Assembly (NCBI GenBank): GCA_010093745.1
Contig: MU005991.1
Coordinates: forward strand, 69,678 to 133,677
Origin: Piedraia hortae CBS 480.64
Taxonomy: Eukaryota
DNA: 64,000 nt
Direction of reading: 5' to 3'
Part shown: positions 1 to 64,000 of the stretch, one piece after another
Numbering within the stretch: position 1 is the stretch's first letter
Layout of the letters: each line of letters opens with the position of its first letter
Translations under genes and position numbers: made by a program
Notes under the pieces: model-generated
Database searches by the model: none
The model's input: the letters and a program-made list of their open reading frames with translations, nothing else
What the model was told of the DNA's origin: nothing

Positions 1-445
1 CCGAACTAGCCGCCGGATGTCAATCTAGAATGATCACAGAACGACCAGCGGGAGCACATGGAAAATTTGTATTTAGAAAGACTCAATGTGTGGTGCACAC
101 AGTTGATATTGATCACTTTAGCTGTAGTAGCTGTTGTCATCAACCACCCCCTTCCTTGCCTCCTCGACGACTATCCTATTGATTATCAATCGCTCCCCTT
201 GGCCGTCGTGATCTTGGACTATCATGGACCCCGTTTACTGACACCGACCGATTTTTTCGCCATCTAAGCATCCCAGACCTTGCCATAAGTTAACAGAGGC
301 GCAGTAAGACTCGGGTCTCGCGGGAAACTCGCATTACCAACAGATACCATCATAAAGTCTGCATGTCCATCTATTTCATTTTTCCACGCATGCTTGGCCA
401 AGTGGTCTCTCCTACATCATTACAGCTTCGCCCATTCTATCGTAC

Positions 446-1080
446 TTGCAAAGCCTCTTCCATAGCCATATTATCTTTCAAAATAGTCGAATACTCCGAT
501 ATCATACCCACAGACAGAACCGATCCCAAGAACCCTCGCCAACACCACCTCTTTTGTTCAAGAAGATAACGAGCTCGAGTACTAGGGAAGAAAGAGCCAA
601 GAGGCTATCCAAGATGCACCGACCTGGACCCACGCTTCACAGACCTGCTACCTATCTGCGGGTATGTCAACGAGCTACGGGGAGAACTGAAATTCCAACA
701 TGAAACCACCCACGAGGGTACGAATAATTAGGCCTACGATTAGACGACATGCAAGAGAGGACTGTGAAAGACATTTGGCGTCTGCGGCACGAAAGCTGGC
801 CCTAGAAAGTGAGAGGGTGGACTCCACATTTGTATGCCGCAGCTCGATGACGTCTGCGCCTGAGTCAACTCGTGTAGTACCACTACATCACCAATCTGAC
901 CACGGTGAACAGTCTTTCCTAAAAGTTCGGGTACCCAATCGCTGGGCAAACATGGCTATCACAATTTCACAGGCACTCTCGATTCGAACCCTCGTAAAAC
1001 TTTCGGCAACCCCTCTCTACCACCCATTGACCAATTACAATAGCCAAGCCAACCCCCGTGCAATTACTAGGTACCTAACT
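446..1080 (+). mobile_element. Possible highly decayed LINE (Tad1-like) ORF2 3' remnant
   Basis: STREERAKRLSK resembles the RNase H GNERADRLAK motif; HHQSDHG resembles the C-terminal His/Cys region; frames are broken. Confidence 0.25.
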
Positions 1081-1106
1081 TAGCTGAGCAACCCCATTAT
1101 CTCGAA

Positions 1107-1145
1107 AGTTAAATTGGGGTGCGAAACTCGCACCCCAGTTTAACT
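1107..1145. repeat. 17-bp hairpin (inverted repeat)
   Basis: AGTTAAATTGGGGTGCG-AAACT-CGCACCCCAGTTTAACT, one T.G pair. Confidence 0.85.
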
Positions 1146-1249
1146 CTCTCAAGTACAGATAACAGTAACTGCCACCAGACGACACGTTCTGCACACCCCC
1201 AAGCTGCCTAACGCGATGCACAAGGGGGCGGTAAGACTGGCAGAAGATC

Positions 1250-2150
1250 TTGGAGCACCTGCTCTTGACTGCTTCCGGTCTGCTAGCCCAGGGTATGGAG
1301 GTAATCATCGCAATGCCTTCATGGAAGGACATGTCTCCTTGGTAACATCCTACCGCAAGGGGTTTTCGGTTACCGGTAGCACGAAGCTGCTGCATCGATT
1401 TCTGCCGAGATCTTTCCGTCGTGACTATGGCGAGACCGACGCCATGAACCAACAAGCCGGCCACTCGGGGGCGCTTACGCCCGTGAGATTGGAGAAGTGC
1501 CCGGCCATGTCACGTCGTGAGGAGCCCAGCGGCTTGCCATAAGAATCCAGTAGCACAATCTACAGGGGTTGGTTGTGGAGTTTGTCTGACAGAAACAACG
1601 GGCGGATGATGTAAGGTTGAAGTAGAGGAAGCAGAGCCTCCTCACGCCGCGGACCTTGGTGAGATCCGCGACAAACCCGAATATGAATCCAGGACTCTCG
1701 GAATGCCATACAGCAGAGGATTCAAAGGTTCCCTGCCTTGGGCCACTCAGCCCAACTGATTTTGGAGAAGACAACTATACGCCTACACCGGCGTTCGAGA
1801 ATTGAAGATGGCGCTATTCAAACCCCAGAGACTGTTCTCGGACGTTGCTATACGCAAACAGTCTTGCTGCGCAATGACCTTGCCGTTCGTCCCAAGTCAT
1901 CCGGTGCGTCTCCTCACCATCCAATCGAATCGGAAACTCTGCGAAATAGAAACGGCTGCCCAAATCTCTCGAAAAGCCCTGGGATTCGGCAGGGTTTTCT
2001 TCGCATCCAATGTATCCTTTCCTTGACGGTTCATATACGAGCCTTTCCCATCAAGATCGTTAGCGGGGAACGATTTCTTGCAGCCGGGGAATGATATAGT
2101 TGTACTTCGTTGGTGTTTCTTACTTGGTGTGTGGCTGGTGGTCTTCATAC
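1250..2150 (-). mobile_element. Decayed Ty3/gypsy pol remnant (RNase H end to integrase)
   Basis: WAAVSISQSFRFDWMVRRRTG resembles ARWxExLQxFDFxIxYRPG; RCFCQTN resembles the HHCC Zn finger; LVHGVGLAIVT resembles LHGxPxxIVSD. Confidence 0.45.
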
Positions 2151-2314
2151 ACCGTGGTAAAAAAAAACAATTATCACTGTTGGGCTCCGGAACACCTCAG
2201 GATGTTATGCTTGGCGATAGAGCGTTTCCCTGCGTAATAGCTATGTAGCGAAGAGATATATTTACTGCAAGAGATGTCTACAGCAGCGAATTTACTCATC
2301 ATGCAAAGGCTTCT

Positions 2315-3594
2315 ATGACACTTGAAGTCCTCTTTGACACTGGCAGTGAGTGTCACATCACCAATGATTCGGCATCTCAGATCAGGAACCATCATTTAGT
2401 GGCGATCTATACGGGAGCTGAGCATATCTCAATGCACTATGTACCCAGCTTTCCTACCAAGATCTTGTCGGGAGAACGTGTGATACGCAATGGTGGAAAG
2501 CTTGAGAACAACGTCCCCATCGCCCTGCTGGTTAACTCAAGTGTGAGAGACGCGGATGCTTACTTTGGACATACGGCATTCTCAAATCGATTACCTCGTC
2601 CTAGGAGAGAACCCAACTGACTAGAGTATTGATCCTTCGGCACCGCCGGTTGGCACACTGCAGTCATTTCCCCTCTGAAGAATTCTACAGTTGCGATGAA
2701 TGCCGACGCCGTACGCTTGTACCCAACGCGAGAGTTGGTACGTCAGAGCAACCACGCGGGGTTTGCAAAATGCATGATGTGGTGCTGGCTGTTGCGGATT
2801 TCAAAAAAGGCGGTAGTACTGAAGTTCGCCTTCGGCTGCAACTTGACGGAGCTGTAAAACAGCTCCAGTTCGACGGTTGTCGTACACTGAGGATGCCTAG
2901 AAAAGCTAGAATGACAGCTTCTTCGACCCATGGAGAGATTAAACCTTGCCGAAGTCACTCGGACCGTCTGGCTCTGCAACCTGGATATTACGCCACATTT
3001 CATGGTTGTGAAGTTCACAGATCCGCCACTCAAATCGACCTAGTAGTGTGTAAACATCACCCGCCCACGAGGCGTACAAGTGGATGCTCAAAGAATGCGA
3101 CCGACGACGCCCATTCAAAATGGCTCCCTAAACACCCAGCAGCTCAATGTCATTCAAGCATGGGTGTATCTCGCGTGGTGCTTACACCGAACGAAATTTC
3201 TTCTGGTGCCGATTCCCACAATGATGCACCTGCTATTTGCCGCTACTGATTACGATGGCACTTCACAACACAGTGGATAGCATGATTGATCGACACGTTG
3301 TCTCCCATCTCTATGACAGCTCTGAAAAAGCGACTGCGGAAGAGTGGCATATTTGGAAAAGTCGGAAAGCCTACATGCCGGGTAAGACGGTCTTACAGTG
3401 GACTCAGGCGGAAGATGATGCGGTTGTGCGAAGCGAGAGTTTCTGGGAGGCCAGAGGAAGTGCTATGGCACACAGTTTCCTTTGACTCTCGCCTACACGC
3501 TGACGGTGCATGGCCCTATCAAAGGTCATACTGGTTCAGTCGACCTGACCCTGTTCTACGTCGGTGTCCGCCGACTAGAAGACTTGATGTTTGA
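2315..3594 (+). mobile_element. Decayed Ty1/copia pol remnant
   Basis: Protease-like VLFDTGSECHITND (2315-), pre-integrase LRHRRLAH...CDEC (2629-), RT-like DTLSPISMTALK (3286-), in copia order; many frameshifts and stops. Confidence 0.7.
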
Positions 3595-3754
3595 GGAAGG
3601 TTTCGACTTTGACCGAAGGGAAGGCAAATGACAGCCTTAGCAATGGGATTGGGCACGGCGATTCGTCCGCTTCACTAGAGACTGCCATCTCATCACCATA
3701 AGCAATCATTCGCAACATTCCAAGGTCAGCAGGGCCGATAGCGAGCACTAGCTC

Positions 3755-4500
3755 AAGCCATATCGCATGTCACAGGAAGAGCAAGCGGTTTTGGACGCAT
3801 GGTACGCGAATAACCTTTCTAAAGATTTCATTCAAAAGAGCGCACCCCCAATTGCCTCACTCGAAAGCCGTCCGTGCTATCGAAACTCAACGCTCAGTCG
3901 ATAGCGTTGCTTCCTTGTCCACTCTGATGTATTCAGGCAAGGACCCATTGCAATTTTTTGCCGAGTTTCAGCGAGTAGTAAGGGATTGCAAAGCTTCCAG
4001 ATGTGAGTTGGACAACAGCGAAAGGGCAGCAGAGACAGCTCGCTCTGTTGCAAATGTGGAGACCATCCACCTTCTTGTCCAAAAGGAAAGATCGGCAACG
4101 GGACAAGTTTCCGTCCACCACGACGCCACAGTCATGGATCGTCAAGGCCCTGCGAGTCTGCTTGGATTACCGCAGGAACGAAACGAGACGCATGCCTCAT
4201 AACCAGGGCAGATGGCTCCAGCGCGATTTTTCACAAAGCACGATGTGATCTCAGCCTTTACCTGGGTTTGGAAGACTGCGTGTGTCTAAATAGGGCGAGA
4301 CGTCTGAAAGACCGCCGAGGGCCAATTTGAATGGATTGTCCTGCCGTTCGGACTCACAAACGCGCCAGCTTCCAGGCACCTAGTCATCAACAGCCTATCA
4401 TACATGGCTGGCTTCGTCTCCGCGTATCTCGACTACATTTTGCGTCGGCATAACTCACCTGGACCGACCGTGCAACTTGTGCTGGGGAGAAACCAACGAA
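3755..4500 (+). mobile_element. Decayed Ty3/gypsy reverse transcriptase remnant, interrupted by a possible gag-like insert (about 3850-4100)
   Basis: PYRMSQEEQAVLDAW..NNLSKDFIQKS, LRVCLDYR, GQFEWIVLPFGLTNAPAS, FVSAYLDY (degenerate YLDD). Confidence 0.75.
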
Positions 4501-4718
4501 ACATCAGCATCTCCAACCGTCCGTTTCCTTGAGCCTGGTTTTCGGCCGCAAGCCTTCAAGTGGACTCACTAAAGACATCCTCAACATGCATCCCATACCA
4601 ATGAACCATAAGCTTCTAGTCAGAGATTCCCTCAATCGAAAAAAACTATAAAAGCAGTAAACACCACTGTTCTGTCTTCCCATCCCTAGCAAATCAAACC
4701 CCCCCTCCCTTTCTCAGC

Positions 4719-5900
4719 TCATCCCACCTCACCCTTTTCCCCGCCCTTATACTCTAACAATTCACTCTGCTGTTCATCCCACTCCTCCTTCATTCTCAAC
4801 GCCTCTAACCTCCCACTCCTCCTCTGCATGATAAAAAACACCACAAAGCCCACAATACACAACGTCACAAAGCCAATGACTCCGCATGCGATTCCGACTT
4901 TTGCGCCGGAAGAAAGTCCCGTCCAGAGTTTTTTGCCTAGACTTTCGCGATGGACGGCTTTGGCGGCTGCAGAGAGGCCCGGGACGGTCTTGATGGAGTC
5001 CCATGTGCCGGTCTGCGTGGTGTAGGTGAAGTGGCTTGCGTTGACTGCCAGATCGGTAATTTTCAGGGAGGAGATGAGCATTGTGAACGGCCTGTTCATC
5101 TGTTAGGACCGAGAGAGGAGAGGGGGAGGGGGAGGGGCGAGGGAAGATGCAAAGACGGAAAGGAAAAGCAGACATGAACGTGCAGAAACAAAAACACAGC
5201 CCAGGGATGGAATGACTCACCCCTTCTTCCAATCTGTCCTCCCACCCGCCCACTCAATCGTCCCCTCCGGCTGAGTCGCATCCCCACCAGCCCAAATCCC
5301 CAACTTCACCCTCGACGGGGTCTGGGGATACTTTCCCGGCTCCGCAGCAATTAACGTCCTCACCAACTTCCCATCCACAAACCACCTAATCGCGTCCTTA
5401 TCCCAGACGATGGTATAGTTATGCATCTTCTCCTGCGGCAAATCAACCTCATGATACTTTGCATTCATCTGTGTCAAATTCCCCCATCCGTACCAGTTCG
5501 TCTCCACGAACCCGTGATTCCCGCCCATGATTTCAAGATCGATTTCATCGAGATCGTCGGATAAAAGGTCAAAGGTACTGATGATTCCCGTCCCCGCTGC
5601 AGCGCGCATGATCACCTCCACCGTCCCGCCGAAGATGTAAAAGTTCGATTCCGCGGTGACGGAGTCGCCTGATTTGCTGATTGTGAAGATTGCACCGGTG
5701 TCGTTGAAGGTGATGTCGCCCGCTGTGACGGTCCAGAGGTGCGGGTTGAGTTCTGTTGTTGAAGAATTGAAGACGGTTTGGTAGGTCGTCCCAAGGGCTG
5801 GGTCGTGAGGACAATTGGTGCTGTTTAGGGGATTGCATACTGTTGACGTCTGCGCTGCGGCCGATGCGAGCAAGAGGCTCAAGACCCAGCAAGGGAGCAT
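4719..5900 (-). CDS. GH16 Crh-like cell-wall transglycosylase with C-terminal TM helix; exons 5900-5221, 5091-4719
   Basis: Signal peptide, CNPLN..CP, catalytic DEIDLE, YPQTPSRVKLGIWAGG; GT-AG intron 5220-5092 joins DWKKG to PFTM. Confidence 0.92.
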
Positions 5901-6571
5901 TTTGGTGGAAGGGGAGGAACGATTTCACGTGGAAACGGCTCTCGGGGTTAAGGGGGTGCTTAACGGTTCCTTCTCGACGACATTCACCGGGAGCGAGGAA
6001 TGCGAGCGCCAATGCACGCGGGCGGCGCGTTCATGATTCGATAGGCGGCTTGGTATATTAAAGATAATCCCCCCGAATTAGCCGTATTTTGGGCGGATTT
6101 CTTTTCTCAAGTACCACCCGTCAAAGTCGTGTAGCATCAAACCGAGTTTTGGATGTTTGGTCAGTGGTACAGTCCACGCGAACAGCGATTGCTTGCGTTT
6201 TCCGTATTTGAACTAAGGAGTCTAAAATGGGACTGCGGACTACATGTATCTTTACGTAGCTTGCTAGGTATTATTGCAACTCGGAGAGATTTGGACCAGG
6301 TAACACAGGTCTGACCGCTTTTTTTCAATTGCCGCAATGGACCAACAGTGGGATTGTAGTGTGACTGCAGAGTGCGACATCCAACAACCCAACGGCCGAC
6401 TATTCCCAATTGGGACTTTCGTCTCGGCCGCCTTGAGAGAGTCCAACGCCGTGAAATGTTTGCCTAGAGCCGTGTTTTTATTCTCTTGTGGCTTCTCTTT
6501 TGTCGGGCTTGGCCGGAGTTGTAATTTTGCTGGCGGCTGCCCGGTGAGAGAGGATTTTTGACCGGGAAAAA

Positions 6572-8776
6572 ATGGACGATGAGGATTCCAAAGCAGTAAA
6601 GGCCCGTCGGAACAGCCACGTCTCGCCCGGCTCGTCAAGTGAAGGCAACAGTCGGGATGGCCGACGACGACTCGAGGAGGAAGTGTCCGGTCCGAGGCTT
6701 TTCCGCACCACCAGATCGATTGCTAAGGGCAAAAAACCGCTGGAGCTTCTGGATCTTCCTTTGGACATCTTGCGCGGGATTGTCAAAGAAGTAACGCACA
6801 CCAACGATCTGACGGCGCTCGCACTGTGTCATAGCTCCCTCCATCGGCTCGTCATCCCGCACTTGTACTCTCGCTTCGACATTGTATGGCCGGATACCAA
6901 TGTCCATACGGAGCCGAGATCGGGCGTCGATGCGCTGACGTTCGGACTCGCCACGCTTGTTAAAGCAGAAGAGGTATTTGGCGAGGCTCCGGAGCAGCTC
7001 AGGCCGGATCATATGATATCCAAAAGACTCGGAAACCACTATGCCGAGTTTACCAAGAACTTCTCACTTGGGAACGGTCCGCCTGATTGGGTGCAAGACT
7101 ATCTCATCTTCAAAGACTCTGGTAAGATGCTGGGTACGCTGGTCGGCCTCGCAGTTGCTCGCATGCGATCTCTTGAAAGCTTTACCTGGGATATGCCTAC
7201 GGGAATCTTGCAAGACGTGTGGTTGTCGCTTTCTTCGCTGAAGAACAAGCACTCTCCGTGTCGGCTGGAGAGGGTCTGGGTGAGGTTTCATAACAACTCG
7301 ACCATCATGTCGCCGGCGTTGCCTCTGAGTCTGCAGAGCCGGCCAAGTCAGGGGAACCCGACGATGCCGCATCTCGATTTTTCGGCTTTGGACCGTGTTG
7401 AAAGACCTTCATTCTCCATCTTGCCACCTCTGAAAAGCCTCAGCGTGCTAGAGGTGGACGAGCTGTCATACCTGGATGAAATGTCAGTTCTAATCGCCAA
7501 CTCTGTTCATAAACTGCGCGAGTTGCGAGTAGGAATTGCGAGACATGCCCTGCACGCACAGTGGGCAAGTTGCTGGGAAGGCAATGATTTGCAGCAGGTA
7601 GATTGGGAGTATCCAACAGCCGGGGCAGCAACCATCGGCCCCAAACGTTTCGGCGGTGTGCTTGGCATACTGACAGGCTTCGTGCGGCCAATGAAGTCTA
7701 TAAAGACGTCTCCAGCGGATACAGCACCTGTGCGTGCACATCCTCAGCTGGCAAAGTATCGTAGTAGGCCTCGGAGTCAAAATCTGACCGAGAAGCAGTG
7801 TCTGCAGCTCGAGGTTCTAGAGCTAGAGCTCGTTGCGCTATGCGTACCAGTGCTGCAGCAGGCCATCGACTGGTCGAGATTGACATCTCTGACGTTGCTT
7901 AAATGCGCCGACCATGAGCGGCTCTGGAAAGCGCTTTGGAAGACGTATACCCCAGCATCAAAGCAACGCAGCCGCTCCTCAACACCCTCCAAAGACAAGC
8001 AGCCCGAACAGCCACAACCCCTCGAGTACCCCTTGAAGCTCACCAAAATCCACACCGACACCGTGTCATCGATGCTGTTGACGTTTCTCAAAGAAACCCT
8101 CGGTCCGGACACGCTCGAAGCCCTGTTCCTCCAAGACACTGTAACCTACGACTCGAACGTAAGCGTCAGCTCAATCTTTAAAGGTCCCGTGCGACGCCAC
8201 CGCAACAGTCTCAGAAAACTCCTCATCGACAGTAGCGACAAGGCTGAACCTCAGCCGCAGCAGCCAGGACAGCAACAGCAGCAACAACAACAGACATCCA
8301 CACGATGGCAGAAATGGCTCATCAGTCGCGAGCTGCTGGCCTTTATCTGCAGCGGCAAGCTACCGATGCTCAAGGAGCTGGGCATGGCGATTGATTTCCA
8401 AGACTGGGTAGGTTTTGACAAAACTTTCAGGCATAGACTGACTCGTCCAAAAGCACTTTTTCCTGCAGCATTTGTCATTCGTGCCACAGCTGAGGTCCTT
8501 GTACATTCCGTATCTGGCGTCGATGCAGGAAAACGGCATTGACGCAAAGGAATTGGCGCTGCAGATTGTGGACATTGTGGCGCTGAAACCGACTATTGAG
8601 TTGTGTTACCTGGGAATCGGGTGTAAGTGTTTTGAGATTATGGATGATAAGTTTGGTTGGGATGAGAGGATTCATGTTCAGGTGGAAGGAGGCAGTGAGG
8701 AGGATGAGTCTGAAGAAGAGTATAGTGATGAGGAGAGCAGTGGGGAGGGTGAACACGATGTGGACGATGATGATGA

Positions 8777-8807
<31 letters not shown>

Positions 8808-8963
8808 AATGACGGTGAGAACAGCGATGACGACGAACAAGACGACGACGCATCTTCAGAACTGGACAGTGAACATCTCCGCGGCACGAGGCTCAATTTA
8901 AGGGAAATTTTGTTTTATGATGATAAAGTTGCCATTTTCAAAGCCAGACATGGGACTCTATAA
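6572..8963 (+). CDS. F-box domain protein with acidic C-terminus; exons 6572-8407, 8454-8963
   Basis: F-box LLDLPLDILRGIV; intron 8408-8453 (GTAGGT..CTGAC..AAG) joins the two ORFs in frame; C-terminal LREILFYDDKVAIFKARHGTL. Confidence 0.88.
8764..8810 (+). repeat. (GAY)n trinucleotide tract encoding poly-Asp
   Basis: GACGATGATGATGATGACGACGAC... Confidence 0.9.
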
Positions 8964-8974
8964 AAATTGTCTAT

Positions 8975-10429
8975 TCAGCTAGGCGTTGGGGCATGAGCAG
9001 CAGCATTTTTCTCCCTGTCATCAGCTTTCATCTCAACATCCTCTTGATCATTTAGATCATCCCCTCGTCCACCACCCTGAACACCGTCTTCCTCTAGATG
9101 TACACCACCGCCTTGCCCATCTTCCCTAACCTCAGTCTTCAACGTGCCCCCCTTCCTCTTCGGAATAGCTTTAACAAACGCCTCCCCCCAGTCCCCACAC
9201 TCCAACCACTTCAGCATTATCTCCACAACATGATTCGTAGCCAGAACCTGTCTTGTTTTGAGATGCATAAACTCCCCAATCGGCAGTCTAGCCGTTCGAA
9301 CCCCTTTCTCCTTTGCCCTTCTATAACACAGTCCCTTTTCACGATTCTTATCCACCAGTCCGCCGACGATATAAGTGCTGTAAGGTTTGAGGTGTGTAAG
9401 CGTTTCCTCTGCGTCGGACGTTAGATACACGACCTCGCCATTGTCTTGGGTTTCCGCGGTAGCTTCCATCTCGCTCTCTCCATCTTCCTTCTCCGCATTA
9501 CTGGTAGCGGTAGTGGCTCGTCTTCCCCCCTCAACCTTAGCGATGGCCTCCCCGGTAGCGGTAATATCAGCATCACCTCCTCTTCTCCCTTGCCCATTCA
9601 TGGCAGCTTTAGCATTCCCACCTCCCTCCTCTCCAGCATCCCCCTTCCCCTCTGCGTGGGGTGTATTCTCCCCCGTAGGAAACCCCCCAGCCTCCCTCCC
9701 CTGTGGTCCAGTCATCCACCCCCCCGCCCGTCCCGCGACCTGATCAAACCCCTCCCCAAAAAACCTCACACCCTTCCAGTGTCTGTAATGAGTTAAAACA
9801 TTCTCAAACCTCTCCTTCAGAACTCCACTAAACGACGAAATCGCAAGGTGAATTCTACATGCGCTTTTGCGGTTATCAGAGTATGCCCGTGTGATCTGTG
9901 CAGCGAGGGAGACGATTTCGTTGGGTTTCATGTATGAATCGAAGGAGCAGTCGATTATTATCGTGACGGGGAGGAGGGTGGGTTGGATTTTGGTGGGGGG
10001 TGGGTTGCCCGTTGGATGGACTTCCGCGGATGGATTGGTTTCATTGAGGAGGCCTTGTTGGTCTCCATCGGGAGAGTTTTGATCCGATGGTGGGAGTGGA
10101 TCAGTTGGCTGGGATGATTTAGCCTGCCGCTTCCTCTGCCTTCGTGCAGCTTGTTTCGCTTTGCGGATGACTTTGCGCTCCTCGCGGAGGGACTCCCAGT
10201 GGGCTTTTTTGCGGAGTTTTTTTTGTTGGGTTTTGGATAAGGGTGGGGAACCCAAGGGGGGGGATGTTGATTCCATTTGCGAATGGGTTCGTTTGAGGGA
10301 TTTGGGAGTGAGAGATCCGGGGGAGGGTTGGTCCATATTTTCTGAGTTGGATTGTTCGTTCGTGTCTGATTGTTCAATCTTGGGTTGTTCGGTCATTTTT
10401 GAGAGTTCGTCCTTGGGTTGTTTGGTCAT
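8975..10429 (-). CDS. TRM10: tRNA (guanine9-N1)-methyltransferase
   Basis: [55 protein letters not shown]; first in-frame ATG 10429 (ORF track starts at an upstream TTG). Confidence 0.93.
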
Positions 10430-10701
10430 TGTGCGTTGAGTACTTTGTGCTCCACTCTGTCTTGTGGGGCCCACGTGGTGTGTTTGGTGTGTTTGGTGAG
10501 ATTCGGTGTTCGTGATACGATTTGATCGTGAGATCAGGGCTGTGAAGAATGGACTCTTCTCCGGGGGGGTGTACTCTTCTCCGAGAGCTCGTTCCAACGA
10601 TATTATTTTGTTGGTCCCACAGTTGGTGCATTTGACAGCGGTAAAACCCCGGGTATTGACAACCTCACCCGTTAACACCGCGCGGCGGAACAGCTCCAAA
10701 G

Positions 10702-11155
10702 ATGCCCCAGGATATGCCGCCTACGGGCGGCTACGCCCCCGTGCAGTATCGCCGCAATCTTCCCGTGCGTGGCTTCAAGCCTGGCTACTACCTCCTCGCC
10801 ATGGGCGTCATATGTTCCTACGGCTTCTACAAATACGGCGTTGGGATTCGGGAGCAGAAGTGAGCCGTTCTCACATCCCTACAGGGACATGTTTGTTGCT
10901 AACAGTTGTTAGCGAACTGGCGCGGGAAAAGATGTGGTCCCGTATTCACCTGGTGCCGCTGCTCCAGGCTGAAGAAGACCGTGATCAGGTCCGACGGATG
11001 CTCTCGAGGGAGAAGGCAGAGAGGGAAGTGTTTGGCAAGGAAGCCAAGGTTTACAACTCGGATCGGTACGACTCTTTACATCCTTCTACGGAATGTCTAC
11101 TGACTTAACTAGGTTCGTTCGACCGACGTACGCCCCAACACCACTGCAGAAGTGA
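10702..11155 (+). CDS. NDUFA13: Complex I subunit GRIM-19/B16.6; exons 10702-10859, 10913-11065, 11113-11155
   Basis: [21 protein letters not shown]..., [34 protein letters not shown]; two canonical introns. Confidence 0.93.
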
Positions 11156-11197
11156 GAATAAGAATTATGTTGACACAAAATAATACACACACAAGAC

Positions 11198-12361
11198 TCA
11201 GTCCTCCTCCCGTTTGTTGATGAAATACGCTTTGGCGACCTCGTATGCCGACCAGCAAATGGCTGTGCTGGGAGCTGCCATCAAGACTCGGGCTTTTATG
11301 CCCCGCACGAAGCCTCGCGCACCTTCCCGATCCCAGATGACGCGCGTTCCGCTCCAGAGGCCGGTGGCGAGTCTGACTTGAGCATCGCTCGACGCTCCTC
11401 GCGTCTGCAACAGAGTCTTGACCACATCCAACGGCGTCGTCGCAGCCGCTGCCACGCCGCCCGCGACACCCCCGGCGACGCAGTGCGTCAGCGGGTCATA
11501 ACCGTTATTGCGTCGCCGCTTCTGAATCGCCGTTGTCAATGACTCGTACGCCATAAACTGCAGCGCCGTATACGGCACTGTCATGGTGAGGGTCGTCGGG
11601 TATGAAATGTAGAAGGCGCGCAGACCCTCATTGTGGAAAACGCTGCGCGCGCACTGTGCAATACTGCGGTAAGTAGACCCGTGCACCTGCATCCGCTGCT
11701 TGATCACGTCAAACGGATTCATGAAGGCGTCACTTGCGATCGTTGCGCATGCGCCACTCATTGCTGGTCACATCAGTCACCGTCCTGCTGAAAGCCTAGG
11801 AATAACAAACCTGCGGCAAAAGGATGATGCCCTTGAGCGTTCCCGCCAAGGGACTGCTTAACAACCTCGTAGGTAGCAAAGTAGACAGCGTGGGCGGGTC
11901 CGGCGCCGACTACGACGCTGGATAGTCCTCGCCATAGCGACATGTAGCCCTCCAGCCGGGAGATTGTAGATATCGCATTCCCGATGCCTGTATAGACCGC
12001 CCCCGGCGACGGACTAACGACCTGCATCCGCGTCTTGAGCACATCGACCGGATACATGACCGCGTGTTCCTAGCCATGTTAGCTATCCTTATCTGATAAT
12101 CTGATTGTCATCAGAAAACGCACTGCTATCCCGGCAAACGCCCCCGCCGCCATGTTTGCAGCGAGGGAAAAGTTAGGTGGCAGCGATTCGTAGCTGCAGA
12201 CTGTGGTTAGCTTTTTTCCGCGGCCAGCGTGCATCGCGCACCTACTCGTATTCTTCAATGGGCTCAATTACAGAATGGTGCTCGTGCACCGGCGACACGG
12301 TCTCCCGCATGCTTGCGCTGGCGGTGGCGGGTGTTGCTGTGGTGGCGGCGTTGAGGGCCAT
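11198..12361 (-). CDS. MRS3: Mitochondrial iron carrier (mitoferrin, Mrs3/Mrs4 family); introns 12245-12194, 12123-12070, 11810-11764
   Basis: DYESLP, AGAFAGIAEHAVMYPVDVLKTRMQ, GAGPAHAVYF, three PxDxxK carrier motifs. Confidence 0.92.
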
Positions 12362-12556
12362 GGAGGGAGCGGGAGAGGAGGGCGGGACGGAGAGGGACGA
12401 AGATTTTTCTATGCTTGGCTTGCTATGCTCCGCCGTCGCAAAGTTGCTCAGTATGGGTGCCGATAGTGTTCGGTGTTTTCGAAGTGATGGAGTGGTTTCC
12501 AGCTCCCACAATCTCAACAGCCTTCATTACGACCGTCTAACTAATGCAAGTGTTAT

Positions 12557-13438
12557 CTACTCGGGTACACCCGCCTTTCGCAACGCCTCATCCACCCCCA
12601 GCTCGGCTTTCGTTCCGTCCGGCAATTCGGCATCGCCCACGTTCCAGTTTGGGTTTGTCTCGGTTTTAAGCCACTTGAAGTCGTCGACCTGGTTCCACAT
12701 ATTGGTCCCATCGCCAGGCAGAGGCGCAAACGTGATGGACCGACAATCCTCGATAATCGGCCTCGACGATACGTGCAGGTACACGCGCGTGTCCTTCGAG
12801 TCGTGCATGCGCCATTGGCGTGCCTGGCACAATATGACCGACTCCCGCACATTCGTCAGGTGGACTGGTCCGTCGACATTACCCGTCAGAACAAGACAGC
12901 GATCGAGGTGGCTCAACATCAAGCTGGAGATGCGCTGACTTGAAGAGCGGAAGTCTACCACGCATCGCGTCAGGTTTGACAGTGTAACAGAGCTGGCTTT
13001 CTCTGGTGGCACTATGCGCTCGCCCCGCCGGTTTGGCGCTGTTCCGTTGGCCTCGACTCCATTTACACTCGACAGCTCAGGCCTGGCTTTCGCCTTGGCC
13101 GCAAAGGCAAGGCCGGAGCTAAAGGAGAATCTCGGCCTCGGATCCAGTGATACCTGAACCGTATCCAGCCTCTGGAAGAGCGCCCTAATGGCCTTGGCAT
13201 ACGTCTCCCGATCGCGTGCCGGCATCATTGCTGAATGAGCCTGGACGGCATCTGAGAGCCGAGCGATGCTGGCCCGACAATGGTCCATGGCATCCGCCCG
13301 CTCCCCTCCAAGAGTGGTTTGATGCTGAAGACGGTCAATCTGATCCTGCAAGTCGACAGCTGCCTGTTGAAAATGAAGAAAGAAGCTTTCAGCCGACGAA
13401 TAGGCCCGCTTTCGCTGGAGCTCTGGGGTAGCATCCAT
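12557..13438 (-). CDS. TBCC: Tubulin-binding cofactor C
   Basis: GNVDGPVHL, CQARQWRMHDS, SSRPIIEDC, NMWNQVDDFKWLK..NPNW. Confidence 0.9.
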   Translation of the reverse strand: MDATPELQRKRAYSSAESFFLHFQQAAVDLQDQIDRLQHQTTLGGERADAMDHCRASIARLSDAVQAHSAMMPARDRETYAKAIRALFQRLDTVQVSLDPRPRFSFSSGLAFAAKAKARPELSSVNGVEANGTAPNRRGERIVPPEKASSVTLSNLTRCVVDFRSSSQRISSLMLSHLDRCLVLTGNVDGPVHLTNVRESVILCQARQWRMHDSKDTRVYLHVSSRPIIEDCRSITFAPLPGDGTNMWNQVDDFKWLKTETNPNWNVGDAELPDGTKAELGVDEALRKAGVPE

Positions 13439-14351
13439 TAGGAAGGATTTGCTCACTAGAGCGGGCAGATTGAGGACTCTGCCTCGAACACACTGCGGTA
13501 CCTGAGAGCCTAGAGTTTAGGGTTGGGTGGGGTACGCAGAGGCTGCAGCTGCAAACAATTGTCTGGTTCCGGACAATGGCAAATTATCAATGGATTCCCC
13601 TCTTCCCTGCCTAATTTTATTGCCGGTGTCCAATCGTCGTTTCTGCTGAACGTTTGGTCCGACTACGGTGGGTCAGTTCGGTCTTACTTTTCGCCGTTGG
13701 CAGCTGATTTGGCAGATGTCAAGTCTATTGCATGCCACCTGTGCAAAATACCAGTTACGTCATAGGTGCCCTCTCGGAGGTATATTCTGGTGACCCCACT
13801 ACCAAAATCCTCGTGCAGCGCGCAGCAAAGTTCTATCCCTGGCCGCTCAACCGCCCGCATAATGTGTCAAATTAGCAGTTTGCTGTGACATGTTGAGCAA
13901 ACGTGTTTGACACTGGCCCCTGTAAACGGCTGGTCGAATCTGTAACGTCAAGCCAAATCCCCCAACTCAAAGCCGTTGGGCGTTTGGGGGTCTTGTTCTG
14001 GCTGAATTTTCCATCCGATTCCCACTCAAATGTAGCTCATGTACAGATCTAGCCCGCAGTGTCGATCAACGTGAAAAACCACCGGGAATGCACTACTGCA
14101 GTGCAGCTGCAGCCCGTGCACAACGTCGAACTCCCCCCCCCAACATCTCCTAGAAAAGCGTTGGGTGATGGACCCTGTCGCATTCCTGACAGTTTGTAGG
14201 ATGGGTCGAGCACGAACTGTCATTTCCTGTGGCAGCCTTATAGCCACGCCCTGTGCTCACGACCCTTTTCGCGTCTCTAGTCACACTTCCCTTTTCCCCC
14301 ACCAAGCCCCACCTCGCAGAAAAGCTGGACTCTTCTTGCAAACTCCCTGAC

Positions 14352-15598
<1,247 letters not shown>

Positions 15599-15640
15599 TT
15601 GTAGGACAAGAAAAAGCTTCACAGTATGAAAAACAGTACT

Positions 15641-16252
15641 CTACGATTGAGTCGTCGGCACGCTTACTCCATATGCATCTTTTAGCCTTTGAGCTCGCCT
15701 CTCTTCGTAACCAGGCCCATAGATTCCTATCCGCGTTAGCCACCCTCCATACCACCTCTCACCACCAAACTTACCTCTCCCCTCCCCCAACTCCCTAACC
15801 GTCTCCTCAACCGGCCTCCTCCTATTCAACCTCATCGCCTGCTTATTCGCCATCTCATCTCCAAAGGCCGGAAAGCCCCTTAACCGCCCCCCCAAATACG
15901 TAAACGTTCCCAACGTCGCCGCCAACGCAGACCCATACCCCACCACAGCCGGTAGGGTCCCGAACCTCAGTCCCAACACCGCACCAGCGAAAAGTCCTCC
16001 CACGCTCGCACTTGTAGCATCATCATTCTCCCTCAGATTCGCCGTCGCAGATTTAGCAAACATGTACGCCGCGCCCATTCCGCCCGACACGGCTGTTGTT
16101 GCGCCGTGTTTGCGCAGAGCAGCGAACGCGCCGATCGGTGCGCGGGTTAGGGAGGCTTTGATTGTGGTTAAAAAGAGACCACCGAGGCCGGTGTATAGCC
16201 CTGCTTTGAGGGTCGAGCGGAGGGTGTCGATTGGTTGGTAATCTTCGCCCAT
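15641..16252 (-). CDS. NDUFA11: Complex I 21.3 kDa subunit (NDUFA11, Tim17 family); in-frame intron 15774-15727
   Basis: ATANLRENDD, GGLFAGAVLG, RRRPVEETVRELGEGRGIYGPGYEERR. Confidence 0.88.
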   Translation of the reverse strand: MGEDYQPIDTLRSTLKAGLYTGLGGLFLTTIKASLTRAPIGAFAALRKHGATTAVSGGMGAAYMFAKSATANLRENDDATSASVGGLFAGAVLGLRFGTLPAVVGYGSALAATLGTFTYLGGRLRGFPAFGDEMANKQAMRLNRRRPVEETVRELGEGRGKFGGERWYGGWLTRIGIYGPGYEERRAQRLKDAYGVSVPTTQS

Positions 16253-16526
16253 TGTGGGAGTTATCTTGGGGGGTGGGTTGGGTTGCTTCAAACACAGTGA
16301 GGTTGAGCGGAAGGAATTCCGTGGGTGGGAGGGATGCAAATGTATCACATGTGACTGTTGGAAGGAGGATTGGATGATGCGCTGCGGTACGACTCGGGAG
16401 AGAGTATACGGATTGAGAGGAGAATAGGTGGATTTAACGACTAAGCGATCGAACGACTAATTGGATCTGAAAGGGCCATATTGAAGCGAGTAACGTCGGG
16501 ATAGGAGGGCTGGATAAGCGGACCCA

Positions 16527-17342
16527 ATGCCTCCCCCCCGAAGAAGAAAAGCCCAAAATGACCCCCTCGCGATTCTTACACAGATCGCCCTCCTTCAACT
16601 GGGCTTCTACGCGGCAGCTGCGGTGTTGATTACGTTCTCCGCTCTTGCGGCGGGGTGGAAGCTTTCACCTGATTTGTTTTTGGATTGGAGATCGGTGCGC
16701 ACGGATGCGGCGACCGGGTGGACGCTTGCGCTTTGTTGGATCTTGGTGGCGGGGGTTATGTATGTTTTCCTTTCACCTTGGGGGGCGCTGGAGGGGGGGA
16801 GGTCNNNNNNNNNNNNNNNNNNNNNNNNNNNNNNNNNNNNNNNNNNNNNNNNNNNNNNNNNNNNNNNNNNNNNNNNNNNNNNNNNNNNNNNNNNNNNNNN
16901 NNNNNNNNNNNNNNNNNNNNNNNNNNNNNNNNNNNNNNNNNNNNNNNNNNNNNNNNNNNNNNNNNNNNNNNNNNNNNNNNNNNNNNNNNNNNNNNNNNNN
17001 NNNNNNNNNNNNNNNNNNNNNNNNNNNNNNNNNNNNNNNNNNNNNNNNNNNNNNNNNNNNNNNNNNNNNNNNNNNNNNNNNNNNNNNNNNNNNNNNNNNN
17101 NNNNNNNNNNNNNNNNNNNNNNNNNNNNNNNNNNNNNNNNNNNNNNNNNNNNNNNNNNNNNNNNNNNNNCTCTACAACTCGTTTCTGTGGCCATTATGGT
17201 CAGTTTGGGCATGTGGGCGTGTCGGTGGCGAGAACTCCAGCCGATTGAGTTCGGGTTTGGGAGGGCTGCGGAGGTGGAGATGAGTCTTTTGGGCAATACG
17301 GGGAGGGAAAGTGGTGGTGTTGAGCGAGAGGGGGGAGGGTAG
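16527..17342 (+). CDS. SYS1: Sys1 Golgi integral membrane protein (middle lost in an assembly gap)
   Basis: PLAILTQIALLQLGFY at the N-terminus, LGMWACRWRELQPIEFG at the C-terminus; donor GTATGT at 16760. Confidence 0.85.
   Translation: MPPPRRRKAQNDPLAILTQIALLQLGFYAAAAVLITFSALAAGWKLSPDLFLDWRSVRTDAATGWTLALCWILVAGVMYVFLSPWGALEGGRXXXXXXXXXXXXXXXXXXXXXXXXXXXXXXXXXXXXXXXXXXXXXXXXXXXXXXXXXXXXXXXXXXXXXXXXXXXXXXXXXXXXXXXXXXXXXXXXXXXXXXXXXXXXXXXXXXXXXXXXXXXLQLVSVAIMVSLGMWACRWRELQPIEFGFGRAAEVEMSLLGNTGRESGGVEREGGG
16805..17169. other. Assembly gap (N run)
   Basis: 365 N. Confidence 1.
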
Positions 17343-17539
17343 GTGGATTGATTCAACAGGGTGTATGATTATTGTATGATTATCAGGGAGAAGAGCGTTT
17401 GTTGGGGAGGTGTAGAGTATGATGCAGCCAAGCTGAAATTGGCGAGAATAATGTCCGCTGTATCAAAGTGTTTCGCTATATCTAGGGTGACTAGGTTGAG
17501 AGTGCCGACAGTTTGCTATATGGGAAGAGCCAGTGTTTG

Positions 17540-18900
17540 TGGTATGAAGTTTGACAGTGTGGAACAAGCTCTGAAAATGTCATCGATCTTCTGCAACTGC
17601 AAGAAGTCGGAAAACGCGTCTGTGCTCTCGCCAGCAGTGGGCCAATTTTTTCAGGGTGAAAGATGTGCACAACAAATGGCAGCGAATAGCAGAGCAAAGA
17701 GGACGAGCAGCTCAACCACTAGGCAGTCATGGAGAGGGTTTTCCAGATTCTCGGCCACGAGGGATTCGAGTTCCGCCCCAAGCTCTATCGGGCATCAAGC
17801 TCCAAGGGTAAAAGTCTACTCAACAACGCCGGCAGGCAGACTTGAGGGCCTGACGAGGACGAGCTGAAAAAAATCTGTTCTTCACACACCCCGAGATGAT
17901 TAACATCCCAAAGGATAAACACATGGCAGGTATTTTACGGCGGTGGGCTAGGGCTTCACATCTCAGCGCCATTCCAATATTGAACACTACCCTGATCACG
18001 AAGGCCCATTGACGAAAACTAAAGCACGATTACCTCCATCGATTTAATCGACCCAGGTGCTCTGAGCTACCTAACACTCGACGCGACGTATGGGGCCAAC
18101 AAATACGACATGCCCCTGGTAGCATTTCTTATGGTCACACAATTGTACTACCTCCAGCACACTTTCTGGTGCCCGTGGAGAATTTTTTCAATCACCTCTG
18201 GATCATCAGGCAGTTGCGAGAACTCATCGTGGACCTTGGAATGCTGCTCCCATCAGTCATGTTGCATACTAGGGACCAAGCGTGCGGAAAGAATTGATTT
18301 CATGCTATATCCATGGCATATGAACGCGGATGTGGAGGCTGTTTGTACCGATGACCTTGGCCCAGAGAGGGGAGAAATGATGAAGTTCCAGAGATGCTGG
18401 AGGCCATGAAACTTTACCGTGCATGGGTGGATGCCAAGTTGGAGGAAGCATTCAACGGCGCAACTGCAGCTTTGCTCCAGCGCGCGGGGAGTGATGAAAC
18501 GTGGCTAGATCCTGCACATTATATGGACTGAAAGTGGTGGCCACATAAGAAGCTGGTTGTCAGATAATGAATCAACCAAGGTCATGCGGAACCTTACTGG
18601 ACGAGGGAGCGCTTTCGAGGTTAAAGCCGTGGCTGAAGACGATACGAGCAAAGGCGCGGTGTCTAGCTTGGCGCAAGAACACGGGCTTATGCCCCTCTCG
18701 AGACTGTTATCAAAATTAGTCGATATAAATTACAAAAAGACATCATTCTTTAAGTCTTCTAGTCAAATTCTTCCTCTGATTTCGATGGCACTGCGTCCAG
18801 CAGCAATTTGGCGGGCTCATTGCCTTCCCACAGATTGCTTTTACCGTTCTGCATTTGATCTTCCAAAAATTTTTTAGAACCACATAATTATTCTGCAAGA
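17540..18900 (+). mobile_element. Decayed Mutator-like (MULE) DDE transposase
   Basis: LTLDATYGANKYDMPLVAFLMVT at about 18070 (cf. LDxTYKTNRYxMPL), LYPWHMNADV (cf. LCxWHxxKNV), KWWPHKK; frameshifted. Confidence 0.8.
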
Positions 18901-18969
18901 AAAGCGCTTGTTGCGAATGTAGCCGCGAATATTCCTGCAGCTGTTGCTGCGCGCATTCTAGGACTTGCG

Positions 18970-20433
18970 CTTGCTGCTGTATCTTTTATTGCGCCATGTC
19001 ATGCAGCTTCCGCATGTTGCCCACGTCCTGACGCAATTGCTGCACGTCACTTTTCAGGGTTTCGATGTGTGCGTCTTTACTCTGGTTCAGCTCCTGGGCG
19101 TGTTGCTTCAAATATTCCATCTGAACATTTGCAGCCGCATTCAATCTGCCGTAAAGATGACTGATCTCCTGTTTGCATGGCTCCTAATCCTGGACATGTT
19201 GCTTTAAATCTTTGATATGTGCATTTTGACTCGCAGGCAGTGCCTTCTTAGACGCTGCAAAATCATTCCCACCTTGGTTACCAGATTTGGCAGAGGTGGT
19301 GATACCCTCGCGAGAGACCTCCTCAACATGCTCCTCGTTGGCCCACAATCGCTTAGCCATCCCTTCCGTCATCTGATCCACGTGGCTGATAATCCGTTCC
19401 TTATGCAGGCCAAAGAAATCTTGGTAAATCTCCTTGATAATCGCAGTAACTTTACTACTGATCACCTCATCCAAATGAACCGTTCCCGAAAACCCATGGT
19501 CAGGATTTTTAACATAATTTTAGGCGATTTTGATCCGAAAAAGCAGACAGCGACGGTAGCAGATCTCCTTTCTACCATCATTCCTTGGTGAAGAAGTGTC
19601 CGTGTATGAATATATCTTCATCATCATGCACCATGCCAAAGCCCAAAACCCGGGCCTGCAGCTCGTCAATCTCTTCAGGCTTAACGGCATCACACAACTG
19701 AACAATCGCATCAATAATAGTAGATCCGTCCAATGACTCCTTATCTTTCCCTTTATCCCAGTCGCAGCCGTGGGCCAGTATCTCGCCGACCGAGAATGGA
19801 AAGAACTGCTTCGAGAGTGTCGAGAATGTTGCTGGCCTGTCTGTGTTGTATATTTCCAGTTTCTCCAGCTGCGATGAGGTGAATGCCTTCTTTTCCAGAC
19901 CAATGCTGATGGTCGGCCACGGACGGTTATTATTCTTTTTCAGCCTCCATTTCCGATCGCTCGTTCGGCGTAATGGATTAACAATCTTCCAGGGTCCTCA
20001 TTGGTCAATACGTCCATTGGAACAGGCACAGTGAGAGTGGTTAGTCCGAGAAGAAGTCCTCTTTTACTAGCATATCGAAAAGCGAACCTTTTTCCTCCCA
20101 GTATTCAAAGTTTCCAAGGCGTTGAGTCGGCATGGGCTCGAAGGATCCGACCCCATATCTGCGCTACTTTGCTACATCATTCGGGTTTACCCAACAATCA
20201 TAGTCAAAAACGTCCTTTTTGTAATGCTTGAGCTGTATTTTGAGTGTACTCTTTGCCGGTAGTTTACTCATGACGGCTGGCCAACTCGAGTCGAGGGCCC
20301 AATGAGCGATGGGGTCATTTGGCCCGTCCAGGTCAAAAGAATGACTTGCAGCACGACGCTTCATTAGCCTATTTGACTCCAACGGCACGTCATCATCGCA
20401 ATCGCGTTTCGCTCCGGGGACATCAAAAGCCAT
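18970..20433 (-). pseudogene. Pseudogene of a widespread Pezizomycotina uncharacterised family (PQPDxxVG...YFPFLTCEVK...HD...IYGH type; I recall it as DUF7924)
   Basis: PWPTISIGLEKKAFTSSQLEKL...FFPFSVGEI...LGFGMVHDDEDIFIHGHF, then TAIIKEIYQDFFGLHKERIISHVDQM in another frame; stops and frameshifts. Confidence 0.6.
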
Positions 20434-21480
20434 GCCAGCGGGCTTTGTTGGAATGTCACAAGGTTAGATGATTTTGCTACCACAAGATAGATAATTTGTA
20501 CAGTGTTGCTGAAAAGGTGGTGGCCTGGTCCTGCATCCCGTCAGAAAGTTGCTTGCGGCCCAATGTTACACATACACGCTCCCTTTCAAAACAGCGGTGT
20601 GTTGCTAGTGAATTCGGATGTATGTGCACACTTTACAAGGACCGTAAATTCACCTCAAGCAATTAACTCGAAGCATCGAACGAGAAAATTTTTCGGAGTG
20701 CATGATCAGATAACGGCAACATCCATTCCGGACTCATTCTGAGACTGGCCAGTGCAATCGTCCGGAAGCCTTTCCAAAGGCTGTAAGTGAATTGGGGATT
20801 GCAAAGTTTTCGTCAGACATTTCCATAATGTGAGCAACCACATCGTTGCCCAGAGCTGTCCAACGCAGCGAAAACGAAGGAGAAGTAAATTGTTGGAGTC
20901 AAGCGCGGGGTACTTGCGCAGCACGTCAGCGACACCTCCAAGCTAAACAGAGCTTGTGTTATGCAGGTCACCGCGGAGCGATCCGCACGCGATAACCCCG
21001 ATCCCAGTTCCGGGTTCGGGCACTTGAAAATTTTTCTTGTGTAGCTCTAGACACGCATATATACGGACACACCTGCGAGGTGTCGCTGCTTATTAGAACA
21101 TGCGCAAGGATTTCGAGGGATATGTGGTGATGAGCTCTGTCTGGAATTCACGTCTGAACGCCATACAGTTTCCGGAACTTTATTTGGTGGAGCTTGGACA
21201 TTTGTCCCTTAGGGGAGCATTGAATCAAAGCTTCACGGACGAGGATACAGATATCACGTGGCGTTCGCATGACTAGTTCAAACTCTAATCGGAAAGTCGT
21301 ATTGGAAGATAGTTGTTGCGTAGCGTAATCGTTCTGAAGATTGAGTTTGTTCACAAATCTATCTTCTCTGATGTTCAGCAGCGAGCTCATATACAAGTAG
21401 CTTCTTTGCTCATACAATTTCAAATATTACCCCATTACTCCACTTTCCCCTTTATAATGGTCTTTGAGTAATTTGATATA

Positions 21481-21990
21481 CAGGGTTAGGCTGAGGGAGA
21501 GTAGTGGTGGACATCAGTTGTAGTGGGTGAAGGGTGGGAGAGTAGTGTGGGTCAGACATCAGTGGTGTATAGGGATAGGGTTGGGAGGGAGTTGTGGTGC
21601 AGGGTGAGAAAGGGTATTGAGGGTAGGGTCAGACATGAGTGGTGGGAGGACATTAGTTGTGGGAGTGGGTGTAGGGGTAGGGTTACGGGGTGGACGCAAA
21701 AACGAGACGGAGTTCAGGGACATGAGTGGTGTGTGGACAACAGTTGGGATGGGTAGGGTTAGGATTACTAAGTTCGACTGAAAAAAAAAACGAAAGGTCC
21801 AAGTTCGAGTTTTGGAAAAGTAGTCGGAGGGGAAGGAAGACATCAAAGAGGTGGGAGATGAGATGTGGTGTGTAGGGGTAGGGTGAGAGAGTAGTGAGTG
21901 TCAAGGGTTAGGTTTGGCAGATATGTACTAAAAATAAAAACGAAAGGTCCGAGTTCGAGTTTTGGAAAAGTAGTCGGAACGGAAAAGTAA
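21481..21990. repeat. G-rich internally repetitive tract with a 43-bp direct repeat (about 21786-21828 and 21936-21978)
   Basis: AAAAACGAAAGGTCCRAGTTCGAGTTTTGGAAAAGTAGTCGGA twice; recurring GACATNAGT and AGGGTTAGG motifs. Confidence 0.8.
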
Positions 21991-23022
21991 AACATGGAAG
22001 GGATACATAAGGTGGTCGCCCTAAGCCTTGTCAAACTCGGGTAAATCGTGAGCAGTGTTGTTTACTTGACAATACGACCACACGTACGACCGTACAGCGA
22101 TCGGCTTGAAGGTTGAGCAGTACGGCATGACACCGTGAAAACTTTTCAACCGAGTGCAGCATGTCCTCAACGGATTGAAACAGAACCCGTATCCCATAGA
22201 CTCTAGAAGCAATCCTTCCACATTTTCCACTCTATCCTTCTTCTTTCCACATGGTGACTAAAGCATCCTTAAACTTATTTGAAGGGAGAAAAACGCCCCT
22301 TATCACTTGCGGGGTCGCGCATCAAAGCAGATGTCGTAGAATTGCATGATTCGTAGGCAGAATAATAGCACTTGCGGTCCATCGCCACGCCAAAGTACCA
22401 CTATCAACGTATTCTTCATATGTACGGATGCTACTCCTAGATAAGGCACTTGTACAATGACCGGTGCCAGATCTGCACTGACATATCATCTATTGTGAAA
22501 CCAGGAACGAAGCAAATACCCTATCTCATTCGCCCCTGCCCTAATCAGAAAAATCATGTCGCTGTCAGCGCGAGGAGAGGGTATTTTGGAAGCATCGATG
22601 AACAAATCAAATAGTTGTCGTCGCGCAGATGTGACTGGTTCATCAGGTCATGGCCTGCCTTGAACGTTTTGTAAGCACGATTCAAGCCTGTGAGCCCGTG
22701 ATTCAGGTCGGATAACATTGATTCCTCAATGAAGGGCGCCTGCAGTGAAAAGAAGATAGTATATGCGAATGAGAACGATGGATAGAAAGTTTAGATGTAT
22801 GTACAAGTAAATACAAGTGCATTTACGAGGGGATATCAGAGAATATATTCTGGGCTGGAATGCCCGTGCGTAGCCTCGTATGAAGAGCCATCGTATGACC
22901 ACAAGCAAGTGGTCATACATGCAGTAAGACCGTCAGCATACAGTCTTACTCCATAACTCACCTCAAACAGTAGCAGGGCGCATTCACCATGTCGCATGCG
23001 ACATTATCTTAAGGGAAACCTC

Positions 23023-23539
23023 TGTGAGGACAAAACCTAGGGTGCAGCTGCTGGTGTAAGAGGTGTCGCGCAGTGGCATCGTACACTCATAGCAACGAGA
23101 CTTCATGCCAACATGCAGTGAGATCGTCTATGAGGAACAGAGCTCATCAGGAGAAAAAGAGAGAAAAGCACAACCAAGTCGAAGGAAATGCACCTCGAAT
23201 CCCGGCGCACCCACCTCTCCACAAAGCATGTCCATTCACCTCCCCACACGACAAAAGTGCAATATCCAGTGGACCCCCTCATACCAAACGACAATCCTAG
23301 TTTATTTCGCAAACCTACCCTCTCCGCAGTCCCACATCTCTACTCAACCTGTCCAGTTCACGCCCCACTACAGCCCTGAAATTAAATTCCCTCCCTCTTA
23401 TAATCATCGCTCGCTTACCAACCCACCGATCCAGCACACGTCTGGGCAACACCGCCACAGAGCGTGGAGCATCCACAGAACGACGCGGCTGAGGACCGGT
23501 ATCTGCCTCTGAAATAATTCAACAAGACCCTTCCTCACA
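23023..23539. mobile_element. Candidate LTR (517 bp)
   Basis: TGTGAGGA...TCCTCACA 8-bp terminal inverted repeat, followed at once by TGG (PBS-like); no TSD. Confidence 0.45.
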
Positions 23540-23704
23540 TGGTTCGACTGCGATGATCATAGCATACATTGCAGTGTAGTTCTCTTTCTGGAGATTTTCA
23601 CTGCAGGTTCAAGAAAGAATCTTCAAATTTAGCGACACGGACCGACTGTATCACTCTGTAAAAGGAATTGGGGCCGTTGGAAATTTATACAAATTCAGTT
23701 TCAT

Positions 23705-26700
23705 TCAGAAGGAGTCTTTGCCCGTGAAATACAGAACAGTAAAACCAGTCTCATTGTTGGGGTAAACCACTGTCCGTCCGCACGAAAACCAACCATGCGC
23801 TTCCAGTTGATCAGGGCGTTTGAACATCTTCCGACCATCGACAGTGATCCAATTTTCTGAAGAGTTCAATAACCGAATTTGTCGGCCTTGGAACATCGAA
23901 GTTGATCTTGTCGCGGCAGAAGAGTCCGCCTGCGCTTGGGGCTGATTGTCTTCGTTGACTGCTAACCTGTCCACGACAGGCAGGAACCTTGACGACACGA
24001 AGCGACCATCGATAAGTATCGAACCACCATAAGGACCCTCAACGAGTGTGCGCACAATGCACGCCTTTTCAATGTCCCATTCATATATCCCACAAGAGTC
24101 CCAAGTGTAGAGCATCTGACCGTCTGCTGAGAAACATGCCTCCTCCATTCGGTCTTCAGAGCTCAGTACCAGTGGGGTTTGTGACTCCGGTCCCCAGATT
24201 CTTATTGTGTAATCGCTTGATGCCGATGCAAAGTTCTGCCCATCTGGAGAAATCGCTATAAGACTGATCTCATCCGTATGACCCGTGAACTTTTCTCGCA
24301 GAACGTCACGTTCCAGATCGATAGCCCATATCTGACCGTCGCCCAAACCGCAAAGGAGTGTTTTGTTGTCCGGGTATAACGCAAGAGCTGTAGCACTGAG
24401 CTTTCTCAGTACATCTGCATCCATGTCCCAAATTAACACCACATTTTTCGGGGGCCGGCTTAAGGAGGCAACAACCACGAAACGACCGTCCGATGAGATC
24501 AGGATCCGGCGGTTAGAGGTTTCAGAAAGCCTGTCATCTGTTAATCGCCGTTCGCAAATTCGCGTTTCAATGTTCCAAACGCTGAGCTGATTTGGTTCAG
24601 AAAATGAAGCGAGTGATCGTCCATCGGTTGACAGTGCAACGATAGAGTTGTTAGTCCGATGCTGCGGGCTCTTCAAGAGCAGATCCACGTCCAACTGTGT
24701 AACTCGTCCACCCCAATGCCCCACCCAGATTGTGTTCCCGTCAGGAGATGATGTCATGGCTGTGATTCCACTGGTTTTCAGGGGCAGTTTCATCGGCCCT
24801 TGTTGCGTTTGAAAGTCGTACACATAAAGACTATTCCAGTCCCCAAACAAGACTCTCTGGCTGCCTGGCGTAACCATGATATAAGAAACGTACGAAGACA
24901 CGTCTTTTTGCATGATTTGGTCAACTTCGTGGGTGGTGCAGTGAAACACCGATATCGTGCGAGACCCAAAGACAACGAACTTGCCGTTTGGCGAAATGGC
25001 GATTCTCAGGATGGCACTACCTACTTGGCATAGTCTTTCAGGCCCAGCTTGTGCGCTCCATTTCCAGATGTCTGTGGATCCCGACACCAGTGTGTCATTA
25101 TCTGACGAGAACGCCATGCACGGCACTGAAGAGCTGTGACCCTCAACCACCTGTCCGGCGTAGTTTTCTGCGTAGCTTTCTGCGTCGTTTTTGGCGTCCT
25201 TGTCGGCGTCCCAGATGTAAATCGCACCGGTGTCCAAGCCCCAAGCGGCATATCGGCCGTTCGGAGAGACGGAAACGCTTTTTGCTTGGCTTGGGAGTTT
25301 GAGATCAATTCGTCTGGCGTCGTCTTCCAAATTCCACCTCCAGTACCCCGCGCGCACTCCTGCAATGATCACAAGGTCTTCTTTGGAGAACGCTGAAGCA
25401 ACCTCTTGAATATAGTGATATGGCATTTCAATTTCTGTACGTTTTTCTTCGGTGCCGCTTTCAACATCCCATAGTCGCACTGTGTTGTCACTGCCAACAG
25501 TGACAAGCCGTCTCCCGTCGATTGAAGGTGCTATCGACAGTATATTATCAGTATGCCCCATCAAGGTTTGCAACACAAAGCCCCAATCAGTCGTGAGTGG
25601 CGGCCAAACTTGCAAGAAATCTTCCATCTCACTTCTGAAGCTGGTTCGTACGATACTGTTGCTCGGCGCAGAAGCCGCTGCTGAAAGGTATGTCTGAAGC
25701 GGTGTATCGCTGATCAGGTATCGGATTGCTGGAACCCATCTTAGGGCATCGGCGACAAAGGCGTGTAGCTTGGGCGAAGATTCCGACTGCGCAGAGTTAG
25801 GCATGCTTTTGTCGGATTGAAACGGAAGCAATACATACGTCGATGGCCTTTTGCAGCTGCTTTAGGCATATTATCATTTCCCCAAGCTTGTCCAGCCAGG
25901 CCATTGCCTCTGTCCAATAAAGAAGAAATGTGCGTAGGAAAAGATCTACTTGCCCGCCATCTTTGATTGCCTCATTGCTATGGATCGCATGGCTGGCCCA
26001 GTAGCGGCAGGCGTACTGGGCTGACTCAGGAACATGCCTGTCGATATCTTCGGCGGGCACATCCTCGCGTTCCGTTCCAGGACCTTTTTGCTTGCAAACA
26101 TCACGGACCAACTTCTTCTCGAGCAAATTTAAGCATTTACTCATGAGCACGCCATGTACTTCTCCTTGGTCAATCCAGAATTCAGAACGGTCCTTGAGAC
26201 TAGGATCCATGAGGAAATCTCGAAAAGATTCGTGGTAAACTCGTACCGCTGCCCGTGAACCCGCCTTGACCTCCTTACCACTTGGAAACTCAATTACGGA
26301 ACTCAAGGGATTGAGAACATTAGCAACAACCATAGTATTCCCTCCCAAGAGCTCCGTAAGTGCCGAGATTGTGAGAGAAGAATGGAGAACGGCCAATGGC
26401 TTGATGACCTGGCCAAACCAAATCGGCCACTTTATGTCGAGCTTAGCAGCTTGGTTCAAAATGTCCAGATAGATTGCAGTCAGCGCATCTGTACCGGTAG
26501 ATTTGAGCCCGTTTACCCGTTCTTGAAGATGTCCTGAATCATTTCTGGCATCCCTAAGGATTGTTGAAGCCGCGATGAATAGTGGCTGAGATATCTGAAC
26601 CAGCCTGTCAACAACATCTTCGCCAGGCCATTCATCTCCTAATTCATCGGGAACTAAATTGTTCTTGCGCTCCTCGCGAATCTTCTTCAGCTCATTCCCG

Positions 26701-28343
26701 CAATACCATCTTAGGTCATTTTCGATGGTACTCGATTGCCAGTCTTCAAGCCTCTCGTACCGGAGATGCTTGGGCTCCAATTGGCCGAGCGTGCCCCAGA
26801 TCTCATTGTCCGTCCGACTCGTTACGAATACTCTCAGGTTCATAGAGGTATGAGAACTAAGCTTTGGCCAGAGTTTCATGGCTTGCCCTATTGCTCGTCT
26901 GGCGTCGCACTCATCGAGTGCATCGATGACAATCACCCTGACATCAATTGCTGAGCCCGTGCTATACCCTGAAAGCGGCCCCTCGATGAGCATCTCGAAC
27001 TGCTTTTCCAAGGCCTTTGAAATTTCATCAGGAGGAGAGTTGCGAGAGGCGTCAGCGACAAAATCGCTGACGCTAGGTATGAAATAAGCCATTTGATGGG
27101 CAATGGTGGGAAACAGATATTGAGCTTTGCTCAGTTTGCTGTCGCCGCCGCGCTTAAAAAAGAAGCTGCCCACCAAATACCCCTGTTTCGACAATTCATG
27201 GGCAACGGTTCGAGCAATTGTGGATTTACCCGTCCCAGCTTTCCCGGATAGCCAGAATACCCTTTGCTCATCGTCGGTGGTGGCCCAATCTTGTATGGTC
27301 TCTATGATATTGACTCGGGTACCGTCTAAACACAACTGAAAGTCGCCATCCTGGTTGTCACCACTGTAGTCCATCGAATCGTAAGCTGCTCCAGCAGCTG
27401 CCTGTAGAGAATTAAGATTTAGCGTTTGTTGAACGCCCTTGACTCTCTCGTTGACTTCTTCCTGAGCCTTCTTCAACGCCTTAAGCTGCTCCTTGACCCA
27501 AGCCTGCTGCTTTTTCGACACCTCATCATTTACAGCTTGACGATGGATTTCAACAGTTTCCAGCATCCTGTCGTGTTCAGTCTTGAACTCTGGTATAACT
27601 TGACCAGTCAGAGAGTGTATCATCCGCTCAAACTTGCTCATGTCGCATGTGTGCAGAGCGTGCGCCACGAACGTCAGATTGAGGCCGTAGAGCTTGACGA
27701 TATTGGCATACAAATGGCCAGTTGCGGGCGTTGCATCAAGCTGGCCGTATATGTCAAAATACACGTTCAACAGGTGGCCTGTATCTAGCATCGTTTCGAT
27801 TCCTTTCAGGATCGATTCACTCTGCTCGTGAGCCTTCTGAGCTAGCTAGGGAAACGGTGTTACTCAGTGTCATACTTAGACAGAAGTACTGCTTACCATT
27901 AAGAGAGAGCGGATGCCGGCCCACGGCAGGCTAAGAACCTCTGATTTGGCATTCGTCGCAACGTTAACTACTGGCGCAAATTGCAGGATTTGACAGGCAA
28001 TCTTTCTCATGCTGGCAATCCATTGATTGGACTTTCTAGTCTGATTTTGACTTCGCAAGGCAAGCACTTCAGCTGCGTCTCTCTCGAGGTCACTGTTTGA
28101 ACCAAGCTGCTTCTCGACAAACTTGCGATCTTCGGTGGCAAGATCATCAAGGGCATCAATGATTAACTTGTTCTTGTTTCGAAAGGGGTTGTTTGGAGCT
28201 GGCCCGGCAGCTAAAGCATGGACGGGCGATTTGTTTGGTTGCGTGGGCTGTGCTGTGGACGCTGAGGCTTGTGAAGCGGATGGGGGCGTGTTCGGGGGTT
28301 TAGGCTTCCCCTTCGACTTCCAGCGCTTCGGCCCTACTGGCAT
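23705..28343 (-). CDS. Fungal NLR-like STAND protein: N-terminal helical domain, NACHT, WD40 repeats; exons 28343-27897, 27845-25839, 25786-23705
   Basis: CLDGTRV, Walker A WLSGKAGTGKST, Walker B VIVIDALDEC, HESFRDFL, YACRYWASH, GH..SPDG..SAS.D.T.RIW repeats; both introns canonical and frame-preserving. Confidence 0.93.
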
Positions 28344-28653
28344 GCTGAGTACAATGAACGACGGTCAGGAAGGGGAACCTGGGACTGCCTGGCACGAGAG
28401 AGGTTGTTTCGAGGGCTTATCGAGTTCAAGGCTGAGGTCTTATGAGGCGGAGTAATAGTGGCGTGCATGCATGAATCAACCGATGACGTGGAAAGTGATT
28501 GGAGCGGATGCCGTTCGCCGCCGAGACTCGCACACAAGAGTACCCCGAATGGACTAACCAGGGCGACATGATATCAATCCCTGACCAAAAGCCCAATAGC
28601 TTCCAGGATTCTGGCCAGAGCTTGTGGTGGGATTCTCGCGAATGAAATCGTTG

Positions 28654-28924
28654 TGTAACGTGAGCGAGACACCTCCTACTCACCCCTGGATCAGATCGGC
28701 TTAACTGACATAAGTCGAGGTGGCCTAGAGAGGAGATTGCAGATTTGGGGTTGCTTTTAAGCGCGCACAGTTTTTGTCTGGTACTTTCTGGCGCGATAGG
28801 GTTTTCCATGCACGGTCCAAGGACTTCTAGGAACTCTATCTACCGTTCCTTTCCGAGAATACCGCGCTGTTTCAATGTACCACTCATAATAAGCGGAAGT
28901 TCTACGCGGTACACATACGTTACA
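28654..28924. mobile_element. Candidate solo LTR (271 bp)
   Basis: TGTAACGT...ACGTTACA 8-bp terminal inverted repeat; no TSD. Confidence 0.35.
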
Positions 28925-28975
28925 GTCCTTCACCTTAGTGTCTTCCAATGTTGGCCTTCTCCGTGATCACGAGGG

Positions 28976-29380
28976 ATCCCAAAAGCACGAGGTAATCACT
29001 CGCTCTCTTCGCTCTTCGTCCGAGCGATTCCATGCACGTGATGACTTTTCAGACCTTTAGTTTCCTTGGTGGAAGTCTGGCTGACATCGCTTTGGAGCTT
29101 CTTGCGTAGCTGGTCGCAGCAAATATCTATCTGATCCTCGTTCAAGCTATTACAATCAGCTTAGCCCAAACAGTAAGAGCAGATACTTACCCTTCATCCT
29201 CCAGTTTATCTCTCAATTCAAAAACCTTCAATTCCAGTTCCCTCGATCGTTCATGCTTTAGGATCTCCGCGTCCCGCTCTCCTTGCTCAATTTTCTCCAC
29301 CTCCTGACCCTGGGTCGCTGCTGGATGTTGACCGCCCGATCTAAGGCTCGATAAATTACGCTCACGCATCCGGACGTGAA
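28976..29380 (-). pseudogene. CWC21: Truncated, disrupted copy of splicing factor Cwc21
   Basis: EILKHERSRELELKVFELRDKLEDEG, intron, LKSHHVHGIARTKSEESE*LPRAFGI (TGA where Arg is expected); N-terminal TSGxVxRN frameshifted; sequence ends after AFGI. Confidence 0.8.
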
Positions 29381-30644
29381 CAAAAGGTGGGATGCCTGGA
29401 TCGCATCGGCGGACCTCACTGTCACCAGTTTCAAGGTGAGACTGACTGCTCTCAATTACGCTAGCTCAATAACATCAGGGTCGGCTCGAGCCACCTTGTG
29501 TCTTGTGATAAGTCGGTCGACCGTATCGTTCACGCCCCTTCGTTTACAGATTGTAGAACTTCTGCGGCAGGGAGCCGATGAAGCCTCGGAAGTCGACATG
29601 GCCAATGATATGCTTGGCGTTGGCGAATTGATGGGCAATTTCTGGGTGTGTGGGACACTCGGCAGCGTTGTAGCTGACACTGCGGTACTGGAACTGACAG
29701 TAGAGCTGGCGCGTAAGACGTGCCACACTCTTCTTTGGTCTGAGCGTTCCAACTCAGCGGTCAGCAAACGAGTTGTGTGTTGTTGAGAAGTATCAGTGTT
29801 ATACCTCAGCCTGATAACAAAGACTATACAAAGAAATTCCTGTATAGCAAAATGCTCAAAAGAGCATGATAAAGAGGACATTGAGGCAATAGAGTGATAT
29901 TTGAAACTGTCTGAACAAGGAAGCTACTTGTATATAAGCTCGCTGCTGAACAGCAGAAAAAAAACTTTGTAAAAACTCAATCTCCAGAACGACTAGGTTA
30001 CGCAACAACTATCTTTCAACATTGTGGCGGGTCAATTGGCTGAATGTCGCTTAACAGAGAAGTGGGAACCCAATGAACCTGATTTTCCATCGGGTGAGCT
30101 GCGCCACCTCGCTGTGGCTTACTATAGGTATCCTGGTAAGTGTATAGCCAATTTTGAGAAATTGTGTTGTGTCTGAAGTCTTGGCGTGTTGCACTTTGAC
30201 ATTCCTGCCTGAGGTTCTGAATATATTGCACGCATGAGCAGACTCTCCAGGGATCCTCAGCCATGTTGAAGCTTTTTCTCGCCCTTTTAGGAGGACCGTC
30301 TCATGGCAGGGCCCTTTCTCCGTTGGTTCTCCGCTCTACACATTTCTGTACGTGAAACAAACCGAGCTTCAAGCATCTCAAACCTCACCGTCAACCAAAC
30401 CCAGCAGACAGCTTTGCTGAAGATAATATCGCCAGCTAGCTAGACGTTTATTTCTTTTAAGGTGCATTGCGTTTATGTTGGCTCAAGCTGGGATTTGTGA
30501 GGTGGAGTGCGTGGTGAAAGAGAAACCACACTGGCGAATTTAAAGATTCAAGGGATGATAGGCTGTCAATGACTAACCACAACCCTCCAATTGGCATCCT
30601 CTCGGGCAGGTGAGACTGGAAGAAGAGGTTAACATGTAGCATGG

Positions 30645-31745
30645 TCATATCTGTCTACTCTCGTTCCCCTTACATTCCGGTCTCTGCTGCTCCCACTCGT
30701 CCCTCATAACAGCATAGATTGCACCAGCAAGCAGGACTAGCAGATCCAGACTCCAGACGAGGTTAATGGCGTAGAAAAAGTTGGCGTTACCTGACCCTGC
30801 ATACACCCACAAATGGTGAAAGGCTGGGCCAAGGAACATGCAATATAGCAGCGTCGCCAGAGCGGGGAAGGTGTACCTGTGCGCAGAGGAAACTATCGCA
30901 GTCAGTAGGATATAATGAGGATGGCTCAAACGCACGCTCAAAAACATGCCCGAGAAGGGTCAGCGAACAGAGCCAGGCACCTGTATCTGCGATGTTGGCA
31001 TAAGGTTGGATGACGGAAATGACGCCTAACATCAGTATGACTGCTGCTAGCGGCTGCTTCTTCAGTCTGATGGTCAAAGGCACGCTGTAGGACAACATGT
31101 GAAGCCAGAAGACTCCGAGGAAGAAGTTGCGAAATGCGTCGAACATTTCGATGAAAAGGCACCACCATAGCCCTGGGTTTGACGTCAGATCTGGCATCGT
31201 TAAGGGTGTAAGATGGACGGATTCGAGAAAGGTCCAAGAGGGGAGGAGCCAACGGGAGAGGAGGAGCAGGAACATGATGGTTTCTGTAACTAGACGGGCA
31301 AGTTTGGCTCCGAAGACGACCGCATCAGGTCTCCCCTTTGCTCGATCATAGCAGAGAAGTCCCACAGGATGCACGAGAAGCAGGGAATGCAGACTGATAT
31401 AGCTCGCCACGGCTAAGGAGAATGCTGCGCGATAGGGACGTGCTTCGCAAGCACTACTGACGGCATAAAGTGTGAAGGGGGTTGTAAAAACGGCAGTTGG
31501 TCGGGCGAGACAAGTCATCAACGTAAGAGGTTTGAAACGGTAAACGGCAGCGACTGAAATGGGGCTCCAGCTTCGACCTTTACGAGGAGATGTGTAAAGG
31601 CGGGAAGAGTAGGCCGCTCCAGATTTGGCAATATTGCAAAGACAGTGAGCAATCTCCAGATCCAGGGCAGCATACAGCAATAGACTCGTCCATGGCGATA
31701 GGAGAGAGAAAAGGGCTAAGAACAGTGGAGGATTGGGCGTCAGCA
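30645..31745 (-). pseudogene. GAB1: N-terminally truncated, diverged copy of GPI transamidase subunit PIG-U; intron 30935-30893
   Basis: PDLTSNPGLWWCLFIEMFDAF, HLWVYAGSGNANFFYA; conserved N-terminal STPVTSFKR segment absent; YLFNP changed to YRFKP. Confidence 0.75.
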
Positions 31746-31974
31746 GCGAACTCTCCGCTTTCGCGCGCGGGGAGATCGAACGACATATGGATGTTGAAGA
31801 TCTGATACATTTCTCCCTTAAACCCTGTGGCTTGGCTGATAGGGTAGAAACATTTCCGCTACTTACTCGCCACGGGACGGAGACAGTTTGATGAGATAAG
31901 AGGGTACGTCCACATGGGTGGTTGACCATCATTAAGTGTATAGTTAGGATAATGCACTATAATGTACAGATGGA

Positions 31975-33252
31975 TTAATGTAAATGAACAACTCTCGTCT
32001 TCCACTTTCCCATCCGCAGTACAAGAGTGTTGTCCTGAACAAACTGCGATGGCTGGTCTTCGCTGCCGATCGGAACAAATTTAACGGGCTCGACAGTCTG
32101 CTGCGTGACGTAGGCGCCTCCGCTAGCTATTAATCGTGAGGTCTCGGATTTTGAGGCTGCAAGTCCCGCGCGGTGGAGGATATGGGGAAAGGTCGATTCC
32201 AAAACTTTTGCAGGAAGTGATATTCCCTCTTGCTGTGTTAGTTTTGCTGGATTCTGCAGAGCTTCGTGTTCCTACCTCACTTTGAGAGCCGTTTCCGGCC
32301 CGTGAACGAGTTCTAGAACTTCCGAGGCAAGGAATTGCTGTGCTCTCCGCTTGGGAGGATCTGCTCTGTATTTTTCCATAACAGCAGAGATTTCGTCGAG
32401 GGGAAGGAAGGTGAAGAGCTTTATATATCTCTCCACGTCTTCATCTGACGTACCAACGAGGATTACACCGTTAGTCTCAACCACAGACAAAGATCCAAAT
32501 ACCCACTCCGTAAAGGTCAAACGGAGATGTCATCTCAGCGTCCAACCAGACCGCATTTCCCGCACTCTTCCCAAACTTATCTACACTCGCCGTTGTCAAT
32601 GGCGAGACCGTCAGGCCCATCAGTCTCTCCCCAGGTTCCCCCTCCCCAACAAGCGACGAAACCACATGCATCTCAGCAGTGATATTCCCATGCTGATCCC
32701 CACCCCCAACCTGCACCTGCACCCCTTGTCTCTCAAAGAGGTGCCACCAATCAATCGCCTGCAGCAAGGGATATGAGAACTCAGGTTACGACATCCCATC
32801 GCCCCTCTCCATCTTCATCTTCATCGTCTCTTTCCGCAACATGGCCCAATCCTCACGTTCTCCAACATGCGCATATACCGCATGACACCCAACTCTCCCA
32901 ACCAAGTCTCACTGTTCAACAGGCTCCTGCTTCCTCTTTCCGCATACACATATCTATCCGCATACTTCCCAACCCGCCTCCACGCCCAAAGTAGCACCAT
33001 AAACAGGAGTAAATGCCCAAGATGAAGTGAAGGCGCAGTAGGATCCACACCCGCGTAGAATCCTACTTTCCTCTGGAGGGTAGATGCCAGAATATTGCGA
33101 TTGCTAGAGGGTTAGTTCTGGAGAGGGATGGGAAGGAAGACGAATCCCACGAATTGATGGATTAGACCTCTTTCTGTCAGGAGGGCTAAGAGGTTGGTGG
33201 GAGAAATGGTTCGCGTTGAGAGGTAGCGTATGAGAGGTATTTAAAGGAGCAT
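31975..33252 (-). pseudogene. MSY1: Disrupted copy of mitochondrial tyrosyl-tRNA synthetase
   Basis: [54 protein letters not shown]4-like tail; TAA at codon 4, the GGATxxIGDPSG segment deleted, several frame breaks. Confidence 0.88.
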
Positions 33253-33260
33253 GAAGGTCG

Positions 33261-33810
33261 GTTTGTTTGTTTCTCATTTTACGTCTACGGATGGGTCATA
33301 GCTACTAATGAGCTTATGCCCGGACTCTAATGGACGCTAGACGGCGCGGGGTTGCACCCCGCGCAAGCCGATACCCCCACGCGCGGCCGACTCTTTCACT
33401 CTCAGTCCTCTACTTCGGTCCCCTCTGGCCGCACCTCTTCCACGTCAATTCTTCGGCCACTTGGGCCATCTTGGTTTCTGGTCAACTGCCTAGGGCAGAT
33501 GTCCTCGTAAAACCTGGATTGTGCTGTGTACTTAGAGGAACAGTTTAGCCCCGGCCGCAGTGCCTAGGATCTGATCCAATGCGGTGCCTGGCGAGCCATT
33601 GCGCAGCACGTTGCTGGCAGCTATACCTTTCGGGCAGAAATTAAAGTGTACTGGGATCTTGAGACTCCCGCAAGAGCAGTGGAGCTCTGCATTGTGGTGA
33701 TCGAACCTTTGATGGTACTCGGCGAGCATGAAGGTCGGTGCGGGTTTAGCCGGCCCTCTAGGGGCAGTTTGCACTGTCGTTAGCGTGGGATGGTTTGGGA
33801 CCAATCAAAG
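33261..33810 (-). mobile_element. 5'-truncated Tad1-clade LINE 3' end
   Basis: AEYHQRFDHHNAELHCSCGSLKIPVHFNFC Zn knuckle, GFYEDICPR terminus, 3' tail GAAACAAACAAAC. Confidence 0.8.
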
Positions 33811-34448
33811 ATGTCCTTGATAGAAACAGGGCTTGGGTGATATGACGTAAGGAAGAATGTGTTCGATATCGATAATTCATCTTGTAGAACGGAGTATACG
33901 ATATTGTTCAATGGGAGCGTTCGGTATACAGTTCGCTGATGCGCATTTAGATTTGTTTGCTCGCTGATGTGCTCGCGGTTGAGATTTTGGAGTGTGAAGG
34001 TATGACGTCATATCGCTCAGAATCTGGGTGCGGAAATACATGACGCGTACTTCCGTTAGCGTGAATGTTTCTGGACCAATCAGGACCTGAAATTCTATCG
34101 AACAAGGAGCAAGCGGGTGCTGCCATTAGACGATATGCTCAATGAGGGTATTATTCCTGAGCTGACTGCTCATTGTGGTTCGAAGAGATGGACAGATGGT
34201 AAACATCGGCTATGCACGGCATTGCCCCAAAAAGCCATTGATCACCTACATAGCTGAGGATCCTTCTGTACCAGCACAACATGTACACAGAGGAGGTCAG
34301 GATATTACTACAACCCATTTTCTGTGATTTCACATTGTACATTCGTACTAGAGCCATCCAACAGTCATTCGACGATACTCAACACATATACCTTCCAACC
34401 ACACCCTATCCATAACCCCAAAAACCCCTCCACCACACATATGACCCC

Positions 34449-35236
34449 TTAATCATACTGCCACGCAACCCCCAATCCATCCGCGGTAGCAGCATGCGCG
34501 TAGAAATCCACACAGCCAGCAGAGAAGCTCACCCCGGGCAGGGGAACAAAAACCTGCCACGCGCCTCCATCAACGGGACATGCCTTCCACGCGACACCAT
34601 TGGGACCCAACGCCGCACCACCCTTATAAACCGGCCCTCCGAGCCCCAAAACCGCGAGATCCGTCGTCGAGGCGGAATGGGCCTGAGTAAATGCCAAAGC
34701 CCCGTTTTTCTGAACATAGATTTCCTGGCCGCCGGGGACGACGACGTCGAGGGCGCCGGGGAAGAGAATTGTGCGGTTGGAGCTTGCGGCACAGATTCCG
34801 CCTGCGACGGAGGGGCAGTACACGCCTGCGGGACGGTTGATGTAAAAGTGTTGTCCCGAGGCTTCGATTGTTTTGCCATCGAGGTTGGAGGGGGAGTTGA
34901 TGGGGTGGTGCGCTACCAGGGTGAAGGCGTCGTTGAGGGGAGGAAGTTGGACGAGTTGATTGTTGGAGCAGCTGGGTGGGGGTTAACGGAGGATGGTAGG
35001 GAAGAGGGAGGGTGGTAGGACGGATGATGTACTCACCTGTATTGCTCAGGACTGTAACAGGCGGATCCGCATGGTTTAGTCGCTACGCCGGCTATGACGG
35101 GGCATAGGACCGGTTTGGACCCGGGATAGCACCGGTAGTTGTCTGGGTTGTAAGAGTATTTCTCACATTGCTTGACGGGTGCAGCAGCGGAGAGTGCGGT
35201 GAGGATGAGGAGGGTGAAAGTGTTGAACTGCATCAT
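34449..35236 (-). CDS. Secreted protein: Cys-rich CBM52-like module plus IgE-binding-protein-like domain; exons 35236-35037, 34971-34449
   Basis: Signal peptide; C..YNPDNYRC...LCP......CGSACYSPEQYSC; YCP, VPGGQEIYV..NGALAFTQAHSAS, AWQY; intron 35036-34972 joins in frame. Confidence 0.82.
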
Positions 35237-36054
35237 TGGAAGATGGAGAGGCGGAAAATCTGGGTTACATATGTGTCCATGGTTCTTCTCGTGTTCGTTA
35301 TAGATAGCATATGACGCACTGTGGTCGAACCTTTGCTACCCGTCACATTGAATCGGAAGTTGAGAGAGAAAAAACGCCGTGGTTAATTGTGGTGGCTTGT
35401 TACCCAATTTTAGACTTTGACTTTGAGGAGCTGCACCTATAGATGTCATGCCATGAATTCGCCATGGGGGGGAAAGGAACAAAACCACACAGAGCGAATT
35501 GATTCCACCGCTCCGACGCCTTCTGTACAACCCCCTTCAGGGAATCCGGCAGCTAAAAGGGAAAATAATCACGGAACCCACCCCTGGTGGAAATACGAGG
35601 CACCGTTACACTACCTTGCGATGAAAGATGTCAATAAGATTTTGGCCAAGTTGATTGGGTCGGGGAAAAAAGCACCGTACAATGATGGGAATGAACAGTA
35701 AGCATTGGCTAGGTCTCGCGCTTAATTGTTGTTTGGTACGATTCCTGTACAAAGCGCTGTGGTGCAATACGCTCGGGTACTGACCGCGTGACGAGACGTT
35801 TCTACGAGCGTCAAACGTATACGAGTCATCTGACCCAAATGGCTTTGTGGTAGCAAGATGCAAGCCTGAAGCTAAACACGGCGGTTGATGCAGGCCCCTG
35901 ATAAGTAGAACACATCTAGATCATTAGGAGATTTCCGAAGACACTGCGGGGAAGAGCCTGCACGCAGCGCGCTTAACCAAATTGGGACCTGCAACCTCAC
36001 CTCATCTTTCTACAATTTTAGTGCGAGCGAATCAATTGATATTGATGCCAAAAC

Positions 36055-36319
36055 TCTAGGACACTGGGAAACGATCTGCTATCAGGCCGTGAAAACGCTA
36101 GTGCACCTAACGGGAAAATGGCACATAGAAATAACCTCAACGGCCAAAAAGAGCACAAAATGATAATCCCCTTCTGGGGTTGCTGCCAGACCTATAAACT
36201 ACACACTCAAGCAAAGGGCACCTAACCCCCCCAAAGCTACTGCCCCAGGGAAACATCGCTCCACGGGACAAGCAAGGCTTCCTCAAAAGGGACCGTGCTG
36301 TCAGAAAAAAAAAACAGCT
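36055..36319 (+). repeat. Dispersed repeat, copy 1 (copy 2 at 47091-47342)
   Basis: TCTAGGACACTGGGAAACGATCTG...GTGCTGTC...CAGCT aligns with copy 2 at roughly 85% by eye. Confidence 0.9.
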
Positions 36320-37731
36320 CGGAGTGTTCTAATAAGCAACGGCACCTCACAGGTGTGTCAGTATATACGCGTATCTGGAGCTACAGAAGAAAATTTCTGA
36401 GCACTCGAACCCTGGTCAGGGATGTGGGTCATCACCTGCGGATCGCTCCGTGGCGACCTGCACAACACGGAGTACAGTTTTATAACTCCCGGTGTCATCA
36501 ATCATTTCAAACTACTGCCCAGATGTGATCCAAGCCTCCGGTGCAAAGCAAAAACCCTTCAAACTTCCAAAAGTCCTCACATCTCCAAGACGACGCTGTC
36601 CGGGGACGCACCTGCATGGACAAAAGCACTATGATCATTCCTAGCAAAGACCAAGTGACGCCAGATCGGACGCTCAGTGTACCTTCAACACAGAAGCACC
36701 GAGTCCTTCCAGCATACCACCTGCAGCTCCTCCAGCATACCTAGAAACCCCCGTGCAGCAATATCATTACCATCGTAGACAAGGTAGTCCAGACCAAGGT
36801 AGTTGGTCTGCCACTCATCTTTTCATGCCATTGTTCCATCATCCCGATCTGCAAACCGAGTCTCCTCCACGCCGTCCAGGTCAACCTGTTTCATCCCCTG
36901 AAACCGACCCGAGTGTGTCTTTTGAGGTAGTTCAACCCTGTAGTTTATAAAACTGAGCTGATCCAAGTAAACTAAGTATCGTAACTCAGCGTGGCCTTAG
37001 GATCCGAGCTCCACAAAAGGAAGATTCACCACAACTGGCCACGCCGTAAGCCTGGTGTTGCCTACAAGGACATCTCATCTACACACCAGGTAATACGCGC
37101 TCGTGCATACCTCTACGTCGCTGTGGCGCTCTACGCTGGCATTTTCGACGTGCCCAAAGTTGGTCCATTCTAAGTACAAGCCAACACAGATGTGAAACCC
37201 TCGTTGAATCGTAGAGTGAACAGATCGGGGCTCGCCTCGTTTAACTTCTCGAAAGAAAGGTTATACCCTCAGAGAAAAACGATGGACGTTCTCAGTCCCG
37301 CGAAGACGCTGGATGGTTTAGGAAGTTTACCGGTCCCGTCATGTTGGCGATTCTCCTCCCGCAATGTTATTCTTGAAACCTTCAGCATCCTGCCCATCTT
37401 GTACTGTACGGCACCTCTACGACTGTACTCGAGACTACGGCACTTTTCTTCGTCTACTTTCGCTAGCTAGACGACCGTTTGCGAATCGCACGCTGTCGCA
37501 GAATTTCTATAACCAAGGTTAGCAGTTCGTTCTCCACAACGTATGTAGCAGTGAGCTTACAGGATGCCTTGCCAACATCGTCATAACGCTATGGATAGTT
37601 ACCATATGATCCCATCAATGATTGGATTTGAGTTAAGCTCTACACTTCTTACGATGAATATGATGCCCATTATTATCATACACTACACAGACTCTATTAA
37701 CACATTTCGTTGTAACGATTCATTGCATCTC

Positions 37732-40700
37732 TCACCACCGCCCTTCGGGGGTGGGTAATTGAGCTCTATGATGCTGTGCATTATCCCATTTCGTTTCATC
37801 TCGATGCATGGAACGAGGCTGTCTTTCGTCTGCCAGTTCCGGCTCCCGACACACTGGCTGCACAATTTCCTGCTTGGCTTCATCCGGTACGTAAACGACA
37901 AAGGTGGGTGTGCCTCGAAGTCCGCCACCGTACCTGCGCGTGTGCTTGAAGATACTTTCTTCCACATCGTGAGGCGGCACCTTATTGACATTGCCGTCAT
38001 TGTACTTGCGCCAGATATTGCGTCCGAAGTCGCGAATAAAGGTGAAGTAATGGCCGCCAGCCGAGCCGCCAGAGTGCACAAAGACAACTGCCAAACGATA
38101 CTTTACCGTTTTGAACTTGTCGTCTTCAAAGAACTGTTGCAGGGCCTGCTGCTTCTCTGCAAGCGAGGTTTCCAGATCAGACAGCCGTTTTGACGAACTC
38201 TCTCCCTCTTTGGCGAGCTCTTCTGCCAGGCCATCTGGGTCGTCAAGAGACTCCAGACCCGCCTCGCCCAGGAGATTATTGACGTCGCTCAGCCCACGCA
38301 AATAATCGGTTGTGTGTGTAAGAGCCGACGGGCCGGTGGTTGAGTTCCCCACAGAGCGCGCGCCCTTTGCATAACCTCGTGCGATCCAGTCCCTTTCGTG
38401 TTCCATCTTCACCACTTCAGCACGTAGCTTCCAGAACGCCTGGCGTCGGGTCTTTATATCCGCGTCGTCTGACTTGCGGTCAAGGAATCGATCGAGGTAT
38501 ATTTCATCCTCTAATCGGACCTGATACTCCACTTTGAACGTGCGCTGCTCCTCCTTGTTGTACGAGTTGTGGGGGATGTTGATCTGCAGCAACGAAGGAG
38601 GGTCCCGCATCGTCTTGAAGAAGTAAGATTCCTTTTCCTGTTGGAGGCGCGATCCCAGCGCAAAGTAGTCGTCTAGGAGCGTGTTCAGCTGCGTGTCTTT
38701 TTGTGGCACCGACAGTTGAATGCTGCTGTCCTCTGTATCTTTCCCTGTCACGCCTCCAAGCGGAAACCCCGAAGCATCCGTCGTCGTCTCCGTCATACCA
38801 ATAGTATAGAGCTTGGACAAGACGTCTACCTGTTCGTTTGAACTGTCGTGGCCTTGCGGCTTCAAACCCGCACGCAGCCGCATCATGATGTTGTCGTGCA
38901 CTTCGACCGCATCGTGCTGCTCTCTAGCCACTTTCTCCACTGCTGTCCGTATCTCTTCGTCACTGACCTTCAGAGCGGCCTCTGGCTTTGTTGTCGTTGC
39001 CGTTTCTTCGTGTGGCTTTGCAGGTTCGGCAACTTGAGACGGTTTCGCTTCGTCGATTTCCATTCCATTGCCTTGAATGGCGTCGTTTGCATTGTCCGAC
39101 GGCGTCTTGGGGCTTTCAACTTGGGTGGAAATCTCCATGGCATCGGCCGAAGAGTCCCTACCTACTGTCTCTGAAGACTTGAGCTTGCCATTGTTTAATC
39201 GCTTCAAGGGCGGAGACTTTGAAGGTGGTCGGCCGCATGGTTTTTCCTCAGTTTGGCTCTCCACTGCATTTGCAACCACGTTCAACAGTGTCCCATCAGG
39301 AGCCAGGACCGCTTCAGCACACTCTGCCGGAGCATCGGCCATCTTGGTATCCTCATCCTTGTCTTTGCTCTGCGGTTCTTTACCTGCTTCACTGCCCTGG
39401 TCACTAGCCACTGCGGTCCCATCGCTAGAGGACGGCGCAGCCGGTTTGGCAACTTGTCCTCGATCCAGCAGGGCATAGTACCTGGGATCTAGGAAGGCCC
39501 TCTCCACAAGCTCCTTCTCGGCAATCGTGGTTGGCCCAAACGTCTTGATCATGCGCCAGAACAAACGCTGAAGCGTAGCGGCAAACAGCTGACCGCCCTG
39601 TATCTCATCAGATTCGATGTTCCGCTGACCAACACGACACTCTTTGATAAATTTTCCGTCCGGGCCAGGTAACAGTTTGTAGTCGTCGTATTCCAGCACA
39701 ACGTTGCGAATGCCCGATATGCTGAAATAGTACTGTAAGATGCTGTTGAGATAGCACGTATTGCCGTAGCTCTCCAGGCCCACAGGCTCAGACACCTTTG
39801 GCAGTGCATTGGGCTCGTCGAAGCCAAAATGGGCTCGTAGCGTGGCAAGTGCCATGTCTGCCTTTGGATGGTTGGTATCGAACAGCTTTTGGTCAATGAG
39901 GGTGCCAAGAACTTCGGGGTTGACATCGTTGATGTTGACTCCCATGCCTATGACGGAACAGGCTTCTTCAATGCTCATTGCCGGCTGGTCATGATTCTCC
40001 GGAGCCTGTCTGTCCCTTGGAAGCATTCTATCAGCGTTAGCTGTAGCCCGATGGTGCCGGATTGTAGCCAATGCAGCGTCTGCCGTCAGACCGTTTGTGA
40101 CATCTGCGTGGACCTCAACACGTGTTAGCAAAGAATCACACGTGCAGCAAACAACAAACCTTGTCGTCGTGAAGAACTTTCAGGATTACATCATCAGTAC
40201 AAGTTTCGGCGCCCAGCCACTGCAGTGCGCTTTCGTACGTGTTGACAGGGGTTTCGGATACCCTGATCATTACGTTGCTGTTAATGTGTTTACCAAGGAG
40301 GTGTAGCCCTTCGAGTGTATGCGTCCAGGCGTCGGTATGGGTGTTATCAAATTTCTGGCCTCGCCTAATTTCGTTCAGGATTTGCACGTCTGAGGCTCCA
40401 GATGCCACCAGTCTCGGAAAAATATTGAGCTCCTTGCATACCTCCAGAAGCTCCCCACATGTGAGATTGCCTTGTGATGAGAGCAGACTGAACTTTGTCT
40501 GCAAGTCAACAGAATCTCGCGCTAAAGAGATGTTCTTCAGACATTCCATGTAATAAGCCTTGTTATTGGGATCCGTGTTCGTTTGGCAGTCATAAGCAAA
40601 CGAAATCCAGGCATCCGGAAAGTCAGGGAGTGCGCCGAGGCTATGAGCCTGACTGCGAGAGTCAGTCAACGGTCCTGCCATCCTGCGTAAACCTACGCTT

Positions 40701-41714
40701 TTATGCCTGCATTATCTCTGAACACGGGTGCATCTGTGGGCAACAATCAGTCTTCACAAAAATTGGCGTGTTTTTCTCAACTTACAGTCGGGTATACCCA
40801 GCACTCGATGCAGTTGAGGCTCCGCAGGTGGCCAGTCTGTTGTAGTAAACTGACTCCGCCAGCTCTGCACCTCCATTTGAACATCTTCCAAGTATTCACG
40901 CAGGGTGTTCGCCTGGCCTAAACTCCGGTGGAAGTAAGGTGGGTCTGGCAGTGACCAGCTACCATCCTGCAACATGTCAGCCACCAATACGCCGCCATTC
41001 TAGTCGGTTAAAGCTTACACCGCCATCCTTGAAGCCCAGACGAGTGAGCAGCTCTGCGCAATCCCTTCCGCTCTCCCCAAAAGCCTCCATAAACCTTTTG
41101 TTGTGGGGCTGAATGGTGCGCCGAGTGCTGTTACTGTTGAGTGCATCCCTAATATATGTATGAAGTCTAGTCAGAACTTCTAATGGAGTGACTTTTCGTA
41201 TATCTTCTCCTCGGTACTTTGTTTCCTGGAACCTCGATTCTAGGAGATCTTGACTTACAAGCAGCAGCCTATCACTCTCCGACAACCTAGGCTTGCGGTA
41301 GGCAATTAGCAGTTGGGCGCCACAATCCGCCAGCGAGCACCGCCACTGAAACACCACGTGCTCAGGCCTAGAGATTTTATGCTTCAATGGTACAAAGTGG
41401 TGAAGCGAAGCGATTGAGTTTGGACAGGATCGAGATTTGTTGCCGTTTTGAACCTCGACATCGACATGAACCCTGCAGAACTTGCATACCAGTGCAGCCT
41501 TGACTTTGGTGTTGACTGAGAGGTCCGGTTGCAGCACACTTTGCGTGGCTTTCAACGTGTATTCATGTGTACAAGCATTGGCTGGTGGTGAAGCTGCGGT
41601 TGAGCCCTCAGGTGGTGGGTGCTCTGTCAGAATCGGCTTGATTCCGGAATTGGCTGGATCGAACTGGAATATTTGCTCCACCAGTAGCGGAGGCAGCTTT
41701 CCGGGGCCTGTCAT
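37732..41714 (-). CDS. UBP2: Ubiquitin carboxyl-terminal hydrolase 2; introns 41018-40967, 40785-40734, 40696-40653, 40159-40114
   Basis: Cys box PVGLESYGNTCYLNSILQY, His box VFVHSGGSAGGHYF, WRKYNDG; N-terminal CxxC and HNKRF region; four canonical introns. Confidence 0.93.
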
Positions 41715-41935
41715 GTTGTTTAAAGTAAACGTAAAGTGTCAGCGCCAAATTGATGTTGACAGCCACGTGATTATCGCCACCCCAAACTAGCGCCCGACGA
41801 TCAGGGTCCATGCTGAGTCAGCGCGGATCCTGCCGTCAACCAGGCCGTCAACAAGACGTCATCACCGAAAACCTTTCCAACCAGCAGCAACCACAATGAT
41901 ACATAAGCATTAATAAACACTACAGTACTGCACAA

Positions 41936-43601
41936 CTACACATACGTCTCTGCACATGTGTACGAGGCAGCATCGTTCACGTTCCCGCCCTTGTAAGCAG
42001 CCACGAGCGGGTAAAGGCACAGAGGCCGTTCCATTGTCGAGTTTGTGGTGTTTGATGGCAGAGTCCGAGCATGTAGCGTGTCTGGAGCTACACCTTGCTC
42101 AACCCACTTGACCAAAGCATCAAAAACGCCGGTCGGGTTAGGTCCAGCCCCACCAGCGCAGTGGAAAACTCCAGGTGCCTCGAAGAATCGATAGTAATCG
42201 CGCACATGAGGGTCAAAAGCTTCGACGCGCTCGTAATAATTGACGGTCCCATTCTCCGGGATAAGCTGGTCAGCTATTCCTACGAGAAGTGAGCTTGTCA
42301 TCGTCCAGGTTTTAGTCCAACTTACCATGCCAAGTAATCATCTTCCCACCAGCTTCTTTGAATTCAGTCAAATCAGGATCAGATGTGCCAATGACCGAAG
42401 CGAACTCATTCTTTGACCGCATTATTACAGCCCTCAACGCATCTTCATCCATATTCGACGTATCATAACTCGGATCCTTGACGATCCAGTTACGGATAAC
42501 ATCAGCCGTGACAGGAAATGGCACCCCATAGCATTGCCGCTGATCATCATCACACTCAGTATTCGCCAGCCCCAACGTAGTCAAACCAAGCTTCACCGAA
42601 GTGGGCGTATCATACGTATTCCCATACCAAATCCACCTCCCATCTCGTTCCCTAGGCCCCTCCCAAATTCTATTCGCAACCTCCGCAGCATCTCTCGAAA
42701 TCCTCCTCTCCTCACCCGCACAACTAAGCCTCCGACCCACAACCTGCCTCGCATCAAACTTACACAACCACTGCGCAGCAATAACCCCATCCATGACCCC
42801 ATCCAACCCATCACAAGCCTCAATCGCCGCCTGCCGCAATGCCTCAAACTCACACTGCGAGGGCCAATACTTCTTCTCAAACATAACCACCTGGGGCCAA
42901 AAACCCGCTGGCGAGAACACATCCCAATTAATCGCCGGCGAAGCAGCCAAAATCCCATCATGGTCCGTCCCGTATCTCTGAGCAGACATCAAACCCTGCC
43001 TCCCACCTGTCGAGCAACCCGCCCAATACGAAAACTTCGGAGATACTCCATAAAACCTCTCAACAACACCCTTCCCAAACTTGGGCAAATCACCAATCGC
43101 CCTGGACGCGAAATCATTTATTCCATACCAGTTCGTATTCCCCGGCGAAGTAAGTGACCAACTTGTCGAGTTCGAAAGCTCCGCAAAAGTCCCAAAGACG
43201 GAATGACCCCCATCGGTATTCGCAGCTGCGTAGCCCATTTGAACCGGCTGAGCAAGTGCCCCTTCGCCGCCAGTGACCAATCCCCCGCCTCCAACGCTCA
43301 TATACCGCTCATTCCACTTGCCGTTTAACGGCAACCAGACATAGACATGCACTAGGTCATCCCAGCCGGGATGGGTAAATGAGACGGTGACATTACAAAA
43401 ATCGATAGGCCGTAAAACAGCTGGGTCAAGCCCGACACGATAGGTGGTGTTTGTGGTATACTGTAACTGTACCTTCGTCGTAACATCAAGCACCTCAGTG
43501 CCGAAGACGGTGAGATTGGAGAAGTAGAACGGGGCACAGCGGCGGGGATCGCCTGCTTGGGCGGTAGCGATGAGCGATGCGAGAAGAGAGGCAGGCTTCA
43601 T
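41936..43601 (-). CDS. Tannase/feruloyl esterase; intron 42325-42280
   Basis: Signal peptide, GCSTGGRQG, CDGLDGVMDG, GGKMITWHGIADQ, PGVFHC (CS-D-HC motif). Confidence 0.94.
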
Positions 43602-43888
43602 TGGGGAGTACGTATACAGTCTACATACTCCCGGTTTATGTACTGCAAACCCCCGAGCGGGGTAGGAAATTGCTTCTTCCTTGGATGGACAGTACAGACA
43701 GGAAAGAAGCAAAGAGGTACATCATGTACGTCATGACGTAGGCACACAACTGCAACGCCACAACGGCCAACAAAGAACGAACACAGCCACAATAGCAAGT
43801 GGCGAAAAGGAAGTTGTGACGTAATCAAAGCGGTCACGTTGCTCTCCCTCTTGTTCTTTCTCTTTCTCTCTTTCATTGTCAAATCAAA

Positions 43889-44193
43889 ATGCCGTCGGGT
43901 AATATGTTCCAGCAAGCGCAGGATGCTACGGGGTATGGGAAGAAGGACTACGTTGATAAGGGTAGGCTGTTTTACCCAAGGTGTGTTGGTTTTGCTGATG
44001 GGGATATCAGGACTCGACTCAATTGAGCGAAAGCTAGGACAAGACCCGAATAAACTCCGCTTCTTCAATGAGAAGGCCACCGATAAAGCTCGTCAGATGT
44101 AAGTATTCTGAGAGATGTTTGGACGTGGGTGGCTGATGAAACAGGTTCGAAAAAGCAACGGGCAAGAAGGTCCCCTCCAAGATCAGCAACTAA
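43889..44193 (+). CDS. Small (69 aa) conserved-looking fungal protein; exons 43889-43961, 44011-44098, 44145-44193
   Basis: Two canonical introns give MPSGNMFQQAQDATGYGKKDYVDKGLDSIERKLGQDPNKLRFFNEKATDKARQMFEKATGKKVPSKISN. Confidence 0.85.
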
Positions 44194-44260
44194 GAAGGTT
44201 AATATCCGAGTCATGTCGTAGCTATGTCTTATCCTGAAATGACAACCGTGTATCAAATGA

Positions 44261-46526
44261 TCACGTCTTCCCAAGTTTCATCGATGCCTTCTCCGCCCGT
44301 TCCTCATACTGCTTCACACCACCAGGCAGTACCTTTAACAGCCCCTTTGTAAGATGATAAACCGTCCCCCTTTTCCCTTCTTCTTCCTCCTCATCATCAC
44401 TACTCTCCTCATCCTCTTCATCCAACTCCCTCCTCGCCAAATTCTTCGTCGACTCCCCCTCAACCACACACCTCATAAACCACCTATCATGGGACACAAC
44501 TAAAATTGCCCCCTGATAACCCCTCAACGCTCCGGCTAGCCCCAAGATCGTATCCGCATCAAGATGCGTCGTAACCTCATCAAGGATCAACAGATGAGGC
44601 GGATCCCACAGCACCTCTGCGAGTGCAAGCCTCGCCTTCTGCCCCCCCGAAAGCAATCTCACCGGGACATCAGATGCAGTCTGGCCAACCAACCCCAGCC
44701 CGGACAGAACCCCACGAGCTTCTTGCTCACTCAACGCCCCCTTCGCAAGATCCATTAAATGATTGAGCGCAGACCCCTCACTCTCAAACCTCCCCCTCGC
44801 CTCCTGCGAATATACACCCACCTTTGCACGACTATGCCTCTTAACCTCTCCCTTGGTGGGGCTCAACCCCCCTGTAACAAGTCCCACGAGCGTCGACTTC
44901 CCCGCTCCATTCAACCCCACAATCCCCACCCTCTCACCCTGCTGCACCGTCAACGTAACATCCCTCAGTATCTCCACACCCTTTCCCTTCTGTCTCCCGG
45001 GGTAACAAAAACCCACACCCTCCAAAGAAACCACCGCTCCCGGAAACCTCAGCCCCCCTGGCTCAGTCGGGAACGCAACCCTCGGCAGGGGCTCAAAAGT
45101 CGGAACCTCAATCTCCGCCCTCATGGTAGTATGATACCCCGCCAGATCCCGATTAAGCTTAAACTTCCCCCCCTTCGCCGAGACCTCCAGTCCCATCCTC
45201 TCATCAAGTTTCTTTTTCCTCGACGCGGCTTGCTTAAGTTTCTTATCATCCCCCGTTCGTCTCGCAGCTTTGAGATTCTTCTCAACACTTCCCTGCATAT
45301 GTTTCTTCTGCTTCTCCTGCGCTTCCTTCATGCGGGTCATATACTTTGCGGTTTTAGCCCGCTGTAGCTCGTAAGCGCTGAGATTGCCGGTAAAGCCTTC
45401 GAGTTGGAGGTCGCGCTGCACGAGGAGGGAGTCGCATACGCTGTCGGCGAATAACCTGTCGTGTGTGGTGACTACCACCGTCGTCTTACCATCCAGTTCC
45501 TGGATGTATTTTTCTAGCCAGATTATAGATGGCAAATCGAGGAAATTTGTAGGTTCGTCGAGGAGTAAGAGGTCACAAGGCTGGTAGAGTGCGCACGCGA
45601 GATTGCAGCGGGTTTTCCATCCCCCGGAGAGGTGCGAGATTGGTTTGTTTAGGCTCTCTGTTGAAAAGCCTAAGCCCAAGAGGATTTTCTTCGCCCGTGA
45701 CTCGGCAGAGGAGGATTTTATGCCTTCGAGGGAGAGCTGGGCGGTAGTAAGACGTTCGTGGGCGGTTTCGATGTCATTGGGGGTGGAAAGGTTGAGCTGT
45801 TCGAGGGATTTTGCGAGCTCTTCTTCGGCTTTGATCAGTTGTTTGCGGGATTTGGCGCCGCGAGCTCCGCTCCGTCGGGCGGCAATTCGGCGCGCCTCGT
45901 CCAGCTCGCGCTCGAGCTGTTCGTGGTTAAGTTGGCGGAGGATTAGGGAAATTGTGGATGGGTCGTTAGAGTCGATTGCGGCTGACAGGCGTGATACTTC
46001 GGAGAGGAGGCGCTCGCGGTTTTTGTCGCTGCGGATGACGTGTTCGAGAACAGACTCGTCTCCGGAGAAGGAGAAACCCTCGGGGGTGAGTTGGGTTAGT
46101 AGGAGTATTCGCACGTTGCGCGGGATGCTGGGTATTAGGCCTGATGCAAGGGCCGTGAAGAGTGCTATAGCAGTCAATCAATCATACATTCAACACCCAC
46201 CACTAGGAATGAATTGGGAAGAGTATACTTACTCGATTTCCCAACCCCATTTCGTCCTGTAAGAACATAATGATGGCCCGGTTGCAGATTTAAATCCGCA
46301 TGACTCAGGATCTCGCGCTGCCCGACTGATACGCAGAGGTCTTTGACAACCAACTATCTCTTACTCAGCAAACATACTTCTTTTCTTTAGATTTTTAAAA
46401 TCGGGGTTGTGGAAGATTGACCTCTTTAAGACTGGGATCGTCGACTGCGTCGGCATGGAAACGGCTTTGCTGGGCAGTCACAGTGAGGACCCCTCCCTCT
46501 TCGTTTGCGACGTTCTTCTTAACCAT
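44261..46526 (-). CDS. ABC-F family ATPase (two NBDs, no TMD); introns 46421-46354, 46232-46165
   Basis: GRNGVGKST, LSGGW, LLLDEPTNFLD; GLNGAGKST, LSGGQ, LILDEVTTHLD. Confidence 0.92.
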
Positions 46527-47090
46527 TCTTTACAATCAGTTTCTTGGTGTCCCGGGATGGATGTGTACGATATAAATGTGATGACTCATAGGGTGACGTC
46601 ATGACCATATGAGGCGGTGGGGCAGCCTTGGCGGTGGGGGTTTTGTATTGAGTGCACAGGGGAAAATCCCGCAGGATTTCATGGACTTGGGTGTACTAGT
46701 TCTCCTAACTTACTCGTCCCGAATAGGAGCTAGAAAGCCGACGGGATCGGAAACTAATGTTAGTAGTTGGTCCAAGCCTACTGAGTGGTAGACGATGGAT
46801 AGACACCGATAGTGATCACTCAGTGGTGCGAAAAGCGATGGCTCGAGATGTATGGAGTTGCCGTGGAGAGTTGGTGTGGACAACTGAGATATCGCATGGA
46901 TGATAGAGCGATGGGAAGGAGAGGATGTAGAGTTGAAAGGGAGGTGATGATGAATACTCCTACAAACTGGCCTCAAATATCTCACAGCGAGATAACGTCA
47001 TTCAGCAAACCCTAGTCAGACGGCTGGCAGTTGATGGGCCAGGTTGCTTTAAGCAGTTACCTAGCCTCTGTAGTAGAGCAGAGTCGCTCA

Positions 47091-47342
47091 TCTAGGACAC
47101 TGGGAAACGATCTGTTATCAGGCCGTGAAAACGCCAGTGCACCTAACGGGAAAATGGCACATAGAGATAACCTCAACGGCCAAAAAAAGTACATAATGAT
47201 AATTTCCCTCTGAGGGTGCCGCCAGGCCTATGAACTACACACACAAAGCGCGCCTAACCCCGACAAAGCTACTGCCCCAGGGAAGCATCGCTCCACGGGA
47301 CAAGCAATGCTGCCTCAATAGGGACAGTGCTGTCGAACAGCT
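47091..47342 (+). repeat. Dispersed repeat, copy 2
   Basis: Aligns with 36055-36319. Confidence 0.9.
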
Positions 47343-47428
47343 AATCAACACAATGATCAACTTTTGTCATTCACATCACGACGTAACCTCATTTCTACTG
47401 AGTAATCCAGACCGCATCATCAATTACT

Positions 47429-49564
47429 TCAACCCCCCCTCTCTCCATACTCCTTCGCCCACTTCTCAAACTCCTGCAGCCCCTGCTTACTCACCGACGG
47501 ACGAATATTCACCAGACTAGCCACAAAATCCTGTATCTCAATCGGTCGGATATCATCCGGAGCCATATGCAGCAGCCGTTCCCCCAACGAACGCAACGGT
47601 CCCATAGCCGCATCTTTCGCCAACGCCGTAATATCCGAGCCCGAGAACCCATCAGTCAGATGAACCAACGTCGCAAGATCTTTATCACCCAAATTATGCT
47701 TCTGAGCTGAGAGGAGAGTCCGTAACTGCTGCTCTCGGACATGGTCTTCTGGCAGAGGAATATACTGCCGTCGCACAAATCGCCGACGGGCGGCCTCATC
47801 AATAGCCCATGGTAGATTCGTAGCGGCTAGGACAAGCACGCGCGACGCATCGTCTTGGTCTTTGCTTTCCCGTCCAGCAGCTGCTTTTTGCAAGTCGGAC
47901 CATTGGATGAAAAATTCGGTCTTCAGCCGACGAGAGGACTCGTGCTCGGTGCTTCCGCCTCGAGATCCTAGTAAGGAGTCGATTTCATCGACGAAGATGA
48001 TGCTTGGAGCCAGGACTTTTGCTAGACTAAAGAGAGCTCGCACGAGCTTCTCGCTTTCGCCGAGATATTTGCTTGTCAGACTGCTTGCGGATATGGCGAA
48101 GAAAACGCTTTTGCTTTCGGTCGCGACGGCTCGTGCTAACATGGTTTTGCCGGTGCCGGGCGGACCGAAGAGGAGCATCCCCCGTGCGGGTTCGCGGAGG
48201 CCTTGGAATAAGTCTGGTCGGAGGAAAGGGTAGACTACGGTTTCTTTTAAGGCGCTTTTGGCGACGTCTAGTCCTGCTACGTCGTCCCATTGCACTTGGT
48301 CTCCGTGGATGACGATCTCGTTGAGGATGTGTTTGGCTGAGGCTTCGTCGACTCCGCTTGGGAGGTTCTTCAGGGCATTTTCATACAAGGTCTTTCTGCT
48401 GTTGTCTTGCTCCATTTCTGTTGAGGTTTCTGGCTTCTCCTGTGCAGGGATTTGTCTCGATTGACTGACCGCCTTGCGAGCAACAAGAGGTGGAGGCTTT
48501 GATGCAGGTGTGCTTTCTGATAGATGTGTGGTGGGTTGCAACGAGTTGGTAGACGGGTTTCTCGGCGGTAATAGCGGTCGCGGTGGACGAAGCTGTTCTA
48601 TCGGCTTTGGTTGCTCCGTACGGGGACGAGTTGGAGAGGCATTGTTGTGATGGTGATAGTCAGATGAACCAGGCCTGTTTACAATATCACTATTCGATGC
48701 CTGCCATGGGTTACCAGGCACCAGGGATCGTGTATGAAAGTCCCACGAGACGGCGGTGTTTGGATTCGCGTTGTTGTTTGTTGAGGCCGGAGCACTGCTG
48801 ACTGCTGAAGTTCTGCCACCACCACCACCATCATCCATCGGCTTCCAAACTTGGGCAGCAGCTTTTGCTGCCGCAGGTAGTGGAACGGTTCGCAACGTGG
48901 GCACTGTTCTGCCCGATGAAGTACGCTCCCTGCCCGAAGACCGCAGCGTTTTCAACATGCTGCTTTTCTTATCTGGACTGGGAGTTCGCGACTGGCCCTG
49001 GAGTGTTTGCAGGCTGAGGAACCTTGGCTTATCTTGATGTAGACGCATTGTGGCTTCACGCGAAGAATGCTGGGGCCTCAGGGCCGGACGTTCTGGTTGT
49101 GAGGGACGAGGTATATCTGCATAATTTGCCCGCGGATTATTGTCATCACCAAGCCGCGCATGCTCTTTGGTCGCAGGGGCGCCTGACTTGTTCGGACTAT
49201 CATTAAGAGAAGGAACGACTCCATGTCCCTTGCGCTCTTTTATCAACGCCTCTAGCAACTCCACCCGCGCCTTGCACTGCTCTTCCATGGCTTTCAGGGA
49301 ATCCAGAAGCGCCTTCTCCGTTTCCAGTCGCGGATACCAGCCGGACGGCATCTTGTAGGCGTTGTGATATTGGATCTGATCGAGCGCATTATGCCAGCAG
49401 CGCAAAGCTTCCTTTTCATTGTTCTTTGACTCGTGAAACACGGCTGTCGAGCAAGCCAAATAGCAGTCATCTGGAGCCGTTAGTTACAACAGCATGAAAC
49501 TCCCAAATGTAAATTTACCGTATGTTTTCTGCATCACAGAAGCCGGCGTTCCCTTGCGCATCAT
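47429..49564 (-). CDS. Spastin/fidgetin-family AAA ATPase (Sap1/Yta6-like); intron 49518-49471
   Basis: WDDVAGL, GPPGTGKT, IIFVDEIDSLL, AATNLPWAIDEAARRRF, Vps4_C-like tail. Confidence 0.92.
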
Positions 49565-49708
49565 TTTGCCAGCTGGGGCAGTATGGCATTACGGACAGGT
49601 GCAAATATTGTCAACAAAGCCACAGTTGGATGTGACATGTGCCTGTGTGACGTAGATGCCACTGCCCCACCAACAACCGCCTCAGCAAACGCAGTGGTTG
49701 TTGCGGTA

Positions 49709-50293
49709 TGTCACGGGATGACCAGTTCAAATTCAGGCCAGTATAGTGCAGTCGCTATAGAGTGGCAACGATCTTCATGGGCATTACTGTCGAGATCGTG
49801 GTAACCTTTTTTTTTCCCTTACGAATAGCCTTGATTCTCCCGTAGACGACCACACTGCTACAGCTGAGCCATACGAATAGTCTGACATCTAGAAATTGAA
49901 GAAGCCAACCACATGGGAATGTCTAGACATTGAAAACTCTATCCAACAGTCTCACACAGCTCGTCTATTAAGTATTGCATCGGCCCAATGCGATGGGTAG
50001 TGACTGCGCAGCCCAACGCAATGATGCTCAGGCATCGAGAAAACACATCAATTCGTCCAACAGGAACGCACAGAATTGTTCTCTGCCAAACTGCTGACTG
50101 CACAAGTGAGGTCGATGTTGCCTGTTTCGGTCTAGTGAGATAGGTTCGGACCGTGCCGTGCAACTCCATGAGAGAGGCAGACAAAATGGAACCTACTCGT
50201 CTGACGATGGACGAGAAAGCCTTGTAGACCTTTGAATCGTAATCACGGTAAATAGAAGTCAAGCTACCTGGTGCCATCCGAACTGCCGTGACA
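49709..50293. mobile_element. Candidate solo LTR in a divergent promoter
   Basis: TGTCACGG...CCGTGACA 8-bp terminal inverted repeat, 585 bp; no TSD. Confidence 0.35.
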
Positions 50294-50329
50294 ACACCAT
50301 AGACTCCACCCGTTGCGCCTCTCAACGCA

Positions 50330-51806
50330 ATGCGGCCATTGACAAGCCGCCTCAACAAATTAAAACCATGTACGGCCAGTCTTCTATTCACACGTCACAA
50401 CGGCAACATTGCATCCCTTCTCGCTCGCGACACGGAAGCAGAGTGCGTGACCATTCACGGCTGGGTCCGCAGCTTGCGGAAGCAAAAGAAAGTAGCCTTT
50501 GCCGCGATAACAGATGGCTCAACACTTGATGCCGTGCAGGCAGTTCTCAAGGTCGATGATGCCTCGAGGTAAGTTCTCACCCATGCATCCATTGCTGAGA
50601 CTGAGGTCTAGACTCTCCACCGGCGTTGCCGTGCGCCTTTCTGGGCCATGGAAGGCCTCGGCCGGAAAACAACAGAGCCGCGAGCTACAAGCCGAAGAGG
50701 TGAAAATATTAGGTGCAAACGACAGCGAGCAGAATCCTATCCAGCCGAAATACCACTCTCCAGACTACCTCCGGACGATTCCCCATCTTCGCCCTCGGAT
50801 TCCAGCTCAGGCGCTGCTCCTCCGTCTACGATCCCATGTCATTGCAAGCGCAACATCCTTTTTCCATGGCCAAGGATTCATTCAGGTACATACACCCATC
50901 ATAACGTCATCAGATTGCGAAGGAGCAGGCGAGGCCTTTACGGTGGCTGTACCCGACGACACGGAATGTTTTTTCAAAGCCCCAAAGTACCTTACCGTAT
51001 CTTCGCAGCTGCATCTCGAAGCACTGTCGCAGGCAGTCGACAGAGTCTGGACGCTGTCACCAACCTTCCGGGCAGAGAAGAGCGATACGCACAGACATTT
51101 GAGCGAGTTCTATATGCTCGAAGCCGAAGTGTGCTTTACGCAAGAACTGGAGCCTGTCATGGCCCTTGTCGAGTGCTTCTTAAGGACCATAGCCGCAGAT
51201 GTTCAGAACTCCACGGTTGGAAAAGAACTGCTGCGTAGCCAGCGTGGCTCGGAAGGAGAAGCTGCCCAGAAAATTCTCTCGCGGCGGTGGGAGGGGGTGA
51301 GCGCTGCAAACTGGCCACGCATCACGTACGCTGAAGCAATCAATTTGCTGCAAAAGGCCGCCACAGACGGTAAGACGACGTTTGTTGTTAGCCCTTCTTA
51401 TGATGGTGGTCTTCAAGCAGAGCATGAGCGCTACATTACAGCTACGGTGGGGGAGGATTCACGCCCTGTTTTCGTGACAGATTACCCGGCAGAGCAGAAG
51501 CCTTTCTACATGTTGCCTTCCGGGCCAGGGACGGTGGCGTGCTTTGATCTCCTAGTGCCGGATGTGCTGGAGCTAGCCGGCGGCTCGTTGCGTGAGCACC
51601 AACTAGAAGAACTGCAACGAGCCATGCAGACCAAGGGCATGGCAGGCCATGGCTTAAAGTGGTATAAAGACCTAAGACGCTTTGGGAGCGTGGCCCATGG
51701 GGGTTTTGGACTTGGATTCGACAGGTTGCTGTGCTATCTAAGTGGAATCAGCAATGTGCGAGATGTAGTCGCTTTTCCACGTTGGCATGGGAGGTGCGAG
51801 TGTTGA
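50330..51806 (+). CDS. SLM5: Mitochondrial asparaginyl-tRNA synthetase; intron 50569-50611
   Basis: Presequence-like N-terminus, IHGWVRSLR, SDCEGAGE, YLTVSSQLHLE, FRAEKS..RHLSEFYMLEAE, HGGFGLGFDRL. Confidence 0.94.
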
Positions 51807-52038
51807 TCTAAAAGCCAAATGTATAATAATTCCATTACATATACATATAAAAAAGACAAAACATCACATAACGCGTGGGCATTGCGAAGTGGTGTAATTT
51901 CACCTGAAGTGTGCTTCAAGTTGACGGGCTGCTGCGGCCCCACTGCGCGACTTCGATTGGTCAAATCCACCGCAAATTTGCACCACAACATACACACATC
52001 CCAGCCATCGTCCACCTCACTAAATCCCCGCCAAGAAA

Positions 52039-53808
52039 ATGGCACCCAAAAAGCAAAACGCTTCAATCTACATGACCCCCGCCGAATCAAACAAAATCAA
52101 AACCCGAGTCCTCAACCGCCAAGAACAATGCCACAAGTTATGTGGTCAGGCCCGAAGACCCTTGACCAAAAAATCCGGCTTCCAGCTGGTCACAACCGCC
52201 GATCTCCTCTCCGAAGACAACGACACCGACTCACTTCTCGGCGGGTCGAAGCCACCCCAGCAGAAAACAGACTCAATCGTAGCTTTCGGCATCGGAGACC
52301 CCTATCCACCCAGTCTTAAACCCCTCAAATCCCTTACCCCAATCCCCTTCACCTCCCTAAAACTCCACACCCATCATCGTGGCTCATCTCTCACACTCGA
52401 AATCATAACCGGCGTCGTCCGGAACAAAAGCTCCTCCTGGGCCGTCGTGGCTGACACTAAATCCGACCAAATCGAACGTCTGGAAATCGGCCTACACAAA
52501 CTCAACTCCCTCGGCGAGGAAATCCTCAAAGAAGGGAGGGTATATTCCCTCAAAGAACCTTTCTTCACACTTAACGAGGACGGCGAAGCTACCCTCCGTG
52601 TCGACCATCCCTCTGACCTGATCCTCATTTCCGAAGCCGAAGGCGAGGCATCATATTCATCCTCAGGCGGACCCGCAGGGGCAGGCGTGGCCTCAGCAGA
52701 GCACTACAAATCCCTCGGCAACTTATCTCTCAAACGCAACCTCCTGCCAGACGCCTATAAAAACTACACCTACGCCCTCCCGCTCTCCACCACCCCCTTA
52801 CGCGAAGACATCTGCCGCAACCGCGCTCACGTAAACCTCTTACTGCACCGCTACGACGAAGCGCGGCGTGATGCTCTCTCATCCCTCACAAACACATCCC
52901 CTGCCCTCGACGCAAAAGCCCTCTTCCGCGCCGGACGGGCAGCGTACCTCCTCGGCGACTTTGCGGATTCGGAGCGGCGCTTCGCTTCGCTTTTGGAACT
53001 TGCACCTGATGACAGGGATGGGGGAATTATGATGCGTAAGACACTGAAGAGGATGGAGGAGGAGGAGGGGGGGAAGTATGATTTTCGGACGCTGCACGCG
53101 GGTTTGGGGAAGATGACCCCGCGGGTTGAGGTGGGGAGTTTTGGGGGGGGAACGGTTGTTAAGCCCGCTGACGCGGGGGGTGGGAGGGGACTTTTCGTGA
53201 AGAGGAGAGTTGAGAGGGGGGATGTGGTTCTTGCAGACAAGGCAACGTGTGCGATTTTTGGACATGAAGGGGCGTGGACGGCGATGGTTTTTGATATCAG
53301 GTCGGGGGTGTTGAAGGGGTTCCCTGCCGGATTGGCGCAGGGGGTAGTTGGCGTGGTGAGGAGGAATGCATCGCTTGCGGGTACGGTGATGGAGTTGTTT
53401 GGGGATTGGGAGGGTGAGGGGGGCGGTGTGGGGGAGTGTATTGATGGGGAGGTGGTGGTTGATACGTTTCGGATTGGGGATATTGTTGCGAGGAATGCAT
53501 TTGGGCTTGGGCCTGCGGCATATGGGTCGAGTGAGGAGGAGGAGTTGAGGAGTTTTGGGGCGGGTTTGTGGGTCAGGGCGGCGTATATTAATCATTCGTG
53601 TGAGCCGAATGCGGAGAGGGAGTTTGTTGGGGACTTGATTGTCATTAGGGCCACGAGGACGATTGAGGAGGGGGAGGAGGTTACGATTCGGTATACGGAG
53701 CTGGAGGGGTATAAGGAGAGAAGGGAGGTATTGTTTAGGGATTGGGGGTTTGAGTGTATTTGTGAGAGGTGCTTGAAAGAGGGTGAGAAAACATCAAATC
53801 ATAACTAG
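52039..53808 (+). CDS. TPR plus SET domain protein (putative lysine methyltransferase)
   Basis: LKEPFF...RVDHPSD, TPR helices (KALFRAGRA), GRGLF, INHSCEPNA, GEEVTIRY, post-SET WGFECICERC. Confidence 0.9.
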   Translation: MAPKKQNASIYMTPAESNKIKTRVLNRQEQCHKLCGQARRPLTKKSGFQLVTTADLLSEDNDTDSLLGGSKPPQQKTDSIVAFGIGDPYPPSLKPLKSLTPIPFTSLKLHTHHRGSSLTLEIITGVVRNKSSSWAVVADTKSDQIERLEIGLHKLNSLGEEILKEGRVYSLKEPFFTLNEDGEATLRVDHPSDLILISEAEGEASYSSSGGPAGAGVASAEHYKSLGNLSLKRNLLPDAYKNYTYALPLSTTPLREDICRNRAHVNLLLHRYDEARRDALSSLTNTSPALDAKALFRAGRAAYLLGDFADSERRFASLLELAPDDRDGGIMMRKTLKRMEEEEGGKYDFRTLHAGLGKMTPRVEVGSFGGGTVVKPADAGGGRGLFVKRRVERGDVVLADKATCAIFGHEGAWTAMVFDIRSGVLKGFPAGLAQGVVGVVRRNASLAGTVMELFGDWEGEGGGVGECIDGEVVVDTFRIGDIVARNAFGLGPAAYGSSEEEELRSFGAGLWVRAAYINHSCEPNAEREFVGDLIVIRATRTIEEGEEVTIRYTELEGYKERREVLFRDWGFECICERCLKEGEKTSNHN

Positions 53809-53975
53809 ACAAGAGCGAGAAAGACAGTGTCGTTACATTAAAGTTGCGTCGTCAACTTTGGCCCACAAAGGGCCTGTTGAAACACCCTTTTTCCCCTCAG
53901 AAGTCTGGACTGAAGTACGCGCTCTCCTTTTCAACATGCCACTCGCTCAGCCCGACGCTCCATGGTTCTGCTTGG

Positions 53976-54927
53976 TCAGTATTTACGCGAGGCTGAAGGG
54001 ATGAAAGCTGACATACCAGCATTATCGACCACTTCGGGCTTGGGAATCTCAGTTTGTCTCGCGGGGAATTCCATGACCGAATCCGAGCGCTCTCGTCCGT
54101 AAGCGGGGAACGAGGGCATGTGCGGGCCAGGACCTGGACGCGGAACCGGCGTATTCGCGTCCATAGTGGGCTTGCGCGCACGTAACTTGTCCACGACGCT
54201 GGTGTGCGTTGGGACACGCGCGAGGCTGAGATCGCTTGCACTGGCTGCCGAGTTTGAACCCGGCCTGTCTTGATTCATTGGGAAGAAATTGAGATCATAG
54301 TTCTCCGACTCTTCGCAAATGCGATCGGCGACAATGTTGAGTTTTTGTAAGACTAAAACGAAGGTTAGTTGGGGTGGGAATAGCTAAACGCGATAGCAAC
54401 TTGCCCTCGGGTGGGACGTCTTTCCCCCGATGGGTTGAAACGTGATCAAAGAAAAGGTCTGGACCGCACCAGACCCGGCCTTCAGCATGGCCGTATTGGA
54501 GGATACAGATTGGACATTGAAACTGATATTGCCGTCTTTGCACAGCAGCTTGCTTTACGTGACTCTTTGCTAGGCCGTTCTCAGCAAACCCATCAGTTCC
54601 TACACGGACAGACATACCCAGAAATGCCCATCGACACTGCAATCCCCGTTGGTCAAATCTGACAGAGGCTTTCCACACATAGTCGATGCTGGAATGGCCT
54701 TGGAAAGCGCACCCTTTCTCGGCGCAGCGATACGTCGTCAACCCGGAAGCAGAGTAAGAGTCCTGAAACTCGGTTCTCCTCTTCAACGCGCCCTACAAGG
54801 GGTTAATAACTCCGCTTCTCTCCTACGAAACAAGATATGAAACCTTTTTGTCTCCATTTTGGAGTTTTACAGCACAGGGACAGAAGCCTAACCAATTATT
54901 TTCCCGGGTAGGAAGATGGCAACTCAT
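53976..54927 (-). CDS. Conserved fungal hypothetical protein with Cys/His Zn-finger-like motifs; 3 introns, the last GC-AG (54404-54353)
   Basis: PTRENNWLGFC, C....CAFQG, RWAFLAKSHV, CPIC...DHVSTH, YDLNF; the start may lie further upstream. Confidence 0.75.
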
Positions 54928-55609
54928 GATGGTAGACGCGTCGGCTTTGTTGTCGCGCTCTAGGACATCTTCCTCCCTTACCGGCGCGTTGAACGGGTTG
55001 AAATGAGCAGAGAACGACAGGAAATTAAACGGCAATGGAATGCGTCAGACGGATCATTTCTTGCTTTTTCCTCCGATGCGCTGGAGTTTCACCCCGCCAT
55101 CCCGACTTTTGCGGGGTCCGCGTGGTACGTACCGGAACCGTTCCCGAACACTCGGCCCGACGTCGGGACTTCTTGGGGCCACGAATCAGTGCAAACGCTT
55201 GAACCCTTCAAGCCCAGCTTTGACCGACTTGTGCCATATCATCCGCTAGGAATGTGGCTTACTCGCCAAAAGACCCCTTTGCGTCATTTGGCCGTTGAGG
55301 ATCCAGAATATGCGATCAATCCAACCATTTGACATTTGATCCAAGATAACACAAAGGCCACTCGAAGCTATACCAATCAGAGTATATATCTGGTGCACGG
55401 ACCGGATCTTATACACAAACTGAGCAATCAACCGTTATGCACCATTCAGGAACACCGACAACTTTAACGAATATCAAGCATATGCCATTCGGCTAATCAT
55501 CTACGCTGTAACGCAGAACACTTATCAAACTCTATCACCATAGAAGCAAACACTTCGTTATCGTCCTCACAGACGAGAAACAGCATACGGCTACAACCTA
55601 TCGAAAGAC

Positions 55610-56569
55610 CTATGGACCAGGAATACACCTCCCGGATCGAGTTCTCATGCCATCCCCACCCACTCCCGCATTGGGCTGCTGCTTACGCGCCTTCTTAACA
55701 TCCGACGAGTTACTAGCCTGAGGAGCCGCACGCTTCTTGTTCGTCTTCTTCTGCGTCGTCTTCTTATCTCCACCCTTCTTATCCTGCGAAACTGGACCGC
55801 TATTTTCTTCATCCTCACCCTTACCATCACCCAGCTCGCCCTCTTCTCCACCGAGAACCTTAACCTCACGGCCCAAACGTCTGAGTCTCTCAGCCCCGAC
55901 CTTGGCCGCCTCCCTCCCCAGCTTCAAAAACAAAAACCCCAGCTCCACCTCCCTCAAAATCTCCGGCGTAGTAATATCACGCACCAAATCATCAGGTCTC
56001 TTCCTACGCTTGAACTTCTTAAACTCCTTCCACTCGCGCGGAATTGTCTGGATCGAATTTCCCTCTAGAATCGGCCCACGGAACGACATTCCCAACGGCG
56101 GCGGATTATCCATATACTCCAACTTATCAGACAATTCAGTCGGCGATTTGGGAGGGCTGTACACCTGCACCTTAATCTCTTCCTTCGCCAGCTGCTCATC
56201 CCCCAACCCCGGAGGGAAGGTGTACTTCAGCAACATGTCTTGGAACTCCGGCGAAGGCAACCACCCTTTCATCATGCGCGCTTCGTCTTCAGCCAACACG
56301 CGGAAGCGGTTACATTCAGTAACGTGCGCAGAGCCGAATTCGGACAGCGCAATGAAGTACGGTACCGTCCCGAATTGAATCTCGACGTACATGGGGCTGT
56401 TGGTGTTGACGGGGATGGGAAAGTGATGTGATTCTTCGAAGCGAAGGGGGGCGTTGGCGATGGTCAACGGCTCGGAAGCCGCGCGGGCGAAGGGGATGAT
56501 GGGCGAGGCGGTCAGATTGCAGGGGCTGGAGCCTAGGTTCGTGGGCATGGTATAATGCGTTTCGGACAT
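55610..56569 (-). CDS. Orphan family member A (domain X + shared MDNPPPL domain + basic tail), 319 aa
   Basis: Open frame; paralogous segments at 61445-61864 and 59362-59910 with conserved residues. Confidence 0.8.
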   Translation of the reverse strand: MSETHYTMPTNLGSSPCNLTASPIIPFARAASEPLTIANAPLRFEESHHFPIPVNTNSPMYVEIQFGTVPYFIALSEFGSAHVTECNRFRVLAEDEARMMKGWLPSPEFQDMLLKYTFPPGLGDEQLAKEEIKVQVYSPPKSPTELSDKLEYMDNPPPLGMSFRGPILEGNSIQTIPREWKEFKKFKRRKRPDDLVRDITTPEILREVELGFLFLKLGREAAKVGAERLRRLGREVKVLGGEEGELGDGKGEDEENSGPVSQDKKGGDKKTTQKKTNKKRAAPQASNSSDVKKARKQQPNAGVGGDGMRTRSGRCIPGP

Positions 56570-57759
56570 GTTGGATGAGTGGGTAGGGTAAGAGTGTTGT
56601 GGAAGAGGTGTGCATGGGGAGATACGCGGAGTGATGAGCAGCGTGCCAAAACATGAGTGTGCTCTGAAAAGAGTAAGCAGTGCGGAATGATGAGCAGTGT
56701 GGGTGGATGGGGAGCTCGGATTCTTGACCGTGTGGCAGGAAACATTTCCAATTGGTGTGCAAGGATCTACGAGGACGCGCATGCGTTTGAAGAATTCATG
56801 AGCACAACATAAACAACGGGTTCAACGCTGCGGTTGTGAGGCAGACAAGCGATGAGTGTTCTTGTTCTCGAAAGATTAAGGGCAACGCAGTCTTTGCGTT
56901 GTGCTGGATGGCTTGCTCTTCTGTCAGGGACCTTAAGCACTCCCCGATAAGCATTACCTACATCTGAATGGAAGGAAGCGAAGAGCTGGACACCCGAGCC
57001 TGGATATGGCGGATCAAGCTCACACAAAATCCTGCTGCTTTATCCAAGTGCCTATGCGTGTGTGGAGGCGAAGTCGTAGTCATCTGACGTCCGCTATATA
57101 GCTACAAGCTTTGTACCAAGGTATCCTTTCCCCTGCGATGTTGGTGAAGCTAGTCTCGTTCGGCAGAATTTTCTTGAGAGGTCGCGAGATGATCAAGGCA
57201 TTCCTATATCAGCAATTTGAGCAATGGACAGGGCTGAAGGTAGAGTTGGGATGTCTATGCACATGTTTATTCAGCACCAGCCTTCCTTTTTCTTCTCCAT
57301 GCAACCCTTGCGTTAGTTGAGTCCCTTTGAGTTCTTCCACGAACAATGTACTAAACCCCAAGCAATGCAATCCCGTATGTAGACAATCACGCCCGCCTCT
57401 AAGTCCTAGGGTGGTCAACAGGAAGCGATATACCATTTCCTGTCGACCACCCAAACGCACATTGCTCGCCGCGGAGGGTTCAGCCTCTAGAACATACACC
57501 TTTTGTTTCAACCAATCGACCCTATCAAATCAAACGCTGGTGACAACAGAGGGCAATGTACGATAGAATACTGAGATCGTCCCGGCTGCAGCCTTGCAAT
57601 CCTTGTTCATCATGAATAGCAGGAATGCTTCTCTGCTTCAGAACCGTTTTGTAACAAAGGCATGGCGCAGGTAACACAGAAAGTCTACTCCCTATCTTCT
57701 TTGACATGTACAAGGACCGGACCCACAACAAGCACGAAATCCCGCTGGTTGGGGTTCTG

Positions 57760-58095
57760 ACACAGAGAATATCCACACACTCCAGGCGTCGGTAGCTCAT
57801 CCATCACTGGCGCATAAACCTCCACCCTCTTCTTCCCCTTCCCCCCTCTCAGCGGTGTCTACGTCGCGGGCTTGGACTGTCCGCTCCCGTTTTCCGTATA
57901 GGAGCCGAAATCGAGCTCAGATATCTCCATGACGTAGGCCTGCACTTCGGCAGGCATGATGATAGGACCAAAGCCGTTAGGTGGAAGAGTCATCTTGGGA
58001 GTACACTCGCTGGGGTCGTAAATGCTTTTGAAAGAAGCGCAGGGGCAGGTTCCCCCCATGACGGAGAATAGCATGCAAACGTCGATGTAGGCCAT
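57760..58095 (-). pseudogene. Orphan family member C (Cys-rich domain Y), premature stop
   Basis: Aligns with member B; TAG at 57861-57859 where B has CAG; homology continues (KKRVEVY..ELP) and then frameshifts. Confidence 0.75.
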
Positions 58096-58159
58096 GTTAC
58101 TGGAATGGTTAGGTTGCAATGCGGAGGGTGTTGAGGGAGGCTTACAGCTCGGTACAAAG

Positions 58160-58190
<31 letters not shown>

Positions 58191-58212
58191 TGTGTGTGTG
58201 TGTTTGTGTGTG
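58160..58212. repeat. Compound (AG)n(TG)n microsatellite
   Basis: Read directly. Confidence 0.95.
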
Positions 58213-59097
58213 CGTGGTTTTTGGTGGCACAAGATGGAGGGCAGTGGGCTGTTGTCACCACGCTATATTGGCGCATAAATCAGGAGACCTTGAACGCATT
58301 CAAGCAGTGTGGTTCAAGATAAGGGTATGGGTGTTCGTACACAGCTCCCATACTGAGGTTGTATGGATCTAACTCCAAGCGACGTGACTGCAATTGCTTA
58401 TGCCCCGTTCTGGATGTGTGGGTAGCCAGATGGAGGCTGCTATCCAGTTACGAATTTTTACTTTCGATTGAGAAGACATATGCAGGGGTTGCGAGCCCGA
58501 GGCGATGCGGACGTCCTGGAGGCAAAGTCGATACGTCTAAAAAAAAGGGAAGGAAGAAGGAGTATATGCAAGTAGGGCACGAGCAGTGTGCTCGTGCCAA
58601 GCCTCGTCGGTCGAGGCGGTTCGGGCCGTAATAGTCTTGGCAAAAGATTTGGGGAGGTGTCCTGCACCACCCGGCATAATTCAAAACTCTTCTCCAGCGG
58701 GGTTCTATTTCTCTACAGATATAGAGACGTCTGCAGCTATAGCCTCGGATCCTTTTTTATGCGAGCGTACAAGGAGCAAATGATAGAGAAAGGATAATAT
58801 GCTCCTTAGTGGACATCTTTTTGTGAGTGCGCAACGGAATAGCGATAGAGATAAATGTGCGACAGGAACGATGAAATATTTATATTCATTTAGGAGAGTT
58901 AGTCTGACTCGGCTTTGGAAACCCTTAGCCACTATGACTGGCAGGCAATCCATTCTTCCTCAAGCATTAAAGCAATGGAATTAGAACAGATAGCTTGTTC
59001 TTTGTGGAATTCTATCTTCCAGCTTAGTCGGTATGTGCATCCCAACGGCGTCCATCCTTTCTCGTCGTGGTCTTACCACAACTTGATGGTTTCTCTT

Positions 59098-59401
59098 TGT
59101 CGGAGGGGTGAACCTCCGAGGACTAAAGTGGAGCGGATATCAACGACAAGTATGTTCACTCAATTTTGACCGAAGGGTGGATGTAGATGTCTATCTCTAT
59201 GTGAGGTGGTGTTCGAAACCTTCCCCACACCACCTCAGTCTAACCGCATTCGCCAGGACAACGTCAGCGAACCATGCCCTTAAGCATGAACGAGACAATG
59301 ACCCGTCCCAGGGAAAACTTCCTCTATAGAAGTAAAAACCCCAAGAAGTTTCGACTTCTATCTACAGTTCTGACCATGGTGGGTGCCACATCCTTCTGAC
59401 A
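59098..59401. mobile_element. Solo LTR (304 bp) with 5-bp TSD CTCTT
   Basis: TGTC...GACA termini; CTCTT at 59093-59097 and 59402-59406; second copy at 63615-63919. Confidence 0.92.
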
Positions 59402-59910
59402 CTCTTTGATGTCTCCTCCCGTATTCGGGCCTCCTGCAGCATTCGAATGTCCCTAAACATGTCCCCGGGAAGCAGTTTCCTCTTGCGCCTTAGCTCCTTC
59501 CATTCGGCCGGGACCGGATGCAGGCTGTTTCCAGCAAACATCGGGAATCGCTTGTTGAGATCGAGAGGCGGCGGATTGTCCATATTTTCTAGGTGTGCGG
59601 GGAGCTCGATTGGAGACTTCGTCCGGGTGTAAATCTCCACCTTTTTCCTCCCCGTGTTCTTCTTGGGTGGTGTCTGCGCTGCGGACTTGGGCTTCTTGTC
59701 TCTCTTCTCCGTGTCTGAGCCAAAGTCGAGGGTTGAGAACTCCACAAGGGAGATCTGCATTTCGGCGGGCATGGCACAAGGGCCAGAAATTTCGGGCAGA
59801 AGAGTAATCGTAGTAGTGCATTCGCCAGCATCGTATGGGCTCTTGTACAAGGCGCAAGGGCAGCCCCCCTCTGTCATACCGAGAAGCGTGCAGGCATCAG
59901 TGTAGTCCAT
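59362..59910 (-). CDS. Orphan family member B (domain Y + shared MDNPPPL domain); C-terminus replaced by LTR sequence
   Basis: 182-aa frame; homologous to members A and C; last about 13 codons lie inside the solo LTR. Confidence 0.7.
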   Translation of the reverse strand: MDYTDACTLLGMTEGGCPCALYKSPYDAGECTTTITLLPEISGPCAMPAEMQISLVEFSTLDFGSDTEKRDKKPKSAAQTPPKKNTGRKKVEIYTRTKSPIELPAHLENMDNPPPLDLNKRFPMFAGNSLHPVPAEWKELRRKRKLLPGDMFRDIRMLQEARIREETSKSVRRMWHPPWSEL

Positions 59911-60720
59911 ATTAGTGGGACAGAAAAGATGTAGAGCGAGTGGTGTGTGTAATGTTGAGAGAAGCTCGCAATGAAGCGAAGAGTGCAATTGTGGTGGTGG
60001 CAGAAATTGGGGAAGTGGGCTGTAACCACGCGTCGATATCAAATGAACTTCGGCGCGTTGAGCTGAACAAAACCATTGGACGAAGGTGATTCACATGACC
60101 TTTTTGATACTAATCCGGAAGTTGTTGCAGCTCAGGACTCGGCCCAATATATACATACCCTTTGGAAAGCTGGAACTTTTGATGCGCTTGTCGTAGCTGC
60201 AAATCATACGCTCAAATCATTCTCAAAATAGACTGACATCTTGTAATATTCAACGGAAGAAAGGTAGCCTCTGTTCTCATTTCATGGGATTCTCCTCGCC
60301 AGTCAACTGGAGAGGATTTGTGTTCTTACCAATGCCGTCTGAGTCTTTTCTGCCATCTGTTAGCCTTGCAGGGTGATGGAGCGAGGACCTGTTTTGCGAA
60401 CCCCTTAACGATGGGAGAAGGACGTTGTTGTGAGAGTCTGAAACCTTATTGGGCTCAAGGGAGTTTGCTTTGACAATTGTTGGTTTGGCTTAGTCGCAAA
60501 CAGAGGTCAACGTTAGCAACGCAACGATGCTCTTTTTGGACTGCCAAAGGGAAATTGCGGGTCTGTTCAACCATTTGTCCATAATTCAACGGCAAGAAGG
60601 GCGGCATATGGCATAACGGCGCAGGTAGGCTGCATCTGTGCAGTGGGAAGTGTCCCTCTTGTTGATTCTTGGGATGATAGTTTGATGAGACAGGAGGTTG
60701 GAGATTAGCAAACAGACAAA

Positions 60721-60740
60721 ATATATATATATATATATAT
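60721..60740. repeat. (AT)n microsatellite
   Basis: Read directly. Confidence 0.95.
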
Positions 60741-61444
60741 AAACGAGCGATCGTTTTCACTGAAAACAAACCAAGCTGCATGAGGCCCGTCATGTATCCC
60801 TACAGACGTTTTGCTTGGATGTATGGCCATTCAGTACATGGTTTTTACACTCACAATACATTGGATAGGATGGACTGCAAAAGACCAATACCTCGGCTGA
60901 TCATGCCCATCCGTAAATTCCTTTTTTTTCGTGTTTAATGCCGTCCGAAAATCACTTAAGAACGGGTCACACAGTTACGCAGGCGTACATTACAAACAAT
61001 GAGATTGAACCTTTGAAGCGAGGATGATCAGCAACGTTTTGCTATTGTCTTCGAACAACGTAGTAGGGATGAAATGTGACTTTGGATCGTGCAGTCGAAC
61101 TGTGCTTACGAAACGTTTATTTCTAGCTTTATTTGTCGTGACAGTGTTCATCCTCTCTTGCTAGAGTTGCAGCCACCCCACACTTCATTCTTCCCTCGCC
61201 CATTTTGAACTCTTTCTCCTTCGGCTGTCTGATGATGAAGTATTGAACATTTTTTCTTTTGCACATTGCTGATGCTTCGGTAATTGTTGCTGGCGTTGCA
61301 TGTAACCCAATCCCTCTTCTGAGGACGTTTGTTTATACACCGAGGCCGTCTCTATCCAGACCTGCAGACGATTATTTCGTCAAGTTTGTAGCTTTCAAGG
61401 GAACCCACACTTTCAAAACCTGGATGTAATCTTCTTCTTGGCGA

Positions 61445-61864
61445 TCATCCCGCTTTGCAGTCTGACGATGTCATATTCAGTTGGGTCGATATAAAACTCG
61501 CAGTTATCGGCTCGTTCTTGTGATGCATTCTCGAATGATGTTCCAAGTGGACCAGACCGGTGCAGGCTGGCTGATGGATGCGTAAGCAGCTGCATTCGGT
61601 TATGGGCGCGGAGTCAAACTTGGATAGGGCGAGGAAAGACGGGACCGTGCCGAATTGGATCTCGCTGTACATCGGGCTGTCCGTGTTGACGGGGATGGGG
61701 AAATGGTTGGGTTCTTCGAAGCGAAGGGGAAAGGTGGTGATCGTTAATGGCTCGGAGACCACGCGTGCACGGGGAATGATCGGCGAGGCGGTCGGATTGC
61801 AGGGACTAGAACCCAGGTTATTGGGCATGGTATACCCTAAAGTCGAATTTTGCATGCTCTGCAA
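61445..61864 (-). pseudogene. Orphan family member D (domain X only, diverges after TEC)
   Basis: About 80 aa at roughly 75% identity to the N-terminus of member A. Confidence 0.7.
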
Positions 61865-62099
61865 ATGGTCCGTTTATATCCGGCAGCCCATACTGAAGAA
61901 CCTTTCCGCCAGGTTTTAAGTCGGCGGGAAGGGTTTCGGGCTCTCATAGACGGACGAGGAGTTGTTCTGGTCTTCATTGGGGCGCTTCGGTCAGCGAATA
62001 AAGTCGTCGTCTTCGTCATCGCTGGCCTTCCCCTTGAGGAAACGGGAAATGTCGGAGTGATAATTCTCTAGGCTCGTGAGCCGGCTTTCCTCAATGTCA

Positions 62100-62560
62100 A
62101 GGCCCTTGGCAACGGTAGACTTGAGCAGAGGGCCTACTGGGCTTTCAGTTCCGGGTGCTTCTTGAAGATCTTGCCAATCATCGTGTTGGCGTCAGCAATA
62201 GTGAGTTCCTCACTCTGTAGTTGCTTGGTGGTGATGTGGAAAATACCCAGGTGGTTTTCCAGAAGCATCCGCAGCTCCTGGTGGGCAACTGGTTCCAAGA
62301 GCTTGGGCTGAGGTTTTCGTCCTAGTGGTCAAGAAGCGGTGCAAGCTCGAAATACCGCCTGAGCATCGAACGTTGAGGTCCAGCGGATCTCGTTCCTCGT
62401 TACAGGCCTGTAGGCGGTTGAGCGGCGCAGCTTGTCGGCCTGCATGGGCGTTTCAAGAACTTTGCAACGATGTCGGAAGCAAGCAGTCAATTTGCCTGTG
62501 TGGATGGCACCGATTTCGTAAGTTTGTTTAACCATTCCTATTTCTCTTCAGTGTTTGAGG
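62100..62560 (-). mobile_element. Decayed hAT-like transposase fragment
   Basis: KLRRSTAYRPVTRNEIRWTSTF (cf. TRWxS) then FHITTKQLQSEELTIADA...KKHPEL; frameshift and stops. Confidence 0.65.
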
Positions 62561-62859
62561 CATCTCTGACGCAAAACGGGCCAGCAATCTCTGCGACCTG
62601 ATTGAAGGCAGTCTGGGCAGTCTCTTCAGAACTACCACCCGTGAAGACGACATCTCTGCTTCGGTAAAGGACCGCTCTTAGGCCACAGTTTTCCTTTGGA
62701 ACAGCGGAAAGCTACTACGAGATCTTGGCGAATGCGGCCGGCTGTCCGCGGTGGCACAGCTTTGTCGGGGGGCCCCCAATCTGGCTGTGGTTCGGGCACA
62801 GACTTGGTCCCCTTCTCCTCTCAAGTCTCGGGTTCGAACCCGGGCGAGGACTAGACATT

Positions 62860-63420
62860 GCAAACGAACTGGGTGTCCAACTCTTACGAACGCCGGGAAC
62901 AGCATGATACCGTTATACTTGGCTTTCAGGCGAAGATCGCTAGGGAAAATTGAGCTGTACGTGTTCTCAGGATGACACCGCTCTACAGACCATGGCCCAT
63001 CGTAACCAGGATCGCTCTTGGTCTTGCGCTGTCTGGTTCGGAAGACCCAGTGTTTAGACATACAGAATACTGTGGCATACCCCTGCTCATTCCGATGCGG
63101 AATGTATGTCGGAGGGTGTGGTGTTTTTTTTTGTCGTTAGGGCCAGCAGTGGTTCATAATTCTCAAAGTGCAGAGCAGTTGCGACGAGCGGTGGAGTGTC
63201 TGAGGCGAAGCAGAAGGTTGAAACCCAGGGAATTTCAGTGCTCGATCCACTTCATGTAGGGGTCGGGCTAAGCCATGCTACTGGAACCTAAAGGATGTGG
63301 CACAACGTCAGTGTAGTGGAAGAGACTCGCCGTGCGGTAAGAAGGAGTGTTTGTGTTTCGGAAAATAGGAGAAAACGAAGGACAGTGGGTGGCCATTAGA
63401 AATGCGTTGTTGTAAAGTCA
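62860..63420 (-). mobile_element. Ty3/gypsy integrase C-terminal remnant
   Basis: WVFRTRQRKTKSDPGYDGPWSV...NTY (GPY/F-type motif). Confidence 0.65.
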
Positions 63421-63614
63421 ACTTGAGCGTGTCGTGCTCCACAACACTATTCCTGGACGGTCATTCACACCACTCATTATCCTCTCTTGTACGAATATGG
63501 AAGGTGGCGTGACTCATGACTCGGTCCAACATACACCTCTGCGAAAGCTCAATGATACCTGGTCTAAAGTGGGCTCGTAAGAGAAGACCTCTGTTCTACA
63601 TCGGGAAAAAAAAA

Positions 63615-63919
63615 TGTCGGAGGGGTGAACCTCTAAGGACTAGAGCGGAGTGGATGTCAACGACGAAAGTTTTCACTCAACTTTTACTGAAAAATGTGTA
63701 ATGTAGATCTCTATCTCTACGAGGTGAGGTTCAAAATCCCCCCCACACCACCTCAGTCTAACCGCATTCGCCAGGACAGCGTCAGCGAACCATGCCCTTA
63801 AGCATGAACAAGACAATGACCCGTCTCAGGGAGAACTTCCTCTATAGAGGTGAAAACCCAGAGAAGTTTCGACTTCTATCTATGGTTCTGGTCATGGTGG
63901 TTGCTACGTCCTTTTGACA
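63615..63919. mobile_element. Solo LTR (305 bp) with 5-bp TSD AAAAA
   Basis: TGTC...GACA termini; A5 on both sides; aligns with 59098-59401. Confidence 0.88.
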
Positions 63920-64000
63920 AAAAATCACCATGAGTCTGGTATATTAGCGTACACAGCCTTGTACCCATCTCGTTGCACACCCCCATCTCCAACACCGCTC

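Follow-up and report, generated by a model that had tools for sequence, protein, structure and literature searches.

The locus analysed here lies in a 64,000-nucleotide stretch of contig MU005991.1 of Piedraia hortae CBS 480.64, the whole of which we refer to as the window, and consists of four neighbouring, co-oriented open reading frames (ORFs) on the minus strand, A, B, C and D, among which three modules, X, Y and Z, are spread. Gene A (55610..56569), the long X-Z form, is an uninterrupted ORF of 319 aa, and gene B (59362..59910; 182 aa) is a Y-Z form. C (57859..58095; 78 aa, with a TAG at 57859-57861) carries Y only, and D (ORF 61445..61864, with an ATG at 61855 and 136 aa from that ATG) carries X only. 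Each module was delimited by BLASTP. X is common to A and D (64/86 residues identical, E 8e-44), occupying 56297..56554 (aa 6-91) in A and 61577..61834 in D, the latter also recovered by tblastn and DNA comparison. Y is common to B and C (38/77 identical, E 1e-22) and spans 59680..59910 in B (aa 1-77), while Z is common to A and B (34/67 identical, E 2e-19), at 55973..56173 in A (aa 133-199) and, by tblastn as well, at 59446..59643 in B (aa 90-155). These comparisons bear out the four minus-strand frames with shared modules described in the initial annotation. HMMs for X, Y and Z, which that annotation had proposed building, were run on 2368 six-frame pieces of the window and found exactly two copies of each module; the next-best matches (E 0.18, 1.6 and 2, respectively) reveal no extra copy, and in tblastn of the A-D proteins against the whole 64-kb window, all matches beyond the known modules had E values of at least 0.39. 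At DNA level, X is 77.6% identical between A and D across 255 bp, and similarity between copies ends abruptly at the module borders, as expected if the coding parts alone are constrained at a dS near 1.

Judged by codon comparison, X, Y and Z all evolve as coding sequence under purifying selection. For X (A versus D), a dN of 0.146 and a dS of 0.92 give a dN/dS of 0.16 (bootstrap 0.08-0.29), and for Y (B versus C), a dN of 0.37 and a dS of 1.56 give 0.24-0.26 (bootstrap 0.12-0.51), each pairwise ratio being an average over both lineages that cannot date any loss of constraint, such as C may have undergone. Synonymous sites in Z are saturated between A and B (pS 0.81; dN 0.45), and 51% of residues are nevertheless kept. 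The run of synonymous differences remarked upon earlier between A and D is real, in that 35 of the 59 differences in X fall at third codon positions (12 each at the first and second; chi-square p 1.3e-4); a third-position excess is also evident in Z (27/17/44; p 1.7e-3), and the bias is only marginal in Y (25/22/39; p 0.057). Together, the ratios for X and Y and the retention of Z sustain the claim of selection on the protein. Repeat-induced point mutation (RIP) was considered as the source of divergence and rejected, on the basis of symmetric substitutions in X (13 C>T versus 11 T>C) and of RIP indices in A-D, read against customary cut-offs (TpA/ApT 0.45-0.73; (CpA+TpG)/(ApC+GpT) 1.14-1.44); the divergence is of an ordinary kind.

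Genes A, B and D are transcribed, and C is covered only in part. Run X2, labelled 'RNA?', contains the spliced forms of three short minus-strand introns (two GT..AG and one GC..AG) in the gene adjoining A; as this splicing is absent from the DNA run, and X2 cover is patchy, X2 behaves as RNA. Within this single run, A is fully covered by contig 8 (54843-57169, colinear), B by contig 10 (59299-60173) and D by contig 12 (61087-63432, no joints), each with 0 differences and with no contig joints inside the three ORFs; the contigs are unstranded, and contigs 8 and 12, which extend into neighbouring sequence, give no transcript strand, ends or level. RNA cover of C is confined to 57688-57909, at a depth of about 5, a value which is not comparable between genes. 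The initial annotation had named as adverse outcomes a match of the domains to a known TE protein or an annotated family, or a dN/dS of about 1 without expression; neither emerged, and RNA contigs lie over A, B and D.

These data also bear on whether A-D might be spurious or dead ORFs, their similarity a residue of duplicated non-coding or pseudogenic DNA and their annotations artefactual. Such an account could draw on the failure to find relatives anywhere, on predicted structures of low confidence, and on the condition of the copies themselves, C being truncated with scant RNA cover, D lacking Z and B having been hit by an LTR. It is nonetheless extremely improbable, given the low dN/dS of X and Y, the third-position excess in X and Z, the retention of half of Z while synonymous sites were randomised, the restriction of similarity to coding blocks, and the intact ORFs lying under RNA contigs.

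The individual genes differ in what follows the N-terminal module. Beyond Z, A continues through a helical stretch into a Lys/Glu/Gly-rich basic tail; the protein collection and the ESM Atlas each contain a protein identical to its 319 aa, and the representative library and the ESM Atlas one identical to the 182 aa of B. In D, 43 residues of unrelated sequence come after X, and Z is absent downstream in every frame. The ORF of C stops at an in-frame TAG at the exact place of a CAG (Gln79) in B. Behind this stop lies an in-frame relic of the linker and the start of Z (57781..57858, minus strand; 26 codons), which aligns to residues 80-105 of B (8/26 identical, 31%; E 0.001), and tblastn of B against the window continues through the stop to 57814. 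The Z HMM scores only E 5.8 on this relic. Its alignment with B shows C to be a Y-Z gene interrupted by a TAG, its Z decayed; the earlier description of C as a Y-Z pseudogene is confirmed in part, by the nonsense codon and the relic, the core of Z being gone. Four cysteines of Y in B (C7, C17, C19 and C31), including a CPC motif, are conserved in C.

In B, the remodelling is of another kind. A solo LTR of 304 bp with TG...CA ends (59098..59401) is inserted in the 3' coding end and flanked by a 5-bp duplication, CTCTT (59093-59097 and 59402-59406), and the last 13 codons of B and its stop codon lie inside the element. A second solo LTR, at 63615-63919, is 84.7% identical to the first and has its own 5-bp target duplication, AAAAA. 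The outer flanks of the two differ, and the separate duplications, unmatched flanks and divergence together indicate two independent solo insertions, rather than the two ends of one element. The insertion in B resembles known gene-disrupting solo LTRs in its terminal dinucleotides, 5-bp duplication and many genomic copies, although the likeness concerns that insertion only, as the family itself lacks a TE protein domain. In the DNA run, word depth summed over the LTR is about 200-fold above the flanks, a figure that gives no copy number, whereas depth across A-D equals that of the single-copy flanks (12.5-12.7).

The presence of two same-orientation solo LTRs of about 305 bp within 10 kb, belonging to one high-copy family, one of them within B and the pair bracketing the 5' part of B together with D, raises the question of whether A-D originated from a transposable element or are the cargo of one. 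We regard this as most improbable, as the two LTRs are independent insertions, A-D are single-copy by depth and without Pfam match, and the LTR pair does not enclose A or C. Further, no TE protein domain was found in any of the 91 flanking ORFs scanned (at least 45 aa), nor were protease, reverse transcriptase, RNase H or integrase domains detected in A-D or in those 91 neighbours. The characterisation of the surrounding DNA as TE-rich could not be upheld on this evidence, which amounts to two solo LTRs in 10 kb.

We conclude that A-D are probably a genuine protein-coding family, contained in one local array and taxonomically restricted according to the collections searched. The full-length architecture would comprise either X or Y at the N-terminus, followed by a linker, Z (about 67 aa) and a helix, and the array would have grown through old local duplications, with X-type and Y-type genes separating first, followed by B and C, and then by A and D. 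Individual copies would have been remodelled later, by a nonsense codon and the loss of Z in C, by reduction to X in D, and by replacement of the 3' end of B by the solo LTR. Gain and loss of copies, visible in the TAG of C, the LTR of B and the missing Z of D, agree with the birth-and-death evolution suggested at the outset.

No relatives of this family were found in protein, PDB, metagenome or viral collections, and it is an orphan family within that scope, eukaryotic and fungal genome DNA lying outside the search. None of the four proteins matched any Pfam family at E <= 1. In the PDB sequence search, A gave a best match of E 0.75 and B none, nothing being significant. When B was searched exhaustively with phmmer against 1.84 billion representatives, the matches were B itself, A and a single tandem-repeat protein judged spurious, with no others. 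For A, a collection of 5.8 billion clusters yielded no match but A itself within its own length class, and none at shorter or greater lengths. Alignments of X, Y and Z, scanned against metagenome and viral contigs, gave no match. In the large protein collection, X was searched through a word-indexed tool only. The view that the family is unrecognised is accordingly borne out by the Pfam, PDB and phmmer searches. In these respects A-D resemble the orphan gene families of filamentous fungi, which likewise lack outside relatives in searched collections, encode small proteins predicted to be disordered and without recognisable domains, are expressed, and are shaped by local duplication and by copy loss or truncation. 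They differ in that the paralogues are old (dS from 0.9 to saturated) and clearly constrained, so that no young de novo gene is at hand, and in that the pairing of a conserved tail with either of two heads is no general trait of orphan families.

The N-termini had been called unrelated, and indeed no X/Y similarity is detectable: hhalign returns a probability of 0.24 (E 0.25), and in a shuffle test the observed score was reached 93 times in 1000 with local and 145 times in 1000 with semi-global alignment. The heads may nevertheless have a common origin, as a MAFFT alignment pairs X with Y collinearly and leaves 11 columns invariant (Y..L..G..PC..S..E..P..FG.S). The lack of detectable likeness fits head replacement, but would also result if a single ancestral N-terminus had diverged to an extreme degree. 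Under the latter, there would have been no shuffling, X and Y being one head diverged past recognition beside a conserved Z, and A-D would be plain paralogues with a fast-evolving head. The order of splits, from Z between A and B (saturated) through Y between B and C to X between A and D, suits such simple serial duplication; the sole segment that hhalign pairs lies at the same relative position in both (14-27 with 14-27); and X and Y are similar in length, each ending in an FG/FD-S...TE motif. We nonetheless consider plain divergence somewhat unlikely. Since Z is 51% identical across the oldest split, and X and Y each evolve at a dN/dS of only 0.16-0.26, a shared head should have stayed recognisable, yet X and Y match at chance level, which favours head replacement. 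By a slight balance, then, X and Y would reflect replacement of one head by a non-homologous one, not the divergence of a single head.

According to structure prediction, disorder prevails in both A and B, and a single helical stretch follows Z. In the ESM Atlas models, pLDDT is 0.34 (A) and 0.48 (B), and AlphaFold2 gives whole-protein values of 43.9 (A) and 44.9 (B), low values from a 4-sequence alignment being no proof of disorder. The sole part of A above a pLDDT of 70 in AlphaFold2 is a predicted long helix at aa 202-231, directly behind Z (55877..55966, minus strand; block pLDDT 73-78), and the confident part of B is likewise a helix behind Z, at aa 148-175. Z itself contains a Ser-Pro site, a PPPL sequence, an EWKE motif and a KRRKR-type basic cluster, represented by KKFKRRKR in A (aa 184-191) and RRKRK in B, with further basic clusters in the tail; we take these to include NLS-like and proline motifs, from their consensus patterns. 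Hydrophobic segments were not apparent in A-D by a crude test (highest 19-residue Kyte-Doolittle mean 0.73-1.43). A secreted fungal effector was rejected as a candidate identity, as A, B and D begin with polar sequence and show no hydrophobic N-terminal window in a hydropathy scan, used here in place of a dedicated signal-peptide predictor.

Tentatively, and with considerable doubt, motif content suggests that A-D may be small, largely disordered proteins acting via short linear motifs, in which Z would direct nuclear import and offer a helix as contact surface, and X and Y would serve as alternative partner-binding heads. The oomycete Crinkler (CRN) proteins, which have a signal peptide, a conserved N-terminal half and variable C-termini, offer a partial likeness to this organisation, as they too join a conserved module to alternative, unrelated ones, bear NLS-like basic clusters, and occur in clusters with truncated copies. 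In A-D, however, the conserved half is C-terminal, the N-terminus is not hydrophobic, and there is no sequence similarity according to Pfam. Selection has preserved the heads of the Z-less C and D, which may therefore compete with the long forms, or modulate them, as head-only proteins.

By analogy, the array might constitute a genetic-conflict system, such as a driver and suppressor, a killer and antidote, or an allorecognition locus, in which long and head-only forms interact. Small orphan genes can serve as fungal spore killers, and the lineage restriction of the family, the local gain and loss of copies, and the occurrence of two pairs, each of one long and one short form with a common head, are circumstantially consistent with such a role. 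We consider it very unlikely, as every pairwise dN/dS is well below 1 and none hints at an arms race, and as the paralogues are old, with dS saturated or nearly so, rather than products of recent turnover. Nor do the proteins resemble known drivers in kind. The wtf genes of Schizosaccharomyces pombe are multi-pass membrane poison-antidote drivers, the two forms of which arise from one gene through alternative starts; A-D are similarly lineage-restricted and multicopy, with long and short forms that have most of their sequence in common, but they lack membrane segments of this type (maximum 19-residue hydropathy 1.43), and their long and short forms are separate old paralogues with low dN/dS. 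Spok is a large spore-killer protein with kinase-like and nuclease-like domains, whereas A-D are 78-319 aa in length and contain no Pfam domain. A more specific proposal, which we hold to be equally long odds, is that the array comprises two matched pairs, each of a long form (A or B; a head joined to Z, with the nuclear-import cluster and the helix) and a selected head-only form (D or C, respectively), the latter binding or competing by way of the common head and thereby setting the activity or location of its partner. If true, these pairs would be self-contained, lineage-specific antagonists, as are found under killer-antidote or incompatibility systems, arising from a family without known relatives. 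C, which is almost devoid of RNA cover, may simply be a dying pseudogene.

Four neighbouring minus-strand ORFs near the end of the window, A (55610-56569, 319 aa), C (57859-58095, 78 aa), B (59362-59910, 182 aa) and D (61445-61855 from its ATG, 136 aa), form a lineage-restricted family that is expressed and under constraint, in which two alternative heads are combined with one conserved tail and some copies are truncated. The module sharing recognized in the initial annotation holds for all four frames: BLASTP aligns the tail Z of A and B at 34 of 67 residues (E 2e-19), the head X of A and D at 64 of 86 (E 8e-44), and the head Y of B and C at 38 of 77 (E 1e-22), such that A is X-Z, B is Y-Z, and C and D consist of Y and X, respectively. 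Within the window, tblastn with A-D returned no other match below E 0.39, and profile HMMs run over 2368 six-frame pieces found no further copy of X, Y or Z. Similarity at the DNA level is restricted to coding blocks (X, 77.6% over 255 bp; Y, 65.5% over 293 bp), and none is detectable between the Z-coding sequences of A and B. Read depth in one public sequencing run (X1) is flat across A-D, at 12.5-12.7, which argues only against extra near-identical copies of these genes. The frame of A is also open upstream (56570-56782, minus strand) to an in-frame ATG at 56782, giving a 390-aa option, and an RNA contig reaches 57169; the annotated 319-aa start is favoured because A and D are conserved only from residue 6 of that form onward. 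Aligning the 165 nt upstream of each of A-D for conserved 5' leaders gave an unconvincing alignment. A (GA)n(GT)n microsatellite lies at 58160-58216, about 65 bp upstream of the ATG of C, and an (AT)n run at 60721-60741, between B and D.

The proposal that selection acts on the encoded proteins is borne out by pairwise Nei-Gojobori estimates. For X (A/D), dN is 0.146 and dS 0.92 (dN/dS 0.16, bootstrap range 0.08-0.29); for Y (B/C), dN is 0.37 and dS 1.56 (dN/dS 0.24, bootstrap range 0.12-0.51); for Z (A/B), dN is 0.45 and dS is saturated (pS 0.81), leaving the ratio undefined. Differences are concentrated at third codon positions, with counts at positions 1/2/3 of 12/12/35 in X (p 1.3e-4), 27/17/44 in Z (p 1.7e-3) and 25/22/39 in Y (p 0.057). 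Repeat-induced point mutation was rejected as a source of this divergence, as dinucleotide indices, read against their usual thresholds, show none of it, and the substitution spectrum is symmetric. Together, the low dN/dS, the third-position excess and the symmetric spectrum indicate that A-D are old paralogues under purifying selection, rather than recent or decaying duplicates. None of the analyses favours the suggestion, prompted by the shuffled and unrecognized domains and by a pattern described there as typical, that the array is a conflict system: every dN/dS is low, the copies are old, and A-D lack the defining features of both wtf and Spok. This explanation is highly improbable.

Expression was assessed in two public runs that contain the stretch, X1 and X2, neither of which is recorded as RNA; X2 is labelled only 'RNA?'. 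X1 behaves as DNA of the same strain, with flat depth of about 12.5 and zero differences. From one X2 contig, three short segments are missing in the gene just downstream of A, bounded on the minus strand by GC..AG (54353-54404) or GT..AG (54570-54617 and 54792-54842). We treated X2 as RNA on account of these spliced joints, none of which occurs in X1, and of absent or very low intergenic cover. Intron lengths in the RNA contigs are 48-52 nt. A is covered by a contig at 54843-57169 that it shares with the neighbouring gene, B by one at 59299-60173 and D by one at 61087-63432, in each case with no differences and no joints internal to the ORF. Cover of C is partial and low, extending over 57688-57909 only at a depth of about 5. 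As the X2 contigs are unstranded and depth is one figure per contig, the evidence for transcription is cover of the ORFs, irrespective of strand, transcript ends or relative level. The contig that covers D runs about 1.5 kb further upstream (61865-63432), jointless and with neither a convincing ORF nor a Pfam match; this part may represent an extended leader, an independent non-coding RNA or antisense transcription.

Three of the four genes have been remodelled. The stop of C is a TAG opposite CAG (Gln79) in B; Thr-Pro is conserved in the two codons that follow, and 26 codons past the stop align in frame with B 80-105, comprising the linker and first residues of Z (E 0.001), beyond which all similarity is lost. 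C may be a slowly dying pseudogene; retention of Y (49% identity between B and C) while Z, otherwise the best-conserved module, decayed in C suggests instead that C stayed under selection as a head-only protein. A match to RPAP2_Rtr1 past this stop was dismissed as chance (E 0.0093 in a scan of 91 ORFs, with 16.7 bits where the cut-off is 33). D comprises X followed by 43 unrelated residues, and no Z was found downstream of it in any frame. Had D evolved neutrally for most of its history, the pairwise dN/dS would hardly be expected to be as low as 0.16. Near its 3' end, B is broken by a 304-bp element (59098-59401) whose ends read TG...CA and whose 5-bp target duplication, CTCTT, is perfect. 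Another copy, at 63615-63919, also has TG...CA ends, is 84.7% identical to the first, and is flanked on both sides by AAAAA, a duplication which is less certain as it sits inside an A-run. In both runs, summed depth over these elements exceeds that of the single-copy flanks by a factor of hundreds. Our interpretation is that two solo LTRs from one abundant family inserted independently; a single LTR element enclosing B and D was rejected because the target duplications are separate. The LTR supplies the last 13 codons and stop codon of B, the frame of which would extend to 208 codons without the insertion; as the RNA contig over B reaches into the LTR, the present chimeric 3' end is transcribed. 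An origin of A-D themselves from a transposable element is unsupported.

No likeness is detectable between the heads X and Y, yet MAFFT places 11 invariant, collinear columns in their alignment. Divergence is deepest for A/B (saturated), followed by B/C and then A/D, consistent with serial duplication. Z retains 51% identity between the most distant copies, and dN/dS is 0.16-0.26 for both heads, such that a common head should remain recognizable; we lean slightly towards replacement of a head, or a burst of very rapid evolution. In transcriptional order the genes are D (X), B (Y-Z), C (Y) and A (X-Z), an arrangement that duplicating a two-gene unit once in tandem does not explain.

Records identical to A and B in every residue exist in the protein collection and the ESM Atlas, so both are annotated genes. 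Pfam matched none of A-D, and no significant match was found among PDB sequences. When B was compared exhaustively with 1.84 billion representatives by phmmer, B, A and one 1250-aa protein were recovered; the last, with 16 matched stretches, was rejected as a relative because it is the translation of a tandem repeat. Word-indexed searches with A found A alone in the length range of 175-559 aa, and no match on either side of that range. Pattern scans from the X, Y and Z alignments yielded no confirmed locus in JGI metagenome contigs or IMG/VR viral contigs, and five family motifs occurred in none of the papers searched. Feature-based searches of the ESM Atlas gave no usable match for A or B, and structure matches there, all at TM of 0.30 or below, are meaningless as the models have pLDDT of 0.34 and 0.48. 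If these findings are correct, A-D are a well-supported case of a protein family that is constrained and expressed yet lacks relatives among some 15 billion catalogued proteins, and its paralogues are old enough for synonymous sites to be saturated. Such a combination would raise the question whether the lineage is poorly sampled, or whether orthologues are systematically missed or fast-evolving. One tail with two heads, together with selected head-only derivatives, would offer a testable handle on the origin and pruning of new modular proteins; without a phenotype, the family alone is an ordinary kind of find in a fungal genome.

The pLDDT was 0.34 (A) and 0.48 (B) in ESM models, and 43.9 (A) and 44.9 (B) in AlphaFold2 with a four-sequence alignment. 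Both sets of models were unconfident except for helices from the EWKE motif of Z onward and behind Z (pLDDT up to 78), predicted at A 178-188, 192-199 and 202-231, and B 135-143 and 148-175. Complex prediction for two copies of A 125-245, the part holding the Z helix, scored 0.00 and gave no answer, which weighs neither for nor against self-association. With a pI of 8.8 and 8.6, respectively, A and B are basic; both contain 9-10% proline and have neither a hydrophobic segment nor a hydrophobic N-terminus. Z contains basic runs (KKFKRRKR in A, RRKRK in B), and A has an extra Lys-rich tail. Four Cys of Y are kept between B and C (C-x9-CPC-x11-C) and, at a guess, may form a small metal site. Beyond the demonstrated constraint, transcription and modular layout, we propose from motif content, at low confidence, a mode of action: Z would gather several short linear motifs (PPPL, a Ser-Pro site and a basic run resembling an NLS, with a helix after them) that take the protein to the nucleus and/or a shared partner, the alternative heads would be X and Y, and the head-only D and C, without the basic cluster, could modulate their long counterparts.

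Immediately downstream of A, and co-oriented with it, is gene E (53976-55035, minus strand), whose three introns, confirmed by an RNA contig, are the missing segments given above. Its protein is Cys/His-rich, with sub-threshold zinc-finger matches only (zf-C6H2, E 0.027). Its motif GFCPCA resembles the G-x-CPCA of Y, within a weak collinear match to B 70-117 (E 0.23); membership as a fifth family member was rejected as unproven, shuffle tests giving z of -0.6 to 1.9 and 54/1000 at best. ARAGORN called a 95-nt tRNA-Arg (TCG) at 62758-62852 (plus strand), which is doubtful as Rfam places no tRNA there at gathering score or E ≤ 1.

More broadly, the window resembles filamentous fungal nuclear DNA. 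Fourteen of its 20 longest stop-to-stop ORFs match ordinary eukaryotic families, including an aspartyl-type tRNA synthetase, PIG-U, a Vps4-like AAA ATPase, tubulin cofactor C, SYS1, tannase, GH16, and the NPHP3_N/NACHT and WD40 ORFs described below. Housekeeping-type genes extend up to about 54 kb, and the A-D array falls within the last 10 kb, the G+C content of which is similar to the rest (0.47-0.52). A 664-aa open frame at 6548-8542 (plus strand) matches no Pfam family. At 23705-27845 (minus strand), an NPHP3_N/NACHT ORF adjoins one with multiple WD40 repeats, and the pair looks like a fungal NLR-type (NACHT-WD40) gene.
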